This document shows, piece by piece, positions 1-64,000 of a stretch of 64,000 nucleotides of DNA (positions are counted from its first letter, which is position 1; each line of letters begins with the position of its first letter). The notes beneath the pieces are model-generated. The model was not told where the DNA came from. It was given only the letters and a program-made list of their open reading frames with translations, and did no database searches. The position numbers and the translations under genes were made by a program. Source of the stretch: Malacoraja senta (taxonomy: Eukaryota); the NCBI GenBank assembly GCA_038087875.1, contig CM075988.1:12526001-12590000 (forward strand), in the 5' to 3' direction.

Positions 1-430
1 GCCACAGCTGTGAAGTTTGGCAGGCATTTAATATTACCGGTCGGTTATCCTTGGTTCTGAAAACTCGTGCTTACGGTTTTTTCCCCCAATGAGCCAATGA
101 AAATGACCGGTCAGCAAAGGCGATTAACTAAAACTACCAACGACTACCTCGACTACCCATAACTACATGGTGACCCCACTACAACTGCACCTACGACTAC
201 AGGATTATTGATTTTCTCCATGGCAACCAATTTTTGGTCGCAGAAAATTTTCCAACATGTTGAAAATTTGAAGCGACCATACTGAGGCTGCGACTAGTTC
301 CCAGAATGCGGGAACTCCTCGCGACCATGAAGGAGACTCACCAGAGACCACCAGCGAACAGGTGGCGATATTGTGGCGAGCGCAGAGTCTACTTCACTCG
401 CCTAAAAAGTCGCCAAAGTGGGACAAGGCC
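1..430. mobile_element. PIF/Harbinger-type MITE, right part (left end outside window)
   Basis: Ends in AAGTGGGACAAGGCC, matching the TIR of the other copies. Has CTACGAC-like repeats and the internal palindrome TTTTCCAACATGTTGAAAA shared with the 5251 and 39812 copies. Confidence 0.7.
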
Positions 431-865
431 TTCCAATATATTCTCTGCTTTGCTATTTTGTGTTCCATTTTCAATTGATTCTCATAGAATCTGTCATGCA
501 ATGGATTTACCTCACTACCCCAATGATTTCTCTCTGAATATGGTTACATTTATTGATCCTTATTCCGTAAGGAGTACTACGATTTTTTTTCTGGTGAAGT
601 AACTGAAGATTACTGTTGAACAACCTCTTTGACCCAGAAAAAATAAATTTACCATTGTGAATGCTGATATCCAAGGCAGGAAATTAATCCTTTTTTGCTG
701 TATTATCTATAATCTTTAATATCATTTACATTCAGTCTTTATTTGTTCTATGTTATTTAAATGGAATAGATATTTATCTTTACTTTAATGCACTGCTATC
801 TGTGCGTCAGTGAGAATCTTCAGTCTGATTGCTTAAAAGACACAATGTTCTACCAGCCCCCATTG

Positions 866-1085
866 TGTGGGACGGAACTACAGACGCTGGTTGACACTGA
901 AGATAGACATAAAATGTTGCAGTAACTCAGCGGGTCAGGCAGCATCTCTGGAGAAAAGGAATAGGTGACATTTCACGTCGAGACCGTTCATCAGTTTGAT
1001 GAAGGGTTTCTCCCCGAAACGTCAATTATTCCATTTCCACAGAGATGCTGCCTGACCCGCTAAGTTACTCCAGCGGTTTGTGTCT
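866..1085. mobile_element. Penelope-like element terminus, fold-back arrangement
   Basis: GTAACTCAGCGGGTCAGGCAGCATCTCTG is followed by its reverse complement. The sequence matches the 3' end of the GIY-YIG element at 30571-31478, and a degenerate hammerhead motif lies at the centre. Confidence 0.8.
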
Positions 1086-1205
1086 GTAGCGCCCTCTTGT
1101 GGGATCACCACAATCAAACTGAAGGAAAATAAACCCCACATCCAAATTTGCACAATGTCAGGAAGCACTTGTAAGCTAGGTGAACAGCTATAGTTGGTGA
1201 TGGTA

Positions 1206-1628
1206 CAGGTCCATCGCCGATTTTCCGGGATCCTTTGTTCCAGAGCCTTTCTGGATTATCCGTTTTGTCAGATCAACGGAGGTCATGGCCTCCTACAGGA
1301 GTCCAATGGCCCCGGAACAGTCTGCCTAGGTCGCCAGGGAGCCGAGATACCAGCCCGCAAAGTCGGCCTTGGAATTTGGCTATGAGAACGTACAGTATCT
1401 GTCGGCTCCGGCTGGGCCACAGTTCAGGAGCCCCGGCCACAGGGGGTAAATTCGACTTGCCAACCGGCGCGGAAGTCCCGATGAGGTAGAGATCGGCTGC
1501 CTCACCCAGACTAGGCGTTTCATTTTTGGGGGACTTCCAGGAGGGGATTTCAAGTGCGCTCTCATATTTTTGTCTGGACGAAAGGAGGTGCCGAACCACC
1601 TGGTGCTGGAAAATAGGCGGTGGACCTG
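1206..1628. mobile_element. Tc1/mariner/pogo (Tigger-like) MITE
   Basis: Imperfect ~24-bp TIRs CAGGTCCATCGCCGATTTTCC / GGAAAATAGGCGGTGGACCTG, flanked by TA on both sides (1204-05, 1629-30). Confidence 0.85.
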
Positions 1629-2545
1629 TAGTGAAAACAAAAAATGTTGCAACAATCAGCAGGTCAGGCCAGCATCTCAGATCCAAGAGTCATACAGCTC
1701 AGAAACAGGCTCTTGGTCCACTATGTCCATGTTGAACATCAAGCATCATTCCATACTATTCCCATCTACCAGCAAACAGCCGGCAGCCACCAATGTCTTG
1801 ATGATTAAAATGCTTGTCCCAGATGCCTAATATTGTAGTACCTTCTCCACAAACCCGTCAGACAGTGCATTCCACATTATGACTATCTGATTGAAAACAA
1901 TTATTAATTGTACAGTATTCCCTCAAAACCCTTTATTCCTTTACCCTAAACAATACCCTCTAGTTTTACATATCATCTGTGAAAAGGGAAACCGAGTTAA
2001 CATTTCAGGTCGAGGAATTGTGGGTTCTAAGTTGTGGACTAGGTCGGGGTGTATTGAACAAGGTAAAGGGGATATCTTTGACTGGGTGGTATCAGGGGGT
2101 ATCACAGAGATTTGTAGAGGTCGTCCGGTTAATGGGATAATGACAGCAATTAGAGGAGGATAATACTTACAAAGAAACATAAAATGCAGTGTTGGACATC
2201 ATCCTCAACTGGTCAGAGTGAAAGAAAATATAACTAAGATAATATCACAGATGGGTGTCTGACAGCAGAAATGGCCAAGGCTGATACTGACAGAAAAAGT
2301 GAGTAAATGCAGCTATAAAATTCAATCTTATGGAGACACAAGGAATTGCAGATGCTGGAATCTTGCGTTGAGCACAGTATGTGCTGGAGTGAATCAAATG
2401 CTTTGCCAACATCTCTGGAGGACAAGGATAAGCAACATTTTGGGTTGGAACCCCACATCAGACTCAATATTATGCCCAGTAAATTGCAATAAGCACAGGC
2501 GAAGGAGGGTTCTGTTCCTCAGGCAAGCGATGAGCCTCAATGTAA

Positions 2546-2917
2546 TGCCCCTGTCCCACTTAGGAAACCTGAACGGAAACCTCTGGAGACTTTGCGCCCC
2601 ACCCAAGGTTTCCGTGTGGTTCCCGGAGGTTCCCAGAGGTTTTTGTCAGTCTCCCTAATGTTCGAAAATGGTTTCCGCTTCTTCTATGTTCCGGCGATTA
2701 TTTCAAAAAATTCACAACCGGCCGCGACTAAAAATAGGTTGTCGTTATAAAAATCGGTAATTTTTTAGTTAAAGCCGGTTGCGATGCTAGTTGAAGGTGG
2801 TTGCCGGAGGTTGCAGGTAGTGGAAGGTAAGACCTCCCTGGTGGAATAAAACTGGGTGAAAAATAGGTCTTACCTTCCACTACCTGCAACTTAGGTTTCC
2901 TAAGTGGGACAGGGGCA
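2546..2917. mobile_element. PIF/Harbinger-type MITE
   Basis: Perfect 25-bp TIR TGCCCCTGTCCCACTTAGGAAACCT, flanked by TAA and TTA. A second copy starts at 16377. Confidence 0.85.
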
Positions 2918-3436
2918 TTATAGTACAGGAAGCCATAGAAAGACAGATCAGAACGGAAATGGGATGGAGAATAAATGTTGCAGATATAACCTCGTGCACG
3001 GTCACCATTGTGGATTGAGCAGTTTTTCCTTTTTTAACCTTTACCAATAATTATTTAGACACATATTGTCAACTGTTGTGACAAACAGTTTGCAATAACC
3101 TGTATTTTTTCTTTTAATAGAACCAACGTAGATAGTTTGAAAAGTTTCACATTAGATTCGCCTTGACACTTAATTCATAAACAAGTTAACACCACATTTA
3201 AAATGATGGTGCCAAACTGACACATGATTTAAAAAATAAATATATCAAAAAAAAGGCATTGAAAAGTACCGAAGAGAAAATGTAAGCACTGATTCCCTGG
3301 TTTGGTGTTTTAGCTGCCCCCTCCCTGTGTATGGTTGTCAACATTCAGTTTATTTAATGTCGAGGGGATTATATTGTAACTACCAGATTGGAAGAAGTAT
3401 AAGTGAATAGCTGCTTAACTTGGTATGTCTGTATAT

Positions 3437-4143
3437 CATAATCATAATAATTATAATCATACTTTATTAGCCAAATATGTTTTGCAACATACGAGGAATT
3501 GGATTTGCCATACAGTCATACCAATAAAAAGCAACAAGACACAAAAAATACATTTTAACATAAACATCCACCACAGTGACTCCTCCACATTCCTCACTGT
3601 GATGGAAGGCGAAAAAAAAGTTCAATTTCTTCCCTTCTTTGTTCTCCCGTGGTCAGGGGCTTGAGCCTTCCGTTAATGGGTCGATCTTGGCTCCCATAGG
3701 TGGCGGTCAGGCTCTCATAGCTAGGGCGAACAAGCTCCTGCATCGGGGGGATGTCAGCTCCCCGTGCTGGGCGATCGATCCAGGGGTCTGGGCTAGTCGA
3801 ACCTCCTGTGACTTTGGAGTTTACCGACATCGGTCTCTACCCGAGACTGCGAGCTCCTCGATGTTGAAATCCCCAGGCCGCAGTTGGAGCATCGATCCCA
3901 GGCCAGGGATCGCAGGCTCCCATGGTAAGTCCACAGCCCCGTGGTGGGGCTCAAAGTCTGTCTCAAGCAAGACACCAGCTCCATGATGTTAGGCCGCAGA
4001 GCGACCGGAGATACGATCCGTAAAATGATCGCATCTCCGGCAAGGCAAGAGATTGAAAAAAAGTTTACCCCGACCACCTCCCCCATCCCCCACATAAAAC
4101 AAACCAGAGAACATTAACACAAACTTTTTAAAACACACTAAAA
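3437..4143 (-). mobile_element. GC-rich non-autonomous retroposon, copy A (5'-truncated)
   Basis: Same motif order as 15468-16276 and 35264-36110. Ends in AATAAA plus a short tandem-repeat tail on the minus strand. Confidence 0.65.
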
Positions 4144-4144
4144 G

Positions 4145-4500
4145 TGGTGTTGTACCTCACTAGAAGAAGTGTTGTACTTCAGATGGTTGCATGGGAAAAT
4201 ACCATAAGAAGTGGAGTGGACTGTGGGGATGGGAGAGTAGTGAGTCACAAAGGGAATGTTTCCTTCCAACAGCTAAAAAAAGAAGATGATGTGTCCAGAA
4301 GTGCTCTCTCATTGGAGATAGTCCAAATTGTGATGGACCATCCATTGAAAATAGCGGGCGGTCAGGTGCAATGTGAGTACAAGGGGAACTCTGTCCTTGG
4401 TCTGGTGGGCTAGAGATGGTATGGGTAAAAGATTCAACCACGGGCACTGTCCATTCTGGCTGTAAAGAGGGAGACCTCTCAGAGTTATCAGCACAGTAAA
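4145..4500 (-). mobile_element. Degenerate Penelope-like ORF fragment
   Basis: Translation KDRVPLVLTLH matches KDRVPLVLTFH in the element at 30575. Confidence 0.7.
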
Positions 4501-5167
4501 TATGGCAGGGGCAATGGACTCCTGTTGGTTTTATAATGTACAAAAAATCAGGTAGATTTACTTTTCTTCGTAGTATATGCGTACTTGAGCATGAAACTTT
4601 TTTCTTAAATGATTCTGAGGTCCTCGTCTGTGATGTGTTTTGTGATTGACATTACAAGTTACATTGTTTTCCAATAATCTTTGCAGTTGACTGAATTCTA
4701 ATTGGATGATACCACAGTTAGATTGATTCAGTGTTTCATTTGTTAGCCTCATTAATTGACAAGATCATAATTGGTTTGAAGCTGATGAGAAAGCAGATTA
4801 CTGGCAATATCGCTCCAATTTGTGAAATTCCTCTTTCTACATTTAATAATGCTGCACTGATATTACAAAAACTGCTGTGGTCAGTAAAGATCTGTACAGA
4901 TTCTCATATAATTGCCGTGTGTAATACCTCTCAGTTCCCTGAGCTCATTCAATCAAACCTTGATGATTAAGCTGCCCTCTTGTGCCAGAAATAAGGTTTT
5001 ACCATTCCACCTGTGTTCACCCTTTTCTAAACAGCACTTCTCAACTGCTGCACTTGCAGCTATTCTTGAATGTAAGAAAATAATTAAAATTCAACTCCAA
5101 AATTAAAATGAATTTGAAATATTAATTACATGCAGTTTAACATTCCCCTGCTGTTTGTATATATATG

Positions 5168-6011
5168 TTTAGTTTAGTTTAGAGATACAGCGCGGAAACA
5201 GTCTCTTCGTCCCACCGAGTCCGGGCCGACCAGCGATCCCCGCACATTAACTGGGCTGCCCCACTTGGGCGACCTAATTGGCGAGTTTAGAATAGTTTAG
5301 GAGAGTTTGAAAAAATGACATGTTGAAGACCTCCTTCGACCTCCTTCGACTATGTTGAAGACCAGCTTCGACTAGCTACGACTAACTTCAGGAAAATTGG
5401 ACACCGAATAGCGGAGAGTGAAGACGATCTCCTTCAACCTCCCTTCGACTATGATGAAGACTATCTACGACTACCTTCGACTACCCTCGATTACCTATGA
5501 CTAACATGCCGACCTACTACAACCTTCTACGACTAAACCTACGGGTAAAAAAAATATTGATTTGTTTCCATGGCGACCTTTTTTTATTCACGGGCATTTT
5601 TTAACAAATTGGAAAAAATGCTGTGACCTAGCTGAGGCCTCGAGTACGCGGAGACCACTCTAGAGCATGAAGGAGAGTTACGAAGACCTCCTACGACCTC
5701 GTGTCGACCATGCTGCGAGTATGAGTCGAGGGCAAACTCACCAGAACTCGCGGATTAGGTCACCCAAGAGGACAGGCCCTTAATACTACCCCACACGCAC
5801 ATTAGGGACAATTTCCATTTATACCAAGCCACTTGACCAACAGACCTGTACGTCTTTGAGTGTGGGTGGAAACCGAAGATCTCGGAGAAAACCCACGAAG
5901 GTCACGGGGAACATGTACAAACTCTGTCCAGACAGCACCCGTAGTCGGGATCGAACCCTGGTCTCCGGCGCTGTGAGGCAGCAACTTTACCACTGTGCCA
6001 CTGTGTCGCCC
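5168..6011 (-). mobile_element. HE1-type V-SINE, interrupted by a MITE
   Basis: tRNA-like head (GGGTTCGATCC B box), V-domain TTCTCC...GGTTTCC.CCCACA..CAAAGAC, CR1-type tail and (TAAAC)n. Confidence 0.9.
5251..5780. mobile_element. PIF/Harbinger-type MITE inserted in a SINE
   Basis: Degenerate TIRs with TAA on both sides (5248-50, 5781-83). The uninterrupted SINE near 26770 reads CACATTAACACTA with a single TAA. Internal 7-bp CTTCGAC/CTACGAC array. Confidence 0.85.
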
Positions 6012-6679
6012 TATGTATTGAAGTTATTACCAAATATTGGCACATTGAAACTATAATCCCTAAAATGGATTGAATTTTTATTATCCCTTTCACCAATAAA
6101 TGTATTTTCTTTCATCAAGTTTGGTTCCACTAACAATTTTTAACTGCACTTGAGTGACCAACATTTTCCACATAAGATCGTTCCACTTTCCACAATAAAT
6201 AGTTCAAATTTTATCGACGGGGAGAATGCAGGGTAGTGTTACTGTAATGTATGTCTGGCATTATTGGGTAACATTCAGATGTTGAAGAACCTTTACCTTT
6301 CCGAAAGGTAGACACCAGCTTCCATGCATCCAATGAGTCCAGAATTAGATTAAGAGACTTGCTAAAGATTCAAGCAATGAATATGAGAACCTTCTCAGCA
6401 ACATGGAACACAGTGGTACCATATTCTGGATTTATCCATCAGTAATTTCCACATATTGCTAAGTATTAGATGATGGTCTTCAACTCATTTCACATATTCG
6501 ACTTGATATCTCTGCCCAATAATATCAGAAATATCTTTCAACAATAAAATATAAAATCTCATTTCAGGTTCCTTTTAAATTATATCAAAAACAGCTTTCA
6601 AAATAAAACACCACATTCAAGATACTCACAGCTCTTCATTGTGAATGAAGGATGGTTAATGAGAATTTGTCATTGTTGT

Positions 6680-6915
6680 GTGCAAGATGTAGCAGCCAAT
6701 TTATTCACTCCCCGATATCAAATGATCAGATAATCTGTTTCATTGTGATCTTGATGAATCGTCATCTCTGGACCAGAATGGCCCTGTTGCACCTTGATCA
6801 GTCATTGCCACCTGTGTAGGCACAAGGTGCGGGGTAGTTTGACCATGACAGTTGCAAGACGTCCCCTCCGACAATGCAGCACTCCTTAATGACAGTCTGG
6901 ATAACATGCTGAAAT
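6680..6915 (-). mobile_element. Old DeuSINE-like (SacSINE1/AmnSINE-type) fragment
   Basis: Minus strand has GGAGTGCTGCATTGTCGGAGG and AAACAGATTATCTGATCATT, resembling the Deu domain as I recall it. Confidence 0.5.
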
Positions 6916-7413
6916 CTCTTTTGCCCTCTCTTCACACTGCACTACACCCGAGTCAAGCTTTCTTTCAGAAAATAATATGTAATACCGACAGAGAGGAAAA
7001 TATTTCATTGGACACTGTAAATTGTGCTTTGTGGTAGAATTATAGCATGCTTGAAGAAATGGTGACTTGAGGGCTCTGATTCCCATAGACTTGTACCACT
7101 TGTGGTTTTTCTCAACTCATGTCCAGCTTTGGGTCGTTTAAATGACTGAAGATTTTTTTAAAGCATTTTGTTAAATAACTCGTAATCAGGATTGAACTTG
7201 GGTCTCTGGTGCTGTAAGGTAGCAACTGTGCCGCTGCGCCACTGTGCTATTCCTTCAAACTGTACATTAAATGATGTATTTGGAGTATTGTGTTCAGTTT
7301 TGGTCACCCTGTTTTTGGAAGGATTAATGATTAAGGATGACAGAAGATTTACCAGGATCAATTTTGATCAATTTCCCTCCTGGGATAAGTAAAGTTCTAT
7401 CGTATCGTATCGT

Positions 7414-7742
7414 CGGATGTTGCCTGGACTTGAGGGCCTGAGCTGTAGGGGGAGATTGGGCAAGCTGGGACTTTATTCCTTGGAAAGAACGAGGCTGAGG
7501 GGTGATCTTATGGAGATGTCCCAAATCCTGAGGGGAATAGATAGAGACTTTCACCCAGGGTGTGGGAGTCAAGAACCAGACGACATAGGTTTAAGGTGAG
7601 AGCAGAACGATGTAATATAAAGCTGCGGGGCAACTCTTTCACACAGAGGGTGGTAGGTATATGGAAGAGGAAGTAGTTGAGGTAGGTACTATAACAACAT
7701 TTAAAGGGCATTTGGACAAGTACATCGGTAGGAAAGGTTCAC
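7414..7742 (+). mobile_element. CR1 (HER1-like) LINE 3' fragment
   Basis: Translation MLPGLEGLSCRGRLGKLGLYSLERTRLRGDLME is typical of the CR1 ORF2 C-terminus. Confidence 0.85.
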
Positions 7743-7801
7743 AGTCTGAAGAAGTGTCCCGAAAGGTCTTTTCCGATTTGGCAATTTGTAACTTTCTATC
7801 C

Positions 7802-7880
7802 TAGTAACTAATATAGCGTAAGAGATATATTAGTTACTATTAATATATCTATTAATAGTAACTAATATAGTTAGTTACTA
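7802..7880. repeat. AT-rich alternating inverted repeat
   Basis: TAGTAACTAATATA occurs in +,-,+,- order, with 20-bp perfect arms at 7826-7869. Confidence 0.85.
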
Positions 7881-8048
7881 TTGATTCTCCAAGGGTGCCC
7901 AGGAAATCCTTGGAGGATCGGCCACTTGTCCAATTGTACGTATGCCTATTATGATAGGACTGCTAGCACCTGCAACAATGTAGCACTCCTGTGTAAAGAA
8001 TCAGTTGTGGAAAGAACCTAATTTATCCTCTAAACATTATTTCCCTTA

Positions 8049-8377
8049 AAGCCCTGTCCCACTGTACGAGTTCATTCAAAGAGTTCTCCCGAGTTTGCCC
8101 TGATTCGAACTCGGAGATTTACGGTAATGGCCACTCGTCGGTACTCGGGGCTCTCGTGGACATTTTTCAATGTTGAAAAATCTTCATGAGTCTTCCCGAG
8201 CTTACCTGCCGTTAGTGAGTCTTCCCGAGTACCTGCCGTTAGCGTTACGAGCCGCTAAGAGACGTCCCCGAGCTCCAGACGTACCCGCTACGTTCATTCA
8301 TCTGTGCTTACCACGAGATTGATTTTTTTTTAAACTCGGGAGAGCTCTTGAATGAACTCGTACAGTGGGACAGGGCC
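8049..8377. mobile_element. PIF/Harbinger-type MITE in a Rex1-type LINE tail
   Basis: TIR GCCCTGTCCCACTGTACGAGTTCATTCAA / TTGAATGAACTCGTACAGTGGGACAGGGC. TTA on the left; the right TSD is not clear. Confidence 0.85.
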
Positions 8378-8711
8378 ATCTTGGCTCGATTGTCATCATG
8401 TATTGTCTTTCCACTGACTGGTTAGCATGCAACAAAAGCTTTGCACTGTACCTCAGTACACGTGACAACAAACTAAAACTGAAACTGAAACTCTCACTCT
8501 TCCAATGATGTGATATCTCATAATTCAAAATGTAAAAAAATGTCTTATCAGTTTGTCAACAGAAAATCACCACCATAATTATTAATATATCAATGTTCTA
8601 ATTACCAAAACAATCCACTGTTTGGCCAACAATTGCAGACAAATTGTACATAGTGGGATCCCACAAAATCTTTTATGAAAGGAATACTGGATGGTGTTTT
8701 AGAAATGCTAG

Positions 8712-9120
8712 ATTCATCAAGTTATACAGTATGGAAACAGCCCTTCAACGTAACTTGTGCTGACCAACATGCCTATCTACACTAATCCCACTTGCTTGTA
8801 TTTGGCCCAAGTGGCTCTAAACCATTCCTTTCCATGTACCTGACCAAATGTCTTTTAAACATTGCATTTGCACCCGCCATGCCACCTCCCCTGGCAGGTG
8901 GTTCCATATAACTTTGCCCTTCAGATCCCCTTTAAATATTGCCCGTCTCAACTTAACCTATGCCCTCTGCTTTTAGACTCCTTTAGATAAAGACTTTGGC
9001 AATCTACCTTACATCTGCCTCTCATAATTTTATAAACTTCTATGAAGTCACTCCTCAGCCTCTTTTACTTCAGGGAAAATAGTCCTTGCCTACCCATGCA
9101 CTTATTATAACTCAAGCCTC
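8712..9120 (-). mobile_element. CR1 LINE 3' fragment
   Basis: Reverse complement of the CR1 3' end seen at 7414 and 45740, including the tail shared with the SINEs. Confidence 0.75.
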
Positions 9121-9149
9121 TATTTCCTCCCAAATCCAAATGTGAATAT

Positions 9150-9420
9150 TTATTTGATGGATAAATACTGACCACAAGACTTAGGCATGTTACCACGACT
9201 CATCTTCCAAATAAGGGCACGGAATCCTTTGTGTTCATCTAAGTTAGTAGAGGAGCATTTGTTTAATGTCTAATGGAAAGATAACACTTCCCATAACACA
9301 GCAGGCCTGCATTATTTCACAAGGAATGTCAGACATAATTTCTGTGCTCACGTTCCTGGAGTGAATTGAACTCAGAACATTTGGAATTGGAGATGAAGTG
9401 CTCTGCACTTAGCTGCAGCT
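9150..9420 (-). mobile_element. Old DeuSINE-like element with tRNA-like head
   Basis: Degenerate Deu-like body, with a GAGTTCAATTC B-box-like motif on the minus strand. Confidence 0.45.
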
Positions 9421-10699
9421 GGTATTGCCAAGATTGTTAAGTATATTGGACCAGGAAGAAAGACACGGCTGTTAGTTTTACACGCGTTACATTGTCGGAA
9501 TTTATTTTTTATAGCCTTTAAATATCAGTGCCAAATTATATGTTTTTAAGCTTCACTCCGCTATGTAACATTACATCTTGCAGACACATGTTTCATATTG
9601 AAATTGCTTCAACAGATGACCCTGAAATTAGACTTGTGCTGTGCTGTCCTTAAGTGCTGTGTGAATGCAGAAACGTTACATAAATATGTACAGGCAATCA
9701 GTAACATCGGAAACACGGTGTGAAGCAGGACTAAATGTTGTGCTCTGCTTCCAAAATTCTTCTCGTAAGAAGTTAATGGAATTGAATTTCAGAAATGAAA
9801 TACGATGCACAGCTGCCCCTGCTTTACCTATTCAGGGCTGGTGACAGGGATGAACGTGCTACCATCTGCTGAGGGGTGCGCTAATGTTAGTTGTTTGCAA
9901 AGTAGTTGGATTAAAGGGAACTTTCTTGCTTGCCAAAGCTATGAACCTTCATGATGAATGCTCTGCAATTAAAAATTTGGAGCAACATTCAATAACAGGA
10001 GAAGGCTTTAATTTCGCTTTCTGACTTTTGTAGATATTGAAACCGATCAAGTGGAAGCAAATCCTTGGCAATTATTTTGGGCTGTGTAAAACCACGTTTC
10101 TAAGTGCCAACCAATGTGCTAAGCCCCCGAAGAGAACACTTGCAATATCTAAAAAGAAGAAAGCCTCCATATTGAAAATAGTAGACCACGACAGGCAGAA
10201 CTGCGTTTTGTACCATACATCCTCACGTCACTCAAAATTGGACGTCCCCATGAATGTAAGCTGATCAGTCTTCGAAACATCACTCACTACTTCTCACTTT
10301 GGAATCAAAAACACAAACCCTGGCCATTCCCTCTTCTCCCCTCTCCCATCGGGGAAAAGGTGTAGACGTGTGAAAATGCACATCTCCAGATTCAGGGACG
10401 GTTTAGTCCCAGCTGCTATAAGGCAACTGAACCATCCTAAAAGCCCTGTCTCACGGTGCGAGTTGACCCACGAGGTATTCCGAGCGAAAGACTCGTGGTT
10501 GTGCACGAGATTCCAAGTGTATGATCAAGAGTTTAACTGAGTTCCCACGGGTATGACTCAAGTTTGCCGTTAACTGTCATTTCTGCGATGTTCCAAGTTC
10601 GTCTCCCGAGTTAACAAGTTCCTTTCCCGAGTTACTCTTGAGCCAACCTTCAATGAAGGTCTGTTTTAATAAGCAACATCTCTATCCTGCGGCTTTCAG

Positions 10700-12013
10700 T
10701 TAAAGATAGAATTCAGCGCGGCCGCATCTATTGATGTGACCTACAAAGGGAAAATGCGCACCGTCCAGTGCCAGAGCAGTTATACTGATGATTTGTTTGA
10801 AACACACATCACGTAGTTAGAAGACCAGCAGGCGGAGGTTTGCTATATTTTAATTGAATTTACTGCCAGGTCTACACACTGCGGGGAGACTGGAGATTAA
10901 ATCTTTGAATGTGCACGGATGCACACATCAGATTGTTGGGAGACGGAGCTCAGGGTTCGCCTCCTGAGATGCTTTGGTGCCCAGGCATGAGTTGAGGTGG
11001 AGGGAGGTTGGGGGGGGGGGGGGGTGGGTTCAGGTTAAACTCACCCATTTGACAGAGGCAGGGGATTACGAGGATCCAGCGAGACTCGGACTGCATGGAG
11101 AGCCGAGACTGCCCCGTTGGTGGCCAACTTCCCCCTGTCCTCCGTCGCCGCTCCCAGCCGGCCGGCAGGAGCTGTGCATGGAGCCCGCCACCGGAGTCGT
11201 GTCTGACTGCCTGGGCAGCCTGAGGGAGGCAGATGCACCCTGCCCGGGGAGAGGCCGCGGAGAGACTGCGGGGGGAGTACCTCACTCTGACTGATAGGGA
11301 GAGACAGAGGCACACACACACAGTGTGGAGTTCCTTTGACTGACTGTGTGTGGGTGTGGGGGGTGGGACAGAGAGAGAGAGAGAGACACACACACACACA
11401 GGCAGCGTGGAGTACCTTTAACTGTGTGTGTGGGAGAGAGAGACAGAGGCAGGCACACACACACACAACGGGCAGTGTGTACCTCAGTCTGTGTGTGTGT
11501 GTAGGGGAGAGAGAGATACAGAGACAGTGTGGACCTCTGACTGTGTATGAAGGAGAGAGGGGGAGAGGGACAGAGAGAGAGAGGCACAGAGGCAGTGTGG
11601 TGTACTTCGGCGTGACTGTGGGGGAGAGAGAAAGAGCGCACAGGACCTCGGTCTATCTGTGTGTGTGGGAGGGAAGAGAGACTAAGCAGAATACATCGGT
11701 CTTATTGTGTGTGGGGGGAGAAAGAGAGAGGTGGGGGGGAGAAAGAGAGAAATGGGGGGGAGACGTATATACACACAAAGCAGAGTTTTACTGTGTATGT
11801 GGGAGACACAGATGGACTTACACAGATGGACTTACCTCGGTCTTACTGTGTGTGTGAGAGGGGGAGAAAGAGACGTACACTCACAGAGTCTCTCAGCCTG
11901 TGTGAGAGGGAGGGAGGGAGAGAGAGACACACACACACACAAGGTGGACGTGAAATCTCACCTGCCTGTTTCAGTGACCGGTACCCGCCGCTAGTGAATG
12001 AAGACACCCCCAT
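10700..12013 (-). CDS. Hypothetical three-exon ORF inside the TIR element (12013-11962, 11290-11045, 10740-10700; 112 aa)
   Basis: Donors CAG|GTGAGA and TGG|GTGAGT; acceptors CTCTCCCTATCAG and TTTTCCCTTTGTAG. Both introns are phase 1, the frame is open, and ATTAAA lies at 10670-10665. No recognisable domain. Confidence 0.3.
11300..11940. repeat. GA/GT/CA low-complexity tract
   Basis: Interspersed (GA)n, (GT)n and (CA)n runs in loosely repeated units. Confidence 0.9.
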
Positions 12014-13764
12014 CTGTCTCCCCCTCCTCTCCGTCCACTCCCCACCCTCTCTCCTCCACTCCCCCCCTCCCTCCTCCAACCCCCCACTCCCCCCCCCCCA
12101 ATTTGGAAATGTCATCCCATCACCCATTCCTTCTCTCCAGAGATGCTGCCTGCCCGCTGAGTTAAATAGTTCCCACGGTAGACTCACGAGTCACTAAGGT
12201 AAACGCACGGGCCACTACGTTCTTACAACGTGTTTAAATGTTTCAATTTTTTAACTCAAGAGTACATTTTACTCGTGGAAAAGTTTAAACATGTTTGAAT
12301 TTTTCCAAGAGTTAACAAGTGTCACGGGTACCTGCCGTTAGCGCCAAGAGTCGCTAAGTTGCGTCCACGAGTTGCGACGTTCCCGCTAGGTTAATCGTAC
12401 GTGATTACCACAAGTTAAATTTGTTTTAAGCTCGGGGTACCTCGTGGGTCAGCTCGCACCGTGAGACAGGGGTTTAACACAATGAGAGAGAGTAGTCCTG
12501 AGCTACTATCTACCTCATTGGAGACCCTCAGATTATCTTTGATCGGACTTTACAGGACTTTTTCTTGCACTAAACGTTATTCGATTTGTCATTTATCTGT
12601 ACATGTGGATGGCCCGATTGTGATCATATATTGTCTTTCCATTGACTGGTTAGCATGCAACAAATGGTTTTCACTGTACCTCAGTACACTTGACAAACTC
12701 AACTCAACTCAGCCACAAAAGATATCAATGCAGTAGTCAAGACAGCTGTTCCAAAGAAAATATTATAAATTTGGCTGCAAAAATGATGCATGCAGTTTAT
12801 TCAGTGATATTCAATTAAGTAACACTGGATTCTCTAATGAGCAAGGACAGATGTTGTTTTCCAAAAGCTTGTGGGATCATTTCCTAATCAAGGGAAAATA
12901 ATGTTGCTGATCCCTGACAAAATGAGGAATCACAGCTATAGGTTACGAACGTCAATTATCCAAGTTTGCATATGCAAATTAACTCTAATTGGCAAAACTC
13001 ACTTCTAAATAACCCTAAAGTAAGAATTACTCTGTAAAGTGCTTTGGAGAATTCTCATGTTTTAATGGAAATTGACTTCAATTTTTAGTTCACTTTACAC
13101 AGTCTGTCATTTCATAACATATTTTCTCTTTTTATCAGCCATTCTTCCATTTGTTGTTTTATTTTATTTTGGCACATGGTTACTTTGCCCAAACAGTAGG
13201 TTGTTAGAGGTCAAGAACACAAGAACGACGGTTCATCTTCTGAATTATTTCCCTCCTTTCATAATTCAATAGTTTCCTCTCTGTCTTCCTCTTCCACCCA
13301 CCCCCCGCTTCTGCCCCCCCCCCCCCCACACTCCCTTCTGCCCCCCACCGCTAAGTGTATTTTGCCTTGAGTACAAAAGTAAAGGGAGCATCTGCTTCCA
13401 TTTCTTACCACAATTCCACATTGCTTACTTGCACTGTGTGGGAAGGAACTGCAGATGCTGGTTTAAACTGATGGGAGACACAAAAAGCAGGAGTAACACA
13501 GCGGGACAGGCAGCATCTCTGGAGAGATGGAATGGGTGATAGACAATATAATAGGTGCAGGAGTAGGCCATTCGGCCGCTCGAGCCAGCACCACCATTCA
13601 ATGTGATCATGGCTGATCACAAATTCTGTTCACAATACTCATTGCCTGGCATCTAAAAAACCTTGGTTTGGTGACTCCTCCTATGTCCTCATGTGGCTGG
13701 AATCGATCGGCCCTTGGCTTTCTCATGAGTTCAATAGTGGGGTATTGCTCATATTATGGCAGGT

Positions 13765-14225
13765 CCATCAGAGAGAAGTATAGAGTCGTGCAGCACGGAA
13801 ACAGGCCCTTCTGACCAACTTGCCCATGCCGACCAAGACGCCCCATCTATACTCGTCCCACCCGCCCTTGTTTGGCCCATATCCCTCATCGGTGTACCTG
13901 TCCAAATGGCTTTTAAACGTTGTCTCAGATGCAACTAATGAAGAATTTAGAAACTTTTAAAAACAACTTCACTAATTTTCTATTTGATTGCTCACAAATA
14001 GTGCACTGTGTATTTAAAAACTATTCTAGTACCTGCCTTAACTTATTCCTCTGGCAGTTTGTTCCATATACCCACCACCCTCCATCAAAATGTTGCCCCT
14101 CAGCTTCCATTAAATCTTTCTCCTCTCACCGTAAACCTATGCCCTCAAGTTCTTGATTACCCAACTCTGGGTTCAAGACTCTTTAATCAACCCTATCTAT
14201 TCACCTCATGAACTTATGCACTTCC
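13765..14225 (-). mobile_element. CR1 LINE 3' fragment
   Basis: GGAAACAGGCCCTTC...CCAACTTGCCCATGCCGACCAAG tail, followed by a CR1 body. Confidence 0.75.
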
Positions 14226-14307
14226 TCTTCAGATTGAGGTCTGATGTGCACTGAACATAACTTGCACTTGACTTTCTGTGACCTTCTGCATTGGTTCTGA
14301 TGGGACT

Positions 14308-14596
14308 GGGCGGCACGGTGGCGCAGAGGTGGAGTTGGTGCTTTATGGCGCAAGAGTCCCGGGTTCGATCCTGACTCCGGGTTTGTACATTCTTGCCGTG
14401 ACCTGCATGTGTTTCATCCGGGTCCTCACATCCTTCCTCCCACACTCCAAAGACGTACGGGTTTGTAGATTAATTGGCTTCAGTAAAATTGTAAATTGTC
14501 CCTAGTGTGCGTAGTGTACGGGGATCGCTGGTCGGCGCGGACTTGGTGGGCCAAAGGGCCTGTTTCCGCGCTGTATCTCTAAAGCTAAAACTAAAA
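14308..14596 (+). mobile_element. HE1-type V-SINE
   Basis: GGCACGGTGGCGCAG A box, GGGTTCGATCC B box, V-domain and CR1 tail. Confidence 0.9.
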
Positions 14597-15467
14597 GACC
14601 AGACAAGACTAATAGAATGAGTGGGAACTCCAGGTGACATAGGTTCTCCTACATTAATCCCAATTCTGGGGCATACATTTCAGCAATGTAACTATCCGAG
14701 AGGTGGGTGTTCTTGTTTTTGACATGCAGACCCAACAATGTTTTTGTTATGTGAACTTTAACTGGCAGGCCACTGATGTGACGAGTTTCTGAATGAAAGT
14801 CTATAATTATATAAAAACCCTTTCTGTAGTGTGCTGTCTTTTTAACAGCATAATTATTGATTTCAGCATATCTGTCAAAAATCCTCTTCAAAATATTGAA
14901 TCATCTTTTGATTCCTGAGCAAATTATGACATCTAACTTTTCAGGACTATTGCTTCATTTTAATGCAGTTATATAATCTTCATTTTGGGACAGAAGCTGC
15001 AACAGAAAGCAGACTGCAAACCTTTTAGGGTTAAATTGAATTGTCACCTTCTACCTGAGTTTGGATATTATCCAAAAATGACACTGAAGAGACAGGTCTT
15101 TTTTCTGGTGTGCTCTTTTGAGAATTTCAGACATTCAATTTGAGAAATACTGTCTGATCGTTCAACATCAGTCACTAATTCACGTCAAAGCTTAATTTTT
15201 GACACTAGGTGACAAAAACAACACAAAGGAAAATGTCACCGTACTTTATGAGGAGCTATTTATTTGCGTAACAGTTTTGCTAAACTCCTGAAATGGTGCC
15301 TCAGATCTTGCCATGTTCTGACCATTTCCAACTTTAGATCTTGCCCTTTAACACTTGCGTGTGTGGTTGGTCATACTAACCTTGACTTGTCAATCCATCC
15401 AACAAGCTAACCCCACACCAGAGGAAAACAAGTGACATTTCTGATGAGTACAATATGTGGAGCTCGG

Positions 15468-16276
15468 CATCAGGTGGCGCCGCATGCGGCAGCCTCGCCA
15501 GCAGCTGTTTGTCCTTTCAACCTTTTTTGTTAATTTTCGTCTGTCTAAACGTATGTTTCTGGAGGTCTTTTAGTCTTTTTTTATGTGGGGGGTAGGGGGG
15601 CGGGAAGGGGGTAACCGTTTTCTCAGTCACTACCTGGTCGAGGATGCGTCTTTTCTCCGAGTCGCATCTTTGCCCCCTCCTCGCGGCCTACCACCTGGAT
15701 TGGCGCAGCCTTTTCTGCCGGAGGCCGGCCAGAGCTTCAGCGGCAGCGCAGCACTGAATTCCATCGTGGAGCGGGCGATGCCTTACTGCGGATCGCGGTG
15801 TGGAGATCCGGAGTGTTGGGCCAGCTGATTACATCGTGGAGCTGTGGTTTGCGGAGCTTCCATCTGCGGGCGGCCCTGGGATCTTTGCCGGGGTCGTCAG
15901 CGTTGAATCTCCGCCCAGCTCAGCCTGTGGACTTTGTGAGCCGCGGTCTCTGGTAGGAAGTGGCCGATTCGGAAACTTCAAGCCGCTGAGTTCTCCGTTC
16001 TGATGCCGGAGCTCCGATCATCCCGGCGAGAGGGCCTGAAACATCGGGCCGCCGTTGCAGAGGGCCCAAAAGGTCCCGACCACGGGTGAACAAGAGGAAG
16101 AGGACTGAACTTTATTGCCTTCCCTCACAGTGGGAAACGTTGATTCCGCTGTGTGGGGATGTTCATGTTAAATTCTATCATGTATTGTGTTCTTTTTATT
16201 CGTATGACTGATTCAAATTTCACTGTCCCAATTGGTGCATATGACAATAAATGTCTCTTGAACTCTTGAACTCTCT
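15468..16276 (+). mobile_element. GC-rich non-autonomous retroposon, copy B
   Basis: Starts CATCAGGTGGCGC, has a CpG-rich body, and ends TTTCACTGT...TGACAATAAA plus (CTCTTGAA)2, like Rex1-type tails in the window. Confidence 0.7.
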
Positions 16277-16376
16277 TTTGGAGTGGAAAATTTATAATTG
16301 GATCCCAATCACATACGTCAGACACGAGTGTTGTGATTCCGACTCATTAATAACTGTGGCACCAAACAGTGTATAA

Positions 16377-16660
16377 TGCCCCTGTCCCACTTGGGAAACC
16401 TCTGGAGACTTTGCGCCCCACCCAAGGTTTCCATGTGGTTCCCGGAGGTTTTTGTCAGTCTCCCTAATGGTCAAAAGTGGTTTCCGCGTCCTCTATGTTT
16501 ATTATTTCAAAAAATTCAAAACCGGCCGCGACTAAAAATAGGTTGCCGTTTAAAAAATCGGTCATTTTTTAGTCGAAGCCGGTTGCGATGCTAGTTGAAG
16601 GTGGTTGCAGGTAGACCTTCCACTACCTGCAAACTCCGGCAACCACCTTCAACTAGCATC
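16377..16660. mobile_element. PIF/Harbinger-type MITE, truncated (same family as 2546)
   Basis: TAA followed by TGCCCCTGTCCCACTTGGGAAACCT, near-identical to the 2546 copy. The right TIR is replaced by a 22-bp fold-back. Confidence 0.8.
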
Positions 16661-17399
16661 GTGTGGGGAAACGTTGGGCCGAAGGTCTAGTTTTTGTGCT
16701 GTTTCTGACTTTATGACTCCTCGGAACCTCCAATAAAACAGATTCAAATTCACGCTGCATTTCCATTCAGATCTCAGGTGTTGCGTTATGATAATGAGCC
16801 CAGAAGCTCAAATTCAAGAGCGATCAGTGTCATTGTCCAGGCAATGTTACAGACTGCAACACAAGGTAATATCTAACCCTGTGTGCACGTGTTGAATAAG
16901 TCCAGAAATCTCTTGTTAATTCCCGTGAGCTACGCCATGGTTAACGTGCCGTGTGATCTAAGAGGCTGTGTTAGCTCACAATTTCAGTGACAGCAGAGAA
17001 CAGATGACAGCAATTTAACGGAACTAGGTGCAGTGTCCTTCAAGGTTTTACAAAAAGCTGGCAAGTGGAATTATCGTCACATTATTTCTCGTTCATCATT
17101 ATCATTTCTTCACTTAGTTGGTGAAGCCTTTCCTTTATAAAGATATTTTTCTAGGTGCAATAGTATAATTTGACAGTGCAGCTGAGGGACAATATGTGAA
17201 GCTGGAAGTTTCAAAGACCACATTGACAAAATGGTAGTCTAATGGAGAAAGTACAACAGACTATTCTTGCTGTCATACAGATTGCATGACATTCTTAGCA
17301 CCAGCCTCCAGTTACAATTGATGCATGAAAATCTGATTAACCCAGCATGTCAGATGTAGAACATAACCCAGGACTTTTCATAGGAACAAGGGTGGAAAT

Positions 17400-17490
17400 T
17401 TTTAATTGTTTTTGCGCAAATAGAAAGACCACCAAACCGGAAGATAACAAGATCAGAGTTTTAGTTATATATAGATAGATAGAAGATAGA
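17400..17490 (-). mobile_element. Possible Helitron 5' end fragment
   Basis: Minus strand begins TCTATCTATATATAACTAAAACTCTGATCTTG, resembling non-autonomous Helitron starts. No CTRR 3' end found. Confidence 0.3.
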
Positions 17491-18252
17491 TATATATTGC
17501 TATTTATTTTATTTATTTTTTACAGCAGTGTAAACTGCATATTAGAGTCGAACAGAGGTCTTCGATTCAGCACATGCTCAATTTCTTGTAAACCTATCAG
17601 ACGTAAAGCTTCCTCTGTCCAAAGTTGATATTTAATTAATGAAATGGCTGTCAATAAGAATTGCCCTCCACATTGATGAGCACTTAACACTAGATTTTGA
17701 AGATGCATTGTCGCCTGCACTGGATGTACTTACATTAGTTTGACTGTTTTGACATTTTAGTGCTTTGTAATTGCAACATTAATATAACTTGTTGAACCCC
17801 AGTGAGAATAAATCCTTTTAGTGATTATCAAACCATAATCTTACTTAACTCAGAGTGTTACATGACAGACAAATGTTTTCAACAGCGATTGAGAACAGCC
17901 ACAATGTATTGGCCCTGATAAAGAGAATCATTTTATTATACACAGTTTTATGGTCCTCCATATTTTCACTATGTCTTCTGTGTGCAAACTTGTTTCAAGT
18001 AACTACACTATAAAATATCTCAATTGGATTAAATTTTAGAATCCCTGGATCTTTAGTGTCACTACCAGTTAAGGAATAAATTCTAAATCTGTATGTTTTC
18101 TTGATTTATACCACATATACATAGAGACACAAAATACTGGGGTAACTCAGCGGGACAGGTCGAGACCCTTCTTCAGAATAGTCAGGGAAAAGGGAAACAA
18201 AAGATATAGACAGTGATGTAGAGAGATATAGAACAAATGAATGAATGAATGA

Positions 18253-21200
18253 TGTAATGGCAATTTCAAACTAAGACCATTGTTTTAGGTCTTCCTGCTT
18301 GGGAATGTCTAGATGAGAAGCAGGTATGGTCTTATGTGTGAACACATCAGATAGTTGTATAAAATTGTCTTTATCCAGACTAGATATTTCCAAACCTGAG
18401 ATAAGAGGACTGAACACAGACTTCTCTTCATTTATGGTACGCAAGAGAATCTTAATCTTTGTCCTGTAATGTTCAGCCTTCTCATCAAGCTTTCTGTGCA
18501 ATAGGTAGTTGAACTTCCATGATCCAAAATTGCGATTGTTTGCAACACCGTGTCGCCTTTCCGGCTCTTTGCCTGTACTGGTAAAATGGAGAAGATACAG
18601 GTTTCTTCACCGGCCCCAACATGCGCACACATCCCAGATGAGGAAACAGCATCACTCACAGTTGGCTTCTCATTCTGTTCTGTATGCTCCGGCTTCTTCT
18701 CTGTGTTCTTCTATTCAGTGTGAAGTATTTCAGGATGATCTTGTTTGCACACGCCACAAGTCATATGACTTGCAGTTTCAACTCACGTGTCCTCTCTTCA
18801 AACATCCAAAGCAGACTCCCTTCCACTTTAAGAAGTCCATCTTTTCTTTATGCCCCTTCTGCTTGATCAGTTGACACTGCCCTAATGTGTGACCACTTTT
18901 ATTATCAAAAAAAACAAGAACCTTGAGTGTTAATGGTAGATGCATCTCTTCTCAATCCACCTGTTGTCGGATTTCCTTGCACTGCTGTTTCTACAGGTAA
19001 TATAGTTGTCGCAAAACGTTCCTTTCTTTCCTGATCTTTCTCTTGTTTTAGCAAAAGAAGAACCTTTGACAGTTGCCATTGGTCTAGGATCCTGAATGCT
19101 TCTAAAAAGTGGATCTGATATTATCTCCACTTGCCACTCCATGAAATCCACCAGATCAGGAAATATAGCTCGACGTCCATTTGTTTTCTGTATCTCACAT
19201 GCAATATCCCTCCACGTCTCCAAGCCTGTAAGGCAATTTTAGAAGGATTGTCTTCACATTGGTAGCAACATTCATTTCCTCCATATAGGTGAGATGTTCC
19301 ATTGCATTGCAACAACCTCTAAGAAACAGCAAAAATGCATGCAATGCCTTCACCTCCTCTGCCTTGATAACTGACCAAGCTAAAGCCTTGCTCATGTATA
19401 CATTGTCAATCATGTTCATTACCAAAATATTTTTTAAGCAGAGCTTTCGCCTTTTGATAGCCTTCGGCTGGAGGCAAATGTCGGCAACTGTGGACTAGCT
19501 CTATTAGATGCCCTCTTGTGATTTGCTCTAGAAAACGCAAGCAATCACTCTTATTAGTAGTTTTACTTTCCACTCCTTCCTCAAATGCTGTAATGAAAAC
19601 TTCATACTGCAAAGGTTCACCTTCATTAACAGGAATGTCTCTTGGGGGTAAGGTAGAAGAGATATGTTGTTGAGTTAGAAGAGTAGTAATCCGATTCTGC
19701 TTCTCTATTAATTTGAATACCATGTTGTTCTCCATCATTCCATACAGGGGGAGCAGTGCTAACAGGCCCCTGGTCACCCTTACTCCTATGAGTCTGTACA
19801 TTTGGCCTCTGAAAAGAGTGCTGAGTTAGGTGGGTCTTAACATGAGCCCAAACAGGTGGTTCATAAGTTGTTGTTTTGGTCTAACAACCTGTTGCACCTG
19901 ATCAGGCCAGTATTTATCTTCCTGTAGATTTAATTTAGCTGCTGGTTCCCTTTTAGCAGCTCCTTCTTCCATAAAAGAGCTAATCCTGTGAGATAGTCTT
20001 GATCTGCTTCTAGAACCCTTGCCAACAAGTATGTTGATCCTGGCACTGGCTACTGCCATCTCCGTCTTTAGTTCCACCTGTTCCTTCTCTCTTTTCGATT
20101 GCCCCTTTCGTGCCTCAGCCTCTCTTATCAATTGCTCTTCTTGTGCTTCAAGCTCGTGCGTTTTGTCCATGGCGGCAGCCCGTTCCAAGAGAACAGCCAT
20201 ATCTACTTGAGCTTCAATACGAGAAGAGACCCTTGAAAATGCACATGATGAAGAAATAGATATGTGGCTTCCATCTTCATCTTGAGACATTTGAAATACT
20301 CTCTTCATGTCTTATCTCTGATTCTACAACACTCTGTTGTAAGGCACCTTCAACTATGGAGTGTGTAGTTTGCTATCCAACTTCAGATAAACACCTCTCT
20401 ACATCTATAAAACCATTAAAATATTCCATCATTTCTTGAAACCACTGATCTTGCCTTTCAAGCTCCCTTTTAGGCAATGACAATGACTAGTAGTTTTCTC
20501 TGCTTTCATTGCAGAGCTTAATTGATTCAACAGGTGAGATTATACTTCCTTCGCATTTTCATCTGATTTCATGAGCTCCTTCAGCTTTTCAATTAACTTG
20601 TTAGCTCGTTTACATAACGCGTTTCTTGACTTCTCATATCTTTCCAAGAGTAATTCCTGGCCTTTGTCGGTGAGTTTAATGGTTCTTCTTTCACATTTTC
20701 CAGAGTCCTGTTCCACTTGGCCCTCTTGTGGCTGAGCTTTAGACATACTGGTTGGCTATCCCTTTAAGACGTGTTGACGTAATGACGTGTTGACGTAAAG
20801 CCGTATGCTTATCAGACTGGAATTCAAAACAATCAGCGGGAATTCAAAACATCGTTAAATTTGAGATTCTCAAGGTCAGTCTTCATGCTTCCATAGTAAC
20901 AATCGTTCCTTAAATCTGCTACTTGCAGCTTTTCTCGAAGCCATCCCACAAACACTCTTTTAACACAGCCTCTTGGCCGTTCCATAAAGCTTAAAGCAGC
21001 CTTTTAATACAGCCTTCTCCCATAAAAGCTGTTCCTTAAAGCCTTTCAGCCTTATCAATACAGCATAATGCAGCTTACCAATAAAACTTAATGCAGTAGC
21101 TGTTCATTTACTCATGATCTCCTGCGCTGGCTTTCGAAGTTTCCAATCTTCCTTCTTCAGATAGCACAGCAGTTGACCGTGTCGAGTTGACGGCGTCAGG

Positions 21201-21725
21201 CAGATTCTTTGTTCCAGTTTAGGCTTCAATTCCACTCATAGAGAACAGTTTTTTTCCTTTATTTTCACTTGTAGAGGGTAGTTTCTTTTTTACTTTAATG
21301 TAATGGCAATTTCAAACTATTCCAAGCTGCAACTTTCCATTGCCGTTACTACACAAGCAGGGAGGAGTGATCGACGCAGCCGATAGCAAAAACGAATCCT
21401 CCTGACGTTCTTTCCAGTTTAGTTGATTCTTTATTGAAATAGTTGCAAACACAAAGAAACATACCAGATCCTCTTTATTCTTATACAAATCATAGCTTTC
21501 CAATCTTACTATCTGATCTGGTAAAAAACTATATTCCTTCTCTCCTGCTCGCTCCAGTCGATCTTATCACTCCCAGTGGTTTCGCTAGCCTCATCCGATG
21601 TATGTCAAGCCCATCTACGTATCAAAATCCCACCCCAAGCATACAAAATAATTCTGCAAGGAATATCAAGACAAAATAATAAAATATGCTAACAGTAACT
21701 AGCCTAAGCAAGATTGGCTCCTACA
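18253..21725 (-). mobile_element. BEL/Pao LTR retrotransposon, internally deleted
   Basis: Frameshifted Gag (LPPRDIP..EGEPLQY..F..AFE...GYQKAKALLKKYFG), Cys/His knuckles (CFGCLKRGH, CGVCKQDHPEILH) and protease ILPV...AILDHGSSTTYCTE. TG...CA ends and 5-bp TSD AATGA/AAAGA. Confidence 0.9.
21299..21725 (-). repeat. 5' LTR of the BEL/Pao element (427 bp)
   Basis: Minus strand reads TGTAGGAG...TGCCATTACA with an internal AATAAA. The last 21 bp are repeated at 18253-18273. Confidence 0.85.
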
Positions 21726-22184
21726 AAAGATGTGCAAAAAAGTAACAATGATAAAGACAACAAGCCATTGTTAGCTGTTTGCAAGGTGAGAACTTGCATT
21801 CATTTGTTCTACATCTTTCTACATCACTGTCTATATCACTCATTTCCCTTTCTCCCGAGTAGTCTGTAGAAGGGTCTCAACCCAAAATGTCACCCATTTC
21901 TTCTCTCCAGAGATGCTGCCTGTCCGTTGAGTTACTTCAGCATTTTGTGTCCATCTTCGGTTTAAACCAGCATCTGCAGTTCCTTCCTACACCTGTACAC
22001 AGTACATTTGTTTCCACGCACTGCTGTTCTGTCTTGCCTCCAGACAAATGTCTCCAATTGGAAGCAAAGATGGCATTTGCTTTTATTTAGGCCATTAACT
22101 GAGTGATGTGGATATTGCGTCCATTGGTTAAGAGTTGGCAAACATTGCCGAAAGTTGTGCAGGAGAAAACGAGTAATCTCTATT

Positions 22185-23235
22185 GTGTAAGAAGGAACTG
22201 CAGATGCTGGTTTAAACCGAAGATAGACACAAAAAGCTGGAGTAACTCAGCGGGACAGGCAGCATCTCTGGAGAGAAGCAAAGGGTGATGTTTCAGGTCA
22301 AAACTCTTCTTCAAGACGAGTTGGCTCAACCCATAATAAAGACACCTGGGATGAAAGCTTACAATATATAAATCACTGCTCGTTAAATGCTAGACACTCC
22401 TTGATACATTTAAAAATAGACTACATTATTCTAAGGCAAAATTAAAGAGGATTTTTCCAAATATTTCCTCTCTCTGTGATAAATGTCAATTTCAAGAAGC
22501 CAACTTAACGCATACCTTTGTAACTTGTATAAAATTCTACATTTTTGGGCGGACATTTTAAAAATTATTTCTGAAGTTATCAAATATCCAACTGGACCCA
22601 GAGCCAAAATTAATAATTTTAGGATTATCAGAACATAGCACAAACTTTACGATAATTCAGAGACAATTTCTTGATTACAGTCTAATAACTGCAAAAAAAT
22701 TAATACTAAAATTTTGGAAAAACCCAGCAGCCCCAACAATTAAAATGTAGATTATGGAAATGACTGAGACCTTGCATTTGGAAAAAATAAGATTTGTCTT
22801 AATTGACAAACCAGAATTATTTGTTAGAATATGGTCTCCATTTATTGAATTTTTGAAAAAGTTAATTGGTTTAACACCAGATCAGGGTTGAAACCTGAGT
22901 TTGGGATTGGATGAATAGTTATACTCACCATTTCCTGGATCTATCTCCACAATCTTGTTATTGGTAGTTTCCTTTTGCGTCTCCTTTAAAAAAAAATTAG
23001 TTTCTCTCATCTTTTTCTCTCTTTATCATTATTCTTTTAAAAAATTAATTTAAAAAATACCTGAAGCATGTCAGAAATCTGTAATTAAATTGTCGCTCAC
23101 TATTATTTGTATACATGCTTCTAATAAAAATACTTAAATTAAAAAAAAAAAAACTCTTCTTCAGACTGAAGGGTCTCGACCTGAAGCGTCACCCATTCCT
23201 TCTCTCCAGAGATGCTGCCTGTCCCGCTGAGTAAT
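22185..23235. mobile_element. Penelope-like fold-back terminus split by L1
   Basis: Arms at 22185-22313 and 23150-23235 lie in opposite orientation. Confidence 0.8.
22314..23149 (+). mobile_element. L1-clade LINE, 5'-truncated (ORF2 C-terminus + 3' UTR + polyA)
   Basis: RLHYSKAKLKRIFP..SLCDKCQFQEANLTHTFVTC (CCHC knuckle)...AKKLILKFWK...LHLEKIRF...IWSPFIEFL. AATAAA plus A-tail, with 14-bp TSD AAAACTCTTCTTCA. Confidence 0.9.
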
Positions 23236-23389
23236 CGCTGTTGCCTGGTGTTCAGCCTTTCCAATATTGGTTCCTGTTGGGCATCCGCTTCAGGGGTACT
23301 CTGACAATGATAATGTCCAGCAGATTGAGCCAGCAAAGCTCACGAAAAACCAGGAGGTTTTAAGGGCTATTTTAATGGTTTAGTAGTTT

Positions 23390-25070
23390 AGAGTAGCTGG
23401 TAGAGCTTCTGCCTCACATCACCAGAGTCCCTGGGTTCGATTCTGACCTCGGATGCTGTCTTTGTGGAGTTTGCACATTCTCTCTGTGATCATATGGCTT
23501 TCTACCAGTTTCCTCCCACATCTGAATGATGTGCAGATGTCCCTTGTGTGTAGGGAGTGGATGCGAGAGTGGGATAACATAGAACTAGTATGAATGAGTG
23601 ATCCATGGTCAGCATAATAATATCTTTTTATTGTCATTGCACGTCAGTGCAACGAGATTTAGTATGCAGCTCCACCGATGTACAAGAAAAGTAAAATAAA
23701 TGAATAAGCATGCTGAGTGACGTGACCATCCGAGGGAGACTGTCCAGGGGGGGTGGGTGGGGGGGCACTCATCAGGGCCGGTTCAGAGCCGCTATAGCTC
23801 TTGGAATAAAGCTGTTTCTGAGTCTGGAGGTTTCGGGCGTAGAAGGCCTTGTAACGTCTGCCGGAGGGAAGTAGTTCAAACAGTCCGTTACAAGGGTGTG
23901 ATGAGTCCTTATGGATGCTGACGGCCTTCCTGAGGCACCGTGTGTGGTAGATGCCCTCCAAGGCTGGTAGCTCTGTCCCAATGATCCTCTGCGGTCTGTG
24001 GACGACGTGCTGAAGAGCTCTCCTCTCCGCCTCCATGCAGCTGAGATACCACACAGAGATGCCATACGTTAATATGCTCTCTATGGTGCAGCGATAGAAC
24101 GTTGTCAGCAGCTGTTGGGGCAGACCAGTCTTTTTTTAATGTCCTCAGGAAGAACAGTCGTTGCTGTGCCTTCTTGACCAGCGCAGCGGTGTTGTTGGAC
24201 CATGTGAGGTCCTCTGAAATGTGAGTGCCCAGAAACTTAAAGCTGGACACTCTCTCCACACTTTCCCCGTAAATGGAGATTGGGGCGTATTCTCCATTAT
24301 GGGACCTCCTGAAGTCAATAATCAGCTCCTTGGTCTTGGAGGTGTTTAGTGACAAATTGTTATGAGCGCACCAGTCCGCCAGGTTTTGCATTTTGTTTCA
24401 TCACCGTTGGTGATCAGCCCAATCACTGTTGTGTCGTCTGCAAACTTCACGATGGTGTTGGTGTCGAATGCAGGTACACAGTCGTGGGTGAAGAGGGAGT
24501 AGAGCATGGGGCTTAGTAAACAGCCCTGTGGTGTGCCGGTGTTCAGGGTGATAGTGGAGGACAGGTTCGGGCCCAGTCTCACTGCCTGCGGTCGCTCCGT
24601 CAGAAAGTTCAGGATCCAATCGCATATCGGCGAGCTGAGGCCCAGCTGGTGGAGTTTGGTGGTGAGCTTGGTGGGGATGACCGTATTGAATGCAGAGCTA
24701 TAGTCAATGAAGAGCATCCTCACATACGTGCCCTGTCTGTCCAGGTGAGTCAGGACAGTGTGAAGAGCCAGAGAGATGGCATCCTCTGTTGATCTATTTG
24801 CCCTGTATGCAAATTGATGGGAGTCCAGTGAGGCAGGGATGCTGGATTTGATATGGGAGAGGACCAGCCTTTCGAAGCACTTCATTGGGATTGGAGTTAG
24901 GGCAACCGGGCGGTAGTCGTTCAGGTTGGTGACTTTGGACTTTTTCGGCACCGGCACTATGGTGGCTGTTTTCAGGCACTTGGGGAGCATAGACTTCAGG
25001 CACATAGCACTTCAGGCACATAGACTCGGTAGGTGAAAGGGCCTGTTTCCATGCGATATCTTTCAATCAA
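23390..25070 (+). mobile_element. HE1-type V-SINE split by a Rex1 LINE
   Basis: SINE body at 23390-23616 (…GGTCAGCATA) resumes at about 25020 (GACTCGGTAGGTGAAAGGGCCTGTTTCC). Confidence 0.8.
23617..24986 (-). mobile_element. Rex1/Babar-type LINE, 5'-truncated, frameshifted RT
   Basis: RT motifs [44 protein letters not shown] and KFADDTT. C-terminal KKAQQRLFFLR and LPSGRRY, and a TGACAATAAA tail. Confidence 0.95.
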
Positions 25071-25502
25071 GTTACAAGTGGAAATATTATAAACATTGCA
25101 CCTGACATAAATATAAAATTTTCAGTGCATTTCATACAACAAGAATAATGTGCAGGGTTTATATTCAATTCACTCAATTCCACAGATTACCTTATGGGTT
25201 TTAAGCAACTCCTGGTTTTCTTGATTAACTGGGCACATACTTGAGTCAACATTTGTTATCAGTTTTGCAGTGCCAGAGAAGCAAATACACTGTCATTACC
25301 ACTCCCAAATCCATCTCATTGTTTAAATTTCCACATTGGTTGTTACTTAATCATTCGTTAAATATAAACATCAAAATATTGCTTTTTGAAAGTAATTTGT
25401 TTGATGAATTTTGTAAAGTTGATGAATATATGTTTGTCGTATGTTCATCAACTTTACAAAATTAATTTCCTTAAAATGGGATTTCAAATCTGAGGGTTTT
25501 TT

Positions 25503-25790
25503 GGGGGCGGCACAGTGGCGTAGCAATAGAGTTGCTCCCGTACAGCGCCAGAGAACTGCACAGAGTTTGTACGTTCTCCCTGTGACCACGTGGGTTCGCT
25601 CCAGGTGCTCCGGTTTCCTCCCACACTCCAAAGACGTACAAGTTTGTCGGTTAATTGGCTTCAGTAAAAAAAAATTGTCAAATTGTTCCTAGTGTGGACA
25701 ACTGTCCCTTGTATTAGAGTACAGGGTGATCGCTGGTCGGCGCCAACTCTGTGGGCCAAAGGGCCCCATTTTCTGCGCCGTATCTCTAAG
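25503..25790 (+). mobile_element. HE1-type V-SINE
   Basis: A box, V-domain and CR1 tail; the B-box region is deleted. Confidence 0.85.
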
Positions 25791-26695
25791 GTCAATTCAA
25801 AAGTAAAATTTACTTATGTAAATATCTTATCTAGGGTGGATATTTGTGAGTGGTGTTAGAAAATGAAGTTTGTAGGTTAATTGGCTTGATAAAAATGTTA
25901 AATTGTCCAAGTTGGCGATATGCAGAGTACTGCCCTGCCGACTACAAAATTCAGAAGGTTCAGAAGGATACACAGCATTTTTATTTAATTTCTAACTTTG
26001 TACATGTAGTGGTCTTTCTTTGGAGTTGCTAGGAGTTTTCAATACACCTTAGGAGGGATACAGATATGTTATGTTCATTAGCATGCCTATGAGTTCTACA
26101 GCTTACCATGGAAGATGTGAATAACTCTCACACAATTCCCTTTGTTCTCAGAATTTATGATAACTACAATAGATTAACTTGATTAGTTTGTTATAAAGTT
26201 ACAACATAACAACCATAAGAATAGAACCATGCAATTCTTTATTTCCACATATCTGAATCGGGATGAACAAGAAATCTAGATGTAAGGAATCTCCCAAAGG
26301 ATCTCATTATTTTCACAGAAATTTTGGATGCTGACTATTTTTTAGCAAGATATTGAACACTTTTAAGTTTCATCAACCTTGCTATGCAATGCAGTGCCGT
26401 CTAACATTGATCCCACTCTGGAAATACGGAATAAATTGTATTGGATAAATATCAAGAGAATTTGCAGCAAGGCATAAAATTCATAACGGCAGGCCCTTTC
26501 CCAGCTCCATCCATGATCAACATTCAATGCACATTTTCTCTTATTTCTATGTATCTAAGATACATAGAACTACCTCATAAAGAATTCTACTATAATGTTG
26601 CCGTATGGTTTCCGAAGAGCATGAACTGAGGGAGTAGTATCCACATTTTCTATTGAGACCTATATGCTTTTATGAAAGAAATAGAATGCTTGGCA

Positions 26696-27003
26696 TTTAG
26701 TTTAGTTTAGAGATGCAGCGCGGAAACAAGCCCTTTGGCCCACCGTGTCCACACCAACCAGCGATCCCTGCACATTAACACTATCCTACACACTCAAGGG
26801 ACAATTTACGCTTATACCAAGCCAATTAACCAACAAACTTGTACCTCTTTGGAGTGTGGGAGGAAACCAAAGATCTCGGCAAACACCCACGCAGTCACGG
26901 GGAGAATGTACAGACTCCGTACAGACAACACCCGTAGTCAGGATCGAACCCGGTTCTCTGGCGCTCTAAGGCAGCAACTCTCCCGCTGCTTCACCGTGTT
27001 GCC
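26696..27003 (-). mobile_element. HE1-type V-SINE
   Basis: Full-length with a (TAAAC)n tail. Confidence 0.9.
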
Positions 27004-27699
27004 ATAGTCTTGTAGAGTGTTCCCAAAATAATTTAAATTAATTGGAATATTATTGGGCTGGCTTCAGGATCAATATGGGAACAGCGACCAGTCGCCCTCC
27101 AATGTTGCCTGGATCTTTGACTTGTGCTTTTCCACTTCACCACTACTGGAGAAATGGGAAGTGGCTGGAGGTCATTCTGGTGCTCGTGCACGGATATCAC
27201 TGACCTCAAGAAAGATCAAGTGATGCTTTTTTCTATTCATGCTTCTTTATTTCACTTTACATTTAAGTTTGGAATTAATATGCAGTTGTTTCATTTATTT
27301 TTTACTCAATTTAATATTTTTATCTTGAATTATTTTGAAATAAATAATTATGGTAAAAAAAAATATTTGAAAGCAGGGAAGACGCTTTTGGCCACTGTGA
27401 GCTGTCAAAGGAAGATAAAGTTGTTAAAGACCTTCAACCACTTTACGCTTGTGTCCCACCATGTCTCTGGCTGGTTAGCACGCAACAAAAGCTTTTCACT
27501 GTACCTCGATACACGTGACAATGAACTAAACTAGAGTGGAAGCCTCCAGTACCATAGCTTTCCTTGGGTGTCACTGAAGGGTTGGAACAGTGGCAGAGTG
27601 AGGGAGATGCATCAGATTGAGCGGAGTCTGCTTTAGTTGTCATTTCAAGGGAAAGTCCAGCCTATCTACCATTCTGCACACTTGCAGACTGTCCAACAG

Positions 27700-28080
27700 T
27701 ACCACACAGGAACAGGCCCTTCAGCCCACAATGTCTGTGCCGAACATGATGTCAAGACTAATTCGTATCTGCCTGCACATAATCCATATCGCTCCATTCC
27801 CAACATATCCATGTACCTATCCAAAAGTCTCCTTTATGCCACTATCGTATCTGCCTCCAGCACCAACCCCAGCACTGTGTCCTAGGCACTCACCACCCTC
27901 TGTGTAAAAATAAAACTTGCCCTGCACACCTCTTTAAATGGTGCCCCTCTCACCTTAAAGCTATGCTCTCTAGTGTTTGGTTGTTCCATCCTGGGGGAAA
28001 AGGTTCTGACTGTCTACCCTATCTATGCCACTCATAATGTTATATACTACTTCTATCAGGTCTCACTGTAATCTCCAGTT
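27700..28080 (-). mobile_element. CR1 LINE 3' fragment
   Basis: GGAACAGGCCCTTCAGCCCACAATGTCTGTGCCGAACATGATG tail and CR1 body. Confidence 0.75.
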
Positions 28081-28160
28081 TTCCTGGGGAAAACCTCTTG
28101 CCTTGGATGCAATTCCATCACCAAATAGAACAATGCTTCCCTTGCAAACAATGTGCTTAC

Positions 28161-28258
28161 CATGGTGAACAAGAAGCAAAAGCCAGATTTATCAATACAA
28201 TCTGCTTTCCATAGTGAACAAGAACCGAAAGCCACATTTATCAATACAATCTGCTTTC
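28161..28258. repeat. 49-bp tandem duplication (2 copies)
   Basis: CAT(G/A)GTGAACAAGAA...ATTTATCAATACAATCTGCTTTC occurs twice. Confidence 0.9.
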
Positions 28259-30264
28259 CGTACGAGAGTTCTTGAGTGTGCACTCCAGCGATGTAATGAA
28301 TTTGCATACGTGTTTAACAAAAATACTCCAATAGTTTCTGCTGTAATTAAAATCACAATGTTGAGTCTAATCAAAAGCTTGCATTGTAAAGCTGGATGTG
28401 TGAGGCTGGTGGTTTTATCTTTCCCAGCCACACAAAGTCACTGAGGCTGATTTTTTCGGCGAGGAATGGTGACATTTAACTTCACAGCAACCTTGGCAAA
28501 TTGAGGAATAGAGAAAGGCTTAGAGTTTGGCAGAAACCCGTCAGTCCCTGCGACTTGCTGACACCTGATTGCAGCTGATAAAACAGAATAAAACTGCAGC
28601 CATTGCAAGCCCTCTCGAGTCCTCCAACTTCTTTGTGTTGTGTGAGACGCTCGGAAATGCTTTGCTTTAATTATGTTCTGTCGCACTTTGCAACTGCCTC
28701 AGATAAGAGGAATCAAAATTAAATACCACACACAAGGAATATTATTATCCTTGCTTCTGGCACGCAGTGATTTTGAGATTTAGTGGAAATGTTTTCTGGA
28801 GGGAGCTAACTTGTTTGAAATGGAGCAATGTCAAAGTCTCCGACGGATTGGATTAAAATGTTTGTGGTGCAAAACCGGAAACTGTGGTTGAAGTATAATC
28901 AAAATTCTGCAGCAATCTTTCCAATGTACTATCTTTCAAGAAGGCTTGTTTGATATCACAAAGCTCAGGCAAATAAACCTGGCCAACAGTAGATTGTGTG
29001 CAGTCATGAGACAATCAGAATTAATGGAATTTGCCTGAATTAAAATTTTCCTTAGATTAATGCATTTTACTAAATTTAATTTGGTTCCAATCTCACCATA
29101 GGATTATCTACTGCCGAATGTATTACACATTCACAGACTCATTTGTGATTGTGCAGGAAAGAACTGCAGATGATGGGTTACTCCAAAGATGGACACAAAA
29201 TGCTGGAGTAACTCAGCGGGGCAGGCAGCAACTCTTCACAGCTCCACACTGGCAGGAACCAGTTGAGGCAAAAACTTTTGTGAATTTGGTTGCTTGCAAA
29301 GCCTGTTCAATGGCGCACAGTGCCATTGAAGCTGTGCTGTTCATGTAAGTTGCACTGGCCTGTAGAAAGAAGGACGCGTATCCTTAATGTCTGCAAGCTC
29401 TGGCCTCTCCCTTAAAGCTGCTGATGACAGACTTTCCTCTTCTTTTGGAAGGAGGAACAGGCACAAAGTGACGGCAGATCACATGCATTCTCTCCAAGTA
29501 GTACAGCATTCTGTCTACAAAATACGTGGCTATTCTTTCATCAACACTGTCTATCCCAATTCCAGCCAATAGTGTTGTGCATGTACACCCCCTGCATCTG
29601 TACCAGGAAGCAACTCACCGCGATCTTCTCAACAGTTAATGAAGCTCTCAGTTTCAACATATTAGTTTATAATTTATGCATGCATGGGCTGTGCACATTT
29701 GCCATTTATTGATTGTGAATAATCACCCACGGACAGGAGCAACTAAATAAGCTCTTTCAGAGTTTAGTTGAGAATCATTGGTGGTTCTGTGGTCACATAG
29801 CTAACTGATTTGGCAAGTGCAGGATTTCCTCTGTTGTGGTATATTATGAAAGTTGATACTTCTACAGATATTAGATTTTTATCTCAAAGTTCCACACATT
29901 GTGCTTAGAGTCAGAATTGCACAGATGTAAAAATAGAACCTGCTTCTATTAAAAAATTGACTTTAAATTGAATATTAAAGATTCTCTCCTGGTCCTATAG
30001 AGCCTGAGAGAACTAAGCCATGCATATATTAATTGTTCTTAGGGCATATTTACATCTCTTCTCAATTTTAATTCCAATTCTGGGAACCCTGAATATGTAA
30101 ATAACTTTCCAACTGTTAAACCTGCTTCCTTTGCCAAATAACACTTAATTTCTTTCCTAACGTATTTGCGGTCCTGTAGGCAATGGAATTCACATTGAAT
30201 AGGCATGACGCAGGTACTGGGATCCAAAAATCTGAATTAGCAAAACAACATTGAAGTAGCCTAA

Positions 30265-30570
30265 GGAGCCTACAGTGGCGCAGAGTTGCTGCCTTACAGA
30301 ACCATAGACTCAGGTTCGATCCTGACTACAGGTGCGGATCTGCACAGAGTTTGTACGCTCTCCCTGTGACCACATAGGTTTTCTCCGGTGGCTCTGGCTT
30401 CCTCCCACATTCCAAAGACGTGCAGGTTTGAAGGTTAATTGGCTTCTGTAAATTGCCCCTGGTGTGTATGATGCAAAATTGGGATAACGTAGAACCAATG
30501 TATGGGTGATCATTGATCAGTGCAAACTGAGGGGCCGGGTTCCATGCTGTATAACTAAACTAAACTAAAC
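30265..30570 (+). mobile_element. HE1-type V-SINE
   Basis: A/B boxes, V-domain and (TAAAC)n tail. Confidence 0.9.
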
Positions 30571-31478
30571 TATCATGTTCCCCTCTTCCATTGTAGATGA
30601 GGCTCTCACTAGGGATTCCTCTATATCTCGCGGCTCTGCTCTTATTCCACCTCCCCCCATTCGTAACAAGGACAGAGTCCCCCTTGTCCTCACCTTCCAC
30701 CCCATCAGCCGTTGCATACAGCATATAATCCTCCAACATTTTTGCCACCTCCAACGGGATCCCACTACTGCCCACATCTTCCAATCTCCACCCCTCTCTG
30801 CTTTCCGCAGAGACCAGTCCCTCCATAACTCCCTGGTCAACTCATCCCTTCCCACCCAAACCACCCCCTCCCCAGGTACCTTCCCCTGCAACCGAAGGAA
30901 ATGCAACACCTGTCCCTTTACCTCCCCCCTCAACTCTATCCAAGGATGCAAACAGTCTTTCCAAGTGAGGCAGAGGTTCACTTGCACCTCCTCTAACCTC
31001 ATCTACTGTATCCGCTGTTCCAGGTGTCAACTTCTTTACATTGGCGAGACCAAGCGCAGGCTCGGCGATGGCTTCGCTGAACACCTCCGCTTAGTCCTTC
31101 TTAACCAAGCTGATCTCCTGGTGGCCCAGCACTTCAACCCCTCCAATTCCCAATATGACCTTTCTGTCCTGGGCCTCCTCCATTGTCAGAGTGAGGCCCA
31201 GCACAAATTGGAGTAACAGAACCTCATATTTCTCTTGGGTAGTTTACACCCCGGAGATATGAACATTGACTTCTCTAACTTCAGATAGCCCTTGTTTTCT
31301 CTTTCCATTCCCTCCCCCTTCTCTGTTCTCCCTCTAGTTTTTCTGTCTCCGCCGACATTCTTTCTCCCGCCCCACCTAACATCAGTCTGAAGAAGGGTCT
31401 CGACCCGAAACGTCGCCCATTCCTTCTCTCAAGAGATGCTGCCTCACCCGTTGTTACTCCAGCATTTTGTGTCTACCT
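30571..31478 (+). mobile_element. Penelope-like retroelement 3' part (GIY-YIG endonuclease, Cys-rich linker as in the Neptune group)
   Basis: ORF 30575-31216: CNRRKCNTC linker, NLIYCIRCSRCQLLYIGETKRRLGDGFAEH and VAQHFN. Confidence 0.92.
31385..31416 (+). ncRNA. Minimal type I hammerhead ribozyme motif
   Basis: CTGAAGA-A-GGGTC TC GACCC-GAAA-CG-TC: both core boxes, helix II, palindromic ACGT helix III and a GUC cleavage triplet (cut after 31414). Such motifs are known from Penelope-like elements. Confidence 0.75.
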
Positions 31479-31492
31479 AAAATAGGAACCTT

Positions 31493-32273
31493 TGTTTCAC
31501 TGAAACTGAATCAAATTATCAAAGACAGATTTAAGGATTTATCTCTTCAAGCACTTGAGCAACTAAACTTTATTTTTGGATAACACAACACAAATTCCAC
31601 TATACGATACCTAACCACTGTGGGTTTGATCCTTGTATATGCTTGGCCAAGCCCCTTAGCCTCGTGCAAACAGAGACACTCCAAAAGGTGAAGCAGTCCC
31701 AAGTGCTCTTCCAGAAGATCGACAAAGGACCTCGTGGGGGCTGCCTTTTATAGGTCCCTGAACCTTGAGGGGCCGAACCACATGGGGGTGGTCTCTTTAC
31801 AATCCAATCAAACATATTAATTATAACAGTACATAATTGACAGTTCCCCAACCCAATAATGCAATCTTGAATAGATTGTATTTGGAAGAAGCTTCAAGAA
31901 GGAAGCCAACACAAATGAATAGTGCAACATGTGCCCTGGGATTCAAACAGTTCCTCCAAGGCTTAACATTTCAACCAATCAACAATTAACAGGGTAACCG
32001 TCTCGCAAAATTATTTATACTATTTACAATGCCCTTGCAGCGATCCAATCAAAGTGATGAATTTAAGGTTTGTTTGCAAAACTGCTATACATTTTATCAA
32101 TTAGGAGAAACAAGGAGAACACCTGGATCTTTCACCATCCTGCACATCAATCTAAACCTAGACTGACTGGCACCATCCAAACCCTGTAAAGTTCAGCTGA
32201 CAAGGGTTAAGCAATTCTGACAAGTGCAGGGATTCTCCATTTTATGGTGTCTTTAATTTGGTCAATATTAACA
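31493..32273 (-). mobile_element. Probable solo LTR (ERV/Gypsy-like, 781 bp)
   Basis: TGTT...AACA termini with flanks CCTT/CCTC. Minus-strand TATAAAA (~31750) lies upstream of AATAAA (~31570). Confidence 0.5.
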
Positions 32274-32959
32274 CCTCAAGCCAGCCTACTGAAATGATTC
32301 TTAAAAAAATCTAAATAGACTCAGGACCACGTATAATAGGAGTGTTCGCTGTTTGCCCTGATGATGTGAATTTGTAGAGCTGGTCCTTGACAACTGCATT
32401 GACCCAGTTTGAATCTTGACCTCGGGTGTTGTCCATGCAGACTTTGCCCATTCTTCGTGGGAGCATTCTTTCATCTAGACAATCCATTTTAGAAGCAAAG
32501 GCATGCAAATTGAGAGGTTTGGCCAGCGACTTTGAGTCCTGAAAAGCGCTATATAAATAAAATGTATTATTATTTATTATTATTGTGATTTGATCTTTTT
32601 GCGTGAAAGGGTGATAACACCTTAGACACACTGTTGGGAACGTGGGAGAATAAAATGGGATTTCGGTAGGACTACATGGGTGCTTGATGGGTGGTGTGTA
32701 AAGAATGTGCCAAAGGGCCTTTCTCTGTGGTGTCTGATTTGTATATTTCTGTAGTCAATCAAAGCTAGAGTAGAGCTCTATGCCCCAAATGCCTATTACA
32801 CCATTCAGTAAGATCATGGTTAATTGTATGTCCCATCCATTTTCCAATGCAGTTTCCTCTAATTCCCTTACTGTCCCAGCATTTATTAATCTCAGCCATG
32901 CATATCCAGTGACTTGGTTCTTAGTTGGTTTCTTGGTCCTCCAAAATATTCCAAATGGA

Positions 32960-33345
32960 ATTTAAACTGGAGGTGGTGGAGGGAGGACTTAAGCCAGAAA
33001 GGGTTTTGGGGAAGAAAGAGCTACCTTAAATTTAGTTGCATCTGGTTGGGTAACTATAGTAGGGTGGAGATTATTCCATGCTTTAATTGTGCGGGGGAAG
33101 AATGAATTGCTGTACATATCTGTCTTGGTAGCTGGAATCACAAATTGGATCGAATGCCCTCGTCTGCTCCTAATTGGTTTGGGTTTGGTGTAGGTCTTGT
33201 AATCTATGTCGAGCTGACCATTTAACATTTTGTAAAAACAGGTCAAACGGTAAGCTTCACATCTGTCTTGGAGAGGGTTCCACCCCAGAGAATTCAGAAG
33301 TTTGGTTACACTCGCTTCTCTCTCATAGGTGTTAGTAACAAATCG
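32960..33345 (-). mobile_element. CR1/L2-group LINE ORF2 C-terminus, distinct from the HER1-like family
   Basis: RFVTNTYEREASVTKLLNSLGWNPLQDR...RLTCFYKM...SFFPRTIKAWNNL. Confidence 0.8.
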
Positions 33346-33354
33346 ACTGAACAT

Positions 33355-34450
33355 TCACAGACCTCTGAGGTACAAATTTTGTCCTCTGAGGTATAAAATT
33401 TAAAAGATTTATATTCTGCTGTGTAAAGAAATGTATCCTCATTTTCGTGCAAAATGGTTGACCTCTAATCCAGAGACTGATCCTTAGCTCCAGACTCCAA
33501 GGGAAACAGCACACTCACCATCTATCCCAACATCTATCCCAACACTTCCTCTTGTAATCTTGGAATCTTCAGTTCAATCACCTCTCATTTTTACAGGCTT
33601 CGATGAACATGGAAAAATCGTACTAAATCTTTCTTCCTATGAACAGTCCCTTATTCCCAAGACAGAATGTACATTGCACTGGTTCGATGCAATGTCACTA
33701 ATATTGACAACTGCAAGAGAAAGTAGATTATGGTAACAATTGATGGGTTGTTTCTTTTTGAAAACTGGTTTAAAATAAAACAATATGTCTCTCGTTTTGT
33801 GCATTGACTGTGATTTTGAGGACAGTGTCTTATTGGTTGTGTTTTAAAGGTTGTCAGTGTAGATTTATAAACCCAGCTTCCAGTTTTTTTTTCTTTCATG
33901 ATTTTGAAATCTGTTCTAGAAAGACATTGTGGTGTAGTTTGTGAAATATAGTTAAAAGCATCAGTCCCCGGCAGCAGCTGTAAACCACTGCACTCCATGA
34001 TTCGCACAGCATTGCGATATGTAATTCATCAGGTTCTCTTGACTGCAGCACGGTGAAGCAATCTACCTTCCTCAATTTCCCCTTGATCGTGCAATCTATA
34101 GGCATTTACAATCCAAGCTTAAGATCACAATACAAGAGGTAAGAGCATGAGTAAACCATTCTACCCTTTGATCCTGCACCACCATTCACATGGCTGAACT
34201 TCCATAAGCTCCATTTTCCAACACTCTCTTCACATCCATTGATTCCTTTAATACCTGAAAATCTATTAATCCCTGCGTTGTATGAACACAATGACTGAGC
34301 TTTCGCAACCATCCATGGTAGAAAATTGCAAAGCATCAATGGCCTCTGGATGAAGACATTTGTCCTCATCTCAGTCAATTTGTCTTTATCTCAGTCCATA
34401 TTCCATTACAATGTGACTGAGCTTCAGTCACCTCTTTTTAATCTTCGTTC
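33355..34450 (-). mobile_element. Two old CR1 3' fragments (33355-33650, 34125-34450)
   Basis: KMRIHFFTQ and EMRTNVFIQRPLMLCNFLP are degenerate CR1 C-terminal motifs. Confidence 0.6.
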
Positions 34451-35263
34451 TTCAAACGTTTGACGTACTTATACCGAAGGATGTACAATTGAGAAAAAAA
34501 AGTACTCAATCCTACCAATTTTTTTTTTTAAGCAATCTGAATCAGAAAGATCTTTCTGGAGTGGAAATCTTCATTCTTACCTAGTCTTACCTTGCCCTAC
34601 CTTAGGTGCTGCCTTGTAGTGTTCTTCTATCCTAATTAATATATTAGCTGCAAAAATCTAGCAGGAACTTGAAGCAGATTTAATAGTGGTAGAAATTCCT
34701 GCCATCTACTTGAAGATCTGTCATTTCTATCAATATTAAAAGACACCTGCTGGCAGATAATTCTGCTCTGGATATATTTTTATATATAGATATAATATAA
34801 ATATATATATAGATTATATACATACATAGATGTGCTCGTGCATGCACAAGCAGAACGCTGTCAACATTTCGATCAATCAAAATACATTTTTTTAAAGATT
34901 TCAAATGTCATTCTTTTATATATGTATAAGGTCAATCCTGATATAAACTAAAAGTGTAAATGAATGATTACATTTCTTTTCTCTTGAGTAATTAAATTAG
35001 TGAAAGCTCCAATGGAACATTAGGGTGAAATTATCTTTCATGCACAAAATATTGGTTGCAGAAATTAAAGATGGTGAGAATAAGTATCTGATATCTGTTG
35101 TCAACTTTATGCCTGATGCCCATGAACTTCATAAGTGGGGGTTGGGGCATTGGATTATATGCATGTTTCCATCTGATGAATTAGATTATGAAATTTATGA
35201 AAGGGCACCAATACAAAGATCGCCTGTATTTCCTAAAGATCTGCAGTATTTTAGTTTGAATTT

Positions 35264-36110
35264 TTGATTTGATTTGATTCAATTTATTGTCATTGTCTTC
35301 AATTAAGAGACAACGAAATGCTATTTCCCATTACAGTCATACAAATTAAAAAACACAGAACACAGTAGTCCACAACATAAAACATCCCCACAGCGCCACC
35401 AAAGTTCCCCACTGAGAGGGAAGGAACCAAAGTCCAGTCAACCTCCTCACTGATGTTCCCCAATGTTCACCCGTGGTTGAGGCCTCCCGAGCCCTCCTCA
35501 TTCGCCGCTACGGGCGGCCCAATGTTCAGGCCCTATCGCCGGGAATGATGGAACCCCGACGTCGAAAGGTAGAACATCCTCAGCTGCCTGGACCTCTGAA
35601 TCGGCCACCTCCCACTGGAGTCCGGGGCTCCCGAAATCCACAGGCCGAGCTGGGCGGAGATTCACGCTGGAGTCCCCTGGCAAAGGGTCCCAGGACTCCG
35701 CGATGTTGAAGTCAGCGCCGCCCGCGCTGGGAGCTCCGCATCCACAGCTCCGCTATGTTGATGCAGCAGGCCCAACACTCCGGAGCTCCAAACGGCGATC
35801 CCAGGTAAGGCCTCGCCCGCTCCGCGATGTATCCAGCACTGCGCCGCCGCTGCTGAAGCTCTGGTCCGGTCCTGGCAGGAAAGGCCGCGCCAATCCAGTT
35901 GGTAGGCCGCGAGGAGGGGGGCGAGGGCGCGACTCGGATAATAGTTGTATCCTCGCCAGGAAGTGACTGAAGGATGGTTTCCCCCTTACCATACCCCCTT
36001 TCCCCCACATAAAATACAAAAAAAAACAAGAAAATACTTTAAACATAACAAAAAATAAAAAAGATAACCAGACTGTAGGCAGAGGCAGCTATCAACAGCG
36101 CCACCGGATG
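35264..36110 (-). mobile_element. GC-rich non-autonomous retroposon, copy C
   Basis: Minus strand starts CATCCGGTGGCGC, its 5' half aligns with copy B, and it ends GACAATGACAATAAA plus (ATCAA)n. Confidence 0.7.
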
Positions 36111-36448
36111 GCCAGTGATGGTGAATTTCAGTAAGAATGTCTTTCCTATCATCTAGGCCTCTTACAGAATAACTCTCTGTGAGATATGTTTGTTCTTTTC
36201 TGTTCCTATTTCCAATTCCTTCTAGTAAGTTGCCACTCATTATGTCTCAGTCATTCAAAATTCCTTGGAGAATATCTGAAAGCTGTATTCATGCAGACAT
36301 CTCAGTCATGAAAAATCCGTCAACACTTGTCGAAAGATTTTGTGCATACTTCACCAACTTTAATGAACTCTAGGAAGTGCCAGACAGTTACACAACTGAA
36401 GCAACAGTCACCATAAAGCAATCAGCAACCGAACTGATGACCTCTTAA

Positions 36449-36696
36449 AGGGCCTGTCCCACTTTCACAACCTAATTCACAACCTTTTTTACTCGTGGAC
36501 ATTTTTCATCAGGCTAGAAAAACGCCCCGACCTACATGATGCCATGAGTACCTACGAATAGCATCACGACCTACCTATGACCTACCTACGACCTCCTACA
36601 ACCTCCTGCGACCTTGTGACGACCATGCTGCGAGTATGAGTCAAGGGCAAACTCGGCAGAGGTCGTGAATTAGGTCGTGAAAGTGGGACAGGCCCT
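36449..36696. mobile_element. PIF/Harbinger-type MITE (248 bp)
   Basis: 37-bp TIR AGGGCCTGTCCCACTTTCAC(A/G)ACCTAATTCAC(A/G)ACCT with direct TAA TSD. Confidence 0.92.
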
Positions 36697-38008
36697 TAAG
36701 TGACACAATTGGGGGTAAGGGCAGAGAAGATGTATGATGAACATGATCAGCTAAACTTGGTGGTTAGACACCAACTTCCAAAATGGCACTTGTAGAGTGA
36801 TACAGTGTGGAAACAGGCCATTCAGCCCAACTTGCCCACACCGGCCAACATGACCCAGCTACACTAGTCTCACCTGTCTGTATTTGGCCCATATCGCTCC
36901 AAACCTGTCCTATCCATGTACCTGTCTAACTATTTCTTAAACAATCTCATGCGATCAAATCACTGAAAAATGTGATGACCTGTCAAATGTACAAATTCAC
37001 ACCAAGCGTTGGCTGCAATGTATGGCCTCACCACTTGACATCAGATGCCACTAGCCTATGAGTTTAACTATGCACACCAATCAACAGTCTGGATGCATAT
37101 GGCATAATTTTGTGCATAGTTTATGCATAATTTTGCACTCACAACACTTCATTCTTATCAGATAAACATTTAGCCTTTGTGTTGTCTTGAACCAATTAAG
37201 TCGCAGTGGACCAAAAATTGCAATTATTTAATAGTAATTTGTGATAATCCAACCCAGTTAATGAGATGAAATTTCAGTCACAAATGCAGCACAGATCTCT
37301 GAGAAATGGAAGGTTATTTCACTGATTTCACAAACCCGAATATCTTGATTATATTCCTTCACCTTGTCAAATCAGTAAACCATTTCCCCTATATTCCTTA
37401 TCCATTTTCTATTTACAATTTTTGATCTTTTTTTGTCACCGGCTCCCCACCTTGCCGAATACCATGGTGTTTGCACAAATGAGTTGCTACTGGGCAGGTT
37501 TCACTCCTGTTCTCCAAGCAGCGCATTGCAGTGGGTCATTGAATGGGTGACATTTGTTTCTCTTCTCTTCTCTTCTGTGATGATGTTGAGCTCATTGGGA
37601 TCTCAATGCATGGATGGAAATCAATGTGTTTCCCACATCAGTACGCTTCATCACTTTGCTCTCCCATACCATTTCTGAAAGATGAACTCATCATAGTTTA
37701 TTTCTTGACCACCGTATGTACTGCCAGTGTCTCTGCTTCATGGGTGTGGATCACACTGGCCTAGAAATTGACGGCTGCTGTACAATGAGGACCCATGTGA
37801 GTTCTTACGGCAAGGCAAAGGATGAGCACTTTTCAAATGTTTTTGTCTTGTGCATTTTAATTGCAATTCCAGGCATTGCTGCTTAACTGTTTGTAGAAAA
37901 CAAAAGTTTGTTGCTAAGTTACAGGAACAGAATAAACTTTGCATTGTGACCTCCTGCTGTGGGAAGCGTTTCTAAAAACAGCAACTCCTCATGAAAACAA
38001 TTGCCTTT

Positions 38009-38305
38009 GGTGGTGCAACTGGTAGAGCTGCTGCCTCACAGCGCCAGAGACCCGGGTTCAATCCTGATTACCTTGGGCGCTCTCTGTGCCGAGTTTGCAC
38101 GTTCTCCTTGTGACCGTGTGGGTTTCCTCTGGGTGCTCCGGTTTCCTCCCACATCCCAAAGACATGCGGATTTGTAGGTTAATCGGCCTCCGTAAATTGT
38201 CCTTGGTGTGTAAGATAGAATTAATGTACAGGTGGTTGCTGGCCGGATTGGACTTGGTGGGCCGAAAGGCCTGTTTCTATGCTGTACAATTTAATTCAAA
38301 TTCAA
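38009..38305 (+). mobile_element. HE1-type V-SINE
   Basis: B box GGGTTCAATCC, V-domain and CR1 tail. Confidence 0.88.
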
Positions 38306-38962
38306 GTAAAGGAGCCACCATGGAGTAGGATTTTCCTCAGGTGAGGGGCTAGTAATGGCCATGAGGAACAAGCACCTGCAAATCCTGCTGGAAATTGTGT
38401 CACCTTGGGGTGGGCGTCAGGACGGAGAAAAATTAGGGATACTGGAAATGTGAAATATAAACAGAAAATGCTACAAGTACCTCATAGGCCATGCAATTAT
38501 GTGGAAAGAATAACTGAGTCAGAGAGTGAAAAAGAAAAAAAAGACAAGTTAGTTTTAAATTGTAGAGATGGTGGCAAGATACAAATAGGAGCAAGGAGAT
38601 TCTCTGGAGAACGCCAGGGTTGTCCCCGGGCTCAAGTCAACCAGTCAAGGAGTTGATGGGGGCAGTTAGAGAGAACAAAAGATGGAACTATGGGGTTAGG
38701 AGGGAGAGATAGATCAAGTGTGAATTGAGGGCAGTTACAGACTGAGGATACAGATAAAGTGGTGTATAAAGGTGCAAAAAGCAGGGCTGTTGGAGGTGCC
38801 TGGCAGATTAGAGAGAGAAAAACTGAGCCAGATCACAGATGGACAACGCCACAGTTCACAGCAGGATCTGTATTATTTTATTTTCAATAGAGCTAAATCC
38901 TTGAAATCTTTCCTCAACAGCATTATTTGATCATCTTCACCAGAAGAACTAGTGGTGCAGGG

Positions 38963-39270
38963 AAGGCACAGTGGTGCGTCTGCCTCTCAGCTTCAAGGAC
39001 CTGGGTTCAATTCTAGTTTCTGCAGCTGTCTGAAAGCATATGCATGTTCTCCCTGTGACCACATGGGTTTCTCTCGAGTACTCTTTTTTTTGTTCCACAC
39101 CCCAAAAACGTGCTGATATGTAGGATAATTGACTCCTGTAAATTACCCATGGTGTTGGCGGGCTGTAGGAGAATCAGAGTGGTAGTAGAGAGAATGTGTT
39201 GGGGGAGAATGAGATTGTTGGGATTGCACTGAGAGCTGGCATATATTTGATGAGCTGAATGGCCTCCTGG
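38963..39270 (+). mobile_element. Old V-SINE
   Basis: Degenerate A/B boxes and V-domain. Confidence 0.7.
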
Positions 39271-39399
39271 GTCATAAAAATGATGGAGTATAAGAAATAT
39301 TAGCTGTTCAAGATGGCAACTAATTTTTCGCTTCTCAAGGCCATTTAAAGATGGGCAAACATGTGAGCCAAACCAGCAATGTCAAAATTACCAAATTTA

Positions 39400-39700
39400 G
39401 GCGCAAAGAACTGCATATGATGGTTCACAAAAAGGAACGCAAAGTACAAGATTAACTCGGTGGATCATGGGGCATATCTGGAGGTTGTAGATAGATACAA
39501 AAAGCTGGAGTAACTCAGTGGGACAGGCAGCATTTCTGGTGAGAAGGAATGTGTGATGTTTTGGGTCGAGTCTAGATGATGTTTCGGATCGGGGCCTTTC
39601 TTCAGTCTGAAGGAGGGCCCTGACCCAAAATATTGTTTATCTACTGTACGTCCTCCAGTGATGCTGCCTGACCCGCTGAGTTACTCCAGCACGTTGTGTC
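39400..39700. mobile_element. Penelope-like termini (tandem plus fold-back)
   Basis: Two minus-orientation arms followed by an inverted arm, with degenerate hammerhead motifs on both strands around 39605. Confidence 0.75.
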
Positions 39701-39811
39701 CCTTTTCCCCCAATTACGGTGGTTAAATAGTTTAAATATATCCATTATCTTAACCAAGTGCTTTTGCTCCCTCAGATTGCCCTCTTCTCACGATTAAATA
39801 TTCCAGAGTTA

Positions 39812-40141
39812 AGGCCCTGTCCCACTTTCCCGAGTTACTCACAAACTCTCCCGCGTTTTCCCCTTGATTCGAACTCGGGGAATGTCGGGTAATGTCGGTA
39901 GCGAGCTCGTAGGAGCCAGTAGGAGGCCGTAGATGTTTCGTAGCGGCTCGTAATGCCAGCCGTAGGAACTCGGGGCATCAGGTAAGTCGGGACGTTTTTT
40001 CAACATGTTGAAAAATGTCCATGAGTTAAAAAAAATAGCCCCGAGTACCTACGAACGGCTATTACCGTAATTATCTGAGTTCGAATCAAGGGGAAAACTC
40101 GGGAGAGTTCGTGAGTAACTCGGGAAAGTGGGACAGGGCCT
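39812..40141. mobile_element. PIF/Harbinger-type MITE (330 bp)
   Basis: ~65-bp TIR with 2 mismatches starting AGGCCCTGTCCCACTTTCCCGAG, with direct TTA TSD. Confidence 0.92.
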
Positions 40142-40849
40142 TTAGTTAACACTGTTTTATAGTTCTTGTCAATGACATTAACGAATCATACATGGTGTTC
40201 GCCTGTGTCTTGTTTGTAAATTTCCCCTAACGACTGAGCCATTTGGAATCATGGTTTGAAATGTACATCGTTATATCAGACCTTCTAGCTGCAGGTGAAT
40301 AATCCTTAACTACAGGCATGACCTTCTCTGGCCATTCACTGCTCTATCACCCATAGATTATTGATGTACCCATAGACTATTGATGCCAGCTCCCTTGTTG
40401 TATGTCACCAATGAGTAAGGACTGCATTACTCTCTCGCTTTCCATTACAGTTTTAAAGGGATTCTGCAAGACATAAATTTGCAAGTGCCAGCAAGAGAGC
40501 AGACATGGAGGGGAGGTTGAATCTGTATCAGACTGTCAAGATTCCTGTTTTGGGACAGTTAAGGACAAAAATTTGTGGAGAACATTGCGATGATCAGATC
40601 AGCATTTTATTTTTCTCTAGCAAGAATAATTAACACATCTTGGCGAATAATCTCAGCAAGTAAATCACAATTTAGCTACCTGTCTTCATGAAGAGACCTC
40701 AAAAGGACATAGAGTATCTATACTTTCTACCCATTTTTGACTGGTGCCATATGTCTCAGTGGAAATGTGTATTCCCTTAGTCTGTGATCGTGTAGACATG
40801 CCTTTGAGTGCATGTTGTACTTGTTAATTCTTGAACAAACATGTCTCAT

Positions 40850-42250
40850 CAGACAAAACACACAGTGCTGGAGTAACTCGGTGGGGCAGGCAGCATCACT
40901 GGAGAACATGGATAGGTCATGTTTCAGGTTGGGTCCCTTCTTCAGACTGATTAATGTGGGGGGAGGGGGGAGAAAGCTGGAAGCGAGGGGGGGAAGGTGA
41001 AAGCCTTGCTGGTAGTAGGAAGATACAGGTGAGGGGTTGGGGTGGGTGGGGTTGGGAGGGGGGTTTGATAGGCTGATGGTTGGACAAAGGCCAGAGATGA
41101 CAAGACAGAAGGTGTGATACAGGATACAAAAGAATGGAAGAATTGTGAATTGTGGAGCTGTTGATTCACGATTTTCTCTCACATCGGTTGTTTCGACAAT
41201 AATCGACCGGACACCGGGGTTGCTATAAACGTACGTTTATTCAGCACTGAGTCTTCACACAGGTTAACAACCTAGCAAAGAGTCAAGCTCTCTGCCTTAA
41301 TCCTTAATGCCTTTTATATTTTAATGTCACTGTTTATGCCTCCCATATTACTGACACAAAGCAACAGACACGTACGCAATGGTCAGGATCACAGGCACGT
41401 ACATATTGGGAGGTGTTATTTAGTGGAACAATACTGGAGATAAGACAGGTACATTCCTCAGACTTCTGAGAGCGGCGGTTTGTATATTCCTCAGACTTCT
41501 GAGAGCCAGCTATCTCAGTCAGACGGGTGCAGTTAATACCATAGTCGCGAATATGCAGCAACAGCAGGACAATGTGAATTTCTCCTGACCACAACTTCCT
41601 GACCCCTGCAGCTACATATTCAGCAATTTTGGTCAGCAGACATTTTATGTTTCAATCCAGTCCACCTGGCCAAACCATTTTACCTTCACAGAACAATCTT
41701 ACAGCGTTTATTCAAGATTTACATTCACAGAGCTGCAGGAATGTATGTAGATGGAAGAGGAGGGGGTGAGAAAAATGGGTATAAGTCCAGGTGGGACACA
41801 GGGGACAGAGGGGGGGGAGAAAGGATGGGGTGGGGGTCAAAGGGAGATGGGGAAAGGTTTTATAGAGCAAAAATTTAAGAATTCAATGTTCATACCATTG
41901 GGATGTAAGCTATCCAAGCGGAATATAGGGTGTTGTTCCTCCACATTGCATGTGGCCTCACTCTGGCAATGGAGGAGGCCCAGGATGGAAAGTTCAGTGT
42001 GGGAATGGGAAGAGGAGTTCAGATGGTTAGCAACCGGAAGATCCAGCAGGCCTTGTAAGCCAAACCACCCTCTCCCCAGCTACTTTCCCCTGCAACCGTA
42101 AGAGATATAACACCTGTCCTCATACCTCCTCCCTCACCTCCATCCCAGGGACCCCGACAGTCCTTCCAAGATCAGAGGTTCACTATTTTTATTTATTAAA
42201 GCCAGCACTTTGTGTCATGTTTGGTAAACCAGCATCTGTAGTGCCTTGTT
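40850..42250 (-). mobile_element. Rearranged Penelope-like element split by a solo LTR
   Basis: Terminus with hammerhead remnant (40915-40950), endonuclease C-terminal DNA at 41870-42050, and an inverted linker fragment at 42060-42180. Confidence 0.75.
41159..41729 (-). mobile_element. Solo LTR (571 bp)
   Basis: TG...CA ends with a perfect 4-bp TSD GAGC. Minus-strand TATAAAA (~41315) then AATAAA (~41238), and a duplicated ATTCCTCAGACTTCTGAGAGC in the U3-like part. Confidence 0.85.
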
Positions 42251-43741
42251 TGTAATTCTTCCTCGTCAGACAAAGCTGGCAGAAAGTCACCAAGAAAGAT
42301 TGGAGACATTTAGGAACACCTGAAGATTGTTCTTCAAGCATCAGATCATCCTGACTAGATAATTTAGATTGTTCCATCATGGAGGCTAAGTTTAAATCCT
42401 GGAACTCAATTTAGTCATACTGTGGGAGCACCTTCACCTGAACGCCTGCAACAGTTCAAGATGATATTCATCCCCATCTTCACAAGGAGAGTTTACAAAT
42501 GGGCAATAAATACAGTGACATCCATTCCCATAAAGGAATCAAACTAAAAGTAGCTGGGGACATATTGAGCCGATGAGGCTTGAGAAGCATCGTAACCTGT
42601 CGTAGATTACAGGCAATAGAACAATTGAATCGTGTTTGAAATTTCATTTGCAATTCTAATTAAATATGCAAACATCATAGCATTCTCAGAGCTGCCAGAT
42701 GGAACAAATACAAAAAAATATGCAGTGAGGCTTTAATAAATTTGTCATAAATGTGTAAGTAACTGAAAACACCCCACTGCTGCCTACTGTAGTTTATTCC
42801 ATTGATTGAAATGTCAAATGCCCTTATGCATGGTTTACCATGTAATGGAGCATGGAAACACATAATGCCTTGATAAAGAACAAAAAAGTCAGAGCCTGAA
42901 AAGTAATTTATCTCATTGGTGATGCTCAACATGTATTTATCAAATATGCATCAAAGTTCAGAGAAGGTGCTTCCTTTGAAATGTCTCTGCACACATGTGC
43001 AGAAAAGCACTTCAGCTGAGCACAGCTTATCAAATTACTGCCAATTCTTCTTGAGCATCTGACCACTCTGCCATGAAATTGAGCAGACTGCTCAGAATTT
43101 GCATAGTTTTCAAAGAGAACGAGGGTACGGATTTGCTCAAATGTGTTCATGACTGATATTCCACAATTCTCTATGATTTTCTCAAATCACTTGATGCCTG
43201 GAGCCAAATGTAATATAAAGACAATATGGTAGAGGGCCCATTGGAGCCAAACATTTGTAATAACAGGCTTGTGATGCGGTCCACTCTGTTTGTATTGTTG
43301 GGCACAGCTGAGCAGAGAGTTGCTAATATTGTGATTCCAAAAATGAGAAAATGTGGGAAAAAATAATTGGAATTGGTACTCTTTCTTTTCCGCTTTGCTA
43401 ATGGAAATCCAGCCCTTTGTTCCTGCTCATCTCCAATCAGACCTCTGCCCCAGTATTTCTCACATTGCCATTTATTGGTCCTACACAGTTATGACAGTGG
43501 CTACTACAGCTTTCAGGACTAACTCCCTACATTTTTATATAAAGACAAAATAATTTGTATCTTTGGAGAAATCAGAACTTATAAACTTTATATTTAGCAA
43601 CAAAAAGCTTAGATTTTTTTGCTTGTTGTCTCATTGCAATTGTATCTTAAATGGCTAGTTGCTATGGAGCAGGAACATGTACAGTAGGGTTCTGCCATTA
43701 TATGTTGGCTATGCTTAACCATCAATGGCAAGACTTGGCAC

Positions 43742-44165
43742 AAGATAGACACAAAATGCTGGAGTAACTCAATGGGTCAGGCAGCATCTATGGAGGAAAG
43801 GATTAAGTGATGTTTCGGGTTGGAACCCTTCTTCAGGCTGAAAGATAAAGAAGGCCGGAACAAAACAGGGCCGGCAACAGATGACCTCAGGAAGGATTAA
43901 GTCCATACTGGTCCATTGATGGCTGGGGAACATGTGCTAACGATCGGGATACAAGGATGCTAACAGTGGAACTAGTGGAATAGCCAGGGTGGGGGCGGAG
44001 GAGAGAGGGGAGGGAGAGGAAGGCAGGAGTTACTTGAAATTAGAGAAATCAACATTCATACCACTGGGTTGGTAGGTGCCCAAATATGAGGTGCTGTTCC
44101 TCCAATTTGCATGTGGCCTCATTCTGACAGTGGGGGAGGCCCAAGACAGAATGTTCAGTATGGGA
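43742..44165 (-). mobile_element. Penelope-like 3' fragment with hammerhead motif (43809-43836)
   Basis: LGLPHCQNEATCKLEEQHLIF matches the endonuclease C-terminus. Minus strand reads CTGAAGA-A-GGGTT CC AACCC-GAAA-CATC. Confidence 0.82.
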
Positions 44166-44269
44166 ATCTTCAGCACATCTATGTATAAAGGGGAAGTCAG
44201 ATGTTATTTCTGACATGAATATCCAATGATCATGACTGTAAGTGCACATGTGGACATTGGGTAAATGCC

Positions 44270-44580
44270 TTATAGACTCATATAGCGTGGAAACAGGCCC
44301 TTCGGCCCAACTTGCCTGCGCCAACGTGACCCGTCTACACTAGTTACACTCGCCTGCATTTGGCTCATATCCCTCTAAACATATCCTATACATGCCCATA
44401 TTTAAATGTTTCTTAAATATAGCGATAGAACCTGCCTCAATTACATCCTCGTTTCATACACCTACCATCCTTTGTGTAAACAAAGTCACCACTCAGATTC
44501 CTATTCAATCTTTCCTGCCCTGACCTTAAACCTATGTCTCCTGGTTCTTGATTCCCCTTCTTTGGGCAAGAGACTCCCTG
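44270..44580 (-). mobile_element. CR1 LINE 3' fragment
   Basis: GGAAACAGGCCCTTCGGCCCAACTTGCC tail. Confidence 0.75.
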
Positions 44581-45739
44581 GTCCCAGGTCATTAAATAAT
44601 CTACAATTCACAGTCTAGTCCAGTCATGAATAATATCCATTGGATAAGACATACAAGGGAAATAGACTACAGTTGAAAATTAAGAAGTAGGGCAAACGTG
44701 ACAAAAATGTTCTGAAGGCATCACAATTGTGCACTGATTGCATCAAACTGCCTCGTTGTATGAACAAATATCATAATAGCCATAATGTAGGCAATTGCCA
44801 ATTTACAGTGGGAAGAAAATAATTGTAAAAAAAAAGTCTACTTACCATTTAGCTCATGCTAAACAATAAACAGAATACAAAACCTGACAGTTCATTCAGC
44901 TTTCATTATTTTCTCCAAATGTCCACTGAGTCAAATATTCTATTTGAGTTCACTGAAGTCCCTTCACAAACTGAGGAAATGAATTTGAAAATGAACTGAT
45001 TATTTGAGCACAATTGCCTTTTGAAATAGTCAGTACTGCTGCATGGTATTCATCTTTCGACCAGATATTCCACACACAATGGTGTGCCATTCAAATTTGT
45101 TATTTTGGCCCAATTCTCATTGCAGTAAACACAGTCTTCTTTGGCCTTAAAGCAGAACAAGCCCATTTCAAATGCATGCTGGTGACTCAGTACAGCGTGC
45201 TACAAAATGATAAGCGGGTGATGAAGAGGGGTTTGAAAGGAAATTTGAAAGACCAAATCAATGACACAGTGTTAATTAAGAACAGCTTCTGCCATGTAAT
45301 AGTTCCCTCCCCCTCTGGTGTCATAACCATTGTTTTCAGATCTGCACTTTGCATTAGTGATTTTTGTTCCTTTTGTTCTGGTCTTGTTTCTAATCCCATT
45401 TTCAGTCTATTTATGTTTAGTGCCAGACATTCCTGGAACCAAGAAATAATTCCCAACTGCAGAAGCTTCTTCTGCACTGAACAGCAGGCAATCAGCAAAT
45501 TGCTTCTTTACAAAAGAACACCGTTTTTCAGTTGGAAGCTAGTAATCTGAAACATTGGGGACATGAATAGGGCCTTGGTGGAGGACGCTGTTTTCCAAAG
45601 CCAATTTAAAAAAAATCGTTAATAAAGCTTTGAAAATATAACTTTTCTCAGGCACTCTGCAAAACCCAGTGTGACACCTTAAGTGCTTTTCTTACCAAGC
45701 TCTTCCATTATCTCACTGAGTGGTGAGTCAGGTGCAGGG

Positions 45740-46830
45740 TGTAGTGAAGAATGCCTTTGGGACACTTGCCTTCATTGGTAAGGATATTGAGCTCAAGGGT
45801 TGAGACATCATGGTGCAGCTGTTCAAGTCATTGCCGAGACCACACTTGGAGAATTGTGTACAGTTCTGGTCACCCAGCTACAGGAAGGGAGCTATATTAT
45901 TCTGTACCATGGCATTTGAAAGAGTGCAGTAGATATCCGCGAGGATGTTACCTGGACTTGCGGGCTTGAGTTATAGAGAGATGTTGGATAGGATGGGACA
46001 TTTTTCTTAGGGGCATAGGAGGATGAGGGATGACTTTGTACAAGATCATGAGGTGCATAAATAAAGTGAATACTCACAGTCTTTTTCCGAGGGTGAAAGA
46101 TTCTAAAACTAGAGGCCATAGGCTTAAGATGAGAGGGGAGACAAAGGTAGACAAAAGTGCTGGAGAAACTCAGCGGGTGCAGCAGCATCTATGGAGCGAA
46201 AGAAATAGGCAACGTTTCAGGCCGAAACCCTTCTTCAGACTAATGTAGGGTGGGAGGGGGGGGCGGGGAGAAGAAAGGAGAAAGGAAGAGGAGGAGCCCG
46301 AGGGCTGAGAGAGAGCTGAGAAGTGGAGACAGCAAGGGCTACCGGAAATTGGAGAAGTCAATGCTTATGCTGCTAGGGTACAAACTGCCCAAGCGGAATA
46401 TGAGGTGCTGCTCCTCCAATTTCCGGTGGTGCTCACTCTGGCCATGGAGGAGGCCCAGGACAGAAAGGTCGGATTCGGAATGGGAGGGGGAGTTGAAGTG
46501 CTGAACCACAGGGAGATCAGGTTGGTTAATGCGGATCGAGCTGACGTGTTCGGTGAAACGATCGCAAAGCCAGAGAGGGGAGATGTAAGAAGTACAATTA
46601 TTTTACTTAGAGGGTAGTCTGTATTTGGAATGAGCTGTCTGAGGAAGTGATTCGAGCAGATACATGATGAGATTTAAAAGACATTTGGATAGATATGTGG
46701 AAATATGGGTTTAGAGGGACATGGGCCAAAGACAGCCAAATGACATTAGCACAGAATGCCAACTTGGTCAGCATGGACAAGATGGATCAAGGGACCTGCT
46801 TCCATGTGTGAAGCTCTCTATTACTCTATT
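45740..46830 (+). mobile_element. CR1 LINE 3' fragment interrupted by a Penelope-like piece
   Basis: RPHLENCVQFWSP-like DNA and SLFPRVKDSKTRGHRLKMRG; the LINE resumes after about 46570. Confidence 0.8.
46141..46570 (-). mobile_element. Penelope-like 3' fragment, second subfamily, hammerhead motif at 46211-46238
   Basis: Endonuclease C-terminal DNA. Minus strand reads CTGAAGA-A-GGGTT TC GGCCT-GAAA-CGTT. Confidence 0.85.
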
Positions 46831-48751
46831 ACTCGATAGCTAACATACATCTTCAGCAACAAAATTGTGCTTCAAAGTCCTCAAATGCATGGCCATGTAT
46901 CAATGAATGCAGAAATAAGATCAGACCATTCACCCTCTCAATGCTGACTGCTAATGAATGGTCCATATCACAAAATTTACAAAAGACAAACATTTCAAGA
47001 GCAGCTAACAATATTGCCATGGCAAAGGACAGACAGTACACTTGGCCCACACCACCTTCAATAGGAGAAGATGCCTCCACACATAAACCCATGCTACTCT
47101 CTAGTAGATCTGGCCACTGTGAAGGACACAAATTCATTGGTCCTGAGGTTGAAGAATGCAGAAGAAAATCACCAATGCCATCAACCCCTTTTACACGCTT
47201 GGCCAGCTGAAATGCATTGACCTGAATTTTGAAATCTTCAATTTAAGCAGCTTCAACACCTTTCCTTGGGATGAGTGAGTGACAGATATCCACTGCACTC
47301 TGTGTGCAAATGTGCTTTTTGATCTCATTCAAAGGTACAGTACTTGTTCTATTTTCAAGGCTATCCCCTTTGTTTTGGACTCTTCCATCTGAGGCAATAG
47401 CTGGTCTAAATTTGACCAGCCAATTATTAAGCAGCCTAGATCAGCCCTTAACCTTGTCTAAGCAAGGAACATTATTCTAATGTATGCAACATTCTCATAA
47501 TTTATTATGTATTATGCCTAAATCAAGCATTTATTTGCATAGATGTTTTGTGTTTAAAATCTAGAGTAAATATGAAATTAGAGTCTGTGATAAATTGAAT
47601 TAATCAGCATACATTCAGTAATAACTGAGGATGCTTCATTTATCATGCATTTTTGTGATAACATAGATTCGATGGCTTGACTCTTAGTGGCTATCTTGAG
47701 CCAGAAGTCCTTTGACCATGATTTTAATCTTCATCCTGATATGTACACCAGGTTGTCACAAACACAGATGTATCCAGCCAATTAATTTAATTTACTTCAC
47801 ACAAGTTCAAGAAATGGCTTGATGCACTTGAAAGAATGTCAGTAATGGATCTGACAATATCCTGTTCTCAGTGCTGAAGAGCTCTGTTCAAGAACCAGCC
47901 ACCGTTAGATAGCTAGTACTGTATTGCTTTGACACAACGATATGTCACCACATCCGCAGGAGACAGGGCAATCCAAGCAGATGAATTACAGCCACAAAAG
48001 GAGACTGCCCATCATAGAAACATAGAACATAGAAACAAGAGAGAGTTAGATTTAGCTCTTTAGGCTAAAGGAATCAAGGGATATGGGGAAAAAGCAGGAA
48101 TGGGGAACTAATTTTAGATGATCAGCCAAGATCATATTGAATGGCCTATTCAATGCACCTATTTTTCTATGTTTCTCTGTCTACCAGGGCTCCATCCTGT
48201 TTTGCTGTCGACCCTGATTGGTCATGGTATTTTCTTGCTTCCAGCTCTACACACCACCCCCCCCCCCCCCCCCCCCCCGATCCAAAACATCACCTATTTT
48301 TTCCAGAGATGCTGCCCGACCTGCTTAGTTACTCCAGCACTGTGCATCTATCTTTAGCGGTAACCATCATCTTGTTACTCAGAATCGTTTTCTTGGGACC
48401 ACTATTGTAATTGCACTAGAGCAGTCATATGAATGTTTAATAGAGTGGGTCATGTGGATTGTGCGGTGAGTAGCACTTCAGGGCCTAAGACAAGGAACAA
48501 GTTGAGCCTGTGATGGATTTTTTGCCACTTATTGGATGCATGCATAGTTCAACATTTTGATGTTCTTGGATTTAACTACCCGCTCCTTCCACCAGCATGT
48601 AATATGGTGCCAGGTAACCCATGTAGAGCAGCTGATCAATGCTTCCTTCCATCCCTTCCAAATCCATCATCTCCACCACCTAGAAGGAAGAAAGTAAATT
48701 GGCTGGGGGTACCCTGACTTCCATCAAGTCACACATCCTACCATGAATACA

Positions 48752-48939
48752 AGGTACACAAAAATACTGGAGAAACTCAGCGGGTGCAGCAGCATCTATG
48801 GAGCGAAGGAAATAGGCAATGTTTCAGGCCGAAACGTTGCCTATTTCCTTCGCTCCATAGATGCTGCTGCACGCGCTGAGTTTCTCCAGCATTTTTGTGT
48901 ACCTTCGATTTTCCAGCATCTGCAGTTCCTTCTTAAACA
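48752..48939 (+). mobile_element. 188-bp Penelope-derived fold-back insertion
   Basis: ~75-bp near-perfect arms plus an unpaired 3' tail, with 14-bp TSD CTACCATGAATACA. Confidence 0.9.
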
Positions 48940-50887
48940 CTACCATGAATACACATGGGTGTTCCTACATTGTCACTGGCCTGAGACTGTGAACAACAGC
49001 TTTGTGGTAGAACTATTCAAATTGTAAAAGTAAAGATGGCATCACTGTCTCAAGACTAACTGGAAAAGGCATTGTAAATCTCACCTGCAACCCTAATCAC
49101 AAGGAACAATGCTGCAGAGTTGCATTTAGAAAACATAGAAAATAGGTGCAGGAGTAGGCCATTTGGCCCTTCGCGCAAGCACCGGCATTCAATGTGATCA
49201 TGGCTAATCATCCAAAATCAGTACCCCAGTCCTGCTTTTTTTCCCCATATCCCTTGAATGGAATCATAATATACTGGGTCTAGAACCCATCCAATGTTGG
49301 TCTCTGCACTGGTACTAACAGGAACCATGACATTCTTACTTGCTGCAACTTTACAGGCATGTTAAATGTACAACAAAATAAACAACAATAAACACTACAT
49401 TTTCAGTTTGTAATTCGACCATGATCGTACAAAACTCAAAGTACATACAGCGACTTGGTGCTGATGAAGGATTATGCAGGGTCGTTAAACAACCTGATGA
49501 CTGATGGGAGGAAGCTGTTCTTGAACCTGGTTCTAAGGCTCCTGCAGCATCTTCCTGAGGAAGGGCAGAATGTTATGTGTGTTCGATATTAGCTGCCTTC
49601 TGGAGCCGGCGCTTCCTGCAGATCATTCAAAAATCAGGCCCTGATAATTCATCTGGACGTTGAATGGATGGAAGCACGTGTTTCCAAATTATATTGATGT
49701 TATCAATCATGCCATGTTCCATTGTTCAATTCATCTCTTGATACCATCACCTTTGCAGTAGTCCTATCATGGAGAAAAATGCTGTCGTTCAGGGACCAGA
49801 TATGACTTTCAAGTATTAATGATCTTGGTGGCTGCCCTCACTGACAATGAGTTAAACCTGTTTCCATGACTATCACAGAAGTACCATGAACCATGACTGT
49901 GCGATCTTTGAAATTTTCTGTCAGCAGTATCGGCAGCCAGAAACTCATGTTTATGAAAAAACAAAGATAAATAGAAAAGGATTGAAACAAATGTAAAATT
50001 ATGTACTGTATAATAAGGCAACAGTGTGCTCCTGTGTCAATGAAGAAAGGCGGGCGTTGTGAGTAAATAACATATCCCTCCTGTGGAGAAACCTGAGATT
50101 GGATTTATGTGAGGTGAAACCTTTTGATCTAAATATGTATCACCAACCTTGAGATTACTGCTTCGGAGCAGAATAAATACATGTGTTCAATCAAGGTTAA
50201 CATTTTTCTGTGGACTTGTCAAATATGGAGTTGATTTATCAAATTCTTCTAAAATGTAAACCTTATTCAATTACATTCATATCTACCCTATCATAAATGC
50301 AGGTTGATGGACATTTTAACTGTGGCAATGGAGAGTGAGTGTAAATCAAACAGAATCAGAAGCTTGTATCGAACTGATAAAGACAAAAAATATATTTTTT
50401 AAACAACTTGAGTAAATATTGGAAAAGAGCAGAATTTTATGTTTATTGTAAGCAAACAGCTTGCAATTATATATTTCCATTAATGGAATTGTTGTTACTT
50501 CAACTGGTGACAACAAAGGGAAAGAAAATGATATGGTTTGGAAAAAAAGGCTGTATTTTTTGCACCAAATGATGAAATGTAATTTGGAATTAAATTATTG
50601 CATGTGGCTGGTTAGTTGTGTGATGTCAGTACATTTCTCGATATTCGTTGTAGGTTCATTCAGTATGGTCCATTGTGTGTCACATAACTGACGCCACTTT
50701 CATGAGCTCCCAAGCATCGAATGTAAGCCAGAGGTTTGGCTGCCTAGTTAAATATAGGTTAAAAATCTGTCATAACTTAGGATGCTGCTGGTGATTTCTT
50801 TCAAAGCAGCAGTGTATTTTTTCTTCATAACCTTGGAAATCAGCATCAACTCCTCACCCATTTTCTTGCTGATGTCTTATGCATCTG

Positions 50888-51297
50888 TCATCACCGGCGG
50901 TCACTCGAAACAAGTATGACTGACCTCTCATGGAGACGCCTGTGTGTGACTTTGTTTAACGTGGGGAGACTGGTGCACAGACAGCCACCACACGGTCCTT
51001 GACAGATCTGGGTCAGAATCCAGTGGCATAGAATCCAAGACGACCGGGGACCCTTTTCTGCTGCAGCCTTCATCCGCCTTCCCAGTCGTTGTGATGCTCC
51101 ACTAAAGTGAACCATCATCCTCCGCCTGTTCCACCGTTGAGGTCTTGGTTGGATTGCTCTTTGTCAGAGACCTCCCCCTCGACCTAACCGCCATGGGTGA
51201 CTCTACCAGGAGCACAGCTCCAGACGGCATCACTCTCAGGATCTCAGGACCACACGAGCTTCTCCACCACGACAAGGTGACAATCCACGGAGAAGAA
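50888..51297 (-). mobile_element. Short non-autonomous RTE-derived retroposon
   Basis: Minus strand starts GGATTGTCACCTTGTCGTGGTGGAGAAGCTCGTG...CCTGGTAGAGTCACCCATGGC, like RTE (Expander/BovB-type) 5' UTRs. It ends GAGTGACCGCCGGTGATGA and has no RT ORF. Confidence 0.6.
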
Positions 51298-51384
51298 GAT
51301 CCATATCCGTAGATCTACACTCATTCACGCAAGCAGAGAAGCATTCATCGCACTCCTGATGTGTGGCTTGTTAGTAGGATTGCT

Positions 51385-52055
51385 TAAGTTTGGGCCTATT
51401 CATCTAGTGAAGGCTGGCTGTTCCCGTTGGAAATATGACTTGCATCCTTATGAAATTGGATCTACTGGATTAAATCATGAGATTTGCAACCCCATCTCCT
51501 CAGCGAGCATGCTTGAACAGAACTAAAGTCAAATCTTGGCAAAGGATCTGTCCCCTAGATAATTAATGATGTTTTATCAGGTAGGAAATGTATAAGAGTC
51601 CACTGAGGTTGCAGATTGGAAAATATATTTCTCAAAGTGGGGTTTTGTAAACTTAGAAATGTGATAACTTGTAAAATATAACATCAATCTGAACGAAACT
51701 TGATACACTACACCACAGGACAATGGTGAGTAAGGTGGTGCAAATATTGTAGTGCTATCCTGTACCATTTAGGCGTAGTTCAGGTCATGAATCTGAATGG
51801 CAAACAAGCACGCAAACAAAGAAAACGCACGTTCATTCACAGACAAGATGAAAGTTTTAGTAATATTTTGATAGATACCAGCATTCACACTGTTGAATGT
51901 GTATAAGGCAACATGGAACTGAGAGTTAACACAGAGTTGGTAAGTCTGGGCCAATTCATCTGGTAGAGGCTGGCTATTCCCTATGGAATTGCTGGCTGCA
52001 TCCTTATGAAATTGGGTCCAGTGGATTAAACCAAGAGATTTGCTATTTCATCTCC
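51385..52055. repeat. Diverged 115-bp direct repeat pair (51385-51499, 51941-52055)
   Basis: Ungapped alignment with 24 differences in 114 nt and an identical core TGCATCCTTATGAAATTGG. Confidence 0.85.
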
Positions 52056-52819
52056 ACTTGTATTTGAGGACTGTTGGAGAGGGAAGTGTTCAAATAAAGG
52101 GGGCATTTTAAGAAGACAGCATTTCTGAACACTGGAATGTTATCAAAGAAAAGATGAACATTTGCACTTCAGTCAAATCTTTAGCCAAGAAACATGATTT
52201 AATGTTAAAAAGTTATATTGAGAAGGACTCGGGGAAGAGATTGTGAATCGCTAGAGATGAAGATTGGGATAAGGCTCTTAGTAGTCCCTAGGCATTTCTG
52301 TATCAATGTAAGGTAGGTTAAAATCCAGTCAAAATCATGCGGATGCATCCTAGTTTTTAACTGAGATTTCATGCAAAAGTGTTTTTATTTTCTCTCTCTG
52401 CAGGGGCAAGACCAGGCACAGTATTTTTTATTATGCTTGTTGTCTTGAGGAAAGGTGAAGAGTAAATGTAAAAGAGTTGTTAATTACCAACCTTGCAAAT
52501 GTGGTAATACTGTAATTGGTCAAACCACAGTTTAAATATTATGACCGGTTGGTGTCAAATCCAAGGTGAGAATACAGAAGAGATTCACCCTGTTAATAAC
52601 AGGAAGGTGCTAATTAAACCGAGTTACCAGATCAATGGAAATTGTTTTCATTTGACCAAAGGAGGTTATGAGGCAACCTGTAGTATAGAAAAAAAAAGAA
52701 TATTTCTGATGAGTTCAGAGAGAAAATGAAAAATTTAAAAATCCACTTTGTTGCATGTTTGTAATTTGAAATCTTGAATTAAAGATCAAATACTAGAGAG
52801 CACTTTGGGTTCTCAATAT

Positions 52820-53105
52820 GCACAATTGTGCAGTAGTAGAGATGCTGCTTTACAGCCCCAGAAACTTGGGTTTAATCCTAATTCCAGGTGCTGTCTGTAT
52901 GAAGTTTGTGCATTCTCCCTGTGACCATGTGGGTTTTCTCCGGGTGCTCCGGTTTCCTCTCACATTCCAAAGACGTACAGGTTTGTAGGCTTCTGTAAAT
53001 TGTCCCTCATGTGTAGGACAGAACTAGTGTGTGGGTGATCACTGGTTGGAGCAGACCCAGTGGGTCGAAGGGTCTGTTTCCATGCTGAATCTCCAAAGAA
53101 AACTA
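52820..53105 (+). mobile_element. HE1-type V-SINE
   Basis: V-domain and tail. Confidence 0.85.
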
Positions 53106-53384
53106 AATGACTAAAGGGAAAAGGTAAACATTTATATTTTGGCATGAAATCCTGATTGTGTGCAATGTTCGAACATGATCACGGTGACAAAGACATGATA
53201 ATAGTAATGCTTCTTCCATACAGCAGAGATTCTTAGACTTTGGGGCATGGGATTAATGCAGCAATGTTATACGAGAGTAAATCATCAGCCATGGTCTTTT
53301 GTCAAGGAAAGCATGAAAGCCTGAATAGCCTATTCCTGCTTCTCTCACCTTTTTCCTTCCTTTCTTTTTAAAAATGTTTGTGAT

Positions 53385-53692
53385 TCATTGATTGAAAGAT
53401 ACAGCATGGAAACAGCGTCCATGCTGACCATCGATCACCTGCTCACACTAGCTCTATGTTATCCCACTCTCTCGTTCACTCCCAATACACTAGGGGCAAT
53501 TTACAGAGGTCAATTAACCTGCAAACATGCATGTCTTTGGGATGTGGGAGGACACAGGAGCTCCCGAAGGAAACCCATGTGGTCACAGGGAGAATGGGCA
53601 AAACCCTCACACAGAACACCCAAGGTCGGAATCGAAACCAGTTGTCTGGCACTGTGAAGCAGCATCTCTATCAACTGCATCACTGTGCCACC
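53385..53692 (-). mobile_element. HE1-type V-SINE
   Basis: V-domain, B box and tail on the minus strand. Confidence 0.85.
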
Positions 53693-54745
53693 TGTGTAGA
53701 AAGAAAATAATTTTCCGACAACACAAGTGTGCTGGACGAAATGTCATCATTTTGTGTTATGACTTACAATGAAATTTTGACCTGGAATCGATACTGAAAA
53801 TTTCTTTCATATTTTTAATTCTAGTTCAGTCTGATTGATCATGAGGCTGGCTTGCACAACCCATGGCGGCAGCCTCTTGATACGTTTTCAAATGTTTAGC
53901 CTAAAGCCTTCGTGTGCAATGGACAATATATGTAATACCTTCTAGATAGATTATTCACCCAATTCAGTGTTCATATTTTGAAATATTTGATGTTGTTTTT
54001 TACTCCTTCTGGGGATTCTCTGGCTGTAAATAGATCTATTATCTTTCAACAGAACGTCACAGGCAGAGAGCAAGGTATTCACTGACAGTCCCAAATGAAT
54101 GTGTTTGAGACGATGCAATATTGAATTCACATTGCCACAGTTCAAAGGAAATAGTTTATTCCTTGCCATAAGGCTCCCTTCACTATCTGCATCACAGTCC
54201 AATATTTAGTCCAGGAGATAATGAGCCTGCTTACTGAATCTGCCCTATCATTTAGACATTAACAGTCGATGTATGTCTGAGTCTCTGCTGGTTGACTGGA
54301 GTCAGTGTTTACCCAGCGATGGACATTTTATGTTTAATGTTTGCACCTGATGAATATAGCATTAAGATTTAACACCTGAACTCTCTCAGTTGAAGGGCCA
54401 AATTGCTTTTCATTGCTTGTCAGAAAATGTTGATGCTTGACACTGCCTCTCTATTTGTTCACTGATGCACACATTGCAAGTGAAAAACTGTTACAAGTAC
54501 GTGCACGTCGAGAATGCTTTCAGATTTGAACACAAGAATCACAGATTCTCATAAGAAGAGAAGTTCTTGCGCACTGTACCAAAATTAAAATCAAGTCAAG
54601 AGGGTAGGCGGTTTGGGTTTTGTATTCTCTTGAGTGTAAGAGAGTCAGGAGCGACCTTTTTAAAACATTCAAGATCTGAAGCAGGCTTAACAGGATAGAT
54701 GTTGAAGATTTCCCCTACTGATTAAAACATCTCAACATCTATCCT

Positions 54746-54917
54746 GTGTAGGAAGGATCTGCAGATGCTGGTTTACACCAAAGATAGATACATAATGCTG
54801 GAGTAACTCAGCGGGTCAGGCAGCATTCCGAGAGAAAAGGAATAGGTGACATCTCGGGTTGAGGCCCTTCCTCAGGGTCTCGACCTGAATTGTCACCTCT
54901 TCCTTTTCTCCAGAGAT
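54746..54917. mobile_element. Penelope-like fold-back inside an old plus-strand CR1 fragment (~54590-55230)
   Basis: GTAGGAAGGATCTGCAGATGCTGG... arm with a partial inverted arm. Confidence 0.75.
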
Positions 54918-55249
54918 CAGTTGGAGAATCATAAACAAGGGTCATAGTTACAAAAGGAAGGTCTGGCCATTTGAAACTGAGCCGAGTAGAAATGTCTTAC
55001 ATCAGAGGCAATGAATCTCTGGAATACTTTGATCCTTTGGAGGATGGAAGCAGATCATTAAATGTATTTAGAGAGGAGATGGGTAAACAATTGCAGGATG
55101 AAGGTATTGAGGGTTGTGGCGAATTGGCACAGAAGAGAAGTTGAAGGAGCCTCCATATATCAGTCATGATCATAATAATGTGGCAGGTATGAGACGCCTG
55201 GCAGCCTACTCCTACTCATGTTTTAGTGTTTTTATGAAAAGATGTAGAA

Positions 55250-56790
55250 ACAGAAACATAGAAAATAGGTGCCATAGTAGGATATTCAGCCCTTTTAGCC
55301 AGCACCTCCATTCAATATGATCATGACTGATCATCCTAAATCAGTTCCTACTTTCTCCCCATATCCCTTGATTCCATTAGCTCTGAGAGCTATATCTAAA
55401 GGGCCTGTCCCACTTACGTGTCCTTGGCACGCAAATTACCTCGTGGTCGCGTTGAGCCGCGATGGTCCGGCGAAGGTCGGGCACGATTACATGCGTACGC
55501 ACAGCCGTCTGGAGCGCATGACATCATTTGAAGATGGACACAAAGCTGGGGTAACTCAGAAGCAATGGGTGATGTTTCATGTCGAGACTCTTCTTCAGTC
55601 TGAAAAGAAGGGTCTTGACCCGAAACGTCATCCATTCCTTCTCTCCCGAGATGCTGCCGGTCCCGCTGAGTTACTCCAGCATTTTGTGTCTATCTTCAAT
55701 TTTCTTGGCCCCGCTCTGGGAGTAGGAGTGGGGGCGGATCCGGACCACAACGACCGTGAGCCCCAGGCCGAGTTCGACGATCGTTTGCCTGGTTCTGCTG
55801 CTGTTGGAGGTGAGATGTTGCTTCGCGCCAGGGTCTTGGGCCTGTCCCACTTTGGCTGTCAGTTCCGCGACAGGCCGTTGGCGCGCGAAGATTTTGTTCA
55901 CTACAAAAATTTCGGAGCCCCGCACGATGTCGCGCACAACTACGTACCCCTCCACGCTTCTAAGTGGGACCGGCCCCACGCGGCCATATAACGCCCGTGC
56001 GCCTCAACGCGACCACGAGGTCGCGTAATTTGCGTGCCAAGGACACGTAAGTGGGACAGGCCCTTAACTCTCTCTTGAAAACATCCAGTGAATTGGCCTC
56101 CACTGCCTTCTGTGACAGAGAATTGAACAGTTCACAACTCTCTAGGTGAAAACGTTTTTTCCTCATCTCAGTCTTAAATGGCCTACCTCCTAATCTTAAA
56201 CTGTGACCCCTGGTTCTGGACTACCCAACATTGGAACATTTTTCCTGCATCTAGCCTGTCCAATCCTTCAGAGTTTTATATGTTTTTCTAAGATACCCTC
56301 TCATCCTTCTAAATTCCAGTCAATATAAGCCCAGTCAATCCATTCTTTCATCAAATGCCAGTCCCGCAATCCTGGAAATTAACCTGGTGAACCTACGCTG
56401 CACTCCCTCAATAGCAAGAATGTCCTTCCTCAAATTGGGAGACTTAAACTGCACACATACTCCAGGTGTGGTCTCACCAGGCCCTGTACAAATGCATTAG
56501 GACTTCTTTGCTCCTATACACAAATCCTCTCGCTATGAAGGCCAACATGACATTTGCTTTCTTCACTGCCTGCTGTACCTGCATGCTTACTTTCAGTGAC
56601 TGATGCACACCCGAGTCTCGTTGCACCTTCCCTTTTCCTAATCTGACACAATTCAGTTAATAATCTGCCTTCTTGTTCCTGCCACCAAAGTGGATAACTT
56701 CACATCGACCCACATAATGCTGCATCTTCCATGCATCTGCCAGCCACCCAACCTATCCAAGTCACCCTGCAGCCTCATAGCATCCTCCTT
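55250..56790 (-). mobile_element. CR1 LINE 3' fragment (~0.9 kb) interrupted by a MITE
   Basis: MRKKRFHLESCELFNSLSQKAVEANSLDVFKREL and LVRPHLE-type DNA, with a (TTTCTATG)-type tail. Confidence 0.85.
55400..56064. mobile_element. PIF/Harbinger-type MITE (665 bp) containing a Penelope fold-back (55528-55700)
   Basis: 40-bp perfect TIR AGGGCCTGTCCCACTTACGTGTCCTTGGCACGCAAATTAC with direct TAA TSD. The empty site is visible in the CR1 copy at 48039-48060. Confidence 0.93.
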
Positions 56791-58863
56791 CGAGGCCTGG
56801 ACAAGAGTGGCTAATGGTGATGTTGAATGGGGAGCTATGGAAAAGAAAGTGGATTGTATGAGAATAAATTCATCTTTGATGGTTCGGATCTGCTACCTGA
56901 GCATAGCTTTGCCAACGGCTACTAGAGTAATGACCAATGCTGTCTCCTCCTCATTTCCTCCCTGCTGGCTCTGGCTACCCTGTGCAGTACCTTGGTTGAA
57001 ATCAATGTTAGTAAATGCTGTGCATTCTCATACATGATGCACCTGAAGTTGTGTTCTTCATGAAGACTTGAGCTGTTGGCATCATGTTCGACACAGACAT
57101 TGTGGGCTTTGGGCCTGTTCCTGTGCTCTACCAGTCTATGTTCGATGTTTTATTTTCTGAGTTTTTGAAGATTTCATATTGTGAATGGAACTATAAATCT
57201 TGCAACAACTCTAAGCAAGTATGAAGATTAGGTGCGAGTTTTATTTGAAAAATAATACGTTGCTAATTGGTGGGACATGGTGAGTTGAGTGATGTTTTAG
57301 ATTGTGGAAGGGATATCACATGTGAAGATGTATTCATTGAACATTCATTGTTGAACATGATTTCATATCTGGCGGGATCATATCCAGGAACCTCAAGAGT
57401 GTTTTATTGTCAGATGTACTGAAATAGAACCATTTAATTCTTACTTTTAGCAGCAACATAAGTGGTTTGTAAATACAGTATTCAATAGTTTATATAATTA
57501 ACAGACAAACACCAAAAAAATAAGTTAAATAAAATTAAAAATATATACATACAAATGTAAAAACAACCAAAGCCTAAAATCCCTCCTGCAACTTGAGCAC
57601 TTCGTAGTTCGGGGTTCAGTTGGAGCTTGTCACGTTCAATAGCCTGAGAATACTAAACTATACCCGAGACTAGAGTCTGGGAGAATTTGTATGAAGTCCG
57701 ATTTTCCTAAGTCACGTCTTCCATAACGTGACGATCTTTACAGATACTGTAATTCACTGGAATCTAAATAGCTCACAACAGTGACGGAGAAACTACCAGT
57801 TTGGCGTAAAAACTCAAGTAGTTCACTAATTCCTTCAGGGAAGGTAATCTATCAGCCTTGCACTGTATGACTTCTGACTCGCAATGATGATTGACTCACA
57901 AATAGATTAGGTAGCAATCAGGGATGAATAAATAAAATAAGAGAACGACTCGCTCTTTCCTCTTGTAAGTGTCATGCTTGAGAATTTCCCATATTCACTG
58001 CTTTTACAGTTGCCATACTTTCTCCAGCCACAGTGCATGCACCTGCTTCTTAAGAGACGCAGTCCAGTATACTCTGAAGACAGCTATCCACTCGTGACAT
58101 TGGCCCCCTGCTGATCATTCCAGTCACTGAACACGATGCTTCACATTGGCTGGACGCAGAAGTCGTTCAAATGAGCAGGCAATGCTCAGTTAACAGGGTG
58201 CCGGCTTTGAGTAAATGGTTGTGGGTTAATCCCCCATTGCTTTGCACTGTAAAAGCAATTGGATTGAGCCTTCAAGTTTCCTCAATTGCAAGTAGAGTGC
58301 AATGACCAATAAAATTCAGCAAAATGTCACCCTCATTTCAAGTAAAATATGGTGTATCCATAATCAGCCCCTGAATGTAAACTGAATGAAATGTGAACAT
58401 TCCTGAATGAACATTGTGCTTGTTCCTTTAACTTTCATGATGGGTTTTCTATTCAATTTTTAAAAAATGGAAGTATGTTGGTTATACAGATTAAAATGTA
58501 CAGATTTAATGAGTTCACATTCAGCACTGGTTCTTTAGTTATTTAATTTTTAGAAGCCGGGTATGGATCATATCAGCAATAGTGGTTGATCTACAGCCAG
58601 GTATTGTCACCTCTCGAAGTTGATGTATTTCATATAAAGTGAATAAAAGATTTTTGAAATTGATGGAAAATGCTGCTGCAATGTCCCTGCAGTTTGCACA
58701 AAAACTGTCTTGCTTTGCTAACTTGACCATGTATAAAACATCACACATCATGCCCCTGTATGCTCCTTTTGATTTGGTTCTTAAGGCTTCCATTTGTTCT
58801 AAGATGACTGCTCCATTGCCACCAGACATCTGTTATGAGCCTCATTATGCCTGATCATGCTTA

Positions 58864-59300
58864 TCTCTCTCTCTCTCTCCTCTCTCTCTCTCCCTCCCTC
58901 TCTCCTCCCCTCTCTCCCTCTCTCTCCTCTCTCCCTCTCCTCTCCCCTCTCTCTCTCTCTCCCTCTCTCTCCCTCTCTCTCCCTCTCTCTCCCTCTCTCT
59001 CCCTCTCTCTCTCTCTCTCCCTCTCTCTCCCTCTCTATCCCTCTCTCTCCTTCTCTCTCCCTCTCTCTCCCTCTCTCTCCCCTCTCTCCCCTCTCTCCCC
59101 CTCTCTCCCTCTCTCTCCCCCTCTCTCCCCCTCTCTCCCCTCTCCCTCTCCCTCTCCCTCTCTTTTCTCTCTCTCTCCCCTCCCTCTCCCTCTCTTTTCT
59201 CTCTCTCCCTCTCTTTTCTCTCTCTCCCCTCTTTTCTCTCTCCCTCTCTGCCCCCATCTCTCTCTCTCCCTCTCTCACTCCCTCTCTCCCTCTCTCCCCT
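58864..59300. repeat. CT-rich microsatellite / polypyrimidine tract
   Basis: About 440 bp of (CT)n and CCCTCTCTCT units. Confidence 0.97.
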
Positions 59301-60443
59301 TTATTTTGCATAGATCCGTGTTTCTCATCGAGAGCAAGAGCAACTGAAGGGCAATCTCTCCCGTTCCTTTAATCCTCCTTATCTCTCCCTGACCTGCATC
59401 TGAGAGCATGATGGATGCTTTCATTTGTCCTTTCTCCACTCTGTCATTCTTTAAACGACTTGATTTCCCTGGAACGGATTTTTTCCTGTTTTTTTTTCAA
59501 GCGGTTCAATCATGTGTCAGTGGTTTATCTCCATGCCAGACTTGTAGGAAACCCATAAAGTGAAAGAAGAATGAGTGCTTCCTTGATGCTGAGCTGCTCA
59601 TGTGTGCTTATGTCCCCAGCACTCTAATTTGTCCAAGCAAATTAATGGACCCTGCTGCCACAAGGTTAATTTTTAATCTTCTTATCAGGAATTGCAACAT
59701 ATGATGATTAAGTGGTTTCATTTTTTTTCTTTTCTCGAGGAAGTCTACAACCCTTGTGAGATTTTGTGTGGAATCGACTTTGATTGAAATCTGGTGTATA
59801 TCTGATGTCGTTCAAATTTATTGAGAGTATCCGTTTTAGACTCAGATTGTCATCAAAGACACATGTCAAATTATGGGGCTCATTGACATTCGGTTTCTCC
59901 CACACATGAAATATTCAGCCAGACACAATTAATTTGTGGCAGGAATGGGTTCAGAGACTGTCAAGTCATGGATGTGTCAAGCACAGCAGAAGGAGACATT
60001 GCCTCCATGTTTAATCTTTAAAACAATATATTTTTGAAAAGGCTGAAGGAATATATTTATTGTCTTTATCCGGTTCTCTGACTGACTCTTTCATGGTTGC
60101 CATCTTGCCCATCTCATGAGCTGGTGTCATTTTGAGAAATATGATGTTTAAAATTTTCAGCTGCCTGTTGCCTGCAGGATGTATTTTCAAACTAGGACAG
60201 AGTTTTTGCTGTCACCAATTGGCTGCTGTTTCTTCCAGCATACTTCAATGTGTAGTCTTTCACTGGGAGACCAGTACAGCCTAATGCCATGCCAGATATC
60301 CAATTCCACAGCTGATAGGTTTGGACTAGGCACTCCACTAGGGTGGCTTGGACAACAGATGAGGTTCCATCGAACTCACCAACTGCAGAAGTGTTTGATA
60401 TACCAAAAAACCCACCTGTCATCTATCAAAAACTCTTTTAACA

Positions 60444-60652
60444 CTGTGTGGGAAGAAACTGCAGATGCTGGTTGAAACCAAAGATAGACACAAAAAGCTG
60501 GAGTAACTCAGCGGGACAGGCAGCATCCCTGGAGAGAAGCAATGGGTGATGTTTCGGGTCCGAAGAAGGGTCTCGACCCAAAATGTCACACATTTCTTCT
60601 CTCCAGGGATGCTGCCAGTCCCGCTGAGTTAATCCAGCTTTTTGTGTCTATC
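60444..60652 (-). mobile_element. Penelope-derived fold-back insertion
   Basis: Inverted arms plus an unpaired tail, with 11-bp TSD CTCTTTTAACA. Confidence 0.88.
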
Positions 60653-60669
60653 CTCTTTTAACATTATTT

Positions 60670-61055
60670 AAGTTTAGTGACACAGCATGGAAACAGTCCC
60701 TTCAGTCCATCAAGTCCATGCCAACCATCAATCAACCATTCACACTAGTTCTATGTTAAACTACTTTCTCATCCACTCCCTACACACTTGTGGCAATTTA
60801 TGGAGGCCAATTAACCTACAAACCCACACGTCCTTGAAATGTGGGATGAAACCGGAGTACCCGAAGGAAAAGCACATGGTCACAGGGAGAATGTTCCAAC
60901 ACACAGATAGCACCCAAGGTCAGGATCGAACCTAGACTTGTCCATAAACCTAAACCGAATCAGGGAGAACATGCAAACTCCACACAAACATCACCCCAGG
61001 TCTGTATTGAATCTGGGTCTCTGGTGCTGTGAGATAGCAGTTTAAACCAGCTATG
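60670..61055 (-). mobile_element. V-SINE plus second partial head
   Basis: V-domain and B-box segments on the minus strand. Confidence 0.8.
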
Positions 61056-61367
61056 CTCCTTGTACAAAATTAAAACACACACTACCAATGATTAAATGTA
61101 TTTAAACTAACTGAACTTAATCAAATAAAATGCTGCACTTAATATTGCATCAGCATTTGTTTCTTCCCATTGATTTTAATGGGTGCCTTTTCTTGCTGGT
61201 TCATCCTCAGTGGATGGATTACCCAGCCTGAGACTAGGGAGCTGCAGAGGTTCTTGCTGTCCCATTGCATTCCATGGAGACCAGACCACCAAAACACAAT
61301 AGAGACAGCAGGTGGGAAACTGTGCCTGCTGCCTCAAACCCATACCAGCGTTGAATTTTGGAGCTTC

Positions 61368-61665
61368 AGCAAAGTGGCCGAGCTGGTTGACATTTGCTGC
61401 GTTAAAACACCAGAGACCCAGGATCGATCCTGAACTCAGGTGTTGTCTTGTGTGCAGTTTTCTCATTCTCCCTGTGATCGCATAAATACCTTCCACATCA
61501 CGCAAAAGGCGCATGGGTTTGTAGGTTAATTGGCCTCAGTAACTTGTTCCTACTTTGTAGGGATTGGATGCAACAATAGGATAAGATAGAACTAGTGTGC
61601 ACCAGTGATTGATGATTAGTGTGGTCTTGGTGGGCCAAAGGATCTCTTTCCATGCTCTATCTTCA
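61368..61665 (+). mobile_element. HE1-type V-SINE (diverged)
   Basis: tRNA-like head, V-domain remnant and tail. Confidence 0.8.
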
Positions 61666-62009
61666 ATTTGAAAAAAATTTAAATGGGATAATCTGTGGCT
61701 AGTTTGGATGCCAGCATGGGTTGAAAGATCTGCCCTCTAGTCTAATTACTTGCTAGTTGTTCGGTTTAAATTTTGGATACTTCGAACTAACCTTGAATCT
61801 TTGTCTCAGTTTGGTAACAACATTTTGTACTCTCAGTGCCAATGGAAATTACTTTTTATGCTTATTTTCCAGTACATGGTATGTAAGATGCATTTTCCCT
61901 CAGGAATATAGCTTCAGTGCTCTATGCTAAATGAGATTTAAGTATTGAACCCATAAAGTACAAGTGTCAATCAATTCCTTTGTCTCTGCAATCTTCTACT
62001 ACAGAATAT

Positions 62010-62323
62010 GGGTGGCACGGTGACGCAGCGGTAGAGTTGCTGCCTCACAGCACTTGCAGAATCTGACACCCGGGTTTGATCCCGACTACAGGTGCTGTCT
62101 GTACGGAGTATGTACATTCTCCCCGTGACCGTGTGGTTTTCTCCGAGATCTTCGGTTTCCACCCACACACCAAAGACGTACAGATTTGTAGGTTAATTGG
62201 CTTGGTATAAATGTAAATTGCCCCTAGTGTGTGTAGGGTAGTGTTAATGTGCGGGGATTGCTGGTCGGTGCGGACTCAGTGGGCCGAAAAGGCCTGTTTC
62301 CGCGCTGTATCTCTAAACTAAAA
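62010..62323 (+). mobile_element. HE1-type V-SINE
   Basis: Full-length, low divergence from the other copies. Confidence 0.92.
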
Positions 62324-62527
62324 ATAAGAAAGCACAGGTTCAGTCAATGAAGGATACCAATAAATCAATAATATACTCTTCAGGTCATCAACCTGAAACA
62401 TGAATTCTGATTCTTTCTCCACAGGTGATGCATAATCTATCAGTGTTTACAGCATTCTCTGCTTTGATTTAAGTAAACTTTTAGAATGTTTTCCATGCAC
62501 AAGTTAGAGAAAAGTTGCAATGATCCG

Positions 62528-62826
62528 AGCGGCATGGTGGCGCAGTGATAGAGCTCCTGCCTCACAGCGCCAGAGACCCGGGTTCGATCCTGACTACGGG
62601 GTGCTGTCGGTTCGGAGTTTGTATGTTCTTCCCGTGACCTCCGTGGGTTTTCTCCGAGACCTTCAGTTTCCTCCCACACTCGAATGACATACAGGCTTGT
62701 AGGCTAATTGACTTGGTATAAATGTTTCAAATAATTGTCCCCAGTGTGTGTAGGATAGTGTTGATGTGGTCGGTGTGGACACGGTGGGCCGAAGGGCCTG
62801 GTTCCGCATTTTGTTTCTAAACTAAA
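62528..62826 (+). mobile_element. HE1-type V-SINE
   Basis: Full-length with intact A/B boxes. Confidence 0.92.
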
Positions 62827-63706
62827 TCATTTGGAACAGATCGAAAAGACGAGGGTAAGAAATGCTTTGGGAAGTAGCGAAGGAAATATTTGAATCCATT
62901 GTGAGGAGTTTCCTGTCAGTGTACAACTTGCACCATATTCTGAAGAAGGATCCCAATCCAAAATGGCATCCAGATGCTTACTAACCTACTGAGTTCCTCC
63001 AGCTGTCTGCTTTTTGCTCAAGAATCAGGCATCTGCAGTCTCTAGTGTCACCATATGCTGGGTATCTTTTGTTGAGGTAAAGTAGTGCAATTATTCTCAT
63101 GCAATTTCAATTCAGCTTTGGTCTGCAGGTAAAATCTCCCCAGTATCGGTATAATTAAGCAGTGCAATCAAATATAGTCAATGCATGGCGAGAACAGGGT
63201 CAAAGTAGCCTCAAGGTGGAAAGCAAGGAATGATATTTGTTCTGTGTTTGGCTGATGATCAGAGGGCATGAGATGTGTATCTCTCTGCAAACTTTTTGAC
63301 AGTTTTTACACAGTTCTAATCATTCTCCAAAGAAGTGTTCAAATTGATTTTAATCACCTCTTGGCAATGTTCCCCAAGTGGAGGAAATAATTGTAATCAT
63401 AGCAGTGTGATAATTTAATTAACTGTCTCAGCAGTGATCAGTTTTAAACTGAGTTTGTTGTCTTGTATGCTGCAACTGACTGGTTGGAGGGGCAGAATGA
63501 CTGCAAGTTACTACAGGGCAAGTGGTACAGACTGGATTCAAGTTACTGTTCATCCCCATGGGCCCCAAAAAAATATTTCTGGCTTGTGGCCAATTTTGCA
63601 GGAAGGACTTGCTTTAGACAGCCGGATTCTTGAAATAGTGTAAACATTCACAGCATTTAAACATTAATAGAGCGATGAAACAGGCCCTTTGGCCCACAAC
63701 TACCAC

Positions 63707-63840
63707 TAGGGTTGCCAACTTTCTCACTCCCAAATAAGGGACAACGGGTGGCATGCCGCGGCGGTGTGGGTATGGTGCAGGCCCGGGATGAAGTGACTGA
63801 GGGGGCTGGCAGCTAGCAGATGGTAACAGGGACATTTTTC
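63707..63840. mobile_element. Probable hAT-family element left end
   Basis: TAGGGTTGCCAAC terminus followed by GGGAC subterminal motifs. The partner TIR is not seen in the window. Confidence 0.45.
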
Positions 63841-64000
63841 AAAAGAGAGAGAGACAGAAAAAAACAACTCTAAATAGGTAAACAAATCCAATATAGGAAC
63901 CTGGTATACATAACTTCAGTGTGATATATGAAATATTACACCAAATTATAACAAAGCATAATACAGAGCATAATCTGACTACCAGTCAGACATGAAATAA

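What the first reader, a model, noticed from the sequence alone, without database searches (positions are those of the whole stretch)
10441..12474. Harbinger-type TIR element carrying a complete-looking three-exon spliced ORF (Pack-type cargo)
Seen: 37-bp TIRs and a TAA duplication bound 2034 bp inserted in a Rex1 3' UTR. The minus-strand cargo reads ATG at 12013, exon 12013-11962, CAG|GTGAGA, a 671-nt microsatellite-rich intron, CTCTCCCTATCAG|, a 246-nt GC-rich exon (11290-11045), G|GTGAGT, a 304-nt intron, TTTTCCCTTTGTAG|, and exon 10740-10700 ending in TAA. ATTAAA follows 30 nt later, just before element sequence resumes. Both introns are phase 1 and the joined frame is stop-free: MGVSSFTSGGYRSLKQAVRVRYSPR...WILVIPCLCQMGHINRCGRAEFYL (112 aa). 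Established: DNA transposons capture intron-containing host fragments (Pack-MULEs in plants), and autonomous Harbingers carry a second, Myb/SANT-like gene. Inference: this is host gene capture by a vertebrate Harbinger, or a remnant of an element-borne gene. The terminal EFYL resembles class II PDZ-binding tails such as syndecan EFYA. Caveats: no domain is recognisable, GC-rich DNA is often open by chance, and exon 2 has a second open frame (…KLATNGAVSALHAVRVSLDPRNPLPLSNG) that could be the donor's real frame.
Basis: partly seen in the sequence, partly recalled or inferred. Interest (0 to 1): 0.8.

Follow-up and report, generated by a model that had tools for sequence, protein, structure and literature searches.

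The report
Non-autonomous Harbinger transposon with filler DNA
This is one copy of a several-hundred-copy, non-autonomous Harbinger-type DNA transposon whose middle is foreign filler DNA, and the neat three-exon reading frame inside it shows no sign of being a real gene.

Summary
The sequence features are real. The element is 2034 bp with 35/37-matching TIRs and a TAA duplication, and paralogues of the host repeat show the empty site. The stop-free 112-codon, three-"exon" frame with GT/AG borders and a downstream ATTAAA is also there.

It is not a one-off capture. An exon-2 23-mer occurs 402 times in the 1.94-Gb genome and the left arm/cargo junction 653 times. Copies lie a median 1.7% from their consensus. 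The roughly 207-bp and 311-bp arms are shared with a much larger 1.8-kb sister family that still holds the 3' end of a Harbinger transposase gene. The 1.5-kb middle is unrelated to that family and includes a 47-bp piece of a very abundant SINE-like repeat. This supports "Harbinger-type element with heterologous cargo".

The gene reading is not supported:
- Substitutions are neutral (omega about 0.99).
- 16 of 30 copies have a broken frame.
- Exons are no better conserved than introns or arms.
- Exon 2 is open in all three frames.
- Two in-frame ATGs lie upstream.
- No Pfam match or protein homologue was found.

No TIR-less parental locus was found, but that search was partial. The four strong splice-like sites exceed simple chance, so a captured fragment of a host transcript is not excluded.

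The parts
10438..10440 (.). Left copy of the TAA target-site duplication
   Evidence: Paralogues of the host repeat show the uninterrupted site.
10441..10477 (+). Left terminal inverted repeat
   Evidence: 35 of 37 positions match the reverse complement of 12438-12474. The repeat finder I1 gives 53 nt at 87%.
10441..10647 (+). Left arm: TIR plus subterminal region, with a 21-nt tandem repeat at 10594-10634
   Evidence: 85-90% identical to the left arm of the 1.8-kb sister family. Homology stops sharply at 10647. Holds 3 CACGAG motifs. TRF result.
10648..12163 (.). Heterologous internal segment (cargo or filler), present in the family consensus
   Evidence: No similarity to the sister family's interior, to 30 DDE_Tnp_4 loci or to L061. 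An exon-2 23-mer occurs 402 times and the left junction 24-mer 653 times in the genome.
10665..10670 (-). ATTAAA hexamer, 29 nt after the frame's stop codon
10700..10740 (-).
   Evidence: Divergence from consensus is 1.3%, like its neighbours.
10741..11044 (-).
11045..11290 (-).
11291..11961 (-).
   Evidence: Highest indel load among copies (5%).
11962..12013 (-). The ATG at 12013 is preceded by in-frame ATGs at 12127 and 12115.
12020..12089 (.). C-rich 20-nt tandem repeat
12118..12166 (+). Fragment of a hyper-abundant SINE-like repeat, ending at its TTA where the right arm begins
   Evidence: Ten other matches within the window. About 100-fold excess contig depth, with loose ends continuing into the repeat on both sides in all 4 runs.
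12164..12474 (+). Right arm: subterminal region with a 21-nt tandem repeat at 12177-12217, plus the TIR
   Evidence: 92% identical to the sister family's right arm, with homology starting at 12164. Holds 4 CACGAG motifs.
12438..12474 (-). Right terminal inverted repeat
12475..12477 (.). Right copy of the TAA duplication
10317..10439 (.). Left part of the interrupted host repeat
   Evidence: Aligns to paralogue L067 immediately before the part that aligns to 12475-12715.
12475..12715 (.). Right part of the interrupted host repeat (a retroelement-like tail; Rex1 identity not verified)
   Evidence: 5724 first-look candidates, with scored hits at 82-89% identity. Bridged by paralogues.

Best explanation
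The stretch 10441-12474 is one copy of a young family of non-autonomous PIF/Harbinger-type DNA transposons. The family consensus is about 2.05 kb and there are roughly 400-650 copies.

The element has two arms, of about 207 bp on the left and 311 bp on the right. The arms carry the TIRs and repeated CACGAG-type subterminal motifs. A Harbinger transposase supplied in trans, probably with its Myb-like partner, would recognise these, cut the element out and paste it into TWA sites. Here it went into a TAA in the tail of an abundant repeat.

Between the arms, the transposase region seen in a sister family has been replaced by 1.5 kb of unrelated DNA. This DNA is a patchwork: a unique stretch, a G run, a 246-bp CpG-rich stretch, satellite repeats, a C-rich repeat and a 47-bp SINE fragment. 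It was most likely acquired once by template switching during repair or replication, and then amplified with the element.

The three-'exon' 112-codon frame is a property of that ancestral filler. It is most likely fortuitous and not a gene.

Shown: the TIRs, the duplication, the empty site, the copy number, the shared arms, the foreign interior and the neutral decay. Inferred: trans-mobilisation, the capture mechanism and the non-coding status.
For: Structure.

Transposition: 3 of 3 paralogues bridge the site. In 30 of 34 copies both ends were found; 28 of those 30 have TAA or TTA on both sides and 21 of 30 are identical.

Family:
- 29 further near-full-length copies at 91-95% identity, out of 3344 first-look candidates of which 40 were scored.
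- 402 and 653 motif matches against 0 for the reversed controls.
- Median 1.7% divergence from consensus.

Harbinger link: the sister family has the same arms. Its interior is 66-68% identical over about 300 nt to the 3' end of transposase ORFs in loci that pass the DDE_Tnp_4 cut-off.

Foreign interior: no similarity to that family, to the 30 transposase loci or to L061. It also contains a SINE fragment.

Not coding:
- Against the consensus there are 51 synonymous, 126 non-synonymous and 2 stop changes, giving omega about 0.99. Changes by codon position are 66/54/59.
- Divergence is 1.3-2.2% in exons, 1.4-2.0% in introns and 1.7-1.8% in arm interiors.
- 16 of 30 copies are disrupted: 12 by frameshift, 2 by premature stop, 1 by a lost stop and 1 by a double shift. 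Three of 4 further copies are also disrupted.
- Exon 2 is open in all three minus-strand frames.
- 16 alternative spliced ORFs reach 100-249 aa.
- Pfam gave nothing above cut-off for 8 of 8 frames.
- Three word-indexed protein searches were empty.
- phmmer against 1.84 billion representatives gave only two hits. One matches a weak 33-aa segment repeated 11 times in a bacterial SdrD-like repeat protein; the other (15 short matched stretches) looks like a low-complexity match and I did not align it.
Against: All four proposed splice sites are strong and lie on one strand. That strand has 3 strong donors and 5 strong acceptors, against 0 and 1 on the other. My shuffles and natural windows never produced a three-exon ORF of this length (0 of 800 and 0 of 116). 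The arrangement is therefore less likely by chance than an ordinary open frame.

The consensus keeps the frame intact.

Neutral decay of dispersed copies is expected even if the source was a gene, so it does not rule out a genic origin.

The autonomous partner was not found. A cargo derived from an unseen part of it is therefore not excluded.

The Pfam match of the sister family's remnant to DDE_Tnp_4 is below threshold on its own (E 0.058).
Confidence: 0.78

Rival explanations
1. This is a true multicopy Pack-type Harbinger. Under this reading the cargo, or at least the CpG-rich 'exon 2' with its GTGAGT donor and neighbouring intron, is a captured fragment of a host transcription unit. An example would be a CpG-island 5' exon with real splice sites. 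It would now be dispersed in hundreds of copies that could donate exons, splice sites or promoters to nearby genes. The 112-aa frame need not be the donor's frame.
For: Four strong splice-like sites lie on one strand, and the controls gave 0 of 116 windows and 0 of 800 shuffles. Exon 2 has GC 0.67 and CpG o/e 0.61 in the consensus. The interior is foreign to the Harbinger lineage and patchy, as in captured DNA. In run X1, whose RNA label is only a guess, a 6487-letter contig carries only 11096-11335, with 16 other letters and 24 gap letters, and then continues into unrelated sequence. It is colinear across the proposed acceptor at 11290. Pack-TIRs with captured 5' UTR pieces are known in vertebrates (PMC8277862, passages read).
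Against: No parental locus was found. On contig C1 (396 of 1944 Mb), 60 of 62 exact exon-2 motif sites have the left arm. The other 2 belong to a rearranged subfamily that still ends in the right TIR. No frame of exon 2 matches any protein. The polypyrimidine acceptors and GTGAG donors fall in or next to (TC)n- and (TG)n-type repeats, where such motifs arise easily. The X1 contig could equally be a truncated family copy inside another transcript or inside DNA.
Confidence: 0.15
2. The frame is, or recently was, an element-borne gene of the Harbinger itself. It would be the second, DNA-binding (Myb/SANT-like) gene or a small accessory protein, kept in a non-autonomous derivative.
For: The consensus frame is intact and has a nearby ATTAAA. 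Autonomous Harbingers carry a second gene; this point is established knowledge recalled by me, not tested here.
Against: There is no Myb/SANT or other Pfam match. There is no similarity to the sister family's interior or to the genome's main Harbinger family. Omega is about 0.99 and 16 of 30 frames are broken. The residue make-up is that of translated GC-rich DNA, and all frames are open. The cargo includes a SINE fragment and satellites, which are not typical of a transposon gene.
Confidence: 0.03
3. This is an assembly artefact or a chance inverted repeat, not a mobile element.
For: None found.
Against: Hundreds of dispersed copies have distinct flanks and TWA duplications. Paralogues show the empty site. 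The sequence is present in contigs of runs from at least three further coded organisms.
Confidence: 0.01

Closest known systems
Non-autonomous PIF/Harbinger elements (internally replaced derivatives, larger than Tourist-type MITEs)
   Same: There is a 3-bp TWA duplication, TIRs of about 37 bp, subterminal repeated motifs and no transposase. The arms are shared with a transposase-remnant family. Copy number is high and the copies are young.
   Different: At 2 kb it is larger than a MITE. Its interior is not a deletion product of the known relatives but unrelated DNA. The autonomous partner was not identified here.
Pack-TIR / Pack-TYPE elements (Pack-MULE, Pack-CACTA; animal Pack-TIRs of PMC8277862; Harbinger Turmoil-1 transduplication in C. 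elegans, PMC2572040)
   Same: TIR arms enclose foreign DNA that was then amplified by transposition. The cargo is patchy and has intron-like and exon-like parts.
   Different: Those families are defined by an identified parental gene copy, and none was found here. In the passages I read, PMC8277862 reports only 4 multicopy cases among 370 animal Pack-TIRs and gives one frog example spread over three chromosomes; this family has hundreds of copies. The word 'Harbinger' does not occur in that paper's main text. Its supplementary tables were not read.
Filler DNA in abortive gap-repair derivatives of cut-and-paste transposons (Ac/Ds and P-element internal replacements; recalled, not checked here)
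   Same: The arm/interior boundaries are sharp, with an ambiguous run of A at the right junction. The interior is a mosaic that includes a piece of a common repeat.
   Different: The mechanism is inferred only. No donor sites for the patches were identified.

Membership tests
PIF/Harbinger superfamily (non-autonomous member) | 3-bp target-site duplication at TWA (TAA/TTA) | tested here: met
   The window copy has TAA on both sides. Of 30 copies with both ends found, 28 have TAA or TTA on both sides and 21 are identical. Paralogues show the empty site.
PIF/Harbinger superfamily (non-autonomous member) | Terminal inverted repeats of tens of bp | tested here: met
   35 of 37 positions match. Ends are conserved in the copies.
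PIF/Harbinger superfamily (non-autonomous member) | Ends shared with an element encoding a DDE_Tnp_4 (Harbinger) transposase | tested here: inconclusive
   The sister family has the same arms. It holds a remnant that is 66-68% identical over about 300 nt to the 3' end of transposase ORFs in loci passing the DDE_Tnp_4 cut-off. On its own the remnant scores E 0.058, below the cut-off. No full autonomous copy with these arms was recovered.
PIF/Harbinger superfamily (non-autonomous member) | Second Myb/SANT-like gene in the autonomous partner | not tested
   The partner was not found. The cargo frames have no Myb/SANT Pfam match.
Pack-TIR / Pack-type transposon | TIR- and TSD-bounded element whose interior is unrelated to the transposon lineage | tested here: met
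   This holds relative to the sister family and the main Harbinger family; the true autonomous partner is unknown.
Pack-TIR / Pack-type transposon | Identifiable parental host gene copy of the captured sequence outside any TIRs | tested here: inconclusive
   None found. Of 62 exact-motif sites on contig C1, 60 have the left arm and 2 are a rearranged subfamily that keeps the right TIR. The tools list only the best 40 or the first 100 places, so about 80% of the genome was not checked site by site.
Pack-TIR / Pack-type transposon | Cargo homologous to a gene or protein | tested here: not met
   No Pfam match above cut-off and no protein homologue in any frame tested.
MITE (Tourist-like) | Small size (under about 800 bp) with no coding capacity | tested here: not met
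   The element is 2034 bp. A related MITE of about 330 bp, of a type with similar TIRs, lies at 8049-8378.
Protein-coding gene (the 112-aa frame) | Purifying selection, or exons better conserved than introns | tested here: not met
   Omega is about 0.99 with no third-position excess. Exons and introns are equally diverged. 16 of 30 frames are broken.
Protein-coding gene (the 112-aa frame) | Spliced transcript using the proposed junctions | not testable with these tools
   No run on record as RNA holds the stretch, and only assembled contigs could be laid.

The most novel reading that the evidence does not exclude
A vertebrate Harbinger family picked up the 5' end of a host gene: a CpG-rich first exon with real donor and acceptor sites and intervening intron. 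It then spread that fragment to about 400-650 places. In the passages I read of the animal survey (PMC8277862), only 4 of 370 Pack-TIRs were multicopy, so a family this large would stand out. It would also be a ready-made source of dispersed exons, splice sites or promoters for chimeric transcripts.
Probability: 0.15. Interest if true: 0.55.

Novelty: new member of a known kind. Interest (0 to 1): 0.2.

Why it matters
As it stands this is routine repeat annotation: a non-autonomous Harbinger family with a replaced interior. The practical lesson is that a tidy spliced frame inside GC-rich, strand-skewed, repeat-rich transposon filler is weak evidence for a gene. Gene predictors may mis-call hundreds of such copies.

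It would matter more if a parental locus or spliced transcripts turned up. In the survey passages I read, multicopy capture by cut-and-paste transposons was rare in animals, and a family of several hundred copies would allow direct study of how captured exons are spread and reused.

Tried and rejected
RNA evidence. No RNA holder is listed: the look-up of sequencing runs listed no holder on record as RNA. I laid X1, X3, X4 and X6, all of them assembled contigs. None of the 15 joints shown is at 11962/11290 or 11045/10740, but 15 more joints were not shown. Contigs cannot show rare spliced forms, so this is no evidence either way.

The joints linking about 11021-11028 to about 12118-12127 have sides of only 19-24 letters next to homopolymer runs and the abundant SINE. 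I treated them as repeat artefacts.

Autonomous partner.
- The 30 DDE_Tnp_4 loci and a 10-kb stretch around one of them (L061) share nothing with the element beyond a 15-nt TIR-tip match.
- Searching with the sister family's remnant returned only more deleted copies: 150 scored of 3449 candidates.
- The one hit with a longer open frame (L070) was another deleted copy with a frameshift.

Older subfamily for a selection test. Four copies that BLAST scored at 85-88% proved 92-99% identical to the consensus once indels in the satellites were set aside. No deep divergence is therefore available for a selection test.

Parental locus. DNA searches score only the best 40 candidates and pattern searches list only 100 places. 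I could check only contig C1 site by site.

Protein hits. P0001 and P0002 were rejected as repeat or low-complexity artefacts.

Rex1 identity of the host repeat was not confirmed. Rfam gave no match in 9800-13200 at E up to 0.1. Earlier findings of this scan returned nothing.

The whole spliced 112-aa protein could not be sent to any protein tool, so only exon-wise and stop-to-stop frames were searched. No fold was predicted. The EFYL/PDZ idea rests on four residues and was not testable.
Full report
**1. What is in the sequence**

- The element runs 10441-12474, 2034 bp.
- Its 37-nt ends match at 35 of 37 positions. The repeat finder extends the inverted repeat to 53 nt at 87%.
- TAA lies on both sides, at 10438-10440 and 12475-12477.
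- On the minus strand, 12013-11962, 11290-11045 and 10740-10700 join to 339 nt. They read as a stop-free 112 codons ending EFYL.
- The donors read CAG|GTGAGA and TGG|GTGAGT. Both acceptors follow pyrimidine-rich tracts. Both introns are phase 1.
- ATTAAA begins 29 nt after the stop.

Two points qualify 'complete-looking'. In-frame ATGs at 12127 and 12115 lie upstream with no stop between them. Exon 2 (GC 0.67-0.70) is open in all three minus-strand frames and largely open on the plus strand.

**2. It is a real insertion**

The right flank belongs to a very abundant repeat: 5724 first-look candidates, with 40 scored at 82-89% identity. I fetched three paralogues. All three align to 10317/10378-10439 and then directly to 12475 onward, without the element and with a single copy of the target. 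I could not confirm that this host repeat is Rex1. None of the six ORFs I tested in 9550-10365 had a Pfam match.

**3. It is a family, not a single capture**

The whole 2034 bp, cargo included, recurs in the window's own 1.94-Gb genome.
- 29 other near-full-length copies were returned at 91-95% identity, out of 3344 first-look candidates of which 40 were scored.
- A 23-nt exon-2 motif has 402 matches with up to 2 mismatches. The reversed control has 0.
- A 24-nt motif across the left arm/cargo junction has 653 matches, with control 0.
- Thirty aligned copies lie 1.2-3.2% (median 1.7%) from their consensus.
- In 30 of 34 copies both ends could be found. Of those 30, 28 have TAA or TTA on both sides and 21 have identical triplets. 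Seven read TAA on one side and TTA on the other.

**4. Why Harbinger, and where the arms end**

The genome holds many Harbinger transposase genes: 150 scored matches over the DDE_Tnp_4 cut-off out of 534 candidates. None of the 30 fetched loci, nor 10 kb around one of them, resembles this element.

Next to two copies (L027, L028) lies a 1.8-kb sister element.
- Its left 207 nt are 85-90% identical to this element's left arm.
- Its last roughly 307 nt are 92% identical to the right arm.
- Its interior differs from this element's cargo.
- Positions about 265-564 of that interior are 66-68% identical to the 3' end of the transposase ORFs in the DDE_Tnp_4 loci.
- Its 154-aa frame touches the last 36 positions of the Pfam model, at E 0.058. 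That is below threshold on its own.

The sister family is far larger: 3449 first-look candidates, with all 150 scored at 94-100% identity. Homology between the two families stops sharply at window 10647 on the left and begins at 12164 on the right. This defines the arms and a 1516-nt interior at 10648-12163. The arms hold 7 CACGAG motifs; the interior holds 0. Each arm also has a 21-nt tandem repeat.

The greater summed contig depth over the arms than over the cargo in the laid runs is consistent with shared arms. Depth of this kind is not a copy number.

**5. What the interior is**

It is a patchwork:
- about 340 nt of unique sequence;
- a G run;
- the 246-nt CpG-rich stretch (CpG o/e 0.61);
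- about 670 nt of micro- and minisatellites;
- a C-rich 20-nt repeat;
- at 12118-12166, a fragment of a hyper-abundant SINE-like repeat.

The SINE fragment has ten further copies inside this window alone. In all four runs it shows about 100-fold excess contig depth, with loose ends that continue into the full repeat on both sides. The fragment ends at the repeat's TTA, exactly where the right arm begins. The same TTA in that repeat is the insertion site of other family copies such as L007 and L010.

The interior has no similarity to the sister family's interior or to the main Harbinger family. The transposon's own middle was replaced by foreign DNA, most simply by template switching during repair or replication, before the family amplified. 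That mechanism is inferred, not shown.

**6. Is the frame a gene?**

The evidence is against it.

(a) Conservation. Divergence from the consensus is 1.3-2.2% in the three exons, 1.4-2.0% in the introns and 1.7-1.8% in the arm interiors.

(b) Substitutions. In the proposed frame there are 51 synonymous, 126 non-synonymous and 2 stop-gain changes. This gives omega about 0.99. Changes are spread 66/54/59 over codon positions. The other two frames give 0.79 and 1.08.

(c) Integrity. Fourteen of 30 copies keep the full frame. Twelve have frameshifts, 2 have premature stops, 1 lost its stop and 1 has two compensating shifts. Of four further copies, 1 is intact. GT is kept at both donors, and AG at the second acceptor, in 30 of 30 copies. 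AG at the first acceptor is kept in 28 of 30. At 1.7% divergence that is no more than the surrounding bases.

(d) Homology. Pfam found nothing above cut-off for 8 of 8 frames; one sub-threshold DUF match scored 15.1 bits against a cut-off of 23.5. One is a weak 33-aa match repeated 11 times in a bacterial SdrD-like repeat protein. The other has 15 short matched stretches and looks like a low-complexity match; I did not align it.

(e) Alternatives. With the same site criteria, the strand offers 16 spliced ORFs of 100-249 aa.

Neutral decay of dispersed copies would be expected even for a captured gene. Points (a)-(c) therefore show only that nothing maintains the frame now. Points (d) and (e) are what make a genic origin of this particular frame unlikely.

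**7. What still speaks for something genic**

The four sites are strong and all lie on one strand. That strand has 3 strong donors and 5 strong acceptors, against 0 and 1 on the other.

A three-exon ORF of at least 112 aa with sites this strong appeared in 0 of 116 natural 2-kb windows and in 0 of 800 block shuffles. Two-exon ORFs of that length appeared in 2 of 116 windows and in 4-9.5% of shuffles. My site scores are crude. Shuffles destroy the (TC)n- and (TG)n-type repeats that generate such motifs. The structure was also picked post hoc from 64 kb. Even so, this is more than an ordinary open frame.

In run X1, whose RNA label is only a guess, a 6487-letter contig carries only 11096-11335 and then runs on into other sequence. 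It has 16 other letters and 24 gap letters, and it is colinear across the proposed acceptor. This could be a donor-like locus in another organism. It could equally be a truncated copy.

**8. Search for a parental locus**

The tools score only the best 40 DNA candidates and list only 100 pattern places, so I could test only contig C1 (396 of 1944 Mb) site by site. C1 has 62 exact exon-2 motif sites.
- 46 pair with an exact left-junction motif at the expected distance.
- 2 are known full-length copies (L008, L018).
- 12 of the remaining 14 show the left arm on fetching.
- The last 2 (L085, L086) belong to a rearranged subfamily. It starts inside exon 2, is preceded by a shared segment of about 150 nt containing the SINE in reverse, and still ends in the right TIR with different flanks.

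So 0 of 62 sites are TIR-less. This is a partial negative.

**9. Comparison with what is known**

It works like, and meets the tested criteria of, a non-autonomous PIF/Harbinger element: TWA duplication, TIRs, and arms shared with a transposase-remnant family.

It resembles Pack-type elements in having foreign DNA between TIRs. However, the defining parental gene copy was not found, and the cargo matches no gene. I therefore do not file it as a Pack-TIR.

Capture by cut-and-paste transposons in animals is in print.
- PMC8277862 reports 370 Pack-TIRs in 100 animal genomes. 87% are hAT or TcMariner and only 4 are multicopy. I read the passages around my search terms; 'Harbinger' has 0 occurrences in the main text, and I did not read the supplements.
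- PMC2572040 describes the Harbinger Turmoil-1 in C. elegans, which incorporated two coding fragments. I read the abstract and passages.

**10. Verdict**

It is a new member of a known kind, and interest is low (0.2). The open, more interesting possibility has a probability of about 0.15: that the CpG-rich piece and its splice-like sites come from a real host transcript and were spread to hundreds of sites.

Noticed in passing
window 8049-8378: A short element of about 330 bp has related TIRs; the tip differs at a few positions from this element's. It follows a TTA. Another copy of this type lies in L003 near position 1163. It appears to be a Tourist-like MITE relative of the same Harbinger lineage (a 75% match of 8223-8375 to the right arm).
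   Followed up: partly
L028:3397-5221 region and L027:1-1430 (reverse); also L070: A 1.8-kb sister family shares both arms and holds a 154-aa frame that is the 3' end of a Harbinger transposase. It gave 3449 first-look candidates, and the 150 scored were 94-100% identical. It is far more abundant than the cargo-bearing family.
   Followed up: yes
L034-L061 (e.g. L061:4545-5843, minus strand): The main Harbinger family of this genome has many copies 96-99% identical over more than 3 kb, with uninterrupted transposase frames of 432-478 aa. This suggests recent activity. Its ends were not found, and it is unrelated to the element studied.
   Followed up: partly
window 12118-12166, and ten other places in the window (e.g. 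23189-23232, 22243-22290, 60504-60551): This is a hyper-abundant SINE-like repeat. Its internal TTA is a recurrent target of this transposon family: copies L007 and L010 sit in it.
   Followed up: partly
L085:579-1540 and L086:1453-2837: A rearranged subfamily has two dispersed copies with different flanks. Both begin at the same point inside 'exon 2' (consensus position 674). Both are preceded by a shared segment of about 150 nt containing the SINE in reverse orientation, and both end in the normal right TIR. How a form with only one recognisable TIR spread is unexplained.
   Followed up: partly
window 11053-11324 as seen in run X6: In the coded organism C, summed contig depth over 'exon 2' (about 0.4-1.2 thousand) is 10-50 times lower than over the neighbouring cargo parts (6-21 thousand). 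This hints that most relatives there lack this piece or have diverged in it. Depth of this kind is a poor measure, so this is only a lead.
   Followed up: no
L066 (about 2200-3900) and other flanks: Reverse-transcriptase-like open frames lie beside the sister-family copies, probably from a LINE. They were seen in the ORF list and not examined.
   Followed up: no
30 family copies: Seven of 30 copies read TAA on one side and TTA on the other. Two of the seven can be reconciled by shifting one terminal A. That is more middle-base mismatches than 1.7% divergence would predict.
   Followed up: partly
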